Of a stretch of 44,278 nucleotides of DNA, positions 1 to 44,278 are shown one piece after another. Location of the stretch: UHGV virus genome UHGV-0261880, one strand, 5' to 3'. The first letter of the stretch is position 1. The number at the start of each line of letters is the position of its first letter. Origin of the DNA: a virus. The translations under genes were made by a program, and so were the position numbers. Under the pieces are notes generated by a model that saw only the letters and a list, made by a program, of their open reading frames with translations, was not told the origin of the DNA and did no database searches.

Positions 1-2331
1 ATTATGCCTTGCTTCGTTGCCGAATGAAAACTCAGTTTTTAGCGCACTATTCCCCGTGTAGATTGCTTCTTCCGGTGCGGATAGCATAATCACCTCGCGG
101 TCGTGGCTTCCTTTGATAACAGAGATACTCTGCACAGAGCCGTCGCGCTTCTTGAGGATGATGGAGTGGTCATCGCCGGGGGTAAACGTAACCGGCTGTG
201 ACAGTGTCAGCGTAAGCCCATTAACGGCAACAACATAGCCATCCTGCGGCGCGATACGCGAGCCTTTGACCACACTGATTACGCCTCCCGGTGTAGCGAG
301 TGCCCCCTCTTCCGTAGCTTCGAACTCTACGACAACTTTACTTAATGCATTGCGCTGATAGCGACGCCACGCCAGCCAATATGCCTGTTGGTAGTTGCGC
401 ACGCCTTTTGACTCGTATTCCTCAGTGTTTGCGCCGAGTTCTTCCGGGATATAAATCGTTTCCTGTACGTTCGTATCCGGGTCGATGTACGAGAACGACA
501 GGCTATCGTAGGTTGTCGAATCGTTGAATGTGCGCGTCCATTTCTCCGTACCGGTAGTTTTACTGCGGTGGGTGAACACCATCTCAGGCCCAGCAACCGG
601 ACGGTCGAATCGCAGCATAATATCCGCGCCTTTACGATATGCGGTACAGAACACGGCTTCCGCTATAGTCTGAACGATGTCCTGCATCGTGGTGTCGTAG
701 TCGTCGAACGTGTAGCAGAACTGCCCTGCTAACTCGCTACCGAAATAGGACTCAATTTCTTCCTGCACGGCAAGCAACTTATCCATGTTTGCCGTTGTCA
801 GTTCCAGATTACCTACTGCAGGGTCACGAGCCAGTCGGATTAGCGATTGTACGGCTTGCGTGTTCGGGGTCATTACTGTATCGAATACCCCATTGCCTAG
901 ATATTTGTAGCACATCTCGGTTGCAATCATGCGCAGTTCCGGGTTGTCAATACTGGCGGCACGCGGTGTCTGTTTACGGGCGCAATGTACGGTAGTTCGG
1001 TTGCCGTAATGCGGGGTTGTGTCCAGAGACTGCCCGTACAGGTTGATGAATGTTATCTCATCACTTACGGTCCCGTCGTAACCCTTATCGAAATTCGTTA
1101 TACGGCGCATACGGGCGCGGAAACGAGATGCAGTAGGCAACTGCCCATAAATAGACGTGCCGACGTAGTCAGTATTATTGCCGGTAATTGTTGCCCGTAC
1201 CGTGTAGATATCGCTCAACGGGTTACGCCGAGAATCAATCATCTGGTACTGGAGTTCCACCGTTACGCTGGTGCGGTTATAACCGCCGTCGTATTTGTAG
1301 AGGCCGTTCTGCCCTGCGACGTTAACGAGCACCCGGTCAACTTCTCCGCGAACCATGTAATACCAGTCGGTAAGGGATACGTCATAGGTGTTGCTAGGGC
1401 CGATGAACGTATCTGAACGCTCTGTCAGGGCGTAAGTCTGCCCACTATTAAGATTGCCCCAGTTACCTATATTCCCGACGTACAACTGAACTTCGAAGTC
1501 GTCGACATATAAAACCTCAAACGAGCCGTTCAGGTTAGTGACGTCCTTAACGTCAAAATTGCTCAACACTGCGACGTCACCAACACTAAGAAACTCAGAA
1601 AAAGCCGAGTCACCAGACGGGTCATAGAGGTAGCCGGTGGTCGAAATACGTTTGGCGGTCCCACCGGCGCTTGGGTTAGCCCCAATGTCGTTTGGCGCTT
1701 TGAGCACAATACCGTCAACGTCGTCATTGGAGTACGTCACATAGAGCTTCTGGTCAATGACGTCGCCGATTTGTAGTTGTGGCGATGTGGTGTTGTTCGG
1801 TGACGTATACGGCGCATACACGGCAACAGAGGAACCAGTGATATCGCTTATCAGGGTGTCGCCTTCTGTGACACCATTTGCCTCAATATGCAGATGCCCG
1901 CGCCCCGCGTCATAGTACGAATACTCCAGCAAAGCACCAGTGGAGTTGAACGCCTTGTACGTCTGCATCAGGTCATTAGGGATTGTCTGTACAGTCCCAC
2001 AGATGTCATATGAGCGCTCGTAAGGGCGAGGCTTGTTGGATCGGTCTGTGAGGCTATTATTCGGCGACGTTGTCTGGTAGTTAGTCGCCGTGTAGTTGGC
2101 ATTAGGTGTCTTGTTAAGGCCAAATAACTTGGCAATTGGCTTAAGGATAAAACCGAATACACTCCCGATAGCTTTGCCAATGCCACCACCTGACCCCTCA
2201 ATAATGTGGTACACAGCGTCTTCGTCTTTAAGCGCTTCGAAGTCGTCTGTAACATCAGTATCATCGCCGATCTCGCCGAGATAGACGCGCACAGGTACAC
2301 CGTCAGGAATACGGTTAACAACAAACTCCAT
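1..2331 (-). CDS. Tail tip / host-specificity fibre protein (J-like), N-terminal part; 3' end lies beyond the left window edge
   Basis: Minus-strand frame opens at ATG ~2331 (alternative TTG ~2403 preceded by GGAGA) and translates MEFVVNRIPDGVPVRVYLGEIGDD... with no stop for at least ~270 codons; absent from ORF track because its stop is outside the window; sits directly downstream of the K-like gene. Continuity to position 1 was not fully verified. Confidence 0.5.
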   Translation of the reverse strand, partial: MEFVVNRIPDGVPVRVYLGEIGDDTDVTDDFEALKDEDAVYHIIEGSGGGIGKAIGSVFGFILKPIAKLFGLNKTPNANYTATNYQTTSPNNSLTDRSNKPRPYERSYDICGTVQTIPNDLMQTYKAFNSTGALLEYSYYDAGRGHLHIEANGVTEGDTLISDITGSSVAVYAPYTSPNNTTSPQLQIGDVIDQKLYVTYSNDDVDGIVLKAPNDIGANPSAGGTAKRISTTGYLYDPSGDSAFSEFLSVGDVAVLSNFDVKDVTNLNGSFEVLYVDDFEVQLYVGNIGNWGNLNSGQTYALTERSDTFIGPSNTYDVSLTDWYYMVRGEVDRVLVNVAGQNGLYKYDGGYNRTSVTVELQYQMIDSRRNPLSDIYTVRATITGNNTDYVGTSIYGQLPTASRFRARMRRITNFDKGYDGTVSDEITFINLYGQSLDTTPHYGNRTTVHCARKQTPRAASIDNPELRMIATEMCYKYLGNGVFDTVMTPNTQAVQSLIRLARDPAVGNLELTTANMDKLLAVQEEIESYFGSELAGQFCYTFDDYDTTMQDIVQTIAEAVFCTAYRKGADIMLRFDRPVAGPEMVFTHRSKTTGTEKWTRTFNDSTTYDSLSFSYIDPDTNVQETIYIPEELGANTEEYESKGVRNYQQAYWLAWRRYQRNALSKVVVEFEATEEGALATPGGVISVVKGSRIAPQDGYVVAVNGLTLTLSQPVTFTPGDDHSIILKKRDGSVQSISVIKGSHDREVIMLSAPEEAIYTGNSALKTEFSFGNEARHN

Positions 2332-2393
2332 CGGCGTCCCGACGTGTTTTGTACGGTCGAAAGCGCCGTCGGCGTTTCGCGTGTAGTGCAGGA

Positions 2394-2759
2394 TTATCGC
2401 CAAAATTCAATCTCCGTGTACGTGTCTCTGAGGTCCGCCAGCCTGTCAAGCCGTACCTGACGTGACGCAAGCTCGCAATGGCTGACCATCCCGTCGAAGT
2501 AGACTCCTGCGTGCCACACGATACGACCGCCACGGCGATACCCCATAAGCACCGCGCAGAAGTTTTCAGGCTTATCAATTTTCGTAAGCCCCTTCGTGTC
2601 CCGGCGGCCTTCGTCAAACGCTTCGTTAATCGCCGTTGGGCTTGTAACGTCGAACGCCGGTGTTTCTAACCCGGCATCCGCCCGCACAATTCGCACATGA
2701 TGCCAGCAATTGCGCTTGCGAAAGTCGTAAGGTATGCCCGTGTAGTCGTTAATGTTCAT
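2394..2759 (-). CDS. Tail assembly protein, NlpC/P60-type peptidase (lambda K-like)
   Basis: 121 aa; Cys in NCWHH and downstream His in WHAGVY resemble the NlpC/P60 Cys-His pair; position between minor tail proteins and J-like gene. Confidence 0.55.
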   Translation of the reverse strand: MNINDYTGIPYDFRKRNCWHHVRIVRADAGLETPAFDVTSPTAINEAFDEGRRDTKGLTKIDKPENFCAVLMGYRRGGRIVWHAGVYFDGMVSHCELASRQVRLDRLADLRDTYTEIEFWR

Positions 2760-3286
2760 GTGGTCAACAGGCCGCGTAATAACGGTATCTCTTTAGGTGT
2801 CATCAGTATACCAGTGCTTCGTTGGTGCAGCATAGGTGTACCAACATCTGCGGAGAACTCGCCTTTCTCCTGGTTGATAGCCTGCAACTCGTACACGACC
2901 GGGCCGTCAGCCGGATAAGACAGGTCGGTGCTGACGTAACGGCGGAAGACGAACTTAGGCAACTCAGTATTGCTCATCGGGATTTTATCCATCTCATCAT
3001 CCAGTTGATTGAGGATATCCGGTAAAGTAAACGTCGTAGTCTGGTCCATATCACTGTTGTTAGCCGCTCCCGACGCCTCCATCGGGGTTGGCTCGAATGT
3101 TATTGCTTCGCCCGTCTCCAGTGTTGCTGTAAGTTCCTGCAGCCCGCGAACAAGATAGTACGTCTTTGACAGCAACGGGTGGCTGATTTGCAACGTGATG
3201 TAGTCCATCTCGCCGTCGGGGTTTGAGGCCAGTTTACGGCGATAGGCGGCTTCTACTGATTCCTGGCTCATTGCATCGGGTCCCAA
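2756..3286 (-). CDS. Minor tail protein (L-like position)
   Basis: 176 aa ORF overlapping its neighbours by a few nt in the tail module downstream of the tape measure; call by synteny only. Confidence 0.45.
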   Translation of the reverse strand: MGPDAMSQESVEAAYRRKLASNPDGEMDYITLQISHPLLSKTYYLVRGLQELTATLETGEAITFEPTPMEASGAANNSDMDQTTTFTLPDILNQLDDEMDKIPMSNTELPKFVFRRYVSTDLSYPADGPVVYELQAINQEKGEFSADVGTPMLHQRSTGILMTPKEIPLLRGLLTT

Positions 3287-3768
3287 ATTCGTGGAAACGT
3301 TGATTGCGCGGTTCCGTAGGCTTTAAGGAAACACCCCAGCCCGTCACCATAGCAACCATACAAATCGGGCAGATTGTTAACAAGGCACTGATTCTCGAGG
3401 TCCTGGAACGGCGATTTCTCAGCGGTTGCCGTGAAAGTAATTGTCCAGTTAATGCCATCTTCTGTGGACTCTGCGATGGTTGACGTGATAGTTACCTGAT
3501 AATCCTGTATGCCCATGCCGAAGTCGTGCGCCATCCAGAAACTTGACGCACCACCATCGACTTTCTCAAGGAACGACAGAAACGCCTGTCGTCCAAGCGC
3601 TGAGGTAATCAGGGTTACACTTATCGGGAACACGTCGTAATACGTGTCACGGCCCTGACGCACCCCGCCACCTGCTAAATCAACGCTCCAGACGTTGTTG
3701 CGTCTGGTCATTGAGTAGCCTTTCGATACCACCGGCTTAAGTCTACGTGGGAAATATAAGTCGCTCAT
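3268..3768 (-). CDS. Minor tail protein (M-like position)
   Basis: 166 aa ORF immediately downstream of tape measure (start abuts the tape-measure stop); call by synteny. Confidence 0.45.
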   Translation of the reverse strand: MSDLYFPRRLKPVVSKGYSMTRRNNVWSVDLAGGGVRQGRDTYYDVFPISVTLITSALGRQAFLSFLEKVDGGASSFWMAHDFGMGIQDYQVTITSTIAESTEDGINWTITFTATAEKSPFQDLENQCLVNNLPDLYGCYGDGLGCFLKAYGTAQSTFPRIWDPMQ

Positions 3769-6095
3769 TACTTGAACCCCGGCGCGTTTCTTGTGGCCTT
3801 GCGGGCCTTGCTAATCTTGCTGTTGCTGTTCTGCAAAGATGCGGCAACTTGCTCCTCGATGATAATACGCAGACGGCCTTCATCATCTTGCTCAGTGGAT
3901 ACGTTGCCGATTTGAGAACTCGTGTTGTTTACGATAGTAACATTAGATGGCCCGGAAGAAGACCCGTTTTGCCCCATAATTTCTTTCATCTGCTGTGCGG
4001 TGCGAACACGCGACGCACCAGCTGGCATGATAACTTCTGGTTTACCACGTTCTGCGATGGTGGAAGCCTGCCCAGCGGACAACTGACCGCCCTGCTCACG
4101 CGCCGAGCGGATTTTGGCGATATTAGCCAGCCCCGCGGCAACGGCAGTAGCCGCGGCAACCGGCGCCAGGAATGGGCCGACAACAGGGATGGCAGCCGTT
4201 GACTTATATGCCTCGATAGCTGATGTGTACGTGGCGATAGTTGCCTGCGCAATAGCAAACGCTTTATACGCGGTGGACGCCTCGCCAAATGCGGTTTTGG
4301 CATTAGCCGCCATGTCTCCGAAGGCATCTCCGGTGGCTTTGGCGCGCTTCATTGAATACTGCTCATCCAGGGCTAGGAGCGCCATCTGGTACTGTTCGGC
4401 GTTAATTATGCCGTCTGCCATGTATTTTGAGATGATATTCGCTTTTTGGGACTGTTGTATTTCCAGAAGCTCAAGCTCAGTAGCGTTCTGGCCCATAATC
4501 TGCGCCATGAAGTCGTCGCCTTTCTGCTGCTTTTCCTGGGCTTCTTTTCTTTTCTTATCCAGTTCTTCCTGTCGGGCCTGCTCGGCGGTGAGCATAATCT
4601 GCGTTTTGGCGTTTTCGTACTGCTGCTGGCTTATAGTTCCAGCGCGGTTGAACTCTTCAAGTTTCGCCAGTTTCTGCTCTTCTGCCGCTGTAATACGTGA
4701 AATTTCGTCTCCAGTTGTGCGGTCGACAGTAGCGAGGAAATCTTCCGCCGCTTTTTTCTGACGTTGTGCCGCCGTTTCTTCGCGTTTGGCTTGTGCCGCC
4801 AGGCGTTTCTCGTTCGATTTAGCCTCTCGGTCTGCCTTCGCTTTTTCGGTCGCGTCGATGCGAGCGATGTCCTGCTGCGCTTCCGTATCACGGGCGGCGT
4901 TATACGCGGCTATCTGTTCTTTGGTGACAGCTTCACGTTTAGCAAACGCCTGCTTATCCAGTTCAGCTTGCGCCCGGATGCGCTCACGGTCGCTTAAGAT
5001 GGCGATTTGCTGATTCTTGACGATAGCTTCGTTCTGTTCCTGGAACCTCTGCGTGGTTGAGTTAACGTTACGGCCGAGATTCTTTTGGGCCTCCGCCGCC
5101 GCGTTTGCCGACTTCTCCGCGTTCTCCAGTGCCGTGGCGTTCTTGTTGGCGTTGTCCGTCAGGCGGATAAGTTCCGGGTTCAACTGTTTTGTGTTACCGA
5201 GCCAGTCGGTAAACACATCGGCGATGCGACGGGCATTCTCGGCGGTTGGCTCTTTGTTAAACGCGCTCTGCGCCGCTATCATCTCCAGCGCCTGGTCACG
5301 GTTAACCCCGAACTTACTGCTAAGCTCTGCGATATTCTGCGCCAGCATGTTGACGCCTACGATGTTACCCTCGTAAGTGCCGCCGAGTTTTTCTAATGTG
5401 TCGCCTACATCCGCACCCTTAGAGACCAGTGCATCGTACTGGCTGATCGCCGACGCCGTGGAGGCTTTCCACGTTTCCCACGATTCAGCATCTTCACGAA
5501 CAGCTTTAGCGGTTTGCTGCGCGATAAGGTCCGCGTTAGCCTTAGCCAGGGCGAGTTGCGTTTCCGCGGCTTCGCGGCTAATTTGCGTAAGTTGAATAAG
5601 ACCGTCTGTCAGTTCGAGGGAGCCAGATGCCGTTTGCTGGAAAGTATCCTTTAACTGTTTCTGCGCGGCTTCGAGGTCTTTTGAACTACCTTCTGCTTCG
5701 GTTAGCGATTTGTACAGGACCCCGCCAACAGCCGACGCAAGAGCAATTACAGCCCCAAGCACCGCACCACCGGGGCCGAAAGCACCCGCAAGCTGCGAAC
5801 CTTGTTGCCCGATTGCTACGAATGCAGACGTACCGGATTGCAACTGGACTACCATGTCCTGCACCTGGAAGCCAACCTGCCCGGCAGCGTTACGGAACTT
5901 GGCAAAACCGTCGGACGCTGCTTTAGAGGTAGCGGAGTTTACTTTATTAACATCAGGCGTTAGTTTGTTTACTGCGGTATCCGCACGGTCTGCAGACGAT
6001 GCCATAGCGTCAAGCTGTTTGGCAGCTACGTCGGCACCTTCTGTTTTTACTCTGGCAATTAGGGAAGCCGTATCAGCCATCTTCTCTGCCCTCAA
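3768..6095 (-). CDS. Tail tape measure protein
   Basis: 775 aa, long Ala/Gln/Glu/Lys-rich coiled-coil-like middle, hydrophobic Gly/Ala-rich segments, position after G/T chaperones. Confidence 0.85.
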   Translation of the reverse strand: MRAEKMADTASLIARVKTEGADVAAKQLDAMASSADRADTAVNKLTPDVNKVNSATSKAASDGFAKFRNAAGQVGFQVQDMVVQLQSGTSAFVAIGQQGSQLAGAFGPGGAVLGAVIALASAVGGVLYKSLTEAEGSSKDLEAAQKQLKDTFQQTASGSLELTDGLIQLTQISREAAETQLALAKANADLIAQQTAKAVREDAESWETWKASTASAISQYDALVSKGADVGDTLEKLGGTYEGNIVGVNMLAQNIAELSSKFGVNRDQALEMIAAQSAFNKEPTAENARRIADVFTDWLGNTKQLNPELIRLTDNANKNATALENAEKSANAAAEAQKNLGRNVNSTTQRFQEQNEAIVKNQQIAILSDRERIRAQAELDKQAFAKREAVTKEQIAAYNAARDTEAQQDIARIDATEKAKADREAKSNEKRLAAQAKREETAAQRQKKAAEDFLATVDRTTGDEISRITAAEEQKLAKLEEFNRAGTISQQQYENAKTQIMLTAEQARQEELDKKRKEAQEKQQKGDDFMAQIMGQNATELELLEIQQSQKANIISKYMADGIINAEQYQMALLALDEQYSMKRAKATGDAFGDMAANAKTAFGEASTAYKAFAIAQATIATYTSAIEAYKSTAAIPVVGPFLAPVAAATAVAAGLANIAKIRSAREQGGQLSAGQASTIAERGKPEVIMPAGASRVRTAQQMKEIMGQNGSSSGPSNVTIVNNTSSQIGNVSTEQDDEGRLRIIIEEQVAASLQNSNSKISKARKATRNAPGFK

Positions 6096-6345
6096 ATATT
6101 CCGTCTAAGCCCATGATAACCTCGGCTTCGAACAAACTTATGCCGTAACCGGCGACATCACGAAACGCTACCAAATCTTGCCATTTGAGCGCATCGCGCG
6201 GGATTATAACGATAGTATCATCTGTTTCGCGCTGTAGGAATTTAATGGCACGGTATTTCTCGAACACGTCGATAAGAGAAACGGGGCATTCTGGCCCCGT
6301 CGTTTCTTTCATCTGCGGTTCTTTAATCACGCCCATTGCAATCAA
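6073..6345 (-). CDS. Tail assembly chaperone, frameshift-extension segment (T-like)
   Basis: Track ORF starts at a TTG; the same frame is open upstream across the stop of the 6435..6851 gene and is -1 relative to it. Confidence 0.45.
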   Translation of the reverse strand: MIAMGVIKEPQMKETTGPECPVSLIDVFEKYRAIKFLQRETDDTIVIIPRDALKWQDLVAFRDVAGYGISLFEAEVIMGLDGIFEGREDG

Positions 6346-6434
6346 AGCCGCCTGGTGGCCTGCCGCGATGTCGTCGAATTGCTTACGTTTCTGGCGGTCG
6401 ACAAAGCACCATTGCGCAAATTCATACAGCGCTT

Positions 6435-6851
6435 TTACTTTTCCGAGAGTTTCTCGCGGCTATCGGTGTGGTGTTTAACTACGGCTTCTGCCAGTCCGCT
6501 GTACTGGTCTAACAGGTTAGCCAGCGCCTCTTTGCTGAACGGTTCATCAAATGACCAACCGGTGACGATTTCCACAGCAAGCTGCTTGTTCAGGTCCATC
6601 ACCCGCCAGCCCTTCTCATCGTTATAGCGCGCCCAGTTATTCAGCGCCTCGCACTCTTTATCTAATGGCGCAAGTTCTTCCGTAAGGCGTCGAATTGCCG
6701 TTGTGTAGGCGCGGCCCGCACGAACGCCAGCATCACAGTCCGGGCCAATGACCTGCAACCATTCGCCGGAGTCTTTACCACTCGGCAGAAGGATAGGCAT
6801 TTTAGTACCGGCGGCGTGGCGGTCGGCAAAATAGAAATCAGAAAGTTTCAT
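6435..6851 (-). CDS. Tail assembly chaperone (G-like)
   Basis: 138 aa, immediately upstream of tape measure and followed by an overlapping -1 frame ORF, the conserved G/GT arrangement. Confidence 0.55.
   Translation of the reverse strand: MKLSDFYFADRHAAGTKMPILLPSGKDSGEWLQVIGPDCDAGVRAGRAYTTAIRRLTEELAPLDKECEALNNWARYNDEKGWRVMDLNKQLAVEIVTGWSFDEPFSKEALANLLDQYSGLAEAVVKHHTDSREKLSEK
6436..6446 (-). other. Candidate -1 programmed ribosomal frameshift site (CGGAAAAG) at the 3' end of the G-like chaperone gene
   Basis: Zero frame reads ...CTC TCG GAA AAG TAA; -1 frame reads ...GGA AAA GTA AAA... and stays open into the 6073..6345 ORF; heptamer resembles but is not identical to lambda G GGA AAG. Confidence 0.4.
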
Positions 6852-6958
6852 TCTTTAATCCTTTGGTTAAGAGGTTACTGGTTAAGGTTGACGCGCCAGA
6901 CGGGAACCACCCGCTTTTCGTGTGCGACACTAGGCGCAAACTTATTCTAGCACACTAC

Positions 6959-6987
6959 TTGCACACCCCAATATAATAGGGTACTAT
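6959..6987 (+). promoter_or_regulatory. Sigma70-like promoter TTGCAC-N17-TACTAT with embedded palindrome AATAG-ggta-CTATT
   Basis: TTGCACaccccaatataatagggTACTATtca about 30 nt upstream of the 7016 start; near-identical copies at 16871 (+), 29274 (-), 28141 (-). Confidence 0.5.
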
Positions 6988-7015
6988 TCACCCGTAACTT
7001 ATTGAGGAAATAATT

Positions 7016-7342
7016 ATGCGTAAATCAGTATTAGCTCTAGGGTTTATGTCTTTTTCTACCTTTGGGTCCCCGTGCGAACAGGTATTTAGTGAATCTGTTC
7101 TTATTACCTCTGGTGTACTTGAGAAAGCCGACCCTACTATTGTAAAGGCGTTTAAGGACTCTACTGTTCGCGAGTGTGAGGCTGCCGTAGAGGTTGGTAA
7201 ATCGGGCCTGCCTCCGCAAGCCGTAACATACTCTGTAATACGTTCGGTAGAGAAAAACGGAGACGCGTTTTACAGCCTACTGACAGCCACCCGTCTGCAA
7301 ATGGTAATGACTGGATGGGCAATAGGCGCAGAAAGTAAATAG
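7016..7342 (+). CDS. Small secreted/periplasmic protein (signal peptide), opposite-strand insertion in tail module
   Basis: 108 aa; N-terminus MRKSVLALGFMSFSTFGSPCEQ is a signal peptide; own promoter; encoded antisense to the surrounding tail genes. Confidence 0.6.
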   Translation: MRKSVLALGFMSFSTFGSPCEQVFSESVLITSGVLEKADPTIVKAFKDSTVRECEAAVEVGKSGLPPQAVTYSVIRSVEKNGDAFYSLLTATRLQMVMTGWAIGAESK

Positions 7343-7407
7343 TCGCCTTTATTTAAGGGAATTCACTGTGGTTAAATAGGACAAATCTTAAACACGAGGA
7401 AGTAAGC

Positions 7408-8538
7408 ATGGCCAGGAAGAAAATAACTGACGAACAGTTGCAGGAAGAATTGAACGCCGGGATGAAGAACGTAGACATCGCCCGTAAATACGGCATCTCA
7501 GACCGCGTTATTCGTATCCGTAAAGCGAAGCTGGCTAAAAAAGGCGTAGGTCACGGGCGTGACGTTAGTTACCTTGTGCCAGATGGCTACAAGATTAAAG
7601 GAACGTCGTCACTTGTGGATGAGTTCGGCAACACTAAGTTGCAATGGGTTAAGACAGACACCGACGCCGAACGTCAGGTCGAGTTGATGAACGCCGTAAT
7701 CGAAGGCATGAAGTCAGAGATTACCCCCGTTGCGCCTGTTAAAGCCGCCCGCGCTAAACGAGACGATAAACTACTCAATCTTTACACGGTATCTGATTTC
7801 CATCTCGGCATGCTGGCATGGGCCGACGAGAGCGGCGACGACTGGGACATGAAAATCGCGGAAGACCTGTTTTCTCGCTGGTTCGACGCGGCGTTTCAGA
7901 AAGCACCGGATGCAGGAACAGGGGTTATTAATCTGCTTGGCGACCTCGCTCACTTCGATAGCCTGGACGCCGTTACACCGGCAAGCGGTCATGTTCTTGA
8001 CGCAGACACGCGCTATCAGAAACTTGTCCGCTACATGATTCGCATGGTCCGCCGTGTTGTCGATATGGCGCTGGTTAAGCATAAAAATGTTCGCTTGCTT
8101 ATCGTACAAGGGAACCACGACGAGAGTGGCATGATTTGGTTGGCTGAGATGTTCAGTACGCTGTATGACAATGAGCCGCGTGTGTTCGTCGATACGTCGC
8201 CGGATGTTTACAAGATGGTCCAGCACGGCAAAACGACGCTGTTCTTTACGCACGGGCATAAATGCCGGTTTGAGGTGGTCGAACCCATTATGATAGCTAA
8301 GTTCAGAAAAGCATTTGGCGAAAGCGAGTACAGTTACGCACATGTCGGGCATCTCCACCATCAAAAGATTGTAGAAAGTAGGAATATGGTAGTGGAACAA
8401 CATCGCACTCTCGCGGCGAAAGATGCATATGCTTCCCGCGGTGGGTGGATGTCTGGCCGTAGTGCAAATGTAATTACTTATAGCGCCGAATATGGCGAAG
8501 TCGCACGTTTAACTATTTCACCGGAGATGCTGGGATGA
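7408..8538 (+). CDS. Calcineurin-like metallophosphoesterase with N-terminal HTH-like domain (SbcD/Mre11-like or phosphatase)
   Basis: 376 aa; motifs SDFHLG, GDLAHFD, GNHDE, HGH, GHLHH match the metallophosphoesterase signature; N-terminal ~50 aa DIARKYGISDRVIRIRK looks like HTH. Confidence 0.75.
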   Translation: MARKKITDEQLQEELNAGMKNVDIARKYGISDRVIRIRKAKLAKKGVGHGRDVSYLVPDGYKIKGTSSLVDEFGNTKLQWVKTDTDAERQVELMNAVIEGMKSEITPVAPVKAARAKRDDKLLNLYTVSDFHLGMLAWADESGDDWDMKIAEDLFSRWFDAAFQKAPDAGTGVINLLGDLAHFDSLDAVTPASGHVLDADTRYQKLVRYMIRMVRRVVDMALVKHKNVRLLIVQGNHDESGMIWLAEMFSTLYDNEPRVFVDTSPDVYKMVQHGKTTLFFTHGHKCRFEVVEPIMIAKFRKAFGESEYSYAHVGHLHHQKIVESRNMVVEQHRTLAAKDAYASRGGWMSGRSANVITYSAEYGEVARLTISPEMLG

Positions 8539-9023
8539 AAGATATTGTGATTTTCGATTTAGACGGGACATTAGCTGATGGTACACACCGTTTACACCTG
8601 CTGCCGAAAGATAACTACAACGAAACATGGGCGTGGAAGCCTTTTAACATGGCCTGTAAAGATGATGCGCCGATATATGACAACATTCACTTGTGCAACA
8701 CGCTGTGGCATACCGGGATGACCGTAATTATCCTTACCGGGCGCAGTGATGATGCCGAGGGTGAGACTCGTAAATGGTTGCGAGAAAATAACGTTAAGTT
8801 TGACACGCTGATAATGCGCAGCAAACACGACAACAGAAAAGACATCGTAATTAAAGAAGAGGTGTTGCTCGCCATCGGGCTGGAGAGAATCTTGTGTGCG
8901 TTCGATGACTCGCCAGCGGTAATTAAGCATTTCCGCGCCCTCGGTCTGACCACACACGCGGTTACTGAATACGACTGTAACGGGAACTCTACACACTTAA
9001 AATCACACGGGAGCGATAAATAA
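8535..9023 (+). CDS. HAD-superfamily phosphatase, resembling the 3'-phosphatase domain of T4 polynucleotide kinase
   Basis: 162 aa; N-terminal nucleophile motif IFDLDGTLA; ILTGRSD, TRKWL and RKDIVIKEEV segments align by eye with my recollection of T4 Pnk C-terminal domain; start overlaps upstream stop. Confidence 0.7.
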   Translation: MKDIVIFDLDGTLADGTHRLHLLPKDNYNETWAWKPFNMACKDDAPIYDNIHLCNTLWHTGMTVIILTGRSDDAEGETRKWLRENNVKFDTLIMRSKHDNRKDIVIKEEVLLAIGLERILCAFDDSPAVIKHFRALGLTTHAVTEYDCNGNSTHLKSHGSDK

Positions 9024-9577
9024 TGGCTAAGGTAATTATTCTTAATGGCCCTGCGGGTTGCGGGAAAGACACGCTTGCTATGGCGCTGGTAGAAATGGGC
9101 TTTGCGAAAGGAACTACCAGTTTCAAGAATCCAATGTTCAATATTGCTTTGGCAGCGTTAGGCCCGGATGCTTACCACGAATTTCTCGACGGCTACGACG
9201 ACCGGGCGCGGAAAGAAAAGCCAGAGGGTTTTCTCAATGGGTTGTCCCGTCGTCAGTTCATGATTGCCATTTCTGAGCAATTCATTAAACCGGTATTCGG
9301 TGATGATTATTTCGGTAAGTATCTCGCTGAAAACTTGCCTGACGGCGACGAAGTTTTTGTAGTGTCCGACGGTGGATTCGCCAGTGAAGTTGCCCCTATC
9401 GTCGCCGCGGGGCATGACGTGCGAATCGTCCGCCTCCATCGTGACGGCTATACGTTCATCGGCGATAGCCGGGAGTATCTGTACGATGTTAGTGGTGTAA
9501 AAGATTACGACACCTACATCATACAGGGTGACGTTAAATCGAACGTTATAGACATTGCTTTAAAATTAGGTTTGTAA
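9023..9577 (+). CDS. P-loop nucleotide kinase, dNMP-kinase-like (T4 gp1 family)
   Basis: 184 aa; Walker A GPAGCGKDT at residues 9-17; overall pattern resembles T4 gene 1 dNMP kinase from memory; translationally coupled to the HAD gene. Confidence 0.65.
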   Translation: MAKVIILNGPAGCGKDTLAMALVEMGFAKGTTSFKNPMFNIALAALGPDAYHEFLDGYDDRARKEKPEGFLNGLSRRQFMIAISEQFIKPVFGDDYFGKYLAENLPDGDEVFVVSDGGFASEVAPIVAAGHDVRIVRLHRDGYTFIGDSREYLYDVSGVKDYDTYIIQGDVKSNVIDIALKLGL

Positions 9578-9601
9578 GAAAAAGGCCCCGAAAGGGGCCT
9601 T
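9576..9601. terminator. Stem-loop AAGGCCCC-GAAA-GGGGCCTT with flanking A/T run (efficient mainly for minus-strand readthrough)
   Basis: 8-bp GC-rich stem; on the minus strand it is followed by TTTTTC; lies just after the kinase stop. Confidence 0.5.
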
Positions 9602-9614
9602 ATCACAGTAGGAG

Positions 9615-10109
9615 ATGATTATGGATTGGAATGAATTTTTCATATACGATTTAATTTCAGGAAGGATATTTAACAGAGTAACCCGGTCCGGGAGGGCTAA
9701 GGCTGGAGAGGAAGCAGGTACTGTCCAGCGAGACGGATATAGAAGGATATTTTTCCGTGGTAAATGGCATGCGGCGCACCGTATAGCTTGGGACTTAAAC
9801 AATCCTAACGATAAGCTAACCTCGTCAGATCAAATAGACCATCTAGACCATGACCGAATAAACAATAGACCGCTTAACTTAGCTAAAAAGTCCAATGCGG
9901 AAAACCATAAAAATATGTCAAAACAGCGTAATAATAAATCAGGAGTAACCGGAGTTTACTGGAATGCGAAAGAAAGGTTGTGGTACGCACAGATATTCAA
10001 CAATAACGTAAAAACACATATCGGGTGCTTTAAGACGCTACTAGATGCAGTTGCCGCGAGGAGAGTTGCTGAAAGAGATTTGGGGTTCCACGAGAACCAC
10101 GGTAAATAG
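9615..10109 (+). CDS. HNH homing endonuclease with C-terminal AP2-type DNA-binding domain
   Basis: 164 aa; HNH core HAAHRIAW...DHLDHDRINNR; C-terminal SGVTGVYWNAKERLWYAQI...GCFKTLLDAVAARRVAE is AP2-like; AT-rich relative to neighbours. Confidence 0.8.
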   Translation: MIMDWNEFFIYDLISGRIFNRVTRSGRAKAGEEAGTVQRDGYRRIFFRGKWHAAHRIAWDLNNPNDKLTSSDQIDHLDHDRINNRPLNLAKKSNAENHKNMSKQRNNKSGVTGVYWNAKERLWYAQIFNNNVKTHIGCFKTLLDAVAARRVAERDLGFHENHGK

Positions 10110-10110
10110 T

Positions 10111-10137
10111 AAGGCCCCTTTCGGGGCCTTTTCCTTA
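10111..10137 (+). terminator. Rho-independent terminator AAGGCCCC-TTTC-GGGGCCTT + TTTCCTT
   Basis: Exact reverse complement of the 9582 hairpin, placed immediately after the HNH stop; U-tract on plus strand. Confidence 0.55.
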
Positions 10138-11307
10138 CGCGTAGCTAATACGCTGTATTACAATAGAAGATTGATATTGATTGCCTGTGGACTGTCCTTC
10201 TATGCTCTGAGTGATTGACTCAGGTCCGCCAATCTCTGGCGTAACCGCCGTAAGCTCTGCGCGTTTCAAACTGAAAGACATAGCCCCGTTTACCCCCGCC
10301 AGAATAGAGTTAATCTCTACCTGCTGCTCGTTGATAAACTTCTGAATCATCGCCATGTCGTATAGCTTGCCGGAGATGGAGAAGGTGTTTGCCGCGCGGC
10401 TACGTTCCACAAACGCTACGTTAGTGTTGCCGAGTTCGAACTGCGCGGATGCGCTGTTATCGTTGGTGATGGTCAGACTATCACAACGCAACGGCGTAGA
10501 ACCGTCGAACACAGACACATCTACAGACGAGAACGGCTCGTCACCAAACGTGACAGAGGAGAAATCAGAACCAGACGGCGGCTCGGTGAGAATCTCCTGA
10601 CTGCGACCGATGAACGGGAAGCTACCTGTAACCATCGCGTTAACCGCCTGCTCAACGGTAAAACCTGAAACTTCCACGCCTTTAGTCAACGTGTACGCGT
10701 CAGTCCCGCCGCACTGGCCTTTGTACCAGGTAAGAATAGAGAACGTCTTACACTGACTACCAGTCTCCAGCTTATCCCCGGTCTTAGCAGCGGTAGTAAC
10801 AGTCTCTGCGGTCAGAGTGTGCTGGATACCCGTACCAGTGACAACAGTCGCACTTATTTCGGTTACGATAAACGGTTTGGCGTTATCGCCCGTTAAGTCG
10901 GTGAACGCAATCAGGTCGCCTACTTCAACGCCGTCGGTAATAAAGCTACCGGTGGAGCGTGTAAAGGTCTTGCCAGCCGGTGCGACGGTAATCGACAGCC
11001 CTGACAGCGAGACACCTGATTGCCACGTAGAGCCTAAAGCACCTGCCAGCCAGTCATCCTGGCTACGCGAGCTAAGTTCGATAGCGTATTCACCGCTAAC
11101 CTGTTTGTTACCGGTGCGGATGGACGTAGTTTCACGGCTGCCGTCCAGTTCATTGGAGGTCAGCGTGTCTCGGGTAATAGCGGGAACACCGCCAGTGTTA
11201 CGCAACGGCGACCAGACAGGGTTGTCTGGGGTCACGCCCGGGGTAACTTCCGCCACATAGAATTGCGCGGTATTCGCGCCCTTAAAAGGAGTTGTAGCCA
11301 TACTCAC
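10135..11307 (-). CDS. Major tail (tube) protein
   Basis: 390 aa Thr/Ser/Gly-rich beta-type protein, last gene of the head-tail operon before the chaperone pair; call by synteny. Confidence 0.55.
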   Translation of the reverse strand: MSMATTPFKGANTAQFYVAEVTPGVTPDNPVWSPLRNTGGVPAITRDTLTSNELDGSRETTSIRTGNKQVSGEYAIELSSRSQDDWLAGALGSTWQSGVSLSGLSITVAPAGKTFTRSTGSFITDGVEVGDLIAFTDLTGDNAKPFIVTEISATVVTGTGIQHTLTAETVTTAAKTGDKLETGSQCKTFSILTWYKGQCGGTDAYTLTKGVEVSGFTVEQAVNAMVTGSFPFIGRSQEILTEPPSGSDFSSVTFGDEPFSSVDVSVFDGSTPLRCDSLTITNDNSASAQFELGNTNVAFVERSRAANTFSISGKLYDMAMIQKFINEQQVEINSILAGVNGAMSFSLKRAELTAVTPEIGGPESITQSIEGQSTGNQYQSSIVIQRISYA

Positions 11308-11717
11308 AGCCTCTTGGTGAATGCAATAAAGTTAACTGACAATGGTCGTTTGGCCCATCCGTTTTCTACAATCAGCGGCCCCAGGCTAACCGATTGAACC
11401 TCGGCGCAGATGTCGTTACGTGAAAATGACTTACCTGCTTTAAACGCCGTGTTAAGTAAGTCTGCCATTTTATTGATTGGCGCGCTACCTTTCACCGATG
11501 CGTAGTTAATGTCTACCTGGTAAATACCGGAGCGTTGTTCCGTGAAGAACAAATCAGCCTGCTCTGTATCCGCAAGCAACATGTAACTTGCCAGATACGG
11601 GGTATCGGTTGACGTCGGCGCGTCGATATTTTCAAGCGCTACCCTGATGCCGTTGGTGGTTCCGAAGGCTACCAGCGGCACATCGAACGCTTTGGTTAAG
11701 TCCTCAAAGTAGCCCAT
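11304..11717 (-). CDS. Tail completion / neck protein
   Basis: 137 aa, overlapping start/stop with neighbours in head-tail joining block; synteny only. Confidence 0.4.
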   Translation of the reverse strand: MGYFEDLTKAFDVPLVAFGTTNGIRVALENIDAPTSTDTPYLASYMLLADTEQADLFFTEQRSGIYQVDINYASVKGSAPINKMADLLNTAFKAGKSFSRNDICAEVQSVSLGPLIVENGWAKRPLSVNFIAFTKRL

Positions 11718-12112
11718 TATTTCACCTTGTTGGCTTCTTCGTTAATTAGTTGCTGGAAGCGTGACACATTAGTCCTGACCATGCCTTGTGGAGCCTGTTG
11801 CGACCAACCGTACTCCAGCCGTTGCGCATACGGCAGGTTATTAGTCAGCGTGAACTCGCGCCAGTCGGTGGCTTTCAGTACGAAACTTGTAGCGTTTCCG
11901 GTTGCCGTGTTTCCTGATTTATCCGTAGCGTCTGTAGTTCCGAAAGCAGGAGTGCCACCAGATGCCATCCAGTTCATACGAAAGCGACCCGTATCTACTG
12001 GACTCGCATTTATAATAGCGGAAAACAGCTTGATAGACACCTGACGAATCACCTTCTCGGGATTCTTCTTCGCCTTTTCCACGAACTTAGAGACATCAAG
12101 CGCGAAACTCAT
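11717..12112 (-). CDS. Neck / tail-terminator-like protein
   Basis: 131 aa, translationally coupled in the head-tail joining block; synteny only. Confidence 0.4.
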   Translation of the reverse strand: MSFALDVSKFVEKAKKNPEKVIRQVSIKLFSAIINASPVDTGRFRMNWMASGGTPAFGTTDATDKSGNTATGNATSFVLKATDWREFTLTNNLPYAQRLEYGWSQQAPQGMVRTNVSRFQQLINEEANKVK

Positions 12113-12468
12113 TTTCTCACCTGGATAAAGTATGCCACGACATCATCGTTAACCATCTTCTTCTCAATGGCTACGACAGACCATTGTTCGCCGCCGAATT
12201 GTACCTTGTCTTCCATCTTCGGAACGACACTGCAATCCGCTTTAACAATCATGTCACCAGCCTGAATCGTCGTACCGTTTACCCGTTCCGCGTTTACCGG
12301 AACCGGTACAGCATTCAACGGCAACACTTCATCAGCGGACCAGACGTACTCCCCGAGAACTTCATCCCACACTTTCGAGCCAGCGCGAACCAGAGATACC
12401 GTGCTACCGAATTTGGTTAGCAAGCGTGTACCCACGCCTTGCATACGTTTACTGAAAGCGGTGCTCAT
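12109..12468 (-). CDS. Head-tail joining protein
   Basis: Track ORF 12109..12522 trimmed to the internal ATG (MSTAFSKRM...) that overlaps the stop of the upstream gene. Confidence 0.4.
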   Translation of the reverse strand: MSTAFSKRMQGVGTRLLTKFGSTVSLVRAGSKVWDEVLGEYVWSADEVLPLNAVPVPVNAERVNGTTIQAGDMIVKADCSVVPKMEDKVQFGGEQWSVVAIEKKMVNDDVVAYFIQVRK

Positions 12469-13082
12469 CAGGCGGCCTCCAGTCTCGAAATAACCAGTAG
12501 CGCAGATGGCGCTGTGCCCCATGCGGTCACGGTAGCGGCTTGTGGGTACACGCCTCCGAAGTTGCTTCCGGCACTATCTCGCATAATCTGAACGGCAAAC
12601 GTCTGGCCTGCGGTGGGGTTAATAACGACACGGGATTCAATCGGGATTGTGATGTCCGCGCTTACCAGTTTCGTGGCGGCGGGCGAGCCATACTGAGCGC
12701 CGTTAAGGAGAATGCGGGACAACAGGATGGATGTACCGCTTGCCCCCGTACGCCCCGCCTGTAACTTGATGCGGACGGCGTAGTTACCCGCAGTGTTGAA
12801 CGTAACCAGACCCGCTGCATTAATCATTACCGGGTCGGATGCACTTCCCTGAGCGGAGCCGAAAGTTAACTGCAACGCCGTATCTACTGCGGTAGGCGCT
12901 TGTATCACGGTCGACGCCGCCCGGAGAACTTCAACCTCTTTAACCCCCGGAGTGGCATAAATAGGCGAGTCCGCCATCTGCGTCATTACCTCGCGCAACT
13001 TCGCTGGGGTAATAAGTCCGGTCGTGTTATCGGGGATGTTCGCGCCGATAAGGGTGAACATCTCTGATTTAGTCTTTGCCAT
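12468..13082 (-). CDS. Structural protein of head-tail region, unknown function
   Basis: 204 aa ORF in the connector block. Confidence 0.4.
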   Translation of the reverse strand: MAKTKSEMFTLIGANIPDNTTGLITPAKLREVMTQMADSPIYATPGVKEVEVLRAASTVIQAPTAVDTALQLTFGSAQGSASDPVMINAAGLVTFNTAGNYAVRIKLQAGRTGASGTSILLSRILLNGAQYGSPAATKLVSADITIPIESRVVINPTAGQTFAVQIMRDSAGSNFGGVYPQAATVTAWGTAPSALLVISRLEAA

Positions 13083-13084
13083 TT

Positions 13085-13597
13085 TTAACCCCGGTACACG
13101 TTAAATGAGAAGCCATTGTTAAGACCGCCACACAGCAACGGGCGTAAAGCGTCGTCCGCAGCGGTAATCGCGGTTGTAGCGCCACTGCTGCCGTTGTTGA
13201 AGTACGTCACGGTCACCGCACCCTCAACACGCTCAGTCTGCACGGAGCGCCCGTCTGAGTTGGCCCGCACCTCAGTACCCGCACCATATGTGGCGGAGGC
13301 GATTACCTGCGCAAGAATCACCTGTTTCGGGATGGCATTGTTTGCTACAGGGAACCCATTCAACGTTACACCAGTACGAGGATACGCCAGAGACTGTTCA
13401 GCAGATACGCGACGACCGCACATCTGCGGTTCTGCAAGCCCAACATAGGTAGCGCCATTACGCAAGGCTACCTCGGCAGCAGTATCGTCTGCTGGTAACT
13501 CAATACCATAATTAGCCGCTAACGCGCGGGCGTCAGCCAGACTAACGTAACTGTCGGCATTCGGGACGATTTCCCCAGTTTCCACGATTAGCGGCAT
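13085..13597 (-). CDS. Head-tail connector / head completion protein
   Basis: 170 aa; N-terminal SYVSLADARALAANYGIELPADDTAAEVAL resembles connector (gp6-type) N-termini; downstream of capsid. Confidence 0.4.
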   Translation of the reverse strand: MPLIVETGEIVPNADSYVSLADARALAANYGIELPADDTAAEVALRNGATYVGLAEPQMCGRRVSAEQSLAYPRTGVTLNGFPVANNAIPKQVILAQVIASATYGAGTEVRANSDGRSVQTERVEGAVTVTYFNNGSSGATTAITAADDALRPLLCGGLNNGFSFNVYRG

Positions 13598-13600
13598 AAA

Positions 13601-13780
13601 TTATTCCTCTGACTTACGGCGACGACGCTTAGCACCACCGCCGTTGTTGTGCGCTTCTTCGTTGTCCGGTTGGGTTGCAACCAGTTCATCCGCTTCTACA
13701 ACACCGCGGACTGGCATCACCTGACCGTCAACAATGCCAACGTGGGAGTACTTTTCGCGGATTACATAATTATCTGCCAT
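13601..13780 (-). CDS. Small basic-tailed protein (59 aa), below ORF-track cutoff
   Basis: ATG preceded by AGGAAAGG; translates MADNYVIREKYSHVGIVDGQVMPVRGVVEADELVATQPDNEEAHNNGGGAKRRRRKSEE; fills the gap between the Ig-like gene and the connector. Confidence 0.4.
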   Translation of the reverse strand: MADNYVIREKYSHVGIVDGQVMPVRGVVEADELVATQPDNEEAHNNGGGAKRRRRKSEE

Positions 13781-13816
13781 GACCTTTCCTTATTACGGCC
13801 CCGAAGGGCCGTTGTA

Positions 13817-14158
13817 TTAAGACACAGTTGCTACGGTGCTACTGGAGATAATATTACCATATACATCGTGAACAACCACTTTATACGTACCGGAATCGGT
13901 GGTAGTAGTGGACGCCTTCGCATAGGAAGCAGCGTTTGCCCCGGCGATAGCGTTGTTATCTTTGTACCACTGGTAGGAATACGGCCCCAGACCGCCAGTT
14001 ACCGCTACGGTCAGTGTCATGGTTTCGCCCGCGGTGACGGAGGTAGTAGCCGCCAGCGCCGATGAGAAAGACGCAGGAGAAATAGTCGCCATGTCAATCT
14101 TAGCCCCCGGGGCGTCAGCGGAGACGCCGGTGATGCGTCGCTTCAATACGTCTGCCAT
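13817..14158 (-). CDS. Ig-like domain protein (candidate capsid decoration)
   Basis: 113 aa; YSYQWYKDNNAIAGANAASYAK...GTYKVVVHDVYGN is an Ig (I-set/Big)-like pattern; directly after major capsid gene. Confidence 0.55.
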   Translation of the reverse strand: MADVLKRRITGVSADAPGAKIDMATISPASFSSALAATTSVTAGETMTLTVAVTGGLGPYSYQWYKDNNAIAGANAASYAKASTTTTDSGTYKVVVHDVYGNIISSSTVATVS

Positions 14159-14219
14159 TTAGGAATCCTCTTAGTAAATGAAAAGAGGGACCGAAGTCCC
14201 TCTCGATTATAGCTTAACC

Positions 14220-15269
14220 TTAAGCACCGACACCAGTTACCAGGAAGGCAATCGGTACATGCTTACGTTCAACCACACGGTTCCAGTTGGAGGCGTTCGC
14301 CAGGTCCTGCCAGGACGCAGAGCGTGCGACTGTCTCAGTGCCGTTGCCGGTGATTACCGCACTAGTGAAGCTGTAGCCCAGTGGGTGCAGCAGCCAGGTC
14401 TTACGGGTCCACAGGGTTTCAACGCCACCACCGTTACCGCGAGACTCTTCGCGCTCATAGGCCAGCGGGTTGGACGGAGAACCTTCACCGTAACCGATAG
14501 CGCCGTTGCCGAAGATGATGGAGATGAACTTGCGGCTCGTGCCGGTGCCGACTACGGTCATGCTGTCGTCAACAATCACGCGGTAGCCCTGGTAGGTGGC
14601 GAACAAGGTATCGTTGTCAGCGTCTTTGATGAAGTCGATAAGCTGCTGCTTACGGGCCTGTGCATAGACGAAGCTGTGCATCGCAATAGCACCGAGAACC
14701 TCACCGCCGTTGCCCATCAGCGCGTCGCCCATAGTCTGGGTAGCGTCGATGAACGCGCCTGCATCGAAGCCCAGAGTAGAGGACACGTCGATTACCATGT
14801 CGTTCTGCTCGTGGTATGCGTCGGTAGCGGCTACGTTGTCGTTGTACAGACCAAGCGCAGTAGCAATCAGACGGCGTTGTGCCTGGCGCTGCCAGAAGTT
14901 ATCCAGACGGGACGCCACTGATTGCAGCGGGTTCTGGCTGGTCAGTTCTACAGTCAAGTCCGCCTGACCGAAACCTTCGTTCAGGTACGCAACGCGCGCC
15001 ATCATCTCACCGGTCTGAACGTTACGCGGGGTTGCGATGTCCTGGTATACGTCGTTCGAGTAGTTCGGCTCGATAGAGGTATCAATCGCTTTCCAGAACG
15101 GAATATTAGCGATGTTGGACGGGCCGCGGGCAATCTCAGCAGCGTACGGAGTCGGGGTCAAAATACCGGACTGGAAGAACGCGGTTTTTTCTACCGGGTC
15201 CTCGGTCATATAAGACGCCAGGACAGGGATGTTGCCAGTTACGATATCGCCGATAGTGGTAATTGCCAT
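14220..15269 (-). CDS. Major capsid protein (HK97 fold)
   Basis: 349 aa directly downstream of scaffold gene, upstream terminator-like structure, size and composition typical of HK97-type capsid proteins. Confidence 0.85.
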   Translation of the reverse strand: MAITTIGDIVTGNIPVLASYMTEDPVEKTAFFQSGILTPTPYAAEIARGPSNIANIPFWKAIDTSIEPNYSNDVYQDIATPRNVQTGEMMARVAYLNEGFGQADLTVELTSQNPLQSVASRLDNFWQRQAQRRLIATALGLYNDNVAATDAYHEQNDMVIDVSSTLGFDAGAFIDATQTMGDALMGNGGEVLGAIAMHSFVYAQARKQQLIDFIKDADNDTLFATYQGYRVIVDDSMTVVGTGTSRKFISIIFGNGAIGYGEGSPSNPLAYEREESRGNGGGVETLWTRKTWLLHPLGYSFTSAVITGNGTETVARSASWQDLANASNWNRVVERKHVPIAFLVTGVGA

Positions 15270-15271
15270 TA

Positions 15272-15973
15272 TTATTTCCTCAGGGCTTTAAGTTGCCGTT
15301 CAAATTCGGCAGGGTTCGATTTGTACAGAGCTAAACGCTCCGCTTCACTCATGTCTTTAAACGCTGGTGCGGCCCCGCCGCCTTTGCTACCGGAAGCCCC
15401 GCCGCCGGAAGCTGCATTTGCTTTAATCAAATGCGAAAACGCTTTGTGTTCGCGCAGGTATTTGCGGAACTGTTCCGGGTCAGTCGTGATCACGTTGCCG
15501 TCTGCGCCGACAAACTTAGTAACCACATCATCACCTTCGAACTCAGTCTTAACGAACGGTGCAAGGATGTCCACTGCTTCCGGAGTAATAAAGTCACCCG
15601 CGAAAGAGCCTAACACCGCTTTACGTTCGCTGCCGAGGATGCGCTCTGCCATCTTGGAGATGCGACCATCTTTCTCGGCTAACACCGGGTCATACTGGCT
15701 ACGAATCGTCTTTTCGAACTCGTCCATCTTACCAGCGGCTTTTAACGCCTCCTGGTGCGCGCGCTGCCGTTCTTCTTCAGCCTCTTTTGCTTTACGGGCG
15801 GCTTCTTTCTTCTCCGCCAGCAATGCTTCCTGATTAGCCTTAAGCCCGGCAACTTCTTTTTCAATCAGCGCCTGAACTTCTTCGGCAGTGAACATTTTAG
15901 GCGCATCTCCGCCACCGGATTTATCTTCTGCCCCAGCTTCTTCCTGGAACGGATAACGTAAAAAACGATTCAT
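15272..15973 (-). CDS. Scaffolding protein
   Basis: Track ORF 15272..16027 trimmed to ATG ~15973 (MNRFLRYPFQEE...) with GGGGA RBS; Ala/Glu/Lys-rich coiled coil; precedes major capsid gene. Confidence 0.6.
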   Translation of the reverse strand: MNRFLRYPFQEEAGAEDKSGGGDAPKMFTAEEVQALIEKEVAGLKANQEALLAEKKEAARKAKEAEEERQRAHQEALKAAGKMDEFEKTIRSQYDPVLAEKDGRISKMAERILGSERKAVLGSFAGDFITPEAVDILAPFVKTEFEGDDVVTKFVGADGNVITTDPEQFRKYLREHKAFSHLIKANAASGGGASGSKGGGAAPAFKDMSEAERLALYKSNPAEFERQLKALRK

Positions 15974-16055
15974 AGTCAGTATGTCCCCTGGACGTTGGAA
16001 CCCGGGCCGCCCGGATTTACATGTCAAGAATAAATTATTCCAACATGCAAGGCAA

Positions 16056-16319
16056 CTATTCCAGAATATTCCTCACGTAATCCTGCAACATGAACACTTT
16101 CAGCCTCAGTTGCCGTACACATTCGGCGTTCTGGACGTCGATAGCCAAATCCTCATCCGCGTCGCTACTTGGCGCTGCCAGTTTGCACGGCGGCTGCATC
16201 ATCGTCGTATCCGGGGATGGAATTGGCGTTGGTGACGGCGCGGGACTTGAGCTGCACGCGCTCAGGGTCAAAAGTGCACACGCTGCGACCAGGCGTTTTA
16301 ATGTACTTAACGACTTCAC
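16056..16319 (-). CDS. Outer-membrane spanin (Rz1-like lipoprotein), overlapped with i-spanin gene
   Basis: 87 aa; signal peptide with lipobox LTLSAC; Pro-rich segment PAPSPTPIPSPDTTMMQPP; starts inside and extends past the 16165..16551 gene in another frame. Confidence 0.55.
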   Translation of the reverse strand: MKSLSTLKRLVAACALLTLSACSSSPAPSPTPIPSPDTTMMQPPCKLAAPSSDADEDLAIDVQNAECVRQLRLKVFMLQDYVRNILE

Positions 16320-16551
16320 GGGTAATTACCTCTGATTTCGTCTTGCCTTCGTTGTCGGCGGCTGCGGCCTTTGATTCGTCCTGCTGCTGCCGTTGTGTTT
16401 TCTTCGCCAGCTCAGCCTGTGCTTTCTGCTGTTGCTGCGAAACGAGATTCGCCCGGCCTTCGTTCCAGCCGCTGCGATACTGATAAATGCCGTGGGCGTA
16501 GACCAGGATGATGAAACAAGCTCCCGCTACGACAGTTGCTTTAAGATTCAT
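16165..16551 (-). CDS. Inner-membrane spanin (Rz-like)
   Basis: 128 aa; N-terminal TM segment VVAGACFIILVYAHGIY followed by Gln/Ala/Lys-rich predicted coiled coil; overlapped by lipoprotein ORF. Confidence 0.5.
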   Translation of the reverse strand: MNLKATVVAGACFIILVYAHGIYQYRSGWNEGRANLVSQQQQKAQAELAKKTQRQQQDESKAAAADNEGKTKSEVITREVVKYIKTPGRSVCTFDPERVQLKSRAVTNANSIPGYDDDAAAVQTGSAK

Positions 16552-16802
16552 GTTTCCCCTTTCTCGATAAGTAAAGCCCCGCCTTAAAGCGGGGCGCTAG
16601 TCCTTATCATTTAAACATAAAAACAGCGTAATCTCAGTAAACCCGTTACTTTTTACACAAGCAATAGAGTATGGCCCTTCCGAACGCGTCAGCGTAACTA
16701 CACTCAGGACTTACGTCCCGCTCCGTTACCTGCCCGCGCCGCGGTCGCTTGTTCATACTTCACAAGCTCAGGTGGAGCTTAGCACATTTTCAGTGAAAAG
16801 TC

Positions 16803-16818
16803 AACTATTCGAATAGTT
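16803..16818. promoter_or_regulatory. Perfect 16-bp palindrome AACTATTCGAATAGTT
   Basis: Contains the same AATAG/CTATT half-sites as the promoter-associated element but in everted arrangement; lies ~55 nt upstream of the 16871 promoter. Confidence 0.4.
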
Positions 16819-16870
16819 TATTCCAACATTTACAATTCGATGGAATAACTGTAATACATAATCAAATAGT

Positions 16871-16899
16871 TTGCACACACCGATATAATAGGGTACTAT
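16871..16899 (+). promoter_or_regulatory. Sigma70-like promoter TTGCAC-N17-TACTAT with embedded palindrome
   Basis: TTGCACacaccgatataatagggTACTATtca, 30 of 32 nt identical to the 6959 element; ~30 nt upstream of the 16932 GTG start. Confidence 0.5.
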
Positions 16900-16931
16900 T
16901 CATTGCATCGAAACGAGAGGAGGGGTATAAA

Positions 16932-17246
16932 GTGAAAGATGAATTTAAAGGTACGAAAGGACCGTGGGAGTTCAAGAAAGAAAAAGGAGAGCAGGAATGG
17001 TTCGTGTTCCAGAAAGGCTCATTAAAGAAAATGTACGGCTGTACTATACGGACGCCAGTAGCCGAAGAAATTAATGATAAACATGACGCCGAACTTATTT
17101 CCTCGGCTCCGGAGTTACTTGAAGCTCTTCGCCAGCTTCGCGATTATGTTGAGGATGTTTGCGCGGTATCTTCTGATGATTGCCATGAAGACCATCCATT
17201 AAATCTAGCCAACAGAGCAATCAAGAAAGCATTAGGAAAGAAATAA
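16932..17246 (+). CDS. Hypothetical protein, opposite-strand insertion in head module
   Basis: 104 aa, GTG start with GAGGAGGGG RBS; own promoter and terminator; antisense to flanking head genes; ~42% GC. Confidence 0.6.
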   Translation: MKDEFKGTKGPWEFKKEKGEQEWFVFQKGSLKKMYGCTIRTPVAEEINDKHDAELISSAPELLEALRQLRDYVEDVCAVSSDDCHEDHPLNLANRAIKKALGKK

Positions 17247-17250
17247 AACT

Positions 17251-17275
17251 AAGGCCCCATAACGGGGCCTTTTAT
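17251..17275. terminator. Bidirectional terminator AAGGCCCC-ATAAC-GGGGCCTT
   Basis: 8-bp GC stem followed by TTTATC on plus and preceded by AAATAAAA (T-run on minus); between convergent genes. Confidence 0.55.
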
Positions 17276-17736
17276 CATTCTGGCTTCGTAACCTTCGCCG
17301 CTTTGCTTACTGCCTCTACACCACCGGCATCAGTAACTTTAACGAAATATTCACCAACTGCGTTAACCGTCAGAGACAAAGCCTCTTCCGGGGCGTTTAC
17401 TACTTCCTTACCGTCTTTGTACCAGGTCATCACATATGGCGATTTACCGGCTTTAACTTCGACAGTGATGGTGGCGCTGCCGTTCGCCAGTTCAGTTTCT
17501 TTTGGCTGCACAGAGAAATACACATCGCCAGCGTCCGCCAGATACGGAATCTCGTAAAGCATCCCAGCCGCGGGTAGTGCAATACCGGTTTTATCTGCAA
17601 ACGGCATATCGTCTACAGGTGTACCCAGTACGCTTTCATCTTCAATAAACACCACGTTCTCACCGGAGCCAGACACGCGGGCGTACTGGACAACACGGCG
17701 CGACGGCACATCAGTTACTTTGAAAAAGCCCATCAT
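17275..17736 (-). CDS. Ig-like (Big_2-type) domain protein, candidate head decoration/accessory structural protein
   Basis: 153 aa; C-terminal ATITVEVKAGKSPYVMTWYKDGKEV...GEYFVKVTDAGG is Ig-like. Confidence 0.5.
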   Translation of the reverse strand: MMGFFKVTDVPSRRVVQYARVSGSGENVVFIEDESVLGTPVDDMPFADKTGIALPAAGMLYEIPYLADAGDVYFSVQPKETELANGSATITVEVKAGKSPYVMTWYKDGKEVVNAPEEALSLTVNAVGEYFVKVTDAGGVEAVSKAAKVTKPE

Positions 17737-18812
17737 TATTCCCCTTTCAGATAGTCAGCGACACGTTTATCGAGTTCCGCCATCTGCTTAAGCGTGAGCG
17801 GATTCCCGAAACCATCTACAGATATTACGCGAAACTCTTCCGGTGATATACCGCTGTTGCGGAAAATCTTACCCCGCACCGGGCCGAGAGCCTGGTCCTG
17901 AAACCATGCCGGTTGTTGTTTCAGGAACTCGTAGTACGTGGTGTCTGCGCTTACCTGAGTACCACCATCTGCGCCTTTAGCAGCACGTTTTGCGCCTTTA
18001 TCCAGGAAGTCGAACTCCGAGCTAATTACCGGCGCAGTGGTGCTTCTGCACCCAAAATGGGCGGGGGGCATTGGCCCTTTACCTATTTCCCACGTCATCC
18101 CGTCTCTGGCCCTGCAAATCGTACTGGTACGGCTGTCCAGCGTTGACACCCACTCGTATTTCTCTATGATATCGTCGTTCTGGCGGTACGTCTCGTTGCG
18201 TGCTTCGTTGGACACATGGGACAACGCAGTGCGGATTACGGTAGCTGCGTTTCGTTCTGAGATATCCGCCAGCCCACCAGCGCCCACGACATTCTTAACA
18301 ATCTGCCGTGTGGTTTGGCCTTGTACAAAGCCCATCTTAACGCCGGTTACCAGGCGCGCGACCTCCGCTTCGCCCCAACCTGACATCAGTTTAGCGAAGT
18401 CAACCGGCTTGTAACTTAACGATAATGGCTGAAACTCAGCAGCGGCCCACACCTGCTCGGCGGTAGGTGTAACAAATTCCGCGTTAACGTTAGCCGTCAG
18501 TGTCTTAGCATTCCACTCAGCCTCATATGCAGCCAGTTCTTTAAGGTCTTCTGTCAGTTTTGTTTGCCAGTCACCTGTAAGTCCGGTCAGTGCTTCTTCG
18601 AGGTCGCGTAACAGTTTATTCAGTCGCCGTGTGGAGCGACCGTCGTCGCCGAATAGCAACACCTGCCGTTTGATTTCATCCCGCATTTCCTGAATGAACG
18701 GTGCAAGGTCTTTCACTTCTCCGGAAGCGGTTCGTTGCAGCCATATCTGGTGGCTGATTAGAGATGTAAGTAAGCTCATAGATACACCCTGTGGCGCTAA
18801 AGTTAATAGCAT
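17736..18812 (-). CDS. Head morphogenesis protein (Mu F / SPP1 gp7-like minor head protein)
   Basis: 358 aa directly after portal; size and position typical of this family. Confidence 0.65.
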   Translation of the reverse strand: MLLTLAPQGVSMSLLTSLISHQIWLQRTASGEVKDLAPFIQEMRDEIKRQVLLFGDDGRSTRRLNKLLRDLEEALTGLTGDWQTKLTEDLKELAAYEAEWNAKTLTANVNAEFVTPTAEQVWAAAEFQPLSLSYKPVDFAKLMSGWGEAEVARLVTGVKMGFVQGQTTRQIVKNVVGAGGLADISERNAATVIRTALSHVSNEARNETYRQNDDIIEKYEWVSTLDSRTSTICRARDGMTWEIGKGPMPPAHFGCRSTTAPVISSEFDFLDKGAKRAAKGADGGTQVSADTTYYEFLKQQPAWFQDQALGPVRGKIFRNSGISPEEFRVISVDGFGNPLTLKQMAELDKRVADYLKGE

Positions 18813-18848
18813 ACTATAAGAAAGCCCCTTTCGGGGCTATATGTGAAC

Positions 18849-20348
18849 TTACTGCTTAGCGGTGTCTTGTTGCTTAGCGGTGTCTTGTTGCTGCGCCGAC
18901 TGCGGAATTTCTCCGGATACTTGGGTAACAGCACCCAACGGCAGAGGTGCGTCCTCAATAGCGTTCTGAATGTCCTCGTCCGTCCAGTCAGTTACACCTG
19001 CCTTGCGCAACGCAGCATAATAAGCGGTAGCCGGTAACAGGCCCGCGTTAATATCCGCCATCCACTGAGTACGGTCCTGAGCGGTCATCGGTTGCAGGAA
19101 GAACTCCATATTCAGCTTGAACTCAATCTCGGTGCCTTCACGCAATCCAAGCATCGCAGCTACCCAGCGCAACGCATCGGTATACGCCATACTTACGTTA
19201 CGTGCGATTGTTGCCATGACGGACGTATCGGCGCCGCGTTGCAGACGGGCCGATTCAGCGGTGATTTGCTGCGTCGGGGTGATAAGCTGTGCGCCAATCT
19301 GGACAGCCTGATTTTCTTTATCCAGCATGTTCTGCTTAGCGAGGTTGTTCTCCCCAGCCTGAACCAGAAACGCATTGCCGCCGTAGCCGATGTTATGGCC
19401 TGAGCGCGACCCCATGCGCACGCCGTGGGGATTGGCTTCTTTCCACTGCTCCATGCTCATGTTCTCGCCAGGGGCGATGAACAGAGTGGGCTGGCCCACA
19501 ACGAAGCTTGATTCCTCATTGTCCGCGCTGTTGCGGAAATGTCCGATATTAAGTTCAGCCAACGGCAACAAAGGGGCATCGTCGATGGTTGCGTCGTTGT
19601 TGCTCGCTCCAATGAACGTGAAGGGGATTTTGCCGCGTAACTGTTCGCCAAGTTCCGGGAAGATTTCGATTACTTCACCCTGTGCACCACCTTCTGCATC
19701 GAAGCGATAGATTCGCTGGCGGTAGTGACCGTCAATAAGGTCAAGGACGCGGTATTGCTCACCGAACTTTGTCTCAAATTCCGCGCCGGGTTCTGAGTAT
19801 TCCCATACTTCTCGCAACACAACCATTGTCACACGGTTAACTGAACCTACGCGAGTCAGTCGCCAGTTGATGATGTTCTCTGCGGTATAGAATGCGATGA
19901 CCGGGTTTAATAATCCCGCATTCTGTTCTGCCGCCGTCGCCGCGGCTGTCTCCGGGGCGTCCACCAGCAACCCGCCACGGCCTACTGAGTCAATCTCCAT
20001 CAGCGTATCCTGCGCGTGCTGCCACAGCCCGACACCAGAACCGTCGGCGTTACGTAATAGGTACTCAAGCTCAGGCGGGATAATCTGCTCGGGGTCTTTG
20101 CGCATCACGGACCCGACCATCCCCACCAGCGTTCTCTTGGTGAAGTTGTAGCAGATAGCGCCGTTCTCGTATTCTTCCTGGCGCTGTGCTGCATATTTAG
20201 GGTCCGGCTCGTTCTTCCCGACGTTGCGCAGATAGCGAATAAGGTCGCCTTCCAGCGCGTGGCGTACCTTCTGCCATTTATCGAAGTGATGCAGCCATTC
20301 CCGGTGTTTTGTCTTAACACCCTGATTCTGACCGTTCATAGTTAACAT
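18849..20348 (-). CDS. Portal protein
   Basis: 499 aa immediately downstream of large terminase; size and position. Confidence 0.85.
   Translation of the reverse strand: MLTMNGQNQGVKTKHREWLHHFDKWQKVRHALEGDLIRYLRNVGKNEPDPKYAAQRQEEYENGAICYNFTKRTLVGMVGSVMRKDPEQIIPPELEYLLRNADGSGVGLWQHAQDTLMEIDSVGRGGLLVDAPETAAATAAEQNAGLLNPVIAFYTAENIINWRLTRVGSVNRVTMVVLREVWEYSEPGAEFETKFGEQYRVLDLIDGHYRQRIYRFDAEGGAQGEVIEIFPELGEQLRGKIPFTFIGASNNDATIDDAPLLPLAELNIGHFRNSADNEESSFVVGQPTLFIAPGENMSMEQWKEANPHGVRMGSRSGHNIGYGGNAFLVQAGENNLAKQNMLDKENQAVQIGAQLITPTQQITAESARLQRGADTSVMATIARNVSMAYTDALRWVAAMLGLREGTEIEFKLNMEFFLQPMTAQDRTQWMADINAGLLPATAYYAALRKAGVTDWTDEDIQNAIEDAPLPLGAVTQVSGEIPQSAQQQDTAKQQDTAKQ
18853..18888. repeat. Perfect tandem duplication of an 18-bp unit (TGCTTAGCGGTGTCTTGT x2) at the 3' end of the portal gene
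   Basis: Encodes duplicated C-terminal peptide ...QQDTAKQQDTAKQ of the portal protein. Confidence 0.8.
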
Positions 20349-20360
20349 TGAATAATCCTC

Positions 20361-21611
20361 TTAAAGTGCGAAAGTCACCGGGATGTTGATTACGGGTTTA
20401 ACCACCGGCATCTCGTAAACTACAGGATAGCCGAGAGCATCTGCCATATGGTCAATGATGCCGTCTTTAGCGGGCTCTCCGTTATCGTCGTATGCCTGCT
20501 GCTCCAGCGTCTTCGCTATCTCAGGGCATAAGTGGTCGTTAACCCACAGCTTACCTTTTTCCAGCGCGGTATTCACCGCTAAAACACGGTCTTTAACCGG
20601 GGGGTTGGCTGATTTAGCGCGAACATCAAAACCGGCCTGCTGGAGTAACGCGATATCTGAGATTGATGCTGAGTTGGTCTTGCGGTTCTTACCGCTGGCG
20701 TCGGGGTAAACGACAATGCGGTGGCCTTGCGACTTCCACTTCTCGGTAATTACGCGCACAGTATCTGGCGTATCGAACAAGCCTTTCAGTTCAGCCACCG
20801 CGTGCCATCCGTCTTTACGCTGCACATACACTGCGCTTGCGTTCTTCGTAACGTTGAAGTCCTGCCCGATGTACAGTGTGTCGCCGGGTTGAATTGTCTC
20901 TTTGCTGCGGTGCTTATGACGGTCGTATGCGTAATACACGCTGCCGGACGTCAGGTTTACGAACTCACCATTCAGATACGCGTTAATCAGTTGCGCCGGG
21001 TAAGTCTCTGTCAGCGAGCTAATGTAATCCGAGGGAAGGAATCGCGCATTCTCGTGAGTTGATGCCTGCACCATTGAGTAACTCGGTGTGGGGTTCTCTT
21101 TGAACTTGGCGTAGACGAACTTGAACCCTTCCGGCGTCGTGGTGACGGAGATGTGGTTGGTTACACCAGGAATAACAAGTCGCATACGGGCTACGATTTT
21201 ATTCCACGCCAGCTCAGCTTTCTCGCGGCTCAGTACGTCCAACTCATCCACGACCGCCGCGGCGATTTTGAAACCCACAATCGAGCCGGGGTTATCCATC
21301 GAACGGCAGATAACAGTTCCGAGCACTGTCTTACCGCGAGTGACAACGACTTCTTTGTCGCCGGATTTAACCAGCACATCAAGGCTGAGTAGATTAGCCG
21401 CTTCCTCGAACGTCGGGTAGAAGATGTCACGTATAGCGGGGTATGTGGGGCCAAAGTAGCCCAGGCGCGTACCGGGGTGCTTGAGCATAAATGTGAGCAG
21501 GTCCAGACAGCCGACAAATGTCTTGCCACTTCCGAAGCCGCCGACGTAGGCTTTGTATTTGTTATCGCAATTCAGGAACAGCGCCTGAGGGGCGGATAGC
21601 TGAATACTCAT
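20361..21611 (-). CDS. Terminase large subunit
   Basis: 416 aa; Walker A GGFGSGKT near N-terminus; nuclease-like C-terminal half; overlaps small-subunit stop. Confidence 0.9.
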   Translation of the reverse strand: MSIQLSAPQALFLNCDNKYKAYVGGFGSGKTFVGCLDLLTFMLKHPGTRLGYFGPTYPAIRDIFYPTFEEAANLLSLDVLVKSGDKEVVVTRGKTVLGTVICRSMDNPGSIVGFKIAAAVVDELDVLSREKAELAWNKIVARMRLVIPGVTNHISVTTTPEGFKFVYAKFKENPTPSYSMVQASTHENARFLPSDYISSLTETYPAQLINAYLNGEFVNLTSGSVYYAYDRHKHRSKETIQPGDTLYIGQDFNVTKNASAVYVQRKDGWHAVAELKGLFDTPDTVRVITEKWKSQGHRIVVYPDASGKNRKTNSASISDIALLQQAGFDVRAKSANPPVKDRVLAVNTALEKGKLWVNDHLCPEIAKTLEQQAYDDNGEPAKDGIIDHMADALGYPVVYEMPVVKPVINIPVTFAL

Positions 21612-22153
21612 TCCTCTACCTCGCCCATGTTCGTGGTAACGATTTTACCTACAGGCTCTGCAACACTGAAAATAATCTCAGTCGGTGCAGTTTCTTCGGT
21701 GGATTCAACCGGTTTCTCTTTACCAAGACCCAGCTTAGCGGCAGCAAACGTCGCCGAGATGCCCGCGGCCCCTGTCTCAGTGAAGTACGCCTCTTCCAGT
21801 GCCTGTGCTGTTTCCCAGGCTTCTGCAAATGCGGGAATCTCGCGCAACCACAGCTTAATAATCGGTATAGTGACGCCGATGTGTAAGGCGAAGCGGGCCA
21901 GTGATGGTGGCTTATCCTGAATCAGCGGGCGTTCGTCGCCCTTAGACGTAGGCACAAGTTCCCACGACGTGCGGTCGAAGAACTCGATTAACGCGTCGCA
22001 ATAGTCCGGGTCCCACAACGCGGCGGAATTACGGGATGATTGATAAAGGCTCTGTTTACCGCGCGGTCGTTTACGGCGACGGTTTGCGCTAACAGCTTCT
22101 TCATGTGCAGCTTGCACCACCTCTGGCGATGGCTGCTTGAGTTTCAGCTTCAT
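21608..22153 (-). CDS. Terminase small subunit
   Basis: Track ORF trimmed to ATG ~22153 (MKLKLKQPSPE...) with AAGGGGA RBS; HTH-like PSLARFALHIGVTIPIIKLWLRE segment; immediately upstream of large terminase. Confidence 0.6.
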   Translation of the reverse strand: MKLKLKQPSPEVVQAAHEEAVSANRRRKRPRGKQSLYQSSRNSAALWDPDYCDALIEFFDRTSWELVPTSKGDERPLIQDKPPSLARFALHIGVTIPIIKLWLREIPAFAEAWETAQALEEAYFTETGAAGISATFAAAKLGLGKEKPVESTEETAPTEIIFSVAEPVGKIVTTNMGEVEE

Positions 22154-22371
22154 AGAATCCCCTTGCATATGCGTCTGACCATCAGAGCGCACCAGACGCG
22201 CCCTACGCGTCTAAAGGGATTATATAAGGGGATTGGGCGGGATGTACAGAAAACCCTCCGTAGAGGGCTTGCATCAGTTGTATAGGCCGTGTCGTGAGGC
22301 TCTTTTACCATCGCCGCCGTAATGGTCGTTAGCTACGGCAATAACCCAGGCGTTAGGGACGATTAGTAGTC

Positions 22372-22554
22372 TCATTTGAAAAACCACAAAAGGATGCCTG
22401 CCACGCCTGATACACCCATGCCTAAAAACATAGGCCACCACAGGTAACGAGGGAGACTGTTAAACAGAGTCGGTTGTTTTATCAGCACACCGAGAAAGGC
22501 CAGCCAAAACACCAGGTCACCAGCAACATTCGTAGCCCTCAAAATCTCAATCAT
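22372..22554 (-). CDS. Small membrane protein
   Basis: 60 aa with two hydrophobic segments. Confidence 0.35.
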   Translation of the reverse strand: MIEILRATNVAGDLVFWLAFLGVLIKQPTLFNSLPRYLWWPMFLGMGVSGVAGILLWFFK

Positions 22555-22811
22555 TCCCTGCTCTCCTCTTTAGCAATGCGTTGCTCTGTTTTAGTGATAC
22601 CGCGGCGCGTGAATAACACCGGGCTTGTCTTAACGTGCGTCATCAGACGGTTGTTATAAATTACGTGGCGTTCGCAATCAACGTCTTTGCTGTACTTCGC
22701 AATCGTCATTTCGTTGATGCCGGTTTGTCTGCAAGTCTCCGCCATCGTGCCAAATTCTTTAATCAGGTTCGGAATGCTGGTAATCATCCTACGAAATTCC
22801 TCGTTGTCCAC
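22551..22811 (-). CDS. Hypothetical protein, possible HTH
   Basis: 86 aa ORF in coupled early-gene array. Confidence 0.4.
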   Translation of the reverse strand: MDNEEFRRMITSIPNLIKEFGTMAETCRQTGINEMTIAKYSKDVDCERHVIYNNRLMTHVKTSPVLFTRRGITKTEQRIAKEESRE

Positions 22812-22954
22812 ATCGCATTCGGATATTTGTTATCGCGGTCCTGCACTACGGCAATCATGTTACCCCGTTGCACCAGGCAGAAGTGCCGTTGTTGCTCGCC
22901 GTTGTAACGACGCCATATTGCTTCTTCGATTGCTGCGTTGATGTCACTGAACAT
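22784..22954 (-). CDS. Hypothetical small protein (56 aa), below ORF-track cutoff
   Basis: ATG 3 nt after the upstream stop; translates MFSDINAAIEEAIWRRYNGEQQRHFCLVQRGNMIAVVQDRDNKYPNAMWTTRNFVG; stop overlaps next gene. Confidence 0.3.
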   Translation of the reverse strand: MFSDINAAIEEAIWRRYNGEQQRHFCLVQRGNMIAVVQDRDNKYPNAMWTTRNFVG

Positions 22955-22956
22955 AA

Positions 22957-23148
22957 TTACCTCACTATCTCATCACCCAGCCACGCAGTTTCTCGTATAT
23001 CATCGACCACACAAGCGGCGTGCTCGCGGCTAATTGCAAAAATGTAGAAGCTGAACTTCTTCCCGTCGGCGTCGATGTGGTTAACTGAGTAGGGTTTCCA
23101 CAGGACGCCATCGATAACTACTGGCTCAGGCGCTTTCATCGGAGTCAC
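22957..23148 (-). CDS. Hypothetical protein
   Basis: 63 aa coupled ORF. Confidence 0.4.
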   Translation of the reverse strand: MTPMKAPEPVVIDGVLWKPYSVNHIDADGKKFSFYIFAISREHAACVVDDIRETAWLGDEIVR

Positions 23149-23441
23149 TCTACGCTAATGCGGCGTATCTGGTACGTAGCTCCGAGTTCGTTTCGCAAGA
23201 GAAACGCTTTATACTCCTGTGCGTCCGATTCTTTCAAAAACGCTCTCCCTATAGTCTGTACGCCGTTTTTGGTGCGGGTTACTATACTTACACCGTTTTC
23301 ATTCTTCATGCGTTCAAGTAACATCTTAAACGCCTCCAGTTGAAACTCACCGTTAATTGACAGTTGCCCACCTAACGTCTGTTTCTCTGACTCAAGCACC
23401 AGAATACGGCGCTCAAGTGATGCTATCGTGATTTTAGGCAT
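23145..23441 (-). CDS. Hypothetical protein
   Basis: 98 aa coupled ORF. Confidence 0.45.
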   Translation of the reverse strand: MPKITIASLERRILVLESEKQTLGGQLSINGEFQLEAFKMLLERMKNENGVSIVTRTKNGVQTIGRAFLKESDAQEYKAFLLRNELGATYQIRRISVE

Positions 23442-23677
23442 TATTCGGCCCCCTCATAAAAATCTCCATTTCGGTAATCCCCGTCGAAATCGTCGGAAAT
23501 AGCGCACCCCTTGTTCAGGTTGAAGCGGTTAATCAGTTCACGACGCGTCTCGTAAAGCGACTCAACCATTTGCTCGGCTACAGCGATTTTGGTATTCAGG
23601 ACGTGCATCACGTGTCCAATATCTACGCCGCTGTTAACTGCCTCTACCATCATCTTTTCGTACTCACGGTCAGTCAT
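23441..23677 (-). CDS. Hypothetical protein
   Basis: 78 aa coupled ORF. Confidence 0.45.
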   Translation of the reverse strand: MTDREYEKMMVEAVNSGVDIGHVMHVLNTKIAVAEQMVESLYETRRELINRFNLNKGCAISDDFDGDYRNGDFYEGAE

Positions 23678-23831
23678 TTTTACGCTCTCCCCACATGCGA
23701 TTTAGATACTTGTTCTTGTCCGGCCCCGGGAAACTGTTACGTTTCATCAGTTCCTCGCGTGTCGGGAACGGGGTGTGACTTACTTTACGGCCGACTCGTA
23801 ATGGTTGACTGACTGGACCTTGTTCGCTCAT
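23674..23831 (-). CDS. Hypothetical small protein (~52 aa), below cutoff
   Basis: ATGA overlaps with both neighbours; translates MSEQGPVSQPLRVGRKVSHTPFPTREELMKRNSFPGPDKNKYLNRMWGERKND. Confidence 0.3.
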
Positions 23832-24025
23832 TCTACAACCTCCCATTTAACGCCGTGGAAACCATCGCCTTCATCGTTGCCAAAGTCTATGAAAATATCG
23901 CAGTCGTCGTCGGCGACTATATAACCGAAACCAGTAGCTGTCGGGTTGCATACATCATACACTTTGCCCTCTGTCACATAGTCAAGGGCGGGTAACCAGA
24001 GAATTTTAACGGCTTTAACTTTCAT
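23828..24025 (-). CDS. Hypothetical protein
   Basis: 65 aa coupled ORF. Confidence 0.4.
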   Translation of the reverse strand: MKVKAVKILWLPALDYVTEGKVYDVCNPTATGFGYIVADDDCDIFIDFGNDEGDGFHGVKWEVVE

Positions 24026-24171
24026 TTCTTCTCTCCTGCATAAGCTGCTTTCAGTGCCTTCATCGCCGCAGCCCAGAACGAGTCCGCAGGAATGCTTCCA
24101 CCAAGGTTGCTAACGGCGATACGTGCCATCAGTTGTGCGTCTTCGAATGCTTCTGTATCTGTGATTTTCAT
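24022..24171 (-). CDS. Hypothetical small protein (49 aa), below cutoff
   Basis: ATG preceded by AAGGGGTG; translates [49 protein letters not shown]; stop overlaps next start. Confidence 0.35.
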
Positions 24172-24270
24172 TTTCCAAACACCCCTTTAGTTTTCAGATT
24201 ATGGCGGTAGAACTGCATCACATGTTCGTTATGGAAGTTACTTGATGGATATTCTTTCATGGTGCCGCCC

Positions 24271-24438
24271 TTACCAGGCGGTACGAATCATGTTGGCAAT
24301 ATAACGGGGCGTTTCATCTTTATTCCCGTTAGCGATAACCTCAAACCATTTAGCCATCATCAAATCTACGTCCTGTTCGTTGTTGCCCCATTTTATTAAT
24401 AATGCTTTAACTTTCTGCTCTGTAGTTTGCTTAGCCAT
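24271..24438 (-). CDS. Hypothetical small protein (55 aa), below cutoff; first gene after promoter
   Basis: ATG preceded by GGAG; translates [55 protein letters not shown]. Confidence 0.35.
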
Positions 24439-24472
24439 TTCTGTTTACTCCGTTCTCGTTGTCGATGGAGTA

Positions 24473-24501
24473 AATATAATTGGTGTAAGAGTAATAGTCA
24501 A
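24473..24501 (-). promoter_or_regulatory. Sigma70-like promoter TTGACT-N17-TATATT (minus strand)
   Basis: Near-consensus hexamers with 17-bp spacer, immediately downstream of a strong terminator and ~35 nt upstream of the 24438 start. Confidence 0.5.
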
Positions 24502-24523
24502 CTAGTCATTGCAGAAAATAGAT

Positions 24524-24555
24524 AAAAAAAATCCCGGCTGGGTCAGGGCCGGGAT
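24524..24555 (-). terminator. Rho-independent terminator ATCCCGGC-loop-GCCGGGAT followed by T8 (minus strand)
   Basis: 8-bp stem, 9-nt loop, A8 on plus strand = U-tract for minus transcripts; downstream of endolysin. Confidence 0.6.
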
Positions 24556-24767
24556 AAAACTGGAGAGTAGAGGGATGAAGCAGGAGGTGATTTAAGTATC
24601 GTCGGATTAGTCTTATGTGTCAACCTTCGCCGTAACCAATAGACTCGTCGATATCGTCACGAGATTTAACTGGGTTGGTGAACTCTTGTAGTGCCATAAC
24701 GGCCCCCATTAGCAAATACGAAAAAACTTGGCCTAACCAGAATACTAAACGCCTTCGTATTCGTCCA

Positions 24768-25271
24768 TCATTTAACAGCCCTCCCAATAGCCTCTGCCTC
24801 CTGCCACGGTTTACCGTCGAACAGTGCCAGGCGACCTGCAACACGTCGGCGTAGACCTAACACAGGCTCGAGTTTACCTGTTTTCGGGTTGCGTTGGTTA
24901 ATGAACTGGCTCATCTTGTGCCGTAAGGTAGGGGTGTCACCCTGCCGCAGCGCCTTACCGGTTCCGGTAGTAGCCGCGATAACGCCGGTTCCTGCGTTAA
25001 ACACCAGGTCAACAACGGCATCGAACTGAGCCTGGGTCAGAGACGGATGGGCTACTTCATCGACTGCTTTCACCGCCCACTGCATATCGCGGTTCAGTAA
25101 CAGCAACCCCTGGCCTTCGGTAATCTTCTGCCCTTCATACACATCCGGACCGGTATGACCCCAACCTATAGTCCAGTATTTTTCGTTCTTTGTTGCTTTG
25201 TATGCAGTTCCGCGAAACTTCTCCCACGCTTTCTTGAACTGCAATCCATTATCTGAAATATTTCGAGACAC
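24768..25271 (-). CDS. Endolysin, phage lysozyme (GH24-like)
   Basis: Track ORF trimmed to GTG ~25271 with GGAGG RBS; NISDNGLQFKKAWEKF...YWTIGWGHTG matches phage lysozyme N-terminal pattern. Confidence 0.8.
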   Translation of the reverse strand: MSRNISDNGLQFKKAWEKFRGTAYKATKNEKYWTIGWGHTGPDVYEGQKITEGQGLLLLNRDMQWAVKAVDEVAHPSLTQAQFDAVVDLVFNAGTGVIAATTGTGKALRQGDTPTLRHKMSQFINQRNPKTGKLEPVLGLRRRVAGRLALFDGKPWQEAEAIGRAVK

Positions 25272-25521
25272 GCTTATGTCCTCCGTACGACAGCCACGCC
25301 TGACGAATCTGACGCAGCGCAACTAATGTGATTAACGTCTCGGGCAACGTAGGCGACATGCTGCCCTGTAACAGGTGGATACATCCGGCGGCGCAGACTA
25401 TAGCGGTCAGGATATAGAGCACCCGGCCAAATAGCCCGTCGTCAACGCTGGGATGGTACACATTAAACAGCGATGTGCCCCCGATTGCCAGCATACCGCC
25501 GAACCAGAATAACTCATTCAT
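25249..25521 (-). CDS. Small two-TM membrane protein (second holin / antiholin candidate)
   Basis: Track ORF trimmed to ATG ~25521 (MNELFWFGGMLAIGG...); two hydrophobic helices; overlaps holin stop and endolysin start. Confidence 0.45.
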   Translation of the reverse strand: MNELFWFGGMLAIGGTSLFNVYHPSVDDGLFGRVLYILTAIVCAAGCIHLLQGSMSPTLPETLITLVALRQIRQAWLSYGGHKRVSKYFR

Positions 25522-25822
25522 CTGGGCCTCCTCGACGTGCGATGTATTCTCCGGCGACGATGCTGGAGAGACGGGAATAGATAGGCATCCAGAGAACAGC
25601 GATAATGAAGCCCAGGCCTGCGATTTCACGGTCGCCCGTGATACCGAACCATTGAGCCGCGAGAGGTGCACCGAATACGGCGCAGGTGAAGCCAGTTGCA
25701 ATAAAGCAGAAGCCGTCGATAGGGCCAGAAATAACGGACTTATGTTGTCGTAGGCCGATTACCCCTCCTGCTAGTGCGGCAGCCAGAAGCCACCCCGTCA
25801 CTGTTTCAGTAAATTTATCCAA
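25514..25822 (-). CDS. Holin (three predicted TM segments)
   Basis: 102 aa; TM-like segments VTGWLLAAALAGGVIGL, GFCFIATGFTCAVFGAPLAAQWF, IAGLGFIIAVLWMPIY; charged C-terminus; upstream of endolysin. Confidence 0.55.
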   Translation of the reverse strand: MDKFTETVTGWLLAAALAGGVIGLRQHKSVISGPIDGFCFIATGFTCAVFGAPLAAQWFGITGDREIAGLGFIIAVLWMPIYSRLSSIVAGEYIARRGGPDE

Positions 25823-25881
25823 GATGAATCCTCCAGGTGCGTATTAAGTATGCAGTAACTGGAGGATAGCACGGTTAGGAT

Positions 25882-26322
25882 TTATCCTAATAGTTGTTTG
25901 GTAATAATCTTGCCACCGGTGTTAACGTCGAACTTCGATGCAACGGCTACGCCACCATGTGCCGAATACCCGCATTCCATAGCCGCTAACGCATATGGCG
26001 AGCCAGACCCCACGGCGGCAAAGCTATCGGCAACTGGAATAACAGAACTTAGTGCACAATCCCATGATTTATAAAACGCGACTTTATACACCTTTTCTGT
26101 GTCTTTCACGAACACCAGGGCTTCGAAATCGAAGTCATAGTGCTTAGGCACTAAAATTCCTCTGTCCCCAACGAGAATATCCCCGACTCCCGCGTCACCG
26201 GCCACACCGATAACGGCAAAGTCATTCTCGTATATCTTTGTGTCTGTGTTGTAGCAGTTACTTCCGCACACAACACGGGTATCACAAGCCATTGTCTTTC
26301 CGTCGAACGCGATAGTAGTCAT
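25882..26322 (-). CDS. HslV/proteasome beta-subunit-like N-terminal nucleophile hydrolase
   Basis: 146 aa; begins MTTIAFDG (Thr right after Met, as in HslV); Lys ~28 residues in; AVGSGSPYALAAM matches HslV GSGGPYA block. Confidence 0.65.
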   Translation of the reverse strand: MTTIAFDGKTMACDTRVVCGSNCYNTDTKIYENDFAVIGVAGDAGVGDILVGDRGILVPKHYDFDFEALVFVKDTEKVYKVAFYKSWDCALSSVIPVADSFAAVGSGSPYALAAMECGYSAHGGVAVASKFDVNTGGKIITKQLLG

Positions 26323-26612
26323 TTGTGTCTCCAGATGTATTGTCGTCTCTGTGGTTTCGTCGGAATATCTTCATATCCGAGCGATTTCCAGTAATTAAAT
26401 AACCGATTAGCGATTGCTGCGCGTTCCTTTGTCTTAAACTCACCGAGATTCACGGCCTTCCCGTTCTGGAACCCACAGGCGCGGACAGCTTTGCGTCTGG
26501 CCTGAATCTCTGGGTACAGCGCGTTACGGCGGCGCTTGTATATCTGTATTTTAGCTCTCGGCGACAGCGGCGCAAGGCCGCTTCGTTTCAGGATGTCAGT
26601 TGCGAGGGTCAT
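26319..26612 (-). CDS. Hypothetical basic protein with possible AP2-like DNA-binding segment
   Basis: Track ORF trimmed to internal ATG overlapping upstream stop; C-terminal GKAVNLGEFKTKERAAIANRLF resembles AP2 pattern weakly. Confidence 0.35.
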   Translation of the reverse strand: MTLATDILKRSGLAPLSPRAKIQIYKRRRNALYPEIQARRKAVRACGFQNGKAVNLGEFKTKERAAIANRLFNYWKSLGYEDIPTKPQRRQYIWRHK

Positions 26613-26803
26613 ATACCGAGAATCTCGCAGGCCATTTCTTCGGTAACTTTCGAACAAGGTGAGTACAGTACCTGGGCGGCGAAGTTACACAGTTTTCGCT
26701 CCAGCTCCGCGTAATCTTCGTACTCTACGTAACCACCTTCATCACACGGCTCCATCTCTCCACCATTGCAATGGTATAGTTCTAATTCATATCTCTGTAC
26801 CAT
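26609..26803 (-). CDS. Hypothetical small acidic Cys-containing protein
   Basis: Track ORF trimmed to internal ATG (MVQRYELELYHCNGGEMEPCDEGG...) overlapping upstream stop. Confidence 0.4.
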   Translation of the reverse strand: MVQRYELELYHCNGGEMEPCDEGGYVEYEDYAELERKLCNFAAQVLYSPCSKVTEEMACEILGI

Positions 26804-27075
26804 CACTCCACCCCTTCTACATGTGTAACTGACCCACAGTTCGCGCACTCGACGTAATCCGGGAACTGGTCTTTGTATTTCTGTAACTCAGCGTTTACTT
26901 CTGCCAATCTTGCCACAAGCCCCTCTATTTCCATGTCTGTAGTTGTTATGTAGTCCTGGAAACTGTCGTCCAGTTCCTTGTAGTCTTCATACCGAACCAC
27001 CTCCACCCAATCCTCGTAGAAGGCGTCGCCCCCTAATTCAGTACCTCGTGCTTCATATTTCCGAACCATAATCAC
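26803..27075 (-). CDS. Hypothetical protein with C-terminal CxxC
   Basis: 90 aa coupled ORF. Confidence 0.45.
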   Translation of the reverse strand: MIMVRKYEARGTELGGDAFYEDWVEVVRYEDYKELDDSFQDYITTTDMEIEGLVARLAEVNAELQKYKDQFPDYVECANCGSVTHVEGVE

Positions 27076-27290
27076 TTCTCCTGTTTACCGAGTCGCTTAG
27101 GTGAGCAGATAGCGCGTACCTCTGAATCGTTGGGCTTGTCGCCCTGAAACAGGAAGTGCGCGTTCTCTGCGGCGCGTGCTGCAGACTGGCACGCCTCCAT
27201 CGAATAAAACGTTTCTGCTGCCGCGAGTTGCATCTGGCCTGCGGACAGTACCCAGATAAATAAGATGCTGGTCATTTCTTTAACCCGCAT
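27072..27290 (-). CDS. Small secreted protein (signal peptide)
   Basis: 72 aa; N-terminus MTSILFIWVLSAGQMQLAAAE signal-peptide-like. Confidence 0.45.
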   Translation of the reverse strand: MRVKEMTSILFIWVLSAGQMQLAAAETFYSMEACQSAARAAENAHFLFQGDKPNDSEVRAICSPKRLGKQEK

Positions 27291-27685
27291 TTAAGGCACA
27301 TACATGGAAACCCTACTCCGTAAAATTGCCATTCGTGCTCGCATTCTTCAGGTTTAGCCACACCACATTTACGGCAATACGGGGTCCCAAGTCTATTCCC
27401 AAAAACTACCACACATCGCCACTCATGCTCGCATTCCTGGGTATCGTCCTTACGGCACCCGGATTGCTCAGGCACGTACCCACCTTTGCGTATAAGTTTG
27501 TACGCCTCCACGTCACCAGCAGCGGTAGCCAATGCCATATGTAACTCCTTAATCTGCGCTGACGCATCACGTAACTGATTCTTAAGTGACTGCACCTCGT
27601 GCGCCAGGTCTTCGCACTGGTTGTTATTTACCTGCTGCCGTAGCTGTTCAATCAGGTACTCGAATACTTCGTTTTTGTTACTCAT
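27272..27685 (-). CDS. Cys-rich protein with duplicated ECEHEW...C..C motif (zinc-ribbon-like) and N-terminal coiled coil
   Basis: 137 aa; ...TQECEHEWRCVVVFGNRLGTPYCRKCGVAKPEECEHEWQFYGVGFPCMCLKCG. Confidence 0.5.
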   Translation of the reverse strand: MSNKNEVFEYLIEQLRQQVNNNQCEDLAHEVQSLKNQLRDASAQIKELHMALATAAGDVEAYKLIRKGGYVPEQSGCRKDDTQECEHEWRCVVVFGNRLGTPYCRKCGVAKPEECEHEWQFYGVGFPCMCLKCGLKK

Positions 27686-27870
27686 AATACGTCTCCTACT
27701 AACCCAACCTTCATGATGCCGCGTTCACCTTTCTTGCCGGCGCGAAGCCACTCACGCGCAACTTTCTCATCAGTGAACACGAATTTCGGTACGTGCTTTC
27801 CGTCAGGGGCGATAACCCATGACGACCATACCGGGGTAACTTTAATCAAATGCTCGTTTTTGTTACTCAT
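27682..27870 (-). CDS. Hypothetical protein
   Basis: Track ORF trimmed to internal ATG MSNKNEHLIK...; shares first 17 nt with the 27685 gene. Confidence 0.4.
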   Translation of the reverse strand: MSNKNEHLIKVTPVWSSWVIAPDGKHVPKFVFTDEKVAREWLRAGKKGERGIMKVGLVGDVL

Positions 27871-28081
27871 CTTCTGGCTCCTCCCCGTTATATTCTTCGA
27901 ACACAAAGTCGTCGTCCGCAGATAGCGCCCACCAACCATACCCGGTGTAATAGACGTCAAGTTCAGTGCCGTTGTCGTCTATTATGTAGCATCGGCTCTC
28001 GTCGCCGTCTTCTTTGAGGTGGTACAAGTCATTTTTAGTCAGCGCCCAATAACCATCGTAGGATTTGCATTCCAGGAACAT
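27863..28081 (-). CDS. Hypothetical acidic protein
   Basis: 72 aa; first gene after the 28141 promoter. Confidence 0.4.
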   Translation of the reverse strand: MFLECKSYDGYWALTKNDLYHLKEDGDESRCYIIDDNGTELDVYYTGYGWWALSADDDFVFEEYNGEEPEDE

Positions 28082-28112
28082 CTTCCTTCTCTCCTCTCGT
28101 TTGTGTAAATGA

Positions 28113-28141
28113 ATAGTAGCCTATTCTATCTTAGTGTGCAA
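28113..28141 (-). promoter_or_regulatory. Sigma70-like promoter TTGCAC-N17-TACTAT with embedded palindrome (minus strand)
   Basis: Minus-strand reading TTGCACactaagatagaataggcTACTATtca; same family as 6959/16871/29274. Confidence 0.45.
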
Positions 28142-28218
28142 GTAAATTTTATTGGTGTTTGTATTGTTGCGTATCCTGCAATTGTCGCTTCGATTGTTGC
28201 GTTTGGTGAAATAGAACA

Positions 28219-28255
28219 AAAATGAGAAAAATGATACGCTGCTGTGTAGCAGCGT
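28219..28255 (-). terminator. Hairpin ACGCTGCT-GTGT-AGCAGCGT followed by T-rich tract (minus strand)
   Basis: 8-bp stem; plus-strand AAAAATGAGAAAAATGAT upstream gives U-rich tract for minus transcripts. Confidence 0.45.
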
Positions 28256-28289
28256 AAGACACAAAGCCAAATAATAACCTATTGACCTG

Positions 28290-28478
28290 TTACACCGGCG
28301 CCGGTAGCTCAGGTAAGGGCATCCAGTGGGAGATATCACCGTGGTATAAACTCTTCGCTGGCCCCCAGTAGCCATCTGAATTAACACGCATAACCTCACA
28401 ACCGACAAAACCATCAGTTACAAGAACGTATTCATAAGGCTCCGGCATCTGCTCACTACACTTAATCCACTCACCCAT
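28290..28478 (-). CDS. Hypothetical protein (DUF551-like pattern)
   Basis: 62 aa; W/P-rich pattern ...HWMPLPELP. Confidence 0.4.
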   Translation of the reverse strand: MGEWIKCSEQMPEPYEYVLVTDGFVGCEVMRVNSDGYWGPAKSLYHGDISHWMPLPELPAPV

Positions 28479-28628
28479 ATCTCACCTCGGATTTGCAACA
28501 GACAACACACCAGCTTTCCACGCCCGCCACGCTAGACGCGTCTTAACGTTCAGGTACTCTTTCTTTGAACCCTTGTTAACCGGCAGACCCTCGACGACGG
28601 CCCACCGTTCGAATGCTTCTCTCATAGC

Positions 28629-28829
28629 CTAGTCCTCCAGAATTTCACATTCACGGTCGCGTATTAACAGTTCCTCGCCACGGTGTTCAACTAGGTGACC
28701 ATAAACATTACTGAATGTGACCTCGAACTCATCTCCGACTGAGATACCGAAGTCACGTAACGAAGGGTCGCCATAATCCGGCGGCGGAACATAATCAACA
28801 TCAGTTATACGAATTCTCATTAACGGCAA
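28629..28829 (-). CDS. Hypothetical protein
   Basis: 66 aa coupled ORF. Confidence 0.4.
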   Translation of the reverse strand: MPLMRIRITDVDYVPPPDYGDPSLRDFGISVGDEFEVTFSNVYGHLVEHRGEELLIRDRECEILED

Positions 28830-29023
28830 CCTCCCTCAGAGTCGTCAGCACGAGCATCATGATTCGATGCCGTTCGGAGCGCACGTAAAACTTTTAACAA
28901 GAGCTCACATGTCCCGGAAGAAATAGTCGGGCCGTCTAGCAAAACAACCTCGTATCTGTTTACCTGGAAATGCACCTTCTCTAGTCTATGATGTTTCAGT
29001 TCTTCAAATAATTCTTCCATCAC
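28820..29023 (-). CDS. Hypothetical protein
   Basis: 67 aa coupled ORF. Confidence 0.4.
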   Translation of the reverse strand: MMEELFEELKHHRLEKVHFQVNRYEVVLLDGPTISSGTCELLLKVLRALRTASNHDARADDSEGGCR

Positions 29024-29217
29024 TTCACCCCTTTGAATTTAAAATTGTTGCCGATGAGTTCTAAATTATCGCGTAAGGCGAACCCAGTTTTCTTTCTTAC
29101 CAGGCCCCATACGTCAACCAGATTATCCTGGTCATACTCGTTCTCGTCCTGCAACACTAATACATATTGCCCTCCACGTTTAGTTTTAGCCAATTGACCC
29201 TTCTTAAACATAACCAT
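29020..29217 (-). CDS. Hypothetical protein, first gene of leftward early operon
   Basis: 65 aa; ~30 nt downstream of the 29274 promoter. Confidence 0.4.
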   Translation of the reverse strand: MVMFKKGQLAKTKRGGQYVLVLQDENEYDQDNLVDVWGLVRKKTGFALRDNLELIGNNFKFKGVK

Positions 29218-29245
29218 CGCTCCTCGGTTTCGTTTTGATAAGTGA

Positions 29246-29274
29246 ATAGTATCCTATTATATTGGGGTGTGCAA
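29246..29274 (-). promoter_or_regulatory. Sigma70-like promoter TTGCAC-N17-TACTAT with embedded palindrome (minus strand), leftward early promoter
   Basis: Minus-strand reading TTGCACaccccaatataataggaTACTATtca, 31 of 32 nt identical to the 6959 plus-strand copy. Confidence 0.5.
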
Positions 29275-29708
29275 GAGAATAGTTACGTTGCCGTTGTGAT
29301 TCTTCAGGTAGGGTTGTGCCTTTATTCTTATTACTTGGTAACTAAAGGGCAGGCCCTAAGCCTGCCCAATAATCGTTACATTTTTACGGTTGCGAATCTA
29401 CGGCACTTTAAGAAAATCAGATACTTAAGATATATTCCGCCGATGGGAATAGAGCTTGCCCAGGGCAACCGGAGATACTTAGGAAGGAAAGTTACGATAA
29501 TTCGAATGTTCAGTAAACTGCCGCCTAACACTTCGCGTTGGGCGCTCGTTTTCGGCGGGTTTTACAAGGTGAACAGGAATCAAAGTAACTAAGATATAGA
29601 AGCACCTTAAACGAAGATTTTCTTAATGTCAATAGGTGCGATTATGTTTGATTTCCCATTATTCGCAATGTATACTTGGTTTCGTTAACTGATAATGGGG
29701 GTTTGAGA

Positions 29709-29879
29709 ATGACACAGAATGAAGTAGCCGAGCGTATTGGGGTTACCCGTCGCACGCTGAATAACTGGTTAAAGAGTGGGAAGTTCCCGGATTGTTGTAT
29801 CCGTATTATGGGCCGCCGGCAGCCGGGTACTTTCGACCCGGAGAAAGTGGAAGCGTGGATTAAGGAGAATGTAAAATGA
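29709..29879 (+). CDS. AlpA/excisionase-like HTH DNA-binding protein
   Basis: Track ORF trimmed to ATG (MTQNEVAERIGVTRRTLNNWLKSGKFP...); MerR/AlpA-type HTH pattern. Confidence 0.55.
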   Translation: MTQNEVAERIGVTRRTLNNWLKSGKFPDCCIRIMGRRQPGTFDPEKVEAWIKENVK

Positions 29880-30109
29880 CCGAGTTCCAGTCCCGCGTAT
29901 TTACGGCAGTCGTTTCATTAACCTGTAAAAAAGGGTCGTGCAGCGTTATGGACTTGCGCCGTAGTTATTTTAGGTACTATAGTTCCGCCATTATTGAAGG
30001 GTCGTTGAAGGTACTGGTTAAATCTGGTGTCGTGAAAAATGTTGGCGGGAAATATAGTGCTGTTGCCGAAGTTCGCGGAATGACCGCTACTTTAGAAGAC
30101 CTGGAATAA
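29876..30109 (+). CDS. Hypothetical protein
   Basis: 77 aa, start overlaps upstream stop. Confidence 0.4.
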   Translation: MTEFQSRVFTAVVSLTCKKGSCSVMDLRRSYFRYYSSAIIEGSLKVLVKSGVVKNVGGKYSAVAEVRGMTATLEDLE

Positions 30110-30167
30110 AAGAAAGCCCCGACGCGGTGAACGCCGAGGCTAAATTACTTGCTGAAGGAAATATAAC

Positions 30168-32435
30168 ATGTCCGATGTAATTTTATCCTACTCGTGGTCT
30201 CGTCGCAACGCGCGGGCGGAGAAAAAGGATATAAACGTCAGAACCACACACACGGCAACGCTGGGCGACCTGAAAGATTTAATCCAGCCGCTTGATGCTG
30301 TCCGTGACGGAATTAACCCGAAGACCGCACCCGGTTATATCACCGCCGCGTGCGACTCCACACACAGCACCGTAAAAGACCCGGAAACAGGCGACTTTAA
30401 GCAGGCGCGTAAAGGCTTCTTCTATCGCTGCGATGCGTCTGTAAGCAAATCGTCGCTGGCGTACCTGGACTTCGACAGCACAACGCCGGAAGAGTATCAG
30501 GAAGCGGTGCGCCTGGTTAAGCGCAGCCGCCAGGCGATGTGTCTCTACACCACGGCATCACATACCGACGAGTCGCCGCGCTTTCGCGTCGTCATGCCGC
30601 TGGCCCGCCCGGTTGAAGGTGGCGACATCATCCGTGTTCGCCATGGATTACTGGAGCACTTCTTCAAAGGCATGGGCGCGGACCGCAGCGGGTTCACTCT
30701 GTCGCAGCCGATGTATCTGCCGCCGGTTGGCTCTCAGGTTATCTGGTCGCGTCGCAATGACCTGATTGACCCGGACGAGTTACTGGAAGGTATCCCCGCC
30801 GTTGATGTTAGCAGCGCATCGGATTACCAGATACCAGAAGAACTGCGCACCGCGTTTACAGACGCGTTCGAAGCACTGGCGTTTGAGTATGGCGGTATCA
30901 TGACGCCGCGCGGCCTTAAGATGCCAGCTACACCGGAACATGCAGAGAACTACAGCGACCCGACGCCGCGGCCGGATGACTTCCTGCTGTGCTTCCCACG
31001 CGAGGGATATGAAGCGCCTAACGTAACCATGATTCACGACACTGACATCACGGCAACCGAAGGCATGTCACCGAAAGAGGTGTGGAAATATGCGTGCGAT
31101 GCGACCGGGCTGCCGTTCAGTGAGGTCGCTGAGGCCATCGGTTGGGGTGCGCGTGAATCAGTTTCATGCAGTCTCGACGACCTGGAAGACGATGAGGACT
31201 CAGAGGAGGACGAGTTACCGGAGCCGGTAAAGGCTGATTTCGTCGTAGAAGGGTACATGCCGTCGGATTGCATATGGGATATTGTTGGGGAATCCGGTAC
31301 GTATAAATCATTCTATACGCTGGGGATGATGTACCTCAGCGCCGCCGGATACCGGTTTGCAGGGGCGGATACCCAGCGTTGCCACCATTTCTATATTGAC
31401 GGTGAGGGCGGCGCGGCCACACGCACACGTATCGATGCGCTCGCGGCTAAATACGGCGAGGAAGGTAAAGATTATGTACATGTTATCGACATGGGTGAAG
31501 TCGGAAAACTTAAAAGCCTGATTAAGTTAATGCGCGAAACTGCTGGCGACGAGCCAATCGGTATGGTCGCGTTCGACACCCTTAACCAGACGCTGGCCCT
31601 GACGATTGATAAGTTCGACGAGAACAGTTCATCAACGGCGATTGGCATGGGTAAAGTTATTGCCATCCTGAAAGAGGTACGCGACGCAACTAAAGCCGCT
31701 GTGGGTGTTGTCCACCATACGCCTAAGGGTGGAAAGAAAGCCCGTGGTAGCGGGGCGCTGTATGCCGGTGTTGATGTGGAGCTTACAATTGAGCGCGCAA
31801 CCGACCGTCAGATAAACGTATACCACTCGAAATTTAAGCACGGGCCACAACAGAAGACGGTTGGTATGGTGCTGGAGTCTGTACAGTTCCGTGAAGCGCC
31901 ACCGCCGAAAGAGTACCGCGCGGTTGAGTTCCTCGGTAGCACAGAGGAGTACGGCACAATCGTAAACCTCGACCTGCCAGAGCCGCACAAAGCGCTTGTG
32001 CTGATGCCGTGGGGTTTCGAGCCGTTCAAAACTGACGAGGAGAAAGAGCGGGAAGAAGGGCTGACAAAGGAAGGTAAAGAAAATGTGCGTAAAACCGTAG
32101 AGAACGCCGTCAACAGTTCGGAGGCCACGATACTGGCAGCGTTTGAACTGGCGGAGGGGACCTACAACGGCAACGAAGGTATCACGGTAGCTGCAGCGAA
32201 TAAGCTGGCACAGTCCGACCCCAACGCGAAGGCGTTTAACTCCAAAGAAGCCATAGAACGCGGGAAGATCAAGAAAATGGTTGAGGCCGGGTATCTTGTT
32301 CCAGGTACTGACGAAAACAATCAGATAATTCCAGGACGTTACAGGCTGAACACCCGAATAACGGATAACAAGATTCCGAAGACGATATACGAACCAAATG
32401 AAATGCTGACAGTGACAGAGGAGGATTTGGAATAG
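30168..32435 (+). CDS. Primase-helicase fusion (N-terminal primase-polymerase-like domain + RecA-fold/RepA-like ATPase)
   Basis: 755 aa; acidic LAYLDFD and RFRVVMPL in N-terminal half; Walker A GESGTYKS then HFYIDGEGG and VVHHTPKGG typical of RepA-like helicases. Confidence 0.65.
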   Translation: MSDVILSYSWSRRNARAEKKDINVRTTHTATLGDLKDLIQPLDAVRDGINPKTAPGYITAACDSTHSTVKDPETGDFKQARKGFFYRCDASVSKSSLAYLDFDSTTPEEYQEAVRLVKRSRQAMCLYTTASHTDESPRFRVVMPLARPVEGGDIIRVRHGLLEHFFKGMGADRSGFTLSQPMYLPPVGSQVIWSRRNDLIDPDELLEGIPAVDVSSASDYQIPEELRTAFTDAFEALAFEYGGIMTPRGLKMPATPEHAENYSDPTPRPDDFLLCFPREGYEAPNVTMIHDTDITATEGMSPKEVWKYACDATGLPFSEVAEAIGWGARESVSCSLDDLEDDEDSEEDELPEPVKADFVVEGYMPSDCIWDIVGESGTYKSFYTLGMMYLSAAGYRFAGADTQRCHHFYIDGEGGAATRTRIDALAAKYGEEGKDYVHVIDMGEVGKLKSLIKLMRETAGDEPIGMVAFDTLNQTLALTIDKFDENSSSTAIGMGKVIAILKEVRDATKAAVGVVHHTPKGGKKARGSGALYAGVDVELTIERATDRQINVYHSKFKHGPQQKTVGMVLESVQFREAPPPKEYRAVEFLGSTEEYGTIVNLDLPEPHKALVLMPWGFEPFKTDEEKEREEGLTKEGKENVRKTVENAVNSSEATILAAFELAEGTYNGNEGITVAAANKLAQSDPNAKAFNSKEAIERGKIKKMVEAGYLVPGTDENNQIIPGRYRLNTRITDNKIPKTIYEPNEMLTVTEEDLE

Positions 32436-32463
32436 GTAAAAAGAAAGGGGCATTAAGCCCCTT
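32436..32463 (-). terminator. Terminator hairpin AAGGGGC-ATTAA-GCCCCTT with U-tract on minus strand
   Basis: Overlaps the stop of the XRE gene; plus-strand A-run 32436-32444 gives U-tract for minus transcripts. Confidence 0.5.
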
Positions 32464-32668
32464 CACCTAACGCCAGCCACTTGGCGTCTACTTCCAGCAC
32501 TTCCGCCAGTTTAAACAGCGTTGCCGGGCGGACGTCCTGAGTTACTCCGAGTGCAAGCTGATTAATTGCGCCCTGAGAAACTCCCGTCAGGACAGCCAGA
32601 CGGCGCTGGGAGATGCCGAGTTCTTTACGGCGCTGTTCTACACGGATGCCTAGTTCAGATGGTTGCAT
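32453..32668 (-). CDS. XRE-family (Cro/CI-type) HTH transcriptional regulator
   Basis: 71 aa; LGISQRRLAVLTGVSQGAINQLALG is a canonical HTH_3 pattern; TAAGGAG RBS. Confidence 0.7.
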   Translation of the reverse strand: MQPSELGIRVEQRRKELGISQRRLAVLTGVSQGAINQLALGVTQDVRPATLFKLAEVLEVDAKWLALGEGA

Positions 32669-32696
32669 GTCAATTACTCCTTAGTCAGTTGATATG

Positions 32697-32712
32697 TGAA
32701 TAGTACCATATT
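32697..32712 (-). promoter_or_regulatory. Operator-like palindrome copy overlapping the -10 (TACTAT) of the predicted XRE promoter
   Basis: TGAATAGTACCATATT on plus = ...TACTATTCA on minus, ~20 nt upstream of the XRE RBS; weak -35. Confidence 0.4.
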
Positions 32713-32732
32713 AATTATTTTAGAAAAGCCCA

Positions 32733-32761
32733 TTGACAAGTGAATAGTTGGCTATTATAGT
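32733..32761 (+). promoter_or_regulatory. Sigma70-like promoter TTGACA-N17-TATAGT with embedded palindrome AATAG-ttgg-CTATT
   Basis: Consensus -35, 17-bp spacer; 32 nt upstream of the 32793 start. Confidence 0.55.
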
Positions 32762-32792
32762 TAGCCCATACCAAACGAGAGGAGAGAAACAA

Positions 32793-33302
32793 ATGTTAGA
32801 GAAATTCTTAGTATTACTGGAACGTTTCGTAGTTGCACATGAACTGATTGCTGCAAATAGTGTGAAACGCCCGGTGCCGCCGGTTGAGCGTGCAGGTGAA
32901 ATGCTTGTAGACGTGTCGGTTACGGGAGAGGTACTTGAAGTCGACCCAGGCACTGGCGTAGGTAAAGAAATCCCGGTCGAAGGTGAAGACATCGTTGACT
33001 CTAAACCGGCGGAAGAAGAGAAGCCAAAACGCAAGCCGCGTAAAGCTAAAGTAGAGGAACCTACGCCAGAGCCGGAAGAAGAGAAAGAAGAGGTTGATTA
33101 TAAGTCTCTTCGTGACCAGATTCAGGCTATCGACGACGCAATTAACGAAGGTCCGAGCGATGCTGCGTGCGACGATTCCGATGAACTGCTGGAAGAGTTC
33201 ACCGGTAAGAAGATGAAGATTGCCGCGATTAAAGATGAAGACCTGGCTGAATATCTGGAACGCCTGACGGCAATCAAGAACAAGTATTTCGAAGAAGAAT
33301 AA
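32793..33302 (+). CDS. Highly acidic protein, first gene of rightward operon
   Basis: Track ORF trimmed to ATG with GAGAGGAGA RBS; central Glu/Pro/Lys-rich low-complexity region and acidic C-terminus. Confidence 0.5.
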   Translation: MLEKFLVLLERFVVAHELIAANSVKRPVPPVERAGEMLVDVSVTGEVLEVDPGTGVGKEIPVEGEDIVDSKPAEEEKPKRKPRKAKVEEPTPEPEEEKEEVDYKSLRDQIQAIDDAINEGPSDAACDDSDELLEEFTGKKMKIAAIKDEDLAEYLERLTAIKNKYFEEE

Positions 33303-33309
33303 CTATCCC

Positions 33310-33329
33310 GCGGCCTTCGGGCCGCTTTA
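33310..33329 (+). terminator. Hairpin GCGGCC-TTCG-GGCCGC + TTTAA (weak/partial terminator)
   Basis: GC stem with short U-tract just after the 33302 stop. Confidence 0.4.
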
Positions 33330-33345
33330 ACTGAGGGTCGGAATT

Positions 33346-33735
33346 ATGAAATACGAAGATATGAGTGATTTTGAAATTAATTGTGCAGTGGCAGTCGCAT
33401 TAGATTTGAATGAACATTTGTTCTTTCCATCTGGCGTCGATGACTTTGATAGTGATACTAATGATTCAGATATGGGGCCGGTGTGGCAAACACGAATGCC
33501 GTTTGTTAAAGGTTTTAGACCATCTAATGGTAATTTATTCAGCCCGTGCAACAACCTAGATATTACGTGGCAAATTATGACTCAAAATCATATATCGATT
33601 GAATGCGTTACGGTTAACCGACATACGTTTACGTATAAGGCGTATCACTCGGAATCGTTCACCGAAAGTACGCACGAAAACCCTCTCCGCGCAGCTATGA
33701 TTGTCTTCCTTAAAATGCAGGAGACAAAGAAATGA
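33346..33735 (+). CDS. Hypothetical protein, AT-rich gene
   Basis: 129 aa; visibly lower GC (~38-40%) than flanking genes. Confidence 0.5.
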   Translation: MKYEDMSDFEINCAVAVALDLNEHLFFPSGVDDFDSDTNDSDMGPVWQTRMPFVKGFRPSNGNLFSPCNNLDITWQIMTQNHISIECVTVNRHTFTYKAYHSESFTESTHENPLRAAMIVFLKMQETKK

Positions 33736-34004
33736 TTTATCAACTCTACCTTGCCGTGGACAGGCGGGATAACACAGAGGCTCTGTGGCTGTTGCGTGCG
33801 CCGTCGGGTGCGCACCAGATGGAAGAGATGGCGTACTTAGGCAAAGTACCGCGGCCTAAAGATATAGGCCGTCACGTGTCGCAGATTAAGCGCACGACAT
33901 TCGCCAAACCTGACTTTTATGTCTTCGAGTCGATGTATGGGTGGGCTATGCACTGCGACCATAAGACCAGACATTTAATTGACCAGTGGGAGAACAGGGT
34001 ATGA
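33732..34004 (+). CDS. Hypothetical protein
   Basis: 90 aa, coupled to neighbours. Confidence 0.45.
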   Translation: MIYQLYLAVDRRDNTEALWLLRAPSGAHQMEEMAYLGKVPRPKDIGRHVSQIKRTTFAKPDFYVFESMYGWAMHCDHKTRHLIDQWENRV

Positions 34005-35242
34005 TTCTAAAAGAACGCGGCGGTAATAACGATGTGCACTCCCTGTTGTCGCCGTCTGGGGCTAAAAAGTGGCTGGCGTGCAGTGCGTCACTGGCCTGTG
34101 AAAAAGATATCCCTAACACGTCCGGTAAAGCTGCTGTTACGGGGACCGCGTGCCACACTATAGCAGAGGTCCATCTAAACCAGTACATCAAAGGCACTGC
34201 ATTGCCGTTAGAGCGCGAAGTAGGTGCTTACGTGCTGGAAGAAGGCAAAGGTCAGATTAAGGCGCTAATCAGCCCGATGAAAGGCGCGGTACTGATTACG
34301 GCTGATATGATTGAGCAGGTTCGCAAGTACACCGACTACTGCAAAGCAATTATCGACGTCGCGACTTACGCCAAGCTGGAAATGCGCGTCAATCTTACTG
34401 AGGTATTGCATCCAGGCTATGAAGGCGTTGAGACGTTCGGGACTGCTGACCTTGTTGCCGTCCAGGAACTGGCTAACACCGACGAGCACATGCTAATCAT
34501 CGGCGACCTGAAAACAGGACGACATCGTGTCGAAGCGAAAGAAAACAAGCAGCTTATGCTTTACGCTCTCGGTGTCTATCGCCGACTCAAGAGACGTTAC
34601 AACATCACCGTGGTTCGCCTGGGCATCTTCCAGCCGTACGCCGGGGGCGCGTCGGAGTGGGACATCTCGGTTGAAGGTCTGGAACTGTTCGCTAAGTTCG
34701 CACAGAAACGCGCGCTGTTAGCTCTCGATGCGTATTTCCGTGGCAAGAAGAACCTGAAAGCGTCGGACTTCAGGCCGTCGGTCGATGGTTGTCAGTGGTG
34801 TCGGTTCTCAGAGCAGTGCGCCGCGCGTACAAAAACCGTTAATTCCGTACTGGCGGAAGAACTGGAAGACGACTTTGCGCTGGAACTGACGCCAGAGCAA
34901 CTCGTCGCTGAGTATGAGAAGTTGCCGTTGTTGCGCCAGCACATCGACAAGGTTGAGAAAGCGATGGCTGCTGCTTTGCATTCTGGTAAGAAAGTGCCGG
35001 GGTACAAGTTGGTTGAGGGCCGCCCTGGTAATCGTGCGTGGAAAGACGCAGAGAAAGTAGCAGAACTCTACGGCGACAAGCTGACTAAAGAAGTGCTTAT
35101 GGCGCCGACCGAGGCCGTTAAAGTTATACCGGAAGAAGAACTGAAAGGCTTCATTACCCGTAAGCCCGGTGCGCCATGCGTCGCAACGGCAGACGACAAA
35201 CGACCAGAGTGGAATCAGGTTAGTGAAGAAGATTTAGAATAA
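34001..35242 (+). CDS. PD-(D/E)XK exonuclease, Cas4-like (DUF2800-type) with Cys cluster
   Basis: Track ORF trimmed to ATG (MILKERGG...) overlapping upstream stop; GTADLV...IGDLKTG...QLMLYALG nuclease motifs; N-terminal Cys in LACSAS and C-terminal CQWCRFSEQC. Confidence 0.75.
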   Translation: MILKERGGNNDVHSLLSPSGAKKWLACSASLACEKDIPNTSGKAAVTGTACHTIAEVHLNQYIKGTALPLEREVGAYVLEEGKGQIKALISPMKGAVLITADMIEQVRKYTDYCKAIIDVATYAKLEMRVNLTEVLHPGYEGVETFGTADLVAVQELANTDEHMLIIGDLKTGRHRVEAKENKQLMLYALGVYRRLKRRYNITVVRLGIFQPYAGGASEWDISVEGLELFAKFAQKRALLALDAYFRGKKNLKASDFRPSVDGCQWCRFSEQCAARTKTVNSVLAEELEDDFALELTPEQLVAEYEKLPLLRQHIDKVEKAMAAALHSGKKVPGYKLVEGRPGNRAWKDAEKVAELYGDKLTKEVLMAPTEAVKVIPEEELKGFITRKPGAPCVATADDKRPEWNQVSEEDLE

Positions 35243-35246
35243 AGTC

Positions 35247-35275
35247 TTGACACCTGAATAGTTAGCTATTATAGT
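35247..35275 (+). promoter_or_regulatory. Sigma70-like promoter TTGACA-N17-TATAGT with embedded palindrome AATAG-ttag-CTATT
   Basis: Near-identical to the 32733 promoter; ~55 nt upstream of the 35331 start. Confidence 0.55.
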
Positions 35276-35330
35276 TCTAATCACTGGCCGGGCAGTTCCC
35301 GGAGTAAACTGAAAACTGAGGAATCGAGAT

Positions 35331-35954
35331 ATGGGACTGAAATTAAATCTGCGTAAAGTAAACACTGCTTGGGTTAACGTATTCGAACGCGAAAAAGACC
35401 GTGAAAACGATGATGGCTCAATCACTAAAGGCCAGTACAGCGCAACTATTATCCTGCCGTCTGACCATGCTCAAATCGATGCGCTATACGACACTGTTTA
35501 CGCTGTGGTTGAAGAAGCGTTAGGCGCAGCCGCCGCCGAGAAATGGATGAAGTCCAACTACGGCGAGGGTAAGCACATGGATAAATGCGCGATTAAAGAC
35601 ATTGCCGAGCGCGACAATCCGTTTGAAGACTTCCCGGAAGGCTTCTACTTCAAAGCGAAGGCACAGAAACAGCCGCTGATTGTAACCTCTAAAAAAGGCG
35701 AGACTCAGGTAGAGCAGGACTTCAACGTAGACGGCGAACAGATTGAAGGTGAACAGGTTTACAGCGGCTGCGTCGCTAACGTAAGCGTCGAAATCTGGTT
35801 CAGCCAGAAATACAAAGTCCTCGGCGTTAACCTGTTGGCGATTAAATACGTGGGTGAAGGTAAAGCGTTCGGCGGTTCTAAAGTCGCTGCTAGCGTCAAT
35901 GACCTGGAAGATGACGAAGAAGACGCACCGCGTCGCGAACGTCGCCGCCGTTAA
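35331..35954 (+). CDS. SSB-like protein (DUF2815-type) with acidic C-terminal tail
   Basis: 207 aa; C-terminus ...NDLEDDEEDAPRRERRRR; position between Cas4-like nuclease and DNA polymerase. Confidence 0.5.
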   Translation: MGLKLNLRKVNTAWVNVFEREKDRENDDGSITKGQYSATIILPSDHAQIDALYDTVYAVVEEALGAAAAEKWMKSNYGEGKHMDKCAIKDIAERDNPFEDFPEGFYFKAKAQKQPLIVTSKKGETQVEQDFNVDGEQIEGEQVYSGCVANVSVEIWFSQKYKVLGVNLLAIKYVGEGKAFGGSKVAASVNDLEDDEEDAPRRERRRR

Positions 35955-35973
35955 TTTCTGAATCAATTTAACT

Positions 35974-35998
35974 AAGGCCCTTCATTGGGCCTTTTTAC
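35974..35998 (+). terminator. Rho-independent terminator AAGGCCC-TTCATT-GGGCCTT + TTT
   Basis: 7-bp GC stem followed by TTTTTAC just after the 35954 stop. Confidence 0.55.
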
Positions 35999-36013
35999 TA
36001 AGGGTCGAAAATA

Positions 36014-36292
36014 ATGGCAGCGGAACTTAAGAGATACAGACGCATCACATACTGCAAATTTTGTAAGGCAGAAGGTAAAAAAGTTAGAGCAATTTGGATG
36101 ACTAAATACCCTCCAGCTTACGGTGTACGAGACTGGTATAAACACTATGCATGCGAGGAGCATAAACATTTAATAGAAGACACAGACCCAGACCGGACTT
36201 GGGCAGAAATCATAGAACGCGGTAAAAACAAGAAACAAGATCGCGACGACCATCTCACAGAAGCAGACTATCAGACGTGGTACAGACTATGA
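36014..36292 (+). CDS. Small zinc-ribbon-like protein
   Basis: 92 aa; CKFCK...YACEEHKH; lower GC than the polymerase gene it overlaps. Confidence 0.45.
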   Translation: MAAELKRYRRITYCKFCKAEGKKVRAIWMTKYPPAYGVRDWYKHYACEEHKHLIEDTDPDRTWAEIIERGKNKKQDRDDHLTEADYQTWYRL

Positions 36293-38541
36293 ACACATTG
36301 CTTTACTTAGACTTTGAAACCTACAGCGACATCGGTTTGAAGAAAGTCGGTTCCTACGCTTACGCTGAACACCCGTCAACCGAAGTGCTTATCTGTACCT
36401 ATGCTTTTGACGAAGAGCCTGTGCAGGTATGGGATTGCACCGACGGCAGCGACATGCCAGGTGATTTACACCGCGCGCTACGCCGTCTGGTTAAACCGAA
36501 CAGCCGCATCAAGATGGTATGGCACAACGGCTCAATGTTCGATAGGTTAATCATGAAGCACTGCTGGGGTTTTGACATCCCGGTAAGCAACACCATTGAT
36601 ACGATGATTTGGGCGTTTCGCCACGCGCTGCCGGGTTCACTTGATGCATTGTGCGAAGTGCTGGGTGTATCTGCGGACAATGCAAAAGATAAACGCGGCA
36701 AGGCGCTGATTCAGCGTTTTTCTAAACCGACACCGAAGAACTACAAAATTCGCCGCTATACCGCCGAAACGCACCCGGACGAGTGGGCGCTGTTCATCAA
36801 GTACGCCGTCAGCGACATCACCGCAATGCGTGAAGTCTTCCATAAGCTACCACGTTGGGGTAACTCCGAGTTCGAGGACCGGGTACTGGAACTGGACCAG
36901 TTAATCAACGACCGAGGGTTTAAGGTTGACGTCGCACTGGCGGAAGCCGCGATTGAAGCCGTTGAGAAACACAAAGCGCAGTTACAGGAAGAAGCCCAAC
37001 GCAAATACGGCGGCTCGCTTACGGGTAAAGACTTTCTGCCAATTCTACGTGAACTGGCTCCTGCGCACCGCATCCACAACGCGCAGAAGTCTACGCTTAA
37101 CGACCTGTTGGCGGACGATGATTTACCGGACGACGCACGCACGATTATCGAAATGCGCCTCGGGGCCGCGTCCACAGCGTCAACGAAATATAACCCGCTA
37201 CTGTTGGGCCGCTCTTCTGACGACCGCCGTCGCGGTTGCATCCAGTATGGTGGCGCTAAGCGTACGTTACGGTTCGCAGGTAAAGGCTTCCAGCCACAGA
37301 ACCTGGCGCGCGGGTACTATCATGATGACCCGAAGAATAAAAAGAAGAAAGTACGTTATGACTGGATGTCAGAGAAGGACTGGTGGAGAGTAACACACCC
37401 ATTGTCCTACGGAATCGACCTGTTGTTTAAAGGCCGCGCGCATCGCCGTTTCGATGTAGCCAAGCTAACGGCATCGACGGTGCGTAGCTGCATCATACCG
37501 GAAGCCGGGCATAAGTTTGTCGTAGCTGATTACTCTAACGTTGAAGGTCGCGGGTTGGCATGGCTGGCGGGGGAAGAAACCGCTCTCGATACCTTCCGTG
37601 CGGGATTGGATATTTACTGTGTAACCGCGGGTAAGATGTTCGGCATGGACCCTGATTACATTCTCGAAAGCCGTAGTGACCTACGCCAGATAGGTAAAGC
37701 ATGTGAATTGGGCCTTGGCTACGCTGGTGGTGTCGGTGCTTTCGTTCAGTTTGCTAAGAACCTCGGCTTAAACCTGGTTGATATGGCTAAAACAATGGAC
37801 GGTACTTTCCCGGACCACATATGGGCGGCTACTGCACGGGGCTATGAGTGGGCGCGTATACAGGAGGCAAAGCGACCGCCGCGGCCTGGTGAAAAGGATG
37901 ATCGACCCTCGTATATTCTTGATAAGAAAGTGTGGCGTACCTGTGACGCTATCAAGCGTATGTGGCGAGAGTCACACCCTGAAACAGTAGCTTTCTGGCG
38001 AGATATTGAAGACGCAGCTATGGCGGCTATCCGCAATCCTGGCAAAGAGTTCACCGCTGGGCCGCGAGGCGTTAAGTTTTCGCGTAACGTAGAGACAGAC
38101 AACAACGGCAACAAAGTCGCCGGTTGGTGGTTGCGCATGACGCTGCCGTCGGGTCGTGTTATGTCTTACCCGGGCGTCGGATTAAGCGTGTCGAAAGAGA
38201 CAGACGAAGATGGAAAGGTGTCTACTAACGTACGCATCAAGTACCAGGGAGAAAACCAGTTAACCAGACAGTGGGGGTTCCAGTACACCTACTCCGGTAA
38301 ACTGGTGGAAAACTGTACTCAGGCGCTGTGCCGTGATTTGCTGGCTAATGCCCTACTGAACGTCGAAGCAAACGGCTACCCGATTGTACTTCATGTTCAC
38401 GATGAGATTATCTGCGAGACACCAGATTTACCGGAATACAATGTTGCAGAGCTAGAGCGATTGATGTGCGAATTACCGGAATGGGCTGAGGGATTCCCTC
38501 TTGTAGCGGAAGGTGCGGAGATGAAGCGTTATGCCAAGTAA
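36277..38541 (+). CDS. DNA polymerase, family A, with 3'-5' exonuclease domain
   Basis: 754 aa; exo motif LYLDFETYS; polymerase motif A VVADYSNVEGRGLAWLAGE and motif C LHVHDEIICE. Confidence 0.9.
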   Translation: MVQTMNTLLYLDFETYSDIGLKKVGSYAYAEHPSTEVLICTYAFDEEPVQVWDCTDGSDMPGDLHRALRRLVKPNSRIKMVWHNGSMFDRLIMKHCWGFDIPVSNTIDTMIWAFRHALPGSLDALCEVLGVSADNAKDKRGKALIQRFSKPTPKNYKIRRYTAETHPDEWALFIKYAVSDITAMREVFHKLPRWGNSEFEDRVLELDQLINDRGFKVDVALAEAAIEAVEKHKAQLQEEAQRKYGGSLTGKDFLPILRELAPAHRIHNAQKSTLNDLLADDDLPDDARTIIEMRLGAASTASTKYNPLLLGRSSDDRRRGCIQYGGAKRTLRFAGKGFQPQNLARGYYHDDPKNKKKKVRYDWMSEKDWWRVTHPLSYGIDLLFKGRAHRRFDVAKLTASTVRSCIIPEAGHKFVVADYSNVEGRGLAWLAGEETALDTFRAGLDIYCVTAGKMFGMDPDYILESRSDLRQIGKACELGLGYAGGVGAFVQFAKNLGLNLVDMAKTMDGTFPDHIWAATARGYEWARIQEAKRPPRPGEKDDRPSYILDKKVWRTCDAIKRMWRESHPETVAFWRDIEDAAMAAIRNPGKEFTAGPRGVKFSRNVETDNNGNKVAGWWLRMTLPSGRVMSYPGVGLSVSKETDEDGKVSTNVRIKYQGENQLTRQWGFQYTYSGKLVENCTQALCRDLLANALLNVEANGYPIVLHVHDEIICETPDLPEYNVAELERLMCELPEWAEGFPLVAEGAEMKRYAK

Positions 38542-38662
38542 ACTGATTATCGCGGTACTGGCGGGATTTGCCGCTGGGGTCTACTGTCACGAGGGGCAAT
38601 ATGGCATGATTGTCGCTGTATTGGGTATGTTCATCGCAATTTATCTGTGGGTGCTGGAATGA
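38531..38662 (+). CDS. Tiny membrane protein (43 aa), below cutoff
   Basis: ATG overlaps the polymerase stop; MPSKLIIAVLAGFAAGVYCHEGQYGMIVAVLGMFIAIYLWVLE. Confidence 0.35.
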   Translation: MPSKLIIAVLAGFAAGVYCHEGQYGMIVAVLGMFIAIYLWVLE

Positions 38663-38748
38663 AAATTTACTGGTTCTATGAAGAAGACTGCCGAATCTGT
38701 CCGCGCTGCGGGATTGAACATACGAGACGGGAGGGGTGCGTGTTATGA
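38659..38748 (+). CDS. Tiny CxxC...C zinc-ribbon peptide (29 aa), below cutoff
   Basis: ATGA overlap with both neighbours; MKIYWFYEEDCRICPRCGIEHTRREGCVL. Confidence 0.3.
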   Translation: MKIYWFYEEDCRICPRCGIEHTRREGCVL

Positions 38749-38897
38749 CAATGTTTGTATTTTGGATGATAGTAACCATGCTTGCACTGCTACTCGGTGC
38801 GGGAATAGCTGCGATGTTCTGTTATGGTCTGTTATTTAAGTTTGTTGGCGTTGCCGTTCTAGGCGGGGCTTTCCTTACCTGGATTCTGCGGTCATGA
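38745..38897 (+). CDS. Tiny membrane protein (50 aa), below cutoff
   Basis: ATGA overlap with both neighbours; MTMFVFWMIVTMLALLLGAGIAAMFCYGLLFKFVGVAVLGGAFLTWILRS. Confidence 0.35.
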   Translation: MTMFVFWMIVTMLALLLGAGIAAMFCYGLLFKFVGVAVLGGAFLTWILRS

Positions 38898-39196
38898 CCC
38901 CGGAAGGCAAGATTCAGAAATACTCAAAAGAGCGATTCGAGGCCCTGGGCGGCCTCGTACGCAAATTGTCGTACGAAAATAGAGTGGGCGCTCCTGACCT
39001 GCTGGTAATCCTCCCCGGCGGCATCGTATGGTTCGTTGAGGTTAAGAAAGACGAAAACACGAAGCCAGACCCGCACCAGTTACGGGAGCACGATAGGATG
39101 CGTAAACGTGGCGCGAATGTTTTTGTCGTCGGTTCGTTCAAACAGGTTGACGACCTAATAGCGAACTATTATAGTAGCCATACACCAACAATATAA
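38894..39196 (+). CDS. VRR-NUC domain nuclease (PD-(D/E)XK)
   Basis: 100 aa; GAPDLLVILPGGIVWFVEVKKDE gives the D...EVK catalytic pattern. Confidence 0.65.
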   Translation: MTPEGKIQKYSKERFEALGGLVRKLSYENRVGAPDLLVILPGGIVWFVEVKKDENTKPDPHQLREHDRMRKRGANVFVVGSFKQVDDLIANYYSSHTPTI

Positions 39197-39207
39197 GGAA
39201 TTGAGAA

Positions 39208-39399
39208 ATGAAACACGAATATGACCGCAAACCAGCACGTGACATCGTACCAGGCGACATGATTTTCAACGTTAAAACCCGACAGCCGGTTGCCGTTGAT
39301 ACGGTGTACGTCGAGTCGAACGGTAAACTGGTTATCGAAGACGTAACTGGAAACGTTACGGCGTTCGGGCGTAAAGAGTTAGTTCTGGTGCTGAAATGA
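39208..39399 (+). CDS. Hypothetical protein
   Basis: 63 aa ORF between VRR-NUC and HNH genes. Confidence 0.4.
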   Translation: MKHEYDRKPARDIVPGDMIFNVKTRQPVAVDTVYVESNGKLVIEDVTGNVTAFGRKELVLVLK

Positions 39400-39893
39400 G
39401 TAAATTCAATAGAAGACCCGATATTGAGGAGGCGAAACGTCTTCTTAACTATGACCCCGAAACAGGTATATTTACACGAAAAGTAAGCATAAAAGGGAGA
39501 AATGCTGGGGAGGTAGCCGGAGGGCCAAACGACAAAGGATGCATAGTTATTACAGTCTCCGGTGTAAGAATAAAAGCCCACCATCTGGCATGGGCTTTCG
39601 TCTACGGGGAATATCACAATGGTGAGCTTGACCATAAAGACCGTAACAGGGCCAATAACGCCATAAATAATATAAGGCCCGCAACAAGGAGCCAGCAGAT
39701 TCAGAACCGCGACTGCACCTCGCATAACACCAGCGGCGCGATAGGGGTTTACCAAATACCATCGGGCAGGTGGCGCGCCAGAATAGGCGTCAATAACAGA
39801 TACATCCACCTTGGCTATTTTGACACTATAGAAGAAGCGTCGCGCGTATACCAAAGAGCCGCAGAAATATACTTCGGGGAGTTCAAGGCATGA
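39396..39893 (+). CDS. HNH homing endonuclease with AP2-type domain (second copy of this architecture)
   Basis: 165 aa; KAHHLAWAFVYGEY...DHKDRNRANN; C-terminal IGVYQIPSGRWRARIGVNNRYIHLGYFDTIEEASRVYQRAA is AP2-like. Confidence 0.75.
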   Translation: MSKFNRRPDIEEAKRLLNYDPETGIFTRKVSIKGRNAGEVAGGPNDKGCIVITVSGVRIKAHHLAWAFVYGEYHNGELDHKDRNRANNAINNIRPATRSQQIQNRDCTSHNTSGAIGVYQIPSGRWRARIGVNNRYIHLGYFDTIEEASRVYQRAAEIYFGEFKA

Positions 39894-41314
39894 GTAAGTT
39901 TAGGCGCAGGGAATATCAGAAAATAATGACGTCGTTTATGCTACAGCACCCACGTTGCAATATCTGGTGCGGTATGGGCGGCGGCAAGACCTCGTCAACG
40001 TTGTGGGTTCTCAATCGACTGTTCCGTAATGGGCAACTTAATGACGACGACCGAGTGTTAATTCTGGCTCCTTTACGTGTTGCGTCAGGTACGTGGCCCG
40101 CGGAACAGGCACGTTGGAACTTCCCTTGTCTGCGCGTCGTAGATGCGACTGGTTCAGAGAAGCGACGCATCGCGGCACTGGAATCAGACGCTAACGTGGT
40201 GTGCACGAACTACGAAGTTATCGAATGGCTTATCGACTACTACGGCAAAGACGACTGGCCTTTTACCGTTATCGTTGCCGACGAGAGCACGAAACTGAAA
40301 TCGTTCCGCAGCCGTTCAGGTGGAAGCAAGCGAGCAAAGGCGCTTAGCAAGGTTGCGTTCGGTAAGGTTAAGCGTTTCATCAACCTAACGGGTACGCCGT
40401 CCCCAAACGGACTCAAGGACTTGTGGGGGCAGAACTGGTTTATTGACGCTGGCGAGCGACTTGGGTCTTCATACACGGCGTTCACCGACCGCTGGTTTAA
40501 CTCGGTACAGAAGGGCAAATCGGCTATGGCGCGTGAGTACCACGCACGCCCTGGTGCGGATAATGAAATTCACCAGAAGATGAAGGACATCAGTCTCACG
40601 ATTGACGCTGCCGAGTGGTTCGGTTGCGAAGCGCCGATTATTGTACCGGTTGAAATAGACCTGCCGAAGAAAGCGCGTCAGGCTTACATAGATATGGAGG
40701 AGAAGTTATTCGCAGAGCTGGAAAGCGGAGAAGTTGAGGCGGCTAACGCTGCGGCGAAGACGTCGAAGTGTTTGCAGATTGCTTCCGGTGCCGTGTATGT
40801 TTCAGGCCCGGACGGCGAAGCAACCAAAGACTGGGAGAAAGTGCACGACACGAAACTGGATGCGCTGGAGTCCATTGTTGAGGAGTTACAGGGCGCTCCA
40901 CTGCTTGTGGCCTATCAGTTCAAGCACGAACTGGAGCGCATCCTTAAGCGATTCCCCCAAGCACAGGCGTTTGCGAAAGGCGCTAAGGGTAATAAGCAGA
41001 TGGAAGCGTGGAATCGTGGTGAAATCGAGATTTTATGTGTACACCCTGCATCAGCCGGGCATGGTTTGAATTTACAAGACGGCGGTCATCATCTGGCGTT
41101 CATCTCACAAGGCTGGAACCTTGAGCACTATTTGCAGGTTGTTGAGCGCATAGGTCCGGTCCGTCAGAAACAGGCGGGCCACGAGCGCCCGGTGTTCCTG
41201 TATCACATCGTCGCTAAAGACACGCTGGACGAGGTTGTCGCCGCGCGTACAGACGAAAAGAAATCGGTGCAGGAAGAGTTGCTTAATTATATGAAGAGAC
41301 GAGGTAAGAAATGA
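39890..41314 (+). CDS. SNF2/DEAD-like superfamily-2 helicase
   Basis: 474 aa; Walker A GMGGGKT; motif II VIVADESTKLK; C-terminal helicase-domain-like region. Confidence 0.8.
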   Translation: MSKFRRREYQKIMTSFMLQHPRCNIWCGMGGGKTSSTLWVLNRLFRNGQLNDDDRVLILAPLRVASGTWPAEQARWNFPCLRVVDATGSEKRRIAALESDANVVCTNYEVIEWLIDYYGKDDWPFTVIVADESTKLKSFRSRSGGSKRAKALSKVAFGKVKRFINLTGTPSPNGLKDLWGQNWFIDAGERLGSSYTAFTDRWFNSVQKGKSAMAREYHARPGADNEIHQKMKDISLTIDAAEWFGCEAPIIVPVEIDLPKKARQAYIDMEEKLFAELESGEVEAANAAAKTSKCLQIASGAVYVSGPDGEATKDWEKVHDTKLDALESIVEELQGAPLLVAYQFKHELERILKRFPQAQAFAKGAKGNKQMEAWNRGEIEILCVHPASAGHGLNLQDGGHHLAFISQGWNLEHYLQVVERIGPVRQKQAGHERPVFLYHIVAKDTLDEVVAARTDEKKSVQEELLNYMKRRGKK

Positions 41315-41826
41315 TGGATTGCGAGGAGTTACTACTTAAGGCGCATCTGCTGGCGCGTGGGTTTGACGCCGACCGTCTCCGGGTAGTCTTAGCCCCTGGC
41401 GTTGCCACATTCTACTTGTGGGGGTTTGACGGTAGGCTACGCGGATACCAGCATTACAAGCCACATGCTGAAAAGAACTGCAAGAATCCAAAGGATGCGC
41501 GGTATTTTACCAGAACAACAAGACCGTGTTTATGGGGGCTTGAGTATTTGCCGCGTAGCGGGACCGTATTTGTTACCGAAAGCATATTCAAAGCCGTAGC
41601 TTTGATGAATTGCGGGTTCAATGCAGTAAGCGCACTAGGGTCGAATATACCAGCTGACTTACGGCAGCAAATGTCACTTTTGCCGCATGAATGGGTGTGC
41701 GCCGGTGACAATGATAAAGCGGGCTTAAAGTTCAGCAAAACATTCACCAGAGGATTTGTATCTAACGACCTCGATGAACTTTGTGAAGAAGAAATAACGT
41801 ATCTTGCGAGGAAATTTACCAGATGA
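41311..41826 (+). CDS. Toprim-domain protein (primase-like catalytic core without obvious zinc-binding domain)
   Basis: 171 aa; VFVTESIFKAVAL (Glu) and VCAGDNDKAG (DxD) match the Toprim signature. Confidence 0.5.
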   Translation: MMDCEELLLKAHLLARGFDADRLRVVLAPGVATFYLWGFDGRLRGYQHYKPHAEKNCKNPKDARYFTRTTRPCLWGLEYLPRSGTVFVTESIFKAVALMNCGFNAVSALGSNIPADLRQQMSLLPHEWVCAGDNDKAGLKFSKTFTRGFVSNDLDELCEEEITYLARKFTR

Positions 41827-41960
41827 ACATCATAGCCCCAATTCCAGCATTGCAAAAACGTATCAAGGAACTTGAGGAAGAGGTTCTACGACTACGGCAA
41901 CAGAGAGATGCCGCTAATGCGCAACTGGCGTTTGTGCTGGAGAAGCTATCAGAAGAGTAG
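41823..41960 (+). CDS. Small coiled-coil peptide (45 aa), below cutoff
   Basis: ATGA overlap with Toprim gene; MNIIAPIPALQKRIKELEEEVLRLRQQRDAANAQLAFVLEKLSEE; followed by terminator. Confidence 0.35.
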   Translation: MNIIAPIPALQKRIKELEEEVLRLRQQRDAANAQLAFVLEKLSEE

Positions 41961-41964
41961 CGAA

Positions 41965-41984
41965 AAGGCCCCTAAAGGGGCCTT
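41965..41984. terminator. Terminator hairpin AAGGCCCC-TAAA-GGGGCCTT + AGTTTTATTT between convergent genes
   Basis: 8-bp GC stem; U-tract on plus strand; same stem sequence as hairpins at 9582, 10111 and 17251. Confidence 0.55.
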
Positions 41985-41992
41985 AGTTTTAT

Positions 41993-44113
41993 TTACCCAA
42001 TAACAGTCCCATCAGTAAGGCTTGTTGGCGGGGAACCAAATTTACGCACTAACTGATTTGATGAGTTTTTAAACAAATAGAATTTGCTACCAAATTCCAT
42101 GCATGGAATACCTGTTCCTGTGGTTGTAGCCAATCCGAGATTTGTTGCAATGAATGCCTTTCCATCGAAATTAATAATATTATTTACGTTATTTACCCCG
42201 TGGTAGTTTGAAATCGAACTAACCCAGTCTACAGCTGTAGTTTTTGGATTAGTAATGTTCAATGCATTTGCAGCTGCCGTCAGCGTGTCTATGCGCAGAT
42301 TGTCGATAGTTACTTTTCCGTAATTATCGATTATCCATGAAGTAGCTGGATTGCGTATATCGATGTTACGTCCTACAAACTCGCTAATGTTCTTTATTCT
42401 CGGAGCGGTTTTAATTCCGGTCAAGGTGCAAGTATAGTTCTCGACTTTGACGACCCCAAAGGTATCTCCTCCGTTAGTCGTGTTTATACTGAGAGCATTC
42501 TGCACGTTTTCACTTGTTACATTTAAAATTTTAGCATCAATTGCGCCAGAGTTCTCAATATTAACGTCAGTGTTAGCACCGTTTATGTACACACCATCGA
42601 GTGTAGCTTTACGAGTAAGTGGAGAGTTGCTCGGATACATGCTAATGATAAACCCCATCGTATTATGACGAACTGATGGGTCATCTTCATCCTCTACCGT
42701 ATTCTGGTGATAGATTCTTGTACCTTGCCCTATGTACACGTCATAGCTTCCAGATAGACGCATACCCCACTTGCCTTTCTTACTCCCGATATTGTTGCAA
42801 TATGCACCGAGAACAACCCCAGACGATATCTGGAATACAGGGCTGCCGTCAGAATTGTCTTCAGAGGTCATCAATATTGGCTCTCTCCAGCGGGATACCT
42901 GATATGACCCGCCAATTACCTTGAAGTTAGCGGTACTGTGGAAGGCCATGCCGTTACGGTCAGTGTCATAAGTGCGACAACGCGTCACCTGCACATCAGT
43001 ACAGAACTTAAACATTATCCCAGGTTGACCGCCACGAGAGCCATAAGCATTAACAACCGAGCAGTCAGTTAATTTAATGCGAGTGGCCTGGTGGAACCAG
43101 AAACCATTAAATGTTGACGTATCTACTGTTGTGTCCCACGTCACATTAGACTTATTACCATCAATAACAAGTCCATTTACGGTGATGTCATAATGCTCAG
43201 GGATACCTGCGTCATAAGTATACGCCTTACGGTTGGTTATCCCGGTGGAAATGCTTGGGTAGTGACCGGGTTTTAATTTCAGCGTACATCCGTAAGCATT
43301 AATTGTTGTACCGGGCTTAACAATTAAAGGTGTCCCGTCCCAATAAATTGTTCGTGCGGGGAAAGCAATCGTCGAGGCTCCTGAATTTAGCGCGGCCTTA
43401 ATGGCTGCCGTATGATCCCCAGCAGTTTCCATTGCTGGAGTAATGAAGCTCTCTACGCTGACGTGTGCACCATACCCACGATGCCCATTGCCCTGTGAAT
43501 ACCAGTTACTATCTGGCGCGCTACCCGGTGCGATGCTAACTGGGAATGTGGACGCCCCCTTATATGCATACCAATTCCCATCAGCAGCCTGGGCCAGGTC
43601 GTTCGGGCCTGACACTGAACCACCGGCAGCAAAAGTAACACGTCTGGTAGTAGCAGTTTTGGCGTAGTCACTGTAGACGGTACCGCCAAAACTGCTACCG
43701 ACTATCTTATCGCCGTTGCTTTCTAAATCGTTTCTCAAATCAGGGTCCGTCTGAGGTTTCCAATCCGCATTACCCACAGGGTTAAAACCTGCTGGAACCG
43801 TAACAGGCAGAGCACCGGCGTACGAGTACCACGTCTTGCTTACAGGGTCATACACCACTTTGTCACGGTCATTAACTGTTAACGTACCGCCGGTAGAAAA
43901 GTCCCACGACACAGGAGAAAATCCAGCGTCACGCAACACGGCGGGGAGCGTTTTTTGGGTCTGGCCTGTAACAGGGTTGGTCGCGTAATCGATATTGGTA
44001 CCCCCAGCAACCCCGCCGGATTTGCCGGTGATAACCTCGGCCTCGAAAATCTGGTGCTTCTTGGCGGTTTGTAAATCCGCCAGGCTTAAAACGTCACCAC
44101 ATCCGCTTGACAT
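41993..44113 (-). CDS. Tailspike / tail fibre with right-handed beta-helix (pectate-lyase-like) central region
   Basis: 706 aa; central segment rich in short repeated Asn/Gly/Thr/Val turns (VIDGNKSNVTWDTTVDTS...VQVTRCRTYDTDRNGMAFHS...) typical of beta-helix depolymerases; AAAGAGGA RBS. Confidence 0.7.
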   Translation of the reverse strand: MSSGCGDVLSLADLQTAKKHQIFEAEVITGKSGGVAGGTNIDYATNPVTGQTQKTLPAVLRDAGFSPVSWDFSTGGTLTVNDRDKVVYDPVSKTWYSYAGALPVTVPAGFNPVGNADWKPQTDPDLRNDLESNGDKIVGSSFGGTVYSDYAKTATTRRVTFAAGGSVSGPNDLAQAADGNWYAYKGASTFPVSIAPGSAPDSNWYSQGNGHRGYGAHVSVESFITPAMETAGDHTAAIKAALNSGASTIAFPARTIYWDGTPLIVKPGTTINAYGCTLKLKPGHYPSISTGITNRKAYTYDAGIPEHYDITVNGLVIDGNKSNVTWDTTVDTSTFNGFWFHQATRIKLTDCSVVNAYGSRGGQPGIMFKFCTDVQVTRCRTYDTDRNGMAFHSTANFKVIGGSYQVSRWREPILMTSEDNSDGSPVFQISSGVVLGAYCNNIGSKKGKWGMRLSGSYDVYIGQGTRIYHQNTVEDEDDPSVRHNTMGFIISMYPSNSPLTRKATLDGVYINGANTDVNIENSGAIDAKILNVTSENVQNALSINTTNGGDTFGVVKVENYTCTLTGIKTAPRIKNISEFVGRNIDIRNPATSWIIDNYGKVTIDNLRIDTLTAAANALNITNPKTTAVDWVSSISNYHGVNNVNNIINFDGKAFIATNLGLATTTGTGIPCMEFGSKFYLFKNSSNQLVRKFGSPPTSLTDGTVIG

Positions 44114-44125
44114 ATAGAGTCCTCT

Positions 44126-44278
44126 TTAATTAAAGCCATTGCTGAATCCGTCGGAGAAACCGCTGCCGTATGGCGCGACGCCGTCGTATTTGTAGAATCC
44201 GTCGTCATAGTTGTAACCAGTAATCCTGACCGTGCGGTCGTCGCCCGGGTCGATTGAAGAAACAACTATCTTCTGAGC
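44126..44278 (-). CDS. 3' end of a minus-strand gene that starts beyond the right window edge (tail-fibre-like Gly/Tyr/Asp-rich C-terminus)
   Basis: Open minus frame ending in TAA just upstream of the tailspike RBS; translates ...VRITGYNYDDGFYKYDGVAPYGSGFSDGFSNGFN. Confidence 0.4.
   Translation of the reverse strand, partial: AQKIVVSSIDPGDDRTVRITGYNYDDGFYKYDGVAPYGSGFSDGFSNGFN

Follow-up and report, generated by a model that had tools for sequence, protein, structure and literature searches.

Two small genes with apparently separate histories, variable NinX-family cargo and a conserved nuclease companion, precede the DUF2800 nuclease of a Kagunavirus-like phage

Two small open reading frames, of 129 aa (ORF129; positions 33346 to 33735, plus strand) and 90 aa (ORF90; 33732 to 34004, plus strand), lie directly upstream of a Cas4-like nuclease gene in the 44,278-nt phage sequence analyzed here (the window). 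A sequence-only reading, which located both frames correctly, took them for a single AT-rich insert, newly acquired by a replication cassette that is otherwise conserved, and proposed accessory, for example anti-defense, functions. Does this interval hold a single insert, or two genes that arrived and persisted independently? The window is a Kagunavirus-like (Guernseyvirinae) phage genome with a GC content of 50.8%. Its replication cassette matched 447 phage records at 80 to 95% nucleotide identity, nearly all of them Guernseyvirinae named for Salmonella (Jerseyvirus type) or Escherichia (Kagunavirus type), and its structural half best matched Escherichia phage M01 (~90% identical). The phage collection searched held no near-identical relative; with the nearest whole-genome relative at ~90% (M01), there is therefore no near-isogenic comparison from which to date gain or loss of the 129-aa gene.

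The local gene order is an AAA_25-type primase-helicase, a divergent helix-turn-helix (HTH) regulator, an acidic phrog_3127 gene, ORF129, ORF90, the DUF2800 nuclease, a Gp2.5/Enc34-type single-stranded DNA-binding protein (SSB), a 92-aa gene, and DNA polymerase A. The Cro/CI-type regulator gene (32453 to 32668, minus strand; Pfam HTH_3, E = 2 × 10−12) is divergent from the ORF129/ORF90 operon, and its product is 94 to 100% identical across Kagunavirus loci. The acidic gene upstream of ORF129 (32793 to 33302, plus strand; phrog_3127, E = 9 × 10−67; pI 4.45) encodes 169 aa if read from ATG 32793 or 184 aa from TTG 32748, with 67 to 98% amino acid identity in relatives. The nuclease gene (34001 to 35242, plus strand) matched Pfam DUF2800 (PF10926; E = 5 × 10−68), PDDEXK_1 (E = 9 × 10−9), and the phrog_69 exonuclease family. 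We count its 413 aa from ATG 34001; the list of open reading frames has a start at GTG 33986, and relatives annotate 1,242-nt genes whose ATG likewise overlaps the ORF90 stop codon. The SSB gene downstream of the nuclease matched Pfam PF10991 (E = 8 × 10−16), and a 754-aa polymerase open reading frame lies further downstream; the polymerase gene of this module in relatives is DNA_pol_A. Rfam and tRNA scans of the whole window returned no matches.

Exact calculation of base composition separated the two frames. ORF129 has a GC content of 39.7% (third-position GC [GC3], 40.0%), the lowest among 76 genes (mean, 50.0%; standard deviation, 4.0; −2.6 standard deviations), a comparison set consisting of crude gene calls on the window with a gene-mean GC3 of 0.53. 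It falls at the 0.6th percentile of all 390-nt windows. Within the gene, GC content is 37.6% over the 5′ 245 nt (34.4% over the first 125 nt) and 43.4% over the 3′ 145 nt. ORF90 has a GC content of 52.0% and a GC3 of 63.7% (58th percentile of 273-nt windows), and the 659-nt interval with both frames, at 44.9%, reaches only the 8th percentile. The flanks are at 47.6% (upstream gene), 53.1% (nuclease), and 54.7% (primase-helicase), and neighboring genes have GC3 values of 0.59 to 0.64 versus 0.40 for ORF129. The composition shift is thus beyond chance but confined to ORF129, mainly to positions ~33346 to 33590. Lower GC than the flanks, as had been claimed for both frames, was borne out for ORF129 only; ORF90 lies above the window mean, and its composition is uniform with its surroundings. 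Several other small genes in the window also have GC contents of 40 to 45%.

ORF129 belongs to the NinX family. It matched Pfam PF10765 (Phage_P22_NinX/DUF2591) across profile positions 1 to 114 of 114 (41.0 bits; cutoff, 22.6; E = 2.7 × 10−10) and phrog_444 (E = 2 × 10−30), and we refer to the gene as ninX. The view that neither frame has recognizable motifs therefore does not hold for ORF129 and is half right for ORF90, which lacks a Pfam match but belongs to phrog_4965 (E = 4 × 10−44). The family residues are all present in ORF129 (Y3, M6, S7, D8, F9, E10, I11, and N12, plus the C-terminal NPLRAAMIVFL helix), and columns D8, N12, R115, A116, A117, M118, I119, and V120 are invariant in an alignment of 67 NinX sequences. 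An AlphaFold2 model (pLDDT, 88.3, with the exception of an acidic loop at about residues 31 to 40) has the fold of a small α/β/α sandwich, and the C-terminal half is predicted to adopt an α-β-β-β-α, dsRBD-like layout. The “Phage ABA sandwich” structures PDB 4PUP (Burkholderia cenocepacia) and PDB 1R7L (Bacillus cereus prophage) share only 12 to 14% sequence identity with ORF129, and the NinX profile detected neither by sequence. Both are structural-genomics targets, 4PUP being listed as uncharacterized and 1R7L as “phage protein.” PDB sequence searches, run with each protein and each family profile, were uninformative; the sole match, AC54 (E = 0.41), was judged to be due to chance. Neither ORF129 nor ORF90 matched a PADLOC or NCBIfam model, and comparison with characterized anti-defense families gave no similarity in sequence or fold. 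Literature searches on NinX, DUF2591, and PF10765 yielded annotations only, with no functional study and no defined biochemical activity.

Named members of this family in Jerseyviruses carry the annotation “NinX-like protein” (Salmonella phage Jersey gp48 and S104 orf49). The copies in the S100-series phages and in dunkel are 91.5% identical to ORF129 at the amino acid level and occupy the same place, upstream of the same 90-aa gene. P22-type NinX is ~45% identical and sits between ninE and ninF in the nin region, whereas ORF129 does not; ORF129 also bears an allele-specific acidic insert of ~35 to 45 aa. Elsewhere, NinX occurs in arrays of small accessory genes, namely the P22-like nin region and an island beside Imm_superinfect and DUF551. 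We conclude that the interval is a case of ordinary phage mosaicism rather than a new system, involving a known family that is already annotated in GenBank Jerseyviruses.

Comparison of relatives revealed that the site occupied by ninX (slot 1) is variable. Among 40 scorable close IMG/VR loci of the Kagunavirus/Jerseyvirus type, slot 1 was empty in 25, held a NinX allele in 8, and held other small genes in 7; an empty slot leaves a gap of 46 to 59 nt. In Escherichia phage UTEC10, ninX is absent exactly from its ATG to the orf90 ATG, with the upstream hairpin and Shine-Dalgarno site kept. NinX alleles fall into at least five mosaic types (A to E) of 95 to 129 aa, plus a 72-aa remnant in fPoEco01. 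Types A to E share the start MKYE..D.EIN and the end PLRAAMIVFLKM with swapped middles, such that the first ~12 and last ~20 residues are common to all types. Of ORF129, the AT-rich 5′ two-thirds occurs only in the long type A allele, and the last ~150 nt is shared with other alleles. Full-length copies of this long allele were found in 19 of the ~447 cassette-bearing GenBank records, none of them named for Escherichia: the carriers are Salmonella Jerseyviruses or Proteus- or Pseudomonas-named relatives of Jerseyvirus type, whereas the backbone around ORF129 is that of an Escherichia-type Kagunavirus. The uncultivated Kagunavirus-like contigs L020 and L093 carry the long allele as well. The best nucleotide match to ORF129 in the phage collection was 93.3% identical, and its nearest copies are in Salmonella Jerseyviruses. 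ORF129 is an accessory gene: at one fixed site, close relatives differ both in whether they have it and in which allele they carry.

Pairwise Nei-Gojobori estimates gave dN/dS values of 0.12 to 0.21 for ninX, implying a real, functional gene. Its dS to the copy in Jerseyvirus S104 was 0.23, compared to 0.46 to 0.94 for the flanking genes of the same pair, suggesting cassette exchange after the backbones diverged; its dS to the L020 copy was 0.51 (flanks, 0.45 to 0.59). A best match of 93.3% and a dS of 0.23 in turn suggest that the acquisition was not recent. Taken together, these comparisons indicate that ORF129 is probably a laterally exchanged accessory gene, younger than its flanks in the S104 comparison but not recent. 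Horizontal acquisition as earlier proposed thus finds support for ORF129 as far as exchange is concerned, and its recency is doubtful.

A different history would make NinX ancestral at this site in the Guernseyvirinae and repeatedly deleted, with the window retaining an old gene. In both genera the alleles do occupy precisely one and the same site, several of them are conserved over their 3′ 150 nt to roughly the degree seen in the flanking genes, the NinX-less arrangement has the form of a precise ATG-to-ATG loss with ATGA microhomology, and decaying copies exist, as in fPoEco01. However, when the window is compared with S104, the long allele has a dS two to four times below that of the flanks, the allele is otherwise found in GenBank only in genomes not named for Escherichia, and more distant relatives that keep ORF90 have no NinX at slot 1. 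The low GC3 of ninX relative to its neighbors also argues for a different history. We regard ancestry at the site as rather unlikely and favor lateral exchange.

The low GC of ORF129 could also reflect constraint on the protein or its expression (an acidic insert rich in N, D, S, F, and I, and an AT-rich 5′ end for translation initiation) rather than foreign origin. The most AT-rich part, the first 125 nt, is at the 5′ end and encodes the acidic low-confidence loop, as this explanation would predict, and GC-poor small genes are found elsewhere in the window. It accounts poorly for the synonymous third positions, which are AT-rich too (0.40 versus a gene mean of 0.53), and for the composition of the other genes inserted at this locus: the occupants of either slot in relatives are all low in GC (38 to 49%). 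Given that these cargo genes are unrelated, low GC appears to be a property of the mobile cargo pool and not of the ORF129 protein alone, and we consider constraint an improbable explanation. Low GC does mark cargo at this locus; the sequence-only reading extended the heuristic one gene too far.

The second slot is at the junction between orf90 and the nuclease. It is empty in the window, and relatives hold DUF551, ProQ-C-like, HNH_3 plus AP2, and other small genes there. The stretch from the phrog_3127 gene to the nuclease in Guernseyvirinae is thus a two-slot hot spot that swaps small, low-GC genes frame to frame. It resembles the morons and accessory hot spots of tailed phages in presence/absence at fixed junctions, in GC content below that of the backbone, and in interchangeable, unrelated cargo, of which NinX, DUF551, the ProQ-C-like gene, and the HNH plus AP2 homing endonuclease are examples. 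Classic morons carry their own promoter and terminator, whereas ninX in the window is spliced frame to frame with ATGA overlaps, and a promoter scan found no promoter-like site at 33303 to 33345, the closest one on the plus strand being that at 32733 to 32761; ninX is accordingly not a moron in the classic sense. The two-slot locus offers a handy natural site at which to seek host-interaction genes or to engineer payloads in therapeutic-candidate phages.

ORF90 did not behave as cargo. By tblastn, 202 phage records encode it, and amino acid identity reaches ≥90% in 166. It was present in every Kagunavirus-type locus sampled, with amino acid identity above 90% in nearly all (two exceptions at 86 to 88%), and the presence/absence variation among close relatives that characterizes cargo was not seen. 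With a family profile, 71 IMG/VR loci were informative, and 64 of these have ORF90 immediately before the nuclease, among them groups in which the nuclease shares only 43 to 57% identity with that of the window. Five homologues with 30 to 36% identity, from metagenomic phage contigs, lie upstream of a DUF2800 nuclease with 0 or 1 small gene in between, followed by an Enc34-type SSB. Values of dN/dS were 0.02 to 0.06 in 12 of 13 pairs (0.11 versus L045), and dS values of 0.30 to 0.71 were the same as those of the nuclease and the upstream gene, suggesting that ORF90 codiverged with the backbone. The only loci that lack ORF90 are 7 from a single Jerseyvirus subgroup that keeps the nuclease; there, the spacer between the upstream gene and the nuclease is a clean 45 to 46 nt in 4 of 7 loci, with gaps of 207 to 592 nt in the other 3. 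Since that subgroup keeps its nuclease, the nuclease does not strictly need ORF90. By these comparisons, ORF90 is not an insert but a gene under strong purifying selection and a fixed part of the nuclease/SSB/polymerase module.

Could both frames nevertheless form one recently acquired AT-rich insert with anti-defense functions? No gene in the window has a lower GC content than ORF129, which is also patchily distributed; the region is a hot spot of small cargo genes; and an arms race could produce allelic mosaicism of the kind seen in NinX. In addition, phage Bas14 encodes a DUF2800 nuclease that is reported to set off a type IX retron (bioRxiv 10.64898/2026.07.14.737667), and with these nucleases sensed by a defense system, modulators encoded nearby are conceivable and worth testing. 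As a single insert, however, the pair fails at ORF90, with its ordinary GC content, its retention in distant relatives, its low dN/dS, and a dS equal to that of the flanks. The two genes also vary independently, UTEC10 having ORF90 without NinX, and the best NinX match, at 93% and a dS of 0.23, speaks against a recent event. We consider the single-insert, anti-defense reading highly improbable. Accessory status fits ORF129, which is patchy at slot 1, and not ORF90, whose conservation in relatives is nearly strict and is broken only by the one Jerseyvirus subgroup. The outcome is therefore mostly corrective: the composition cue rightly flagged NinX and wrongly grouped with it a conserved neighbor.

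What, then, is ORF90? The family comprises 16 clusters at 50% identity among 1.84 billion representative proteins, and its members are stand-alone proteins of 46 to 94 aa, with the exception of one spurious repeat protein. Residues L5, D10, R12, D13, W19, A34, K53, and W86 are invariant family-wide. The AlphaFold2 model is confident (pLDDT, 94.7), of the α+β class, and the protein is mildly basic (pI 8.8). Pfam returned no match for ORF90, including in a per-member scan at E values up to 10, and no catalytic signature was found. An RNase H-like or RuvC-like assignment was rejected: hhalign against an approximate Escherichia coli RuvC sequence gave a probability of 0.3%, and E66 is not conserved across the wider family. 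A fold search of BFVD returned only uncharacterized phage proteins. Among these was Q333H4 (Rtp, 96 aa), which from its length we take to be rtp10; this lead was dropped, as rtp10 is located in an early small-gene array and not near a nuclease.

The position of ORF90 invites comparison with small anti-RecBCD genes that lie beside phage recombination genes, as in lambda gam-bet-exo, T7 5.9-6, and P22 abc2. The main rival to a partnership with the nuclease is that ORF90 inhibits a host nuclease such as RecBCD, in the manner of lambda Gam, T7 gp5.9, or P22 Abc2. Like those genes, ORF90 is small and directly adjoins an exonuclease/single-stranded DNA-binding pair, an analogy only, as it has no sequence or fold similarity to them. 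An inhibitor would be consistent with the absence of ORF90 from a Jerseyvirus subgroup in which the nuclease is retained and with the lack of a recognizable catalytic signature. Gam and gp5.9, however, are acidic, helical DNA mimics, whereas ORF90 is mildly basic and α+β, and Pfam reveals no similarity to such families. An internal partner would account no less well for the very strong purifying selection on ORF90 and for its presumed tight translational coupling to the nuclease. We judge host-nuclease inhibition to be unlikely. Partnership is the reading that we prefer, tentatively and at somewhat less than even odds: ORF90 may work with the DUF2800 nuclease, either as a stoichiometric partner or as a regulator, during end processing and recombination-dependent replication. 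Gene order shared among related phages can come from common ancestry alone.

A phage module of duf2800, gp2.5, and polA has been described (Steczkiewicz et al. 2012, as cited in PMC8093625). The window has the same order, with the DUF2800 PD-(D/E)XK nuclease followed by the Gp2.5/Enc34-type SSB and DNA polymerase A. The lineage of the window differs in adding the 90-aa phrog_4965 gene directly upstream of the nuclease, a gene absent from the module description consulted, and in having two cargo slots that flank orf90. A bolder proposal would make ORF90 a fourth component of the module in enterobacterial siphoviruses, a dedicated partner or regulator of the nuclease, for example by controlling its activity or by hiding it from host sensors of the type IX retron kind, with the flanking slots, including mosaic NinX, serving as an arms-race locus that tunes the interaction; this we put forward as speculation with a low chance of being right. 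Neither ORF90 nor NinX was linked to the type IX retron by any evidence here. Deeply conserved and modeled with confidence, ORF90 accompanies a nuclease family reported as a retron trigger and is a reasonable experimental target, and the ORF90-nuclease pairing is the one lead that merits an experiment.

Our preferred account of the interval, which we hold to be probable, is that it consists of two unrelated small genes in one early/middle transcription unit: a dispensable NinX cargo gene in a hypervariable slot and ORF90 as a conserved member of the nuclease module. NinX alleles would keep their terminal helices and swap the middle, the 5′ and middle parts of the window copy being allele specific, acidic, and AT-rich. 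Recombination in the conserved flanks would carry cargo from Jerseyviruses to Kagunaviruses and vice versa. NinX is most likely noncatalytic, a module that binds a host factor or nucleic acid, and it would tune infection in particular hosts without being needed for replication. Its exposed middle may be shuffled between phages; anti-defense would be one conceivable version of such a role.

The proposed unit would run from a promoter at 32733 to 32761 through the acidic phrog_3127 gene, a hairpin, ninX, and orf90 to the DUF2800 nuclease. In this arrangement, orf90 would be translated by coupling through ATGA overlaps immediately before the nuclease: the ninX stop and orf90 start codons overlap at 33732 to 33735, and the orf90 stop and nuclease start codons at 34001 to 34004. 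Expression of ninX, orf90, and the nuclease from one promoter with translational coupling is what we infer from this layout; the passages searched in a transcriptome paper on Kagunavirus K1B4 give no per-gene expression data for ninX or orf90. The hairpin (33310 to 33325, plus strand; GCGGCC-TTCG-GGCCGC followed by TTTAAC) is in the 43-nt spacer before ninX and is retained in relatives with and without NinX. It is GC-rich, and RNA folding of its 55-nt context gave a z-score of only −1.0, no better than that of shuffled sequences. A terminator scan did not call it as a canonical terminator because its T-tract is weak.

The promoter, operator, and hairpin roles are predicted from consensus scans. 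The promoter (plus strand) is sigma-70-like, with TTGACA and TATAGT hexamers 17 nt apart (11 of 12 consensus matches), and probably marks the start of the unit. A palindrome, AATAG-N4-CTATT, sits between the hexamers and is a plausible operator for the adjacent HTH protein. A 44-nt element of this region is repeated at 35233 to 35276, just after the nuclease stop codon. The repeat includes a second promoter/operator copy (35247 to 35275, plus strand), which would begin the next unit of the Gp2.5/Enc34-type SSB, orf92, and DNA polymerase A. Between the two copies, the hairpin at 33310 to 33325 is the only candidate signal. The 21-nt promoter core occurs exactly twice in the window, versus 0 occurrences expected.

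The 90-aa gene orf90 (phrog_4965) is absent from part of the related set. It was wholly missing from seven Jerseyvirus-type IMG/VR loci (L042 to L044, L046, and L048 to L050), in four of which a spacer of 45 to 46 nt separates the upstream gene from the DUF2800 nuclease gene. Six of the seven encode a longer variant of the nuclease (about 473 aa; about 74% identical to that of the window), and the remaining locus, L042, encodes a nuclease of normal length with 93% identity to the window nuclease. The Salmonella Jerseyvirus S104 keeps the 90-aa gene, although its nuclease is of a similar long form. Truncated ORF90 fragments of 52 to 87 aa were also found among the database matches (P0008, P0009, P0012, and P0020 to P0025). 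A DUF2800 nuclease of phage Bas14 has been reported to trigger type IX retron immunity and to be dispensable in that phage (2026 preprint, doi 10.64898/2026.07.14.737667); the window nuclease (34001 to 35242) belongs to the same family.

The ninX gene, which precedes orf90, is decaying in several relatives: Escherichia phage fPoEco01 (L002, 1208 to 1552), fFiEco02, fFiEco03, Ivi, and SHAK7693. The annotation covers only a 72-aa C-terminal open reading frame (ORF); the 5′ part is out of frame yet can still be aligned to the type C allele. In the Kagunavirus-like locus L093 (Logan contig ERR15093828, 3001 to 3647), NinX is called at 153 aa, and the next gene encodes 61 aa instead of the usual 90. 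This arrangement looks like a frameshift or fusion over the ATGA junction of ninX and orf90, or else an assembly error.

The junction between orf90 and the nuclease gene constitutes a second slot, which is vacant in the window. Examples lie at 2507 to 3001 in the related loci L026 and L051 and at about 2801 to 3001 in L035. In some relatives this slot holds a homing-endonuclease gene (HNH_3 plus AP2; 165 aa), of which phage Jersey has a 67-aa remnant. The slot also accommodates genes for Phage_ProQ_C_like (115 aa) and DUF551 (85 aa) proteins.

Two copies of a putative promoter element of 44 nt (TTGACA-17-TATAGT; 32719 to 32762 and 35233 to 35276) lie on either side of the unit that extends from the phrog_3127 gene through the nuclease gene. 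Exactly two instances of the 21-nt core are present in the window (0 expected); a third, weaker variant of the element lies at 32689 to 32713. Between the −35 and −10 hexamers is an AATAG-N4-CTATT palindrome, and the core is probably the operator of the divergent gene predicted to encode an HTH regulator at 32453 to 32668. The phrog_3127 protein (32793 to 33302), labeled "13.88 kDa late protein" in some GenBank records, has a pI of 4.45 and carries a net charge of about −21, which makes it extremely acidic; its low-complexity center reads PEPEEEKEE. Its gene diverges more quickly than those adjoining it (dN/dS of 0.08 to 0.26).

Low GC content was also found elsewhere in the window. Between the SSB and DNA polymerase genes, a 92-aa gene (phrog_9585; 36014 to 36292; no Pfam match) has 43.0% GC (GC3, 39.8%) and overlaps the start of the polymerase ORF. 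This could be one more small gene that is either associated with the module or carried as cargo. Further patches or genes of 36 to 43% GC lie at about 42034 to 42700, about 16776 to 17050, 9615 to 10109, 24271 to 24438, and 29020 to 29592. The minimum of both the 659-nt and 390-nt scans, near 42034 to 42038, falls within a minus-strand gene (706 aa; 41993 to 44113) with an overall GC content of 46.6%.

Follow-up and report, generated by a model that had tools for sequence, protein, structure and literature searches.

Layout of the polymerase/nuclease junction

The replication operon of the virus genome UHGV-0261880 raises the question of whether the very short open reading frames (ORFs) lodged between its genes for a DNA polymerase and a nuclease are genes in their own right and, if so, what their products might do. 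In the window analyzed here, that is, the whole stretch of 44,278 nt, the gap between the polymerase gene and the VRR-NUC gene is fully tiled by 3 ORFs on the same strand, denoted A, B, and C (Table 1). A preliminary description had reported these ORFs of 43, 29, and 50 aa as linking the 2 enzyme genes, and the observation was confirmed. It also held that each ATG overlaps the preceding stop codon, which is true of B, C, and the VRR-NUC gene, all joined by exact ATGA overlaps (A/B, 38659–38662; B/C, 38745–38748; C/VRR-NUC, 38894–38897), but not of A, the ATG of which lies 8 nt upstream of the polymerase stop codon TAA (38539–38541), in an 11-nt overlap of the 2 ORFs. The A-B-C-VRR-NUC chain displays the start–stop overlaps of a translationally coupled operon and keeps this geometry in relatives. 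In related genomes, ATGA junctions and coding sequences shorter than 61 aa are routine, and a coupled chain as such is ordinary there.

Table 1. Features of the polymerase/VRR-NUC locus (positions in the window). SD, Shine–Dalgarno.
Feature	Position	Strand	Remarks
Candidate sigma-70-like promoter	35247..35275	+	TTGACA, 17-nt spacer, TATAGT; best match upstream of the operon
Family A DNA polymerase gene	36277..38541	+	754 aa from GTG start; final 11 nt overlap ORF A
GGAG SD-like site	38517..38520	+	10 nt upstream of the A ATG; anti-SD energy −6.6 kcal/mol
ORF A	38531..38662	+	43 aa; ATG 38531, TGA ending 38662
ORF B	38659..38748	+	29 aa; ATG 38659, TGA ending 38748; peptide MKIYWFYEEDCRICPRCGIEHTRREGCVL
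GGGAGGGG, strong SD for the gene after B	38729..38736	+	inside B codons R24-E25-G26; anti-SD energy −10.8 kcal/mol
ORF C	38745..38897	+	50 aa; ATG 38745, TGA ending 38897
VRR-NUC/Holliday-junction-resolvase-like nuclease gene	38894..39196	+	100 aa; ATG in ATGA overlap with the C stop

The polymerase gene matches the Pfam family DNA_pol_A (6.9e-15) as well as a 3′–5′ exonuclease, and its homologs in relatives are named DNA polymerase. The downstream gene matches phrog_93 (5e-33) and phrog_5702 (5e-20), with its Pfam VRR_NUC match falling under the family cut-off. The site at 35247–35275, a consensus match only (11 of 12 positions), is a candidate promoter for a transcription unit comprising the polymerase gene, A, B, C, and the VRR-NUC gene, and a consensus scan found no strong promoter or terminator comparable to it inside 38531–38897. 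Searches for a structured RNA or riboswitch returned no Rfam family match in the window and nothing unusual in the predicted folding (z-score 0.24).

Coding status and previous annotation of the 3 ORFs

The frames, lengths, and junctions of A, B, and C are preserved across dozens of relatives, with junction offsets of −11/−4/−4 in 14 of the 16 relatives' chains classed as A-B-C; by this comparison, the start/stop geometry of the 3 ORFs is conserved. In the same 17 genomes, pN/pS was 0.24 for A, 0.09 for B, and 0.23 for C (0.21 to 0.23 between estimates), with values of 0.29 for the end of the polymerase gene and 0.19 for the VRR-NUC gene, and of 0.86 to 2.1 for the 2 other forward frames. The conservation of reading frames with a synonymous bias, proposed earlier as a check on the ORFs, is thereby borne out (pN/pS of 0.09 to 0.24 in frame). 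Frames, lengths, and junctions are thus conserved, and purifying selection acts on precisely the stated frames. This comparative evidence is decisive: A, B, and C are genuine protein-coding genes. Shuffling was less telling: a chain of start-overlapping ATG ORFs spanning 360 nt or more was generated by 17 of 5,000 dinucleotide-preserving shuffles (0.34%), which makes a chance origin improbable, yet this result is not decisive, and 44% of shuffles passed a looser test in which 3 open frames had to cover the gap but start codons were not required.

Two other ORFs at this locus were rejected as genes: the antisense 123-aa ORF (38408–38779) is interrupted in 11 of the 17 relatives and has a pN/pS of 1.36, and the off-frame 53-aa ORF (38678–38839) has a frame that is cut or freely varying in relatives (pN/pS > 0.85). 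Synonymous divergence is 0.24 in A and 0.27 in C, compared with 0.55 at the end of the polymerase gene; we read such low values as a sign of recent horizontal spread of A and C, although constraint at the nucleotide level could account for them as well. Fusion proteins, 72 to 73 aa from A to B and 79 aa from B to C, are present in raw-read assemblies. As a sign of functional linkage they were discarded, being single-nucleotide frameshift products and possibly sequencing indels.

The 3 genes are not new but correspond to hypothetical proteins previously catalogued in relatives of this Kagunavirus-type phage. A matches phrog_10404 (E = 3e-31, residues 1–43), B matches phrog_38225 (E = 3.2e-21, residues 1–28), and C matches phrog_14925 (E = 3.4e-32, residues 1–50), all 3 being families of catalogued phage proteins with no assigned function. 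The ORFs are all annotated in MT711527, and many GenBank relatives carry A and C under the label of hypothetical protein, whereas B is left unannotated in many records, including that of the Jerseyvirus type species. The expectation that all 3 would be missed by default annotation is thus accurate for the frequently skipped B but not for A and C, which are often annotated and, together with B, appear in phage fTaEco01 as well as in PHROGs. A transcriptomics paper on the Kagunavirus K1B4 annotates only 57 genes and holds nothing on these ORFs, and our literature search found no results on expression, translation, metal binding, localization, or phenotype for A, B, or C. The CRISPRi-ART fitness data of phage PTXU04 were set aside as a source, the phage being unrelated (92 coding sequences, including a polyvalent protein of 2,198 aa). 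A prophage origin of the locus was rejected, there being no match in 5,426 complete Escherichia coli genomes.

A lineage-specific cassette slot

The 3 genes differ considerably in their distribution. B was found by tblastn in approximately 445 GenBank records, all from Guernseyvirinae, A in 224 GenBank phage records (approximately half of the relatives), and C in 121 GenBank records (approximately a quarter). Judging from these records, B alone is kept by essentially every relative, and A and C are accessory. The length of the polymerase/VRR-NUC gap varies among relatives (90, 205, 236, 280, 352, 394, 543, and 700 to 1,125 nt), as does its content, which includes the arrangements A'B, A-B, A'B-C, A-B-miniTM, A-B-C, A-B-D, and A-B-D-C, as well as HNH inserts. 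The position of C may hold an unrelated hydrophobic peptide of 23 to 25 aa, a soluble, Cys-rich protein of 64 aa, or an HNH gene. In some relatives, this junction is occupied by HNH homing endonuclease genes and, in one case, by a decayed remnant. In jerseyviruses, the body of A is deleted at a TGATTAT microhomology (7 to 8 nt), and B is retained in frame behind the start codon of A. Identical slot architectures were found beside divergent polymerase C-termini, and a more distant relative (L051) has a 68-nt non-coding gap before the VRR-NUC gene, with no relay ORFs. By this comparison, the gap is a lineage-specific, modular cassette slot in the replication operon of Guernseyvirinae.

ORF B, a putative metal-binding microprotein

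The core of B consists of a CPRCG knuckle (C14-P-R-C17-G) followed by H21 and C27, with the spacing CX2CX3HX5C. Across 51 loci, C14, C27, and many neighboring residues are invariant, C17 is conserved in 50 and H21 in 49, and C11 is replaceable, being R or F in 4 of them. Single IMG/VR sequences carry C17Y, H21Y, or H21Q, which means either that the set of ligands allows exceptions or that these variant sequences are erroneous. Zinc ribbons comprise 2 CxxC-type knuckles with 4 Cys ligands on 2 beta-hairpins. B had been described as a zinc-ribbon peptide, an assignment that we rejected, since the peptide has 1 knuckle only, the second CxxC is absent, H21 and C27 are the other ligand candidates, and no zinc-ribbon model was matched; among Pfam zinc-finger models, none was significant (best E = 0.22). 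Membership in the zf-CCHC family was likewise rejected, given the spacing of the core and no zf-CCHC match at E up to 1. A sequence search of the PDB yielded nothing below E = 0.2, and the weak, non-significant resemblances (COX5B, Nop10, and RNA polymerase subunit M) all lie in CPxCG knuckle contexts. Among 1.84 billion representative proteins, an exhaustive HMMER search with a 33-aa in-frame extension of B identified no homologs beyond the clade; the sole non-clade match, P0174, was dismissed as a low-complexity repeat artefact.

In its pattern, the core of B resembles a CCHC knuckle more than a zinc ribbon, and it may function in a knuckle-like manner. For B, the most likely identity is that of a soluble peptide with a metal-binding knuckle, C14, C17, H21, and C27 being the putative ligands, and it probably has a core function connected with the replication/recombination module. 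A more specific possibility, which we put forward tentatively, is that this clade-universal, hitherto unrecognized microprotein regulates, or is a small subunit of, the Guernseyvirinae polymerase or VRR-NUC resolvase, with the strong SD and the ATGA of its gene additionally providing a fixed "docking port" for swapped mini-genes.

ORFs A and C, predicted membrane peptides

That the locus encodes 2 hydrophobic peptides and a Cys-rich one agrees with the earlier reading (GRAVY of 1.40 and 1.83 for the 2 strongly hydrophobic peptides), the single-helix nature ascribed to both hydrophobic peptides less so. Hydropathy profiles display 2 hydrophobic segments in each peptide, and AlphaFold2 predicted a single continuous helix for C (residues 2–49, pLDDT 87) and 2 helices for A (residues 2–19 and 22–42, pLDDT 78), although these models, built on shallow alignments of at least 80% identity, say little beyond "helical." Hessa-type insertion sums over 19 residues are negative for residues 24–42 of A and 1–21 of C. 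Both peptides are predicted from hydropathy and helical models to span the membrane, carry GxxxG-like small-residue motifs, and end in WVLE (A) and WILRS (C). We infer that A and C are small, helical peptides of the inner membrane.

Several functions can be considered for such peptides. With their length of 43 to 50 aa, their extreme hydrophobicity, and their small-xxx-small motifs, they recall peptides that damage membranes, and A and/or C might act as membrane-active toxins or lysis-timing peptides, depolarizing or permeabilizing the host inner membrane as type I toxins, holins, or viroporins do. We regard this as unlikely. Neither peptide matches a toxin or holin family in Pfam, NCBIfam, or PADLOC; both are encoded in the replication operon and lack the charged C-terminal tail typical of holins; and an annotated relative encodes 2 holins (class I and class II holin-like genes), an endolysin, and a spanin in a separate cassette. 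A type I toxin identity (Hok, TisB, Ldr, or Ibs) is further contradicted by the absence of a conserved antisense gene and, in the window, of any RNA family match suggestive of an antisense regulator. An immunity protein of the T4 Imm type was also rejected, there being no Imm_superinfect Pfam match for A or C and a separate Imm_superinfect gene elsewhere in the annotated relative.

The location inside a replication operon and the hydrophobic helices with GxxxG-like motifs would also suit membrane anchors that tether the polymerase or recombination machinery to the inner membrane. The phi29 proteins p16.7 and p1 are membrane-associated replication proteins and, similar to A and C, small membrane proteins encoded among replication genes. 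Such a role is, nevertheless, very unlikely for A and C because they are absent from most relatives sharing the replication genes: A is missing in about half and C in about three quarters of those with the same polymerase and VRR-NUC genes. Moreover, neither peptide has a soluble domain to bind DNA or the polymerase, unlike the phi29 proteins, and the occupants that replace C include a soluble protein and an HNH gene. Judging from their patchy distribution alone, A and C behave as dispensable, exchangeable accessory genes, the products of which probably target the host envelope or competitors.

Shine–Dalgarno sites and a proposed ribosome relay

The anti-SD duplex energies of the 4 starts are −6.6 (A), −3.7 (B), −10.8 (C), and −3.1 kcal/mol (VRR-NUC), with a background mean of −2.05 kcal/mol. 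The strongest site is embedded in the 3′ end of B; its GAGGGG core hardly varies, synonymous sites included, and is located 7 to 9 nt before the next ATG, whichever gene comes next. In the proposed mechanism, A, B, and C would share a transcript with the polymerase gene and be translated in relay fashion, starting with initiation of A at the moderate SD that overlaps the end of the polymerase gene. B, with its own weak SD, would be reinitiated at the ATGA junction, the strong SD in its final codons would load ribosomes onto the slot occupant, here C, and the VRR-NUC gene, again with a weak SD, would be reinitiated at the last ATGA, which would couple nuclease output to upstream translation. 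The junction geometry and the SD energies hint at translational coupling of A, B, C, and the VRR-NUC gene.

The same features could be taken to mean that the ORFs merely carry ribosomes from the polymerase to the VRR-NUC gene, as leader or spacer ORFs with functionless peptides. Weak SDs coincide with ATGA junctions at B and VRR-NUC, the 3′ end of B supplies the SD of the next gene in every architecture, and translated sequence always reaches the VRR-NUC start in ingroup genomes. This reading is nonetheless highly doubtful: purifying selection on the peptides is comparable to or stronger than that on the flanking enzymes, and the distant relative with the 68-nt non-coding gap has a VRR-NUC gene and no relay. 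In addition, although conservation at R24–G26 of B is confounded by the embedded SD, residues 2–22, away from it, still have a pN/pS of 0.09 on their own, whereas a pure relay would permit any residue change. A last reading holds that the ORFs arose by chance or are what remains of decayed mobile elements. The HNH traffic at this junction and the rare shuffles yielding an equally long chain lend this reading next to no credibility against frames, lengths, and overlaps conserved over dozens of genomes with pN/pS far below 1, peptides with no similarity to HNH proteins, and the retention of B in some 445 records, and it is refuted by the substitution pattern, as far as sequence analysis shows.

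Overall, we consider it likely that the locus consists of genuine micro-genes in a cassette slot, combining a ribosome relay, a metal knuckle in B, and accessory membrane peptides in A and C.

Significance

The impact of these findings is limited and the understanding of these genomes is unchanged, because databases already contain the genes as hypothetical proteins and phage operons routinely include coupled micro-ORF chains. B, however, is near-universal and strongly constrained yet unannotated in many records, so that annotation of Guernseyvirinae is systematically incomplete at this locus, and this concerns therapy-relevant phages. If B is indeed a cofactor of the replisome or resolvase, it would be among the smallest known. 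Kagunavirus phages already serve as synthetic-biology chassis (BASEL expansion preprint), and payloads could be safely inserted into them at the polymerase/VRR-NUC junction, a natural cassette slot in which the ribosome-loading site is conserved.

Comparison with known systems

The closest counterpart is found in Escherichia phage vB_EcoS_fTaEco01, in which A, B, and C are the hypothetical proteins TE1_037, TE1_036, and TE1_035, with the same order, lengths, overlaps, and neighbors; the copies in the window are approximately 90% to 100% identical to those of fTaEco01 and the PHROG members, with no material difference. Similar to CCHC knuckles and the CPxCG knuckles of zinc ribbons, B has CPRCG followed by His and Cys in a very short peptide, but the retroviral nucleocapsid CCHC zinc knuckle has the spacing CX2CX4HX4C rather than CX2CX3HX5C, and the second CxxC of a true ribbon is missing. 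Among phage regulators, Com of Mu is a 62-aa RNA-binding translational activator, and Ogr of P2 and Delta of P4 are transcription activators of approximately 72 aa. Like them, B is a phage protein that is very small and rich in Cys, and it could plausibly have a regulatory role in binding nucleic acid or protein, but it has no detectable sequence similarity to them, is less than half their size, and is encoded in a replication operon rather than in a late-gene control locus. Finally, the chain shares its 4-nt overlaps and the weak SDs of reinitiated genes with the ATGA-coupled chains of compact phage operons; unlike in ordinary chains of this kind, the 3′ end of B bears a strong, conserved SD for a slot whose occupants are exchangeable.

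Three micro-genes between the polymerase and VRR-NUC genes

The phage behind the window is a Guernseyvirinae siphophage of the Kagunavirus type, and its closest GenBank records are ~90% identical. The chain of three micro-ORFs (A, B and C) noted between the genes for its DNA polymerase and VRR-NUC, a Holliday-junction-resolvase-like nuclease, was confirmed, whereas its interpretation was borne out only in part. B, C and the VRR-NUC gene each start within an ATGA overlap with the previous stop (A/B, B/C and C/VRR-NUC), as described, but the ATG of A lies 8 nt ahead of the polymerase stop codon, the two genes overlapping by 11 nt. A chain of this length arose in 17 of 5,000 dinucleotide-preserving shuffles. 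Sequence scanning revealed no strong promoter or terminator within the chain.

Features of the locus (pN/pS from the same 17 A-B-C genomes for every segment, overlap codons left out; mean background anti-Shine-Dalgarno [SD] pairing, −2.05 kcal/mol)
Feature	Position	Strand	Size	Anti-SD pairing at start (kcal/mol)	pN/pS
Best promoter-like site upstream of chain	35247	+			
Family A DNA polymerase gene, 3' end (TAA)	38539-38541	+			0.29
ORF A	38531-38662	+	43 aa	−6.6	0.24
ORF B	38659-38748	+	29 aa	−3.7	0.09
ORF C	38745-38897	+	50 aa	−10.8	0.23
VRR-NUC-like nuclease gene	38894-39196	+		−3.1	0.19
Sigma-70-like promoter match	39147-39175	+			
HNH_3 + AP2 homing-endonuclease gene, two genes 3' of VRR-NUC	39396-39893	+	165 aa		

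As listed, the polymerase ORF begins with a GTG (36277, +), almost lacks an SD site (−1.9 kcal/mol) and overlaps the preceding 92-aa gene by 16 nt (36277-36292); its true start may be the in-frame ATG four codons downstream (MNTLLYL...). The sigma-70-like match (TTGACG, 17-nt spacer, TATAGT; 10/12), within the VRR-NUC 3' end and just 5' of a 63-aa gene at 39208, may open a second transcription unit ending at a strong terminator-like hairpin (41965-41984).

For comparison, we retrieved 53 related IMG/VR loci anchored on the VRR-NUC protein, together with several GenBank records. Reading frames and geometry are kept in relatives, as expected if the ORFs are real: in the first comparison, in-frame pN/pS was 0.24, 0.17 and 0.21 for A, B and C, respectively (polymerase C-terminus, 0.18; VRR-NUC, 0.25), versus 0.86-2.1 in the other two forward frames. 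In the 17-genome set, residues 2-22 of B by themselves likewise gave 0.09. Judged by these substitution patterns, A, B and C are protein-coding genes under purifying selection. An antisense 123-codon ORF (38408-38779, −) is broken in 11 of 17 relatives, with a pN/pS of 1.36, and an off-frame 53-aa ORF (38678-38839, +) overlapping the micro-genes is not conserved; because these ORFs exceed or approach the 60-aa cut-off, a length-based track would pick the wrong ORFs here. A structured RNA was also rejected, with no match in Rfam and folding no better than that of shuffled sequence (z = 0.24).

The interval as a cassette slot

Across 52 loci, the polymerase-to-VRR-NUC interval ranges from 90 to ~1,125 nt and, from its gene content, is a cassette slot. 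The same architectures occur beside quite different polymerase C-termini, indicating mosaic exchange. In L051, which is more distantly related, the interval is a non-coding stretch of 68 nt with none of A, B, C or D.

Gene content of the slot (A'B, the first 7 codons of A joined in frame to B; D, a 64-aa Cys-containing protein)
Architecture	Gap (nt)	Loci
A'B	~90	5
A-B	205	11
A'B-C	236	2
A-B + unrelated 23-25-aa hydrophobic peptide	274-280	3
A-B-C (window's type)	352	17-18
A-B-D	394	3
A-B-D-C	543	5
HNH homing-endonuclease genes or decayed remnant, 5' of A or 3' of B	larger	5

The deletion of A maps to a TGATTAT microhomology (7-8 nt) that codons 5-7 of A share with the beginning of B in its Jerseyvirus form, and would leave B translated from the initiation site of A. 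D (63-64 aa, MSNKPFSKKLAALVDMPEWEF...CAGCTHKG...) follows B, beside or replacing C, at ~2660-3004 in L007, L009, L022, L023, L030, L032, L036 and L043; it has only a sub-threshold resemblance to the A2L zinc-ribbon (E 0.005). The unrelated hydrophobic mini-ORFs (for example, MITIIAVLVALLLGAAIFSRIIG) take the place of C in L008 (2930-3001), L017 and L050 (both 2924-3001), with the same ATGA junctions. In L048, a truncated, decayed HNH gene (MCIMKAPSADIKDFLSYGPDTGVFKWV...; 2861-2992) between B and VRR-NUC points to invasion and decay at this junction. The HNH_3 + AP2 protein of the window and the HNH protein encoded directly after B in L046 and L047 share 35% identity (E 2e-24), suggesting that homing endonucleases move about the operon. 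Intein-containing polymerase genes, annotated in Jerseyviruses LP31 (OL436139) and YMFM0293 (OK357457), are a further sign of selfish-element traffic in the replication module.

ORF B carries a putative metal-knuckle core and an embedded SD site

Among 51 loci, Y4, E8, E9, D10, R12-I13-C14-P15-R16-C17-G18 and T22-K23-R24-E25-G26-C27 of B are invariant or nearly so; H21 is present in 49, and C11 is substituted in 4. The likely ligands are C14, C17, H21 and C27. B had been described as a zinc-ribbon peptide; instead of the two-knuckle Cys4 pattern, it has a single CPxCG knuckle with a His and a Cys C-terminal to it, and it does not match the canonical CCHC profile either. B may act like a zinc knuckle, although its sequence could be assigned to neither family, and metal binding is predicted from residue conservation. 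GAGGGG, spanning the codons of E25-G26, is nearly invariant, synonymous positions included, and always lies 7-9 nt 5' of the next ATG, be it that of C, D, a mini-peptide, HNH or VRR-NUC. Together with the pairing energy at the C start, this suggests that the 3' end of B doubles as the ribosome-loading site of the slot. B and VRR-NUC plausibly rely on termination-reinitiation at the ATGA junctions. In L020 and L025 (~2897-2998), B starts with GTG (ggaGTGaaaatt), the stop context of A being altered to match and the rest of B intact.

ORFs A and C are hydrophobic, probably accessory peptides

A and C are very hydrophobic (GRAVY 1.40 and 1.83), and the hydrophobicity scale places the most favourable predicted insertion at residues 24-42 and 1-21, respectively. 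AlphaFold2 models from shallow alignments contain two helices for A (2-19 and 22-42; pLDDT 78) and one 48-residue helix for C (pLDDT 87), so that the single-helix description suits C but not A. Synonymous divergence in the same genomes is 0.24 for A and 0.27 for C versus 0.55, 0.39 and 0.37 for the polymerase end, B and VRR-NUC, which fits more recent horizontal spread, although nucleotide-level constraint could also account for it.

The most plausible remaining rival is that A and C are membrane toxins or lysis-timing peptides, followed by a role as replisome anchors. However, the patchy distribution of A and C, the filling of the C position by other small peptides, and the location of holins, endolysin, spanin and an Imm-type gene elsewhere in an annotated relative all count against both a lysis and a core replisome-anchor role. 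That the ORFs serve only the translational relay ranks third, and chance ORFs or mobile-element remnants, set beside the conserved frames, are the least plausible. Our preferred reading is that the polymerase, A, B, C and VRR-NUC genes would be co-transcribed and translated as a relay in that order, with B a soluble metal-knuckle peptide having a core role linked to the replication/recombination module, and A and C exchangeable inner-membrane accessory peptides, probably aimed at the host envelope or competing phages. Collectively, the comparisons argue firmly for real genes with conserved geometry in a modular slot, with B as universal core and an SD site embedded in it.

Relation to catalogued genes and known systems

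A, B and C are not new. Each matches a separate PHROG family of unknown function (E 3e-21 to 3e-32), and the expectation that default annotation would miss them did not hold: all three are annotated as hypothetical proteins in phage fTaEco01, and other GenBank records list A and C, skipping B. Among GenBank phage records, A occurs in 224, C in 121 and B in ~445 (all Guernseyvirinae), many of which leave B unannotated. The 86-nt "intergenic" gap of the type species, Jerseyvirus jersey, is the A'B ORF. Searches of 5.8 billion proteins for A and C recovered, frameshifted or truncated fragments excepted, only homologs with ~80% identity or more, and those from long contigs lie on phage-sized contigs of 40-45 kb. 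When 1.84 billion representative proteins were searched exhaustively with HMMER, B was confined to its own clade, the lone outside match being a repeat artefact. Sequence searches of the peptides against Pfam, NCBIfam, PADLOC and PDB gave no significant match, and we found no functional data on them in the literature. Raw-read and metagenome assemblies contain A-to-B (72-73 aa) and B-to-C (68-79 aa) fusions (P0165, P0168-P0170, P0172, P0012, P0059 and P0090) that stem from single-nucleotide frameshifts or short deletions, as can happen when a downstream frame has no stop just 5' of its ATG, which holds for each one here. Sequencing indels may account for these fusions, or they may be genuine variants.

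The coupled arrangement is itself routine: in fTaEco01, ~21 of the 73 CDSs fall below 61 aa, and neighbouring genes usually meet in a 4-nt overlap, making such a chain ordinary for these genomes. The new points are modest, namely, that B is near-universal yet often unannotated, that its 3' end probably acts as a docking port, that the polymerase/VRR-NUC junction is a cassette site, and that the core of B is CCHC-like, with a spacing (CX2CX3HX5C) that differs from the canonical CCHC profile.

Follow-up and report, generated by a model that had tools for sequence, protein, structure and literature searches.

The window analysed here, the whole stretch of 44,278 nucleotides read as one strand from 5' to 3', very probably represents a whole Kagunavirus genome (44,278 bp), given as a circularly permuted map that was opened inside its J-like gene. 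Taken as a whole, this is the explanation that best accounts for the data. The main value of the analysis is a correction, in that the DNA is a whole phage genome and what had appeared as two fibre genes at opposite ends is one J-like gene split by linearisation. Next to this gene lies a tailspike gene whose product, as judged from sequence comparison, is a three-part mosaic made of an anchor, a linker with a small domain, and a beta-helix. On the same grounds, the last of these modules has been gained by horizontal exchange.

A J-like gene split between the two ends of the map

On the minus strand, 802 open codons of the J-like gene run off the left end of the window (1..2403), and this frame ends in TEFSFGNEARHN at window base 1. 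At the opposite end, a minus-strand frame of 50 codons and a stop (44126..44278) starts at position 44278, in phase with the left-edge frame and with zero gap, and the join gives a single ORF. The short frame is rich in Gly, Tyr and Phe and terminates in YKYDGVAPYGSGFSDGFSNGFN before the stop codon, the final residues of its 50 codons being GYNYDDGFYKYDGVAPYGSGFSDGFSNGFN. When the joined protein was aligned to gp34 of Escherichia phage phiWAO78-1 ("putative tail fiber protein", 829 aa), 96.3% identity was observed over 828 aa with 0 gaps. The junction, at which NEARHN is followed by AQKIVV, lies within this alignment, and the sequence past it reads AQKIVVSSIDPGDD. At the DNA level, a 1551-nt alignment to phiWAO78-1 crosses the junction without a gap. 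The right-edge fragment, as identified by translation, in-frame joining and these alignments, encodes the last 50 residues of the J-like protein and is not a separate gene.

The original prediction had described the fragment as a second fibre-like gene, separated from the J-like gene by the whole window. Looked at on its own, the fragment does have a fibre-like appearance, with its Gly/Tyr/Phe-rich tail. Nevertheless, a separate second fibre gene, with unrelated genes between the two window ends, has next to no chance of being correct, given the gap-free and in-frame join, the collinearity of the joined protein with gp34, the uninterrupted DNA alignment and the single 851-aa gene called at the J position in a related contig. 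The presumed gene consists of only 50 codons and a stop (44278..44126), its distance from the J-like gene is an artefact of the point at which the circular map was opened, and no unrelated genes lie between the two edges unless the window had been artificially circularised from a larger molecule. What the prediction had recognised correctly, as the ORF reading confirms, is that the tailspike and the Gly/Tyr-rich fragment are on the same (minus) strand as the left-edge frame. Since the fragment is the end of J, the tailspike and J-like genes are immediate neighbours, as in other Kagunaviruses.

Two start codons are candidates for the J-like gene, namely a TTG at 2403, with GGAG 8 nt upstream, which gives 851 aa in total, and an ATG at 2331, which gives 827 aa. 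Like lambda gpJ, the protein is encoded after the genes for the tape measure, a DUF1833 protein and minor tail proteins, and it shows weak matches to FNIII-A_GpJ and Phage-tail_3. Neither match reaches the Pfam gathering score (21.1 bits where 27 are required for FNIII-A_GpJ, 19 where 23 are required for Phage-tail_3), and the protein differs from lambda J in length (827-851 aa, as compared to 1132 aa). A strong match was obtained with PHROG 469 "tail protein" (E = 1.9e-247). The label "J-like" is used on the basis of this match, of synteny (tape measure, DUF1833 protein and small tail proteins upstream) and of the use of the same name for this Kagunavirus gene in the literature (PMC11990801).

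Kagunavirus phages are small E. coli siphoviruses of the Guernseyvirinae. Their DNA aligned to the tailspike flanks and to the first 25 kb of the window with about 88-91% identity and 75-85% coverage. In the whole-genome comparison, the window and phiWAO78-1 were collinear round the full circle, with base 22634 of phiWAO78-1 corresponding to window base 1 and base 22635 to window base 44278. Because the window ends are adjacent bases in phiWAO78-1 and the J frame is continuous across them, the window should be a complete circular map opened inside J. Examination of the genome topology, which had been suggested as a check, therefore upholds the proposal that the two ends are contiguous on a circular map, as they abut base to base; the accompanying statement that the window spans most of the genome has to be amended, as the window is the whole genome. 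Headful packaging and circular assembly maps are features of the Guernseyvirinae and would account for a break point within a gene. No tRNA genes were found when the genome was searched. On this map the minus-strand order would be tape measure, minor tail proteins, J-like gene (2403 or 2331..1, continued by 44278..44126), a 12-nt spacer, tailspike (44113..41993) and a bidirectional terminator.

Organisation and fold of the tailspike

A single ORF of 706 codons plus stop, with an ATG start, fills 41993..44113 on the minus strand (stop codon 41993-41995), and was assigned as the tailspike from the ORF list, PHROG and Pfam matches and the annotation of relatives; with the predicted beta-helix fold described below, the tailspike announced for the right edge is found where it was expected. 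As read from the sequence, the spacer between the J stop codon and the tailspike ATG is 12 nt long (44114..44125, minus strand), in the context TTTAAT TAA AGAGGACTCTAT ATG. A Shine-Dalgarno-like AAGAGGA has its first base in the J stop codon (the final A) and extends into the spacer. Plus-strand ORFs inside the tailspike (e.g., 42676-42924) were taken as shadows of the long minus-strand ORF. Beyond the tailspike stop codon, terminator scanning and RNA folding revealed a hairpin at 41965..41984, assigned to neither strand, which is a perfect 8-bp GC-rich palindrome (AAGGCCCC-TAAA-GGGGCCTT) preceded by an A-run and followed by a T-run. Its RNA fold has a free energy of -16.7 kcal/mol (z = -2.66). 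The hairpin is likely a bidirectional intrinsic terminator between the tail genes on the minus strand and the convergent replication genes on the plus strand, where a SNF2-type helicase (39890-41314), a Toprim protein (41311-41826) and a 45-aa ORF are encoded.

The N-terminal anchor (aa 1-128; 43728..44113, minus strand) is Kagunavirus-specific, as shown by its identity to Kagunavirus tailspikes and by the limit of DNA homology. Up to residue ~146, it shares 85-90% amino acid identity with more than 25 Kagunavirus records among the matches listed, in which the aligned stretch is aa 1-139/148. PHROG tail spike families match aa 1-147, and the Pfam family PF18668 (Tail_spike_N, a TSP1/Gp66-type N-terminal domain) matches aa 77-112 with 33.4 bits against a cut-off of 25. 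DNA homology to phiWAO78-1 (~91%) runs from the J gene through about 128 tailspike codons, ends at 43728 and resumes at 41995, the last base of the stop codon, so that the exchanged cassette amounts to 1,732 bases between 43727 and 41996. The break falls in DPDLRNDLES, within a helix at residues 123-132 of the structural model. In an alignment of proteins whose N-termini differ widely, an equivalent LRxEL helix stands before a common GDK(I/L)VGSS motif. The position of the break, at codon ~129, agrees with the limits of Kagunavirus tailspike anchors, which have been delineated at 124-133 aa (PMC10408124, Table S1).

The second part (aa 129-220; 43454..43727, minus strand) comprises the linker helix and a small intermediate beta domain, delimited by sequence identities, GC content, a match to PHROG 22294 (aa 130-201) and the strands of the model (158-208); it makes up the upstream portion of the cassette that was exchanged. 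The third part (aa 221-706; 41996..43453, minus strand) is formed by the right-handed parallel beta-helix and a C-terminal beta domain, and is presumed to be the receptor-binding and catalytic module.

The fold was predicted with an AlphaFold2 monomer model built from a 23-sequence alignment (mean pLDDT 76). Confidence is low at aa 1-60 and 123-156 and mostly 80-94 in the body, which appears as a long run of short strands. In the model, the central domain is a right-handed parallel beta-helix, and Foldseek matches included the tailspikes CBA120 TSP3, TSP1 and TSP2, HK620 and P22; the model and these matches bear out the beta-helix that had been predicted from the letters. The Asn/Gly/Thr-rich turns pointed out in the same prediction are there as a modest enrichment (N 8.8%, G 9.5%, T 11.3% in the beta-helix part), typical of beta-helix tailspikes.

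Distribution and exchange of the beta-helix module

The three parts of the protein have different relatives. Residues 1-128 are 94-95% identical to two unannotated proteins from SRA assemblies (P0001 and P0002) and 15-29% identical to all other carriers of the module. P0002 comes from a separate Kagunavirus contig of 43.8 kb, whose genes are ordered as in the window, and phiWAO78-1 too has this order around the tailspike gene. The intermediate region (aa 133-220) is 48-70% identical to that of other carriers of the beta-helix module. For residues 221-706, identity reaches 92-93% with the E. coli prophage tailspikes of 695 aa, which carry a P22 head-binding domain (PF09008), and 93% with a protein encoded on a contig of 91 kb; it is 88% with an epsilon15-like phage protein of 793 aa and 85% with Kuttervirus Se-B gp135. 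At least five kinds of anchor precede the module (Kagunavirus, Kuttervirus TSP1, P22-like head-binding domain, epsilon15-like and others).

Base composition follows the same division, with 43.7% GC in the beta-helix segment, 50.8% in the genome and about 53% in the anchor plus intermediate domain (53.6% in the intermediate domain, which is backbone-like). In five backbones whose local GC content ranges from 43% (Se-B) to 54.5%, the GC content of the module is 42-44%. This constancy argues for a mobile module whose composition has not drifted toward that of its host genomes and fits the Kuttervirus background best.

The closest deposited phage proteins are those of Kuttervirus Se-B and Se-D, the only ones among 50,697 deposited phage records whose matches cover the greater part of the tailspike (94% of its length); in the remaining records at most 54% of the tailspike is matched, mostly in the anchor. 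Se-B, a Salmonella myovirus of 158 kb, carries a branched complex of four spikes, and gp135 occupies the TSP1 position of the cluster. The two proteins share 74% amino acid identity over aa 40-706, 85% in the beta-helix and about 80% DNA identity over 1457 nt, as well as the small PF18668 domain, and the GC content of the module equals the Se-B background (43%). They differ in the N-terminal attachment region, with 29% identity over aa 1-128. With CBA120 TSP1, whose structure is solved, the likeness is at the fold level only. The P22-like (Lederbergvirus) prophage tailspikes of E. coli (695 aa, PF09008; in strain ET479, WP_370610238.1) are 92-93% identical in the beta-helix and 91% identical in DNA over ~1.5 kb, and have the architecture of the HK620 and P22 tailspikes. 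The N-terminus of the 793-aa protein is presumably epsilon15/phiV10-like, a label supported by its genomic context (acyltransferase, holins and endolysin). A known Kagunavirus set, made of phiWAO78-1 gp35 (O78-assigned), the K1H endosialidase and BASEL Bas70-76 (O16), shares with the window the same anchor, the same boundary and the anchor plus beta-helix architecture, and its tailspike genes too are placed between the J-like gene, which they follow immediately, and the convergent replication genes. The difference from phiWAO78-1 is that aa 129-706 are here without detectable DNA similarity.

For aa 221-706, no match was found in Pfam (E <= 1, PF18668 being the sole match of the tailspike), PHROG or the PDB. 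A 20-sequence family profile searched against the PDB also left the beta-helix unmatched, giving only N-terminal regions of P22-type, TSP-type and other phage tail proteins. These matches to N-terminal regions were largely due to other rows of the alignment. In an exhaustive HMMER scan of 1.84 billion cluster representatives, 40 matched at E <= 0.001 and five at E <= 1e-30. The module family is very small. It has travelled among at least five tail architectures and between phages of E. coli and of Salmonella.

The novelty of these observations appears limited to a module without an earlier Kagunavirus deposit among the 50,697 phage records. Genus-conserved anchors, with receptor domains exchanged across genera, have already been described (PMC10408124) and are known from tailspikes in general, and in Kagunavirus the swapping of anchors and receptor modules beside the J-like gene has been reported before (PMC10408124; PMC11990801). 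Nothing here will be surprising to specialists.

Putative function and substrate of the tailspike

The tailspike is probably a homotrimer on the tail tip, to which the anchor (aa 1-128) would fix it. The beta-helix (aa 221-706) would bind a surface polysaccharide of the host and most likely cleave it, and this cleavage would open the way to the outer membrane and set the host range. The most likely function, on the basis of the predicted fold, the gene position and the relatives, is that of a polysaccharide depolymerase that determines host range, and the original prediction agrees with us on this point. The chemistry of the reaction is not fixed by the fold, because high-ranking fold matches span epimerases, lyases and the non-enzymatic adhesins PfbA and Vag8. 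The AlgE4 A-module and pectate-lyase-like right-handed beta-helix enzymes show 16% identity, with no relation detectable by sequence, and have no bearing on the substrate.

The presence of non-enzymatic beta-helix adhesins (PfbA, Vag8, UpaB) among the fold matches, together with the fact that no catalytic motif was identified in the module, would be in keeping with a protein that binds glycan only and performs no catalysis. We consider this improbable, since acidic and basic motifs inside the helix, namely FCTD (373), DTDRNG (383-388) and SRWREP (407-412), are invariant, with several acids, even in a homologue whose beta-helix shares just 46% identity, and O-antigen-specific tailspikes of such architecture are usually enzymes (PMC10408124). 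In the family alignment, the invariant acids are D309, D318, D350, D373, D385, E411, D419, D506, D516 and E520, which are catalytic candidates only. 

As regards the substrate, the O-antigen is the most likely one by analogy with the relatives. At the epsilon15-like locus, the gene after the tailspike encodes an acyltransferase (Acyl_transf_3 + SGNH), and in a degraded P22-like prophage an acyltransferase adjoins the tailspike remnant. An acyltransferase beside a tailspike is, as in phiV10, the usual arrangement in seroconverting O-antigen-specific phages. The tailspike gene of Kagunavirus immediately follows a J-like gene, and its product is O-antigen-dependent (PMC11990801). The O-antigen is favoured over the capsule because of these two acyltransferase neighbours, of the O-antigen dependence of the BASEL Kagunavirus phages and of the fact that most carriers of the module are temperate phages of the P22-like or epsilon15-like type, for which the O-antigen is the typical target. 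The same observations argue against the module being a polysaccharide lyase that acts on an acidic capsule (K antigen) instead of an O-antigen hydrolase. In the fold search lyases and epimerases score as well as hydrolases, but the GH28, GH110 and GH87 hydrolases in turn have scores equal to theirs, and we regard a capsule lyase as unlikely, though worth keeping in mind.

The bacterial hosts of the module were also surveyed. Among 5,426 complete E. coli genomes, three contain the module, and all three are isolates from frog faeces in Shantou; a literature search on these frog isolates found nothing relevant. The only intact prophage host found is ET479, in which the P22-like prophage tailspike is intact and 91% identical at the DNA level. 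Its glycan loci comprise a Wzx/Wzy cluster between galF and gnd, followed by a wzm/wzt locus of the O9 family (polymannan). ET670 carries an IS-riddled tailspike remnant and has a different, rhamnose-type O cluster. The Wzx/Wzy cluster of ET479 is present in 16 genomes, one of which (ET479 itself) has the tailspike. With two loci in ET479 and a differing O-locus in ET670, the prophage hosts gave no consistent signal for serogroup inference, and no serogroup was assigned.

One speculative reading, to which we give little credit, is that the beta-helix module has a new, uncharacterised receptor specificity, one possibility being an endo-mannanase-type tailspike directed against an O8/O9-type O-antigen. 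It is prompted by the O9-family polymannan locus of ET479, the sole intact prophage host. An activity of the endo-mannanase type against O8/O9-type O-antigen has reportedly been described biochemically for coliphage Omega8, for which we know of no sequence. G7C gp66 (RBP1) represents the O8-assigned RBP subtype (PMC10408124), membership of which takes >= 30% amino acid identity over the receptor-binding domain. It was considered as a relative and set aside, because by BLASTP the alignment is limited to the PF18668 region, 54 residues in the small N-terminal domain, and no similarity was seen in the receptor domain.

The tailspike is a clean case of a receptor module exchanged between the tails of siphoviruses, myoviruses and podoviruses, in which the breakpoint is sharp and the composition unblended. 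Once its glycan is identified, this rare module could extend the schemes used to predict serogroups for E. coli phages.

Base composition of the beta-helix module

The beta-helix module of the tailspike (aa 221-706; window 41996-43453, minus strand) has a GC content of 42-44% in every genome examined, that is, in the window and in loci L002, L003, L009, L010 and L011. The backbone GC of the carriers ranges from 43 to 54.5%, and the GC of the module does not follow it; the only background with a GC content equal to that of the module is Kuttervirus.

Module-carrying E. coli frog isolates

E. coli ET670 carries, inserted at dacD, what is left of a P22-like prophage (NZ_CP100930.1, 1839092-1856076). 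The tailspike of this remnant is fragmented by IS1 and IS3 elements, and the beta-helix fragment is adjoined by an acyltransferase gene. E. coli ET479 contains, in the galF-gnd interval (within NZ_CP100950.1, 1856829-1880707), a Wzx/Wzy glycan cluster that comprises wecB, glycosyltransferases, a flippase, manC with an internal stop and manB, and that is present in 16 complete genomes. Since an O9-family manC-rfbK-wzm-wzt locus lies beyond both gnd-ugd and a frameshifted wzzB, this strain has two surface-glycan loci.

Backbone segments differing from phiWAO78-1

When the window was compared by blastn with the Kagunavirus reference phage phiWAO78-1, no match was obtained for 2.25 kb (4575-6828), while the flanks were about 87-89% identical. 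This stretch takes in most of an ORF of 775 aa (3768-6095) that occupies the tape-measure position and gave no hit in the Pfam search, as well as the tail assembly chaperone ORF (PF08748, 6435-6851). On this comparison, it would be a second tail segment that has diverged or been exchanged.

DNA matches to phiWAO78-1 are also absent in the segments holding two plus-strand ORFs with HNH_3 endonuclease domain matches (9615-10109 and 39396-39893, the latter with an additional AP2 DNA-binding domain), which makes both ORFs candidate free-standing homing endonucleases. The related Kagunavirus contig L009 has the same 165-aa HNH/AP2 gene at the identical position.

A NinX-like ORF (PF10765, 33346-33735, plus strand) sits in a further segment missing from phiWAO78-1. 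When positions 8154-9799 of L009 are compared with 39890-41960 of the window, L009 has no gene where the window has a 171-aa Toprim gene, its 74-aa ORF being followed directly by the SNF2 helicase. Judging from these sequences, the presence of the small Toprim gene seems to vary within Kagunavirus.
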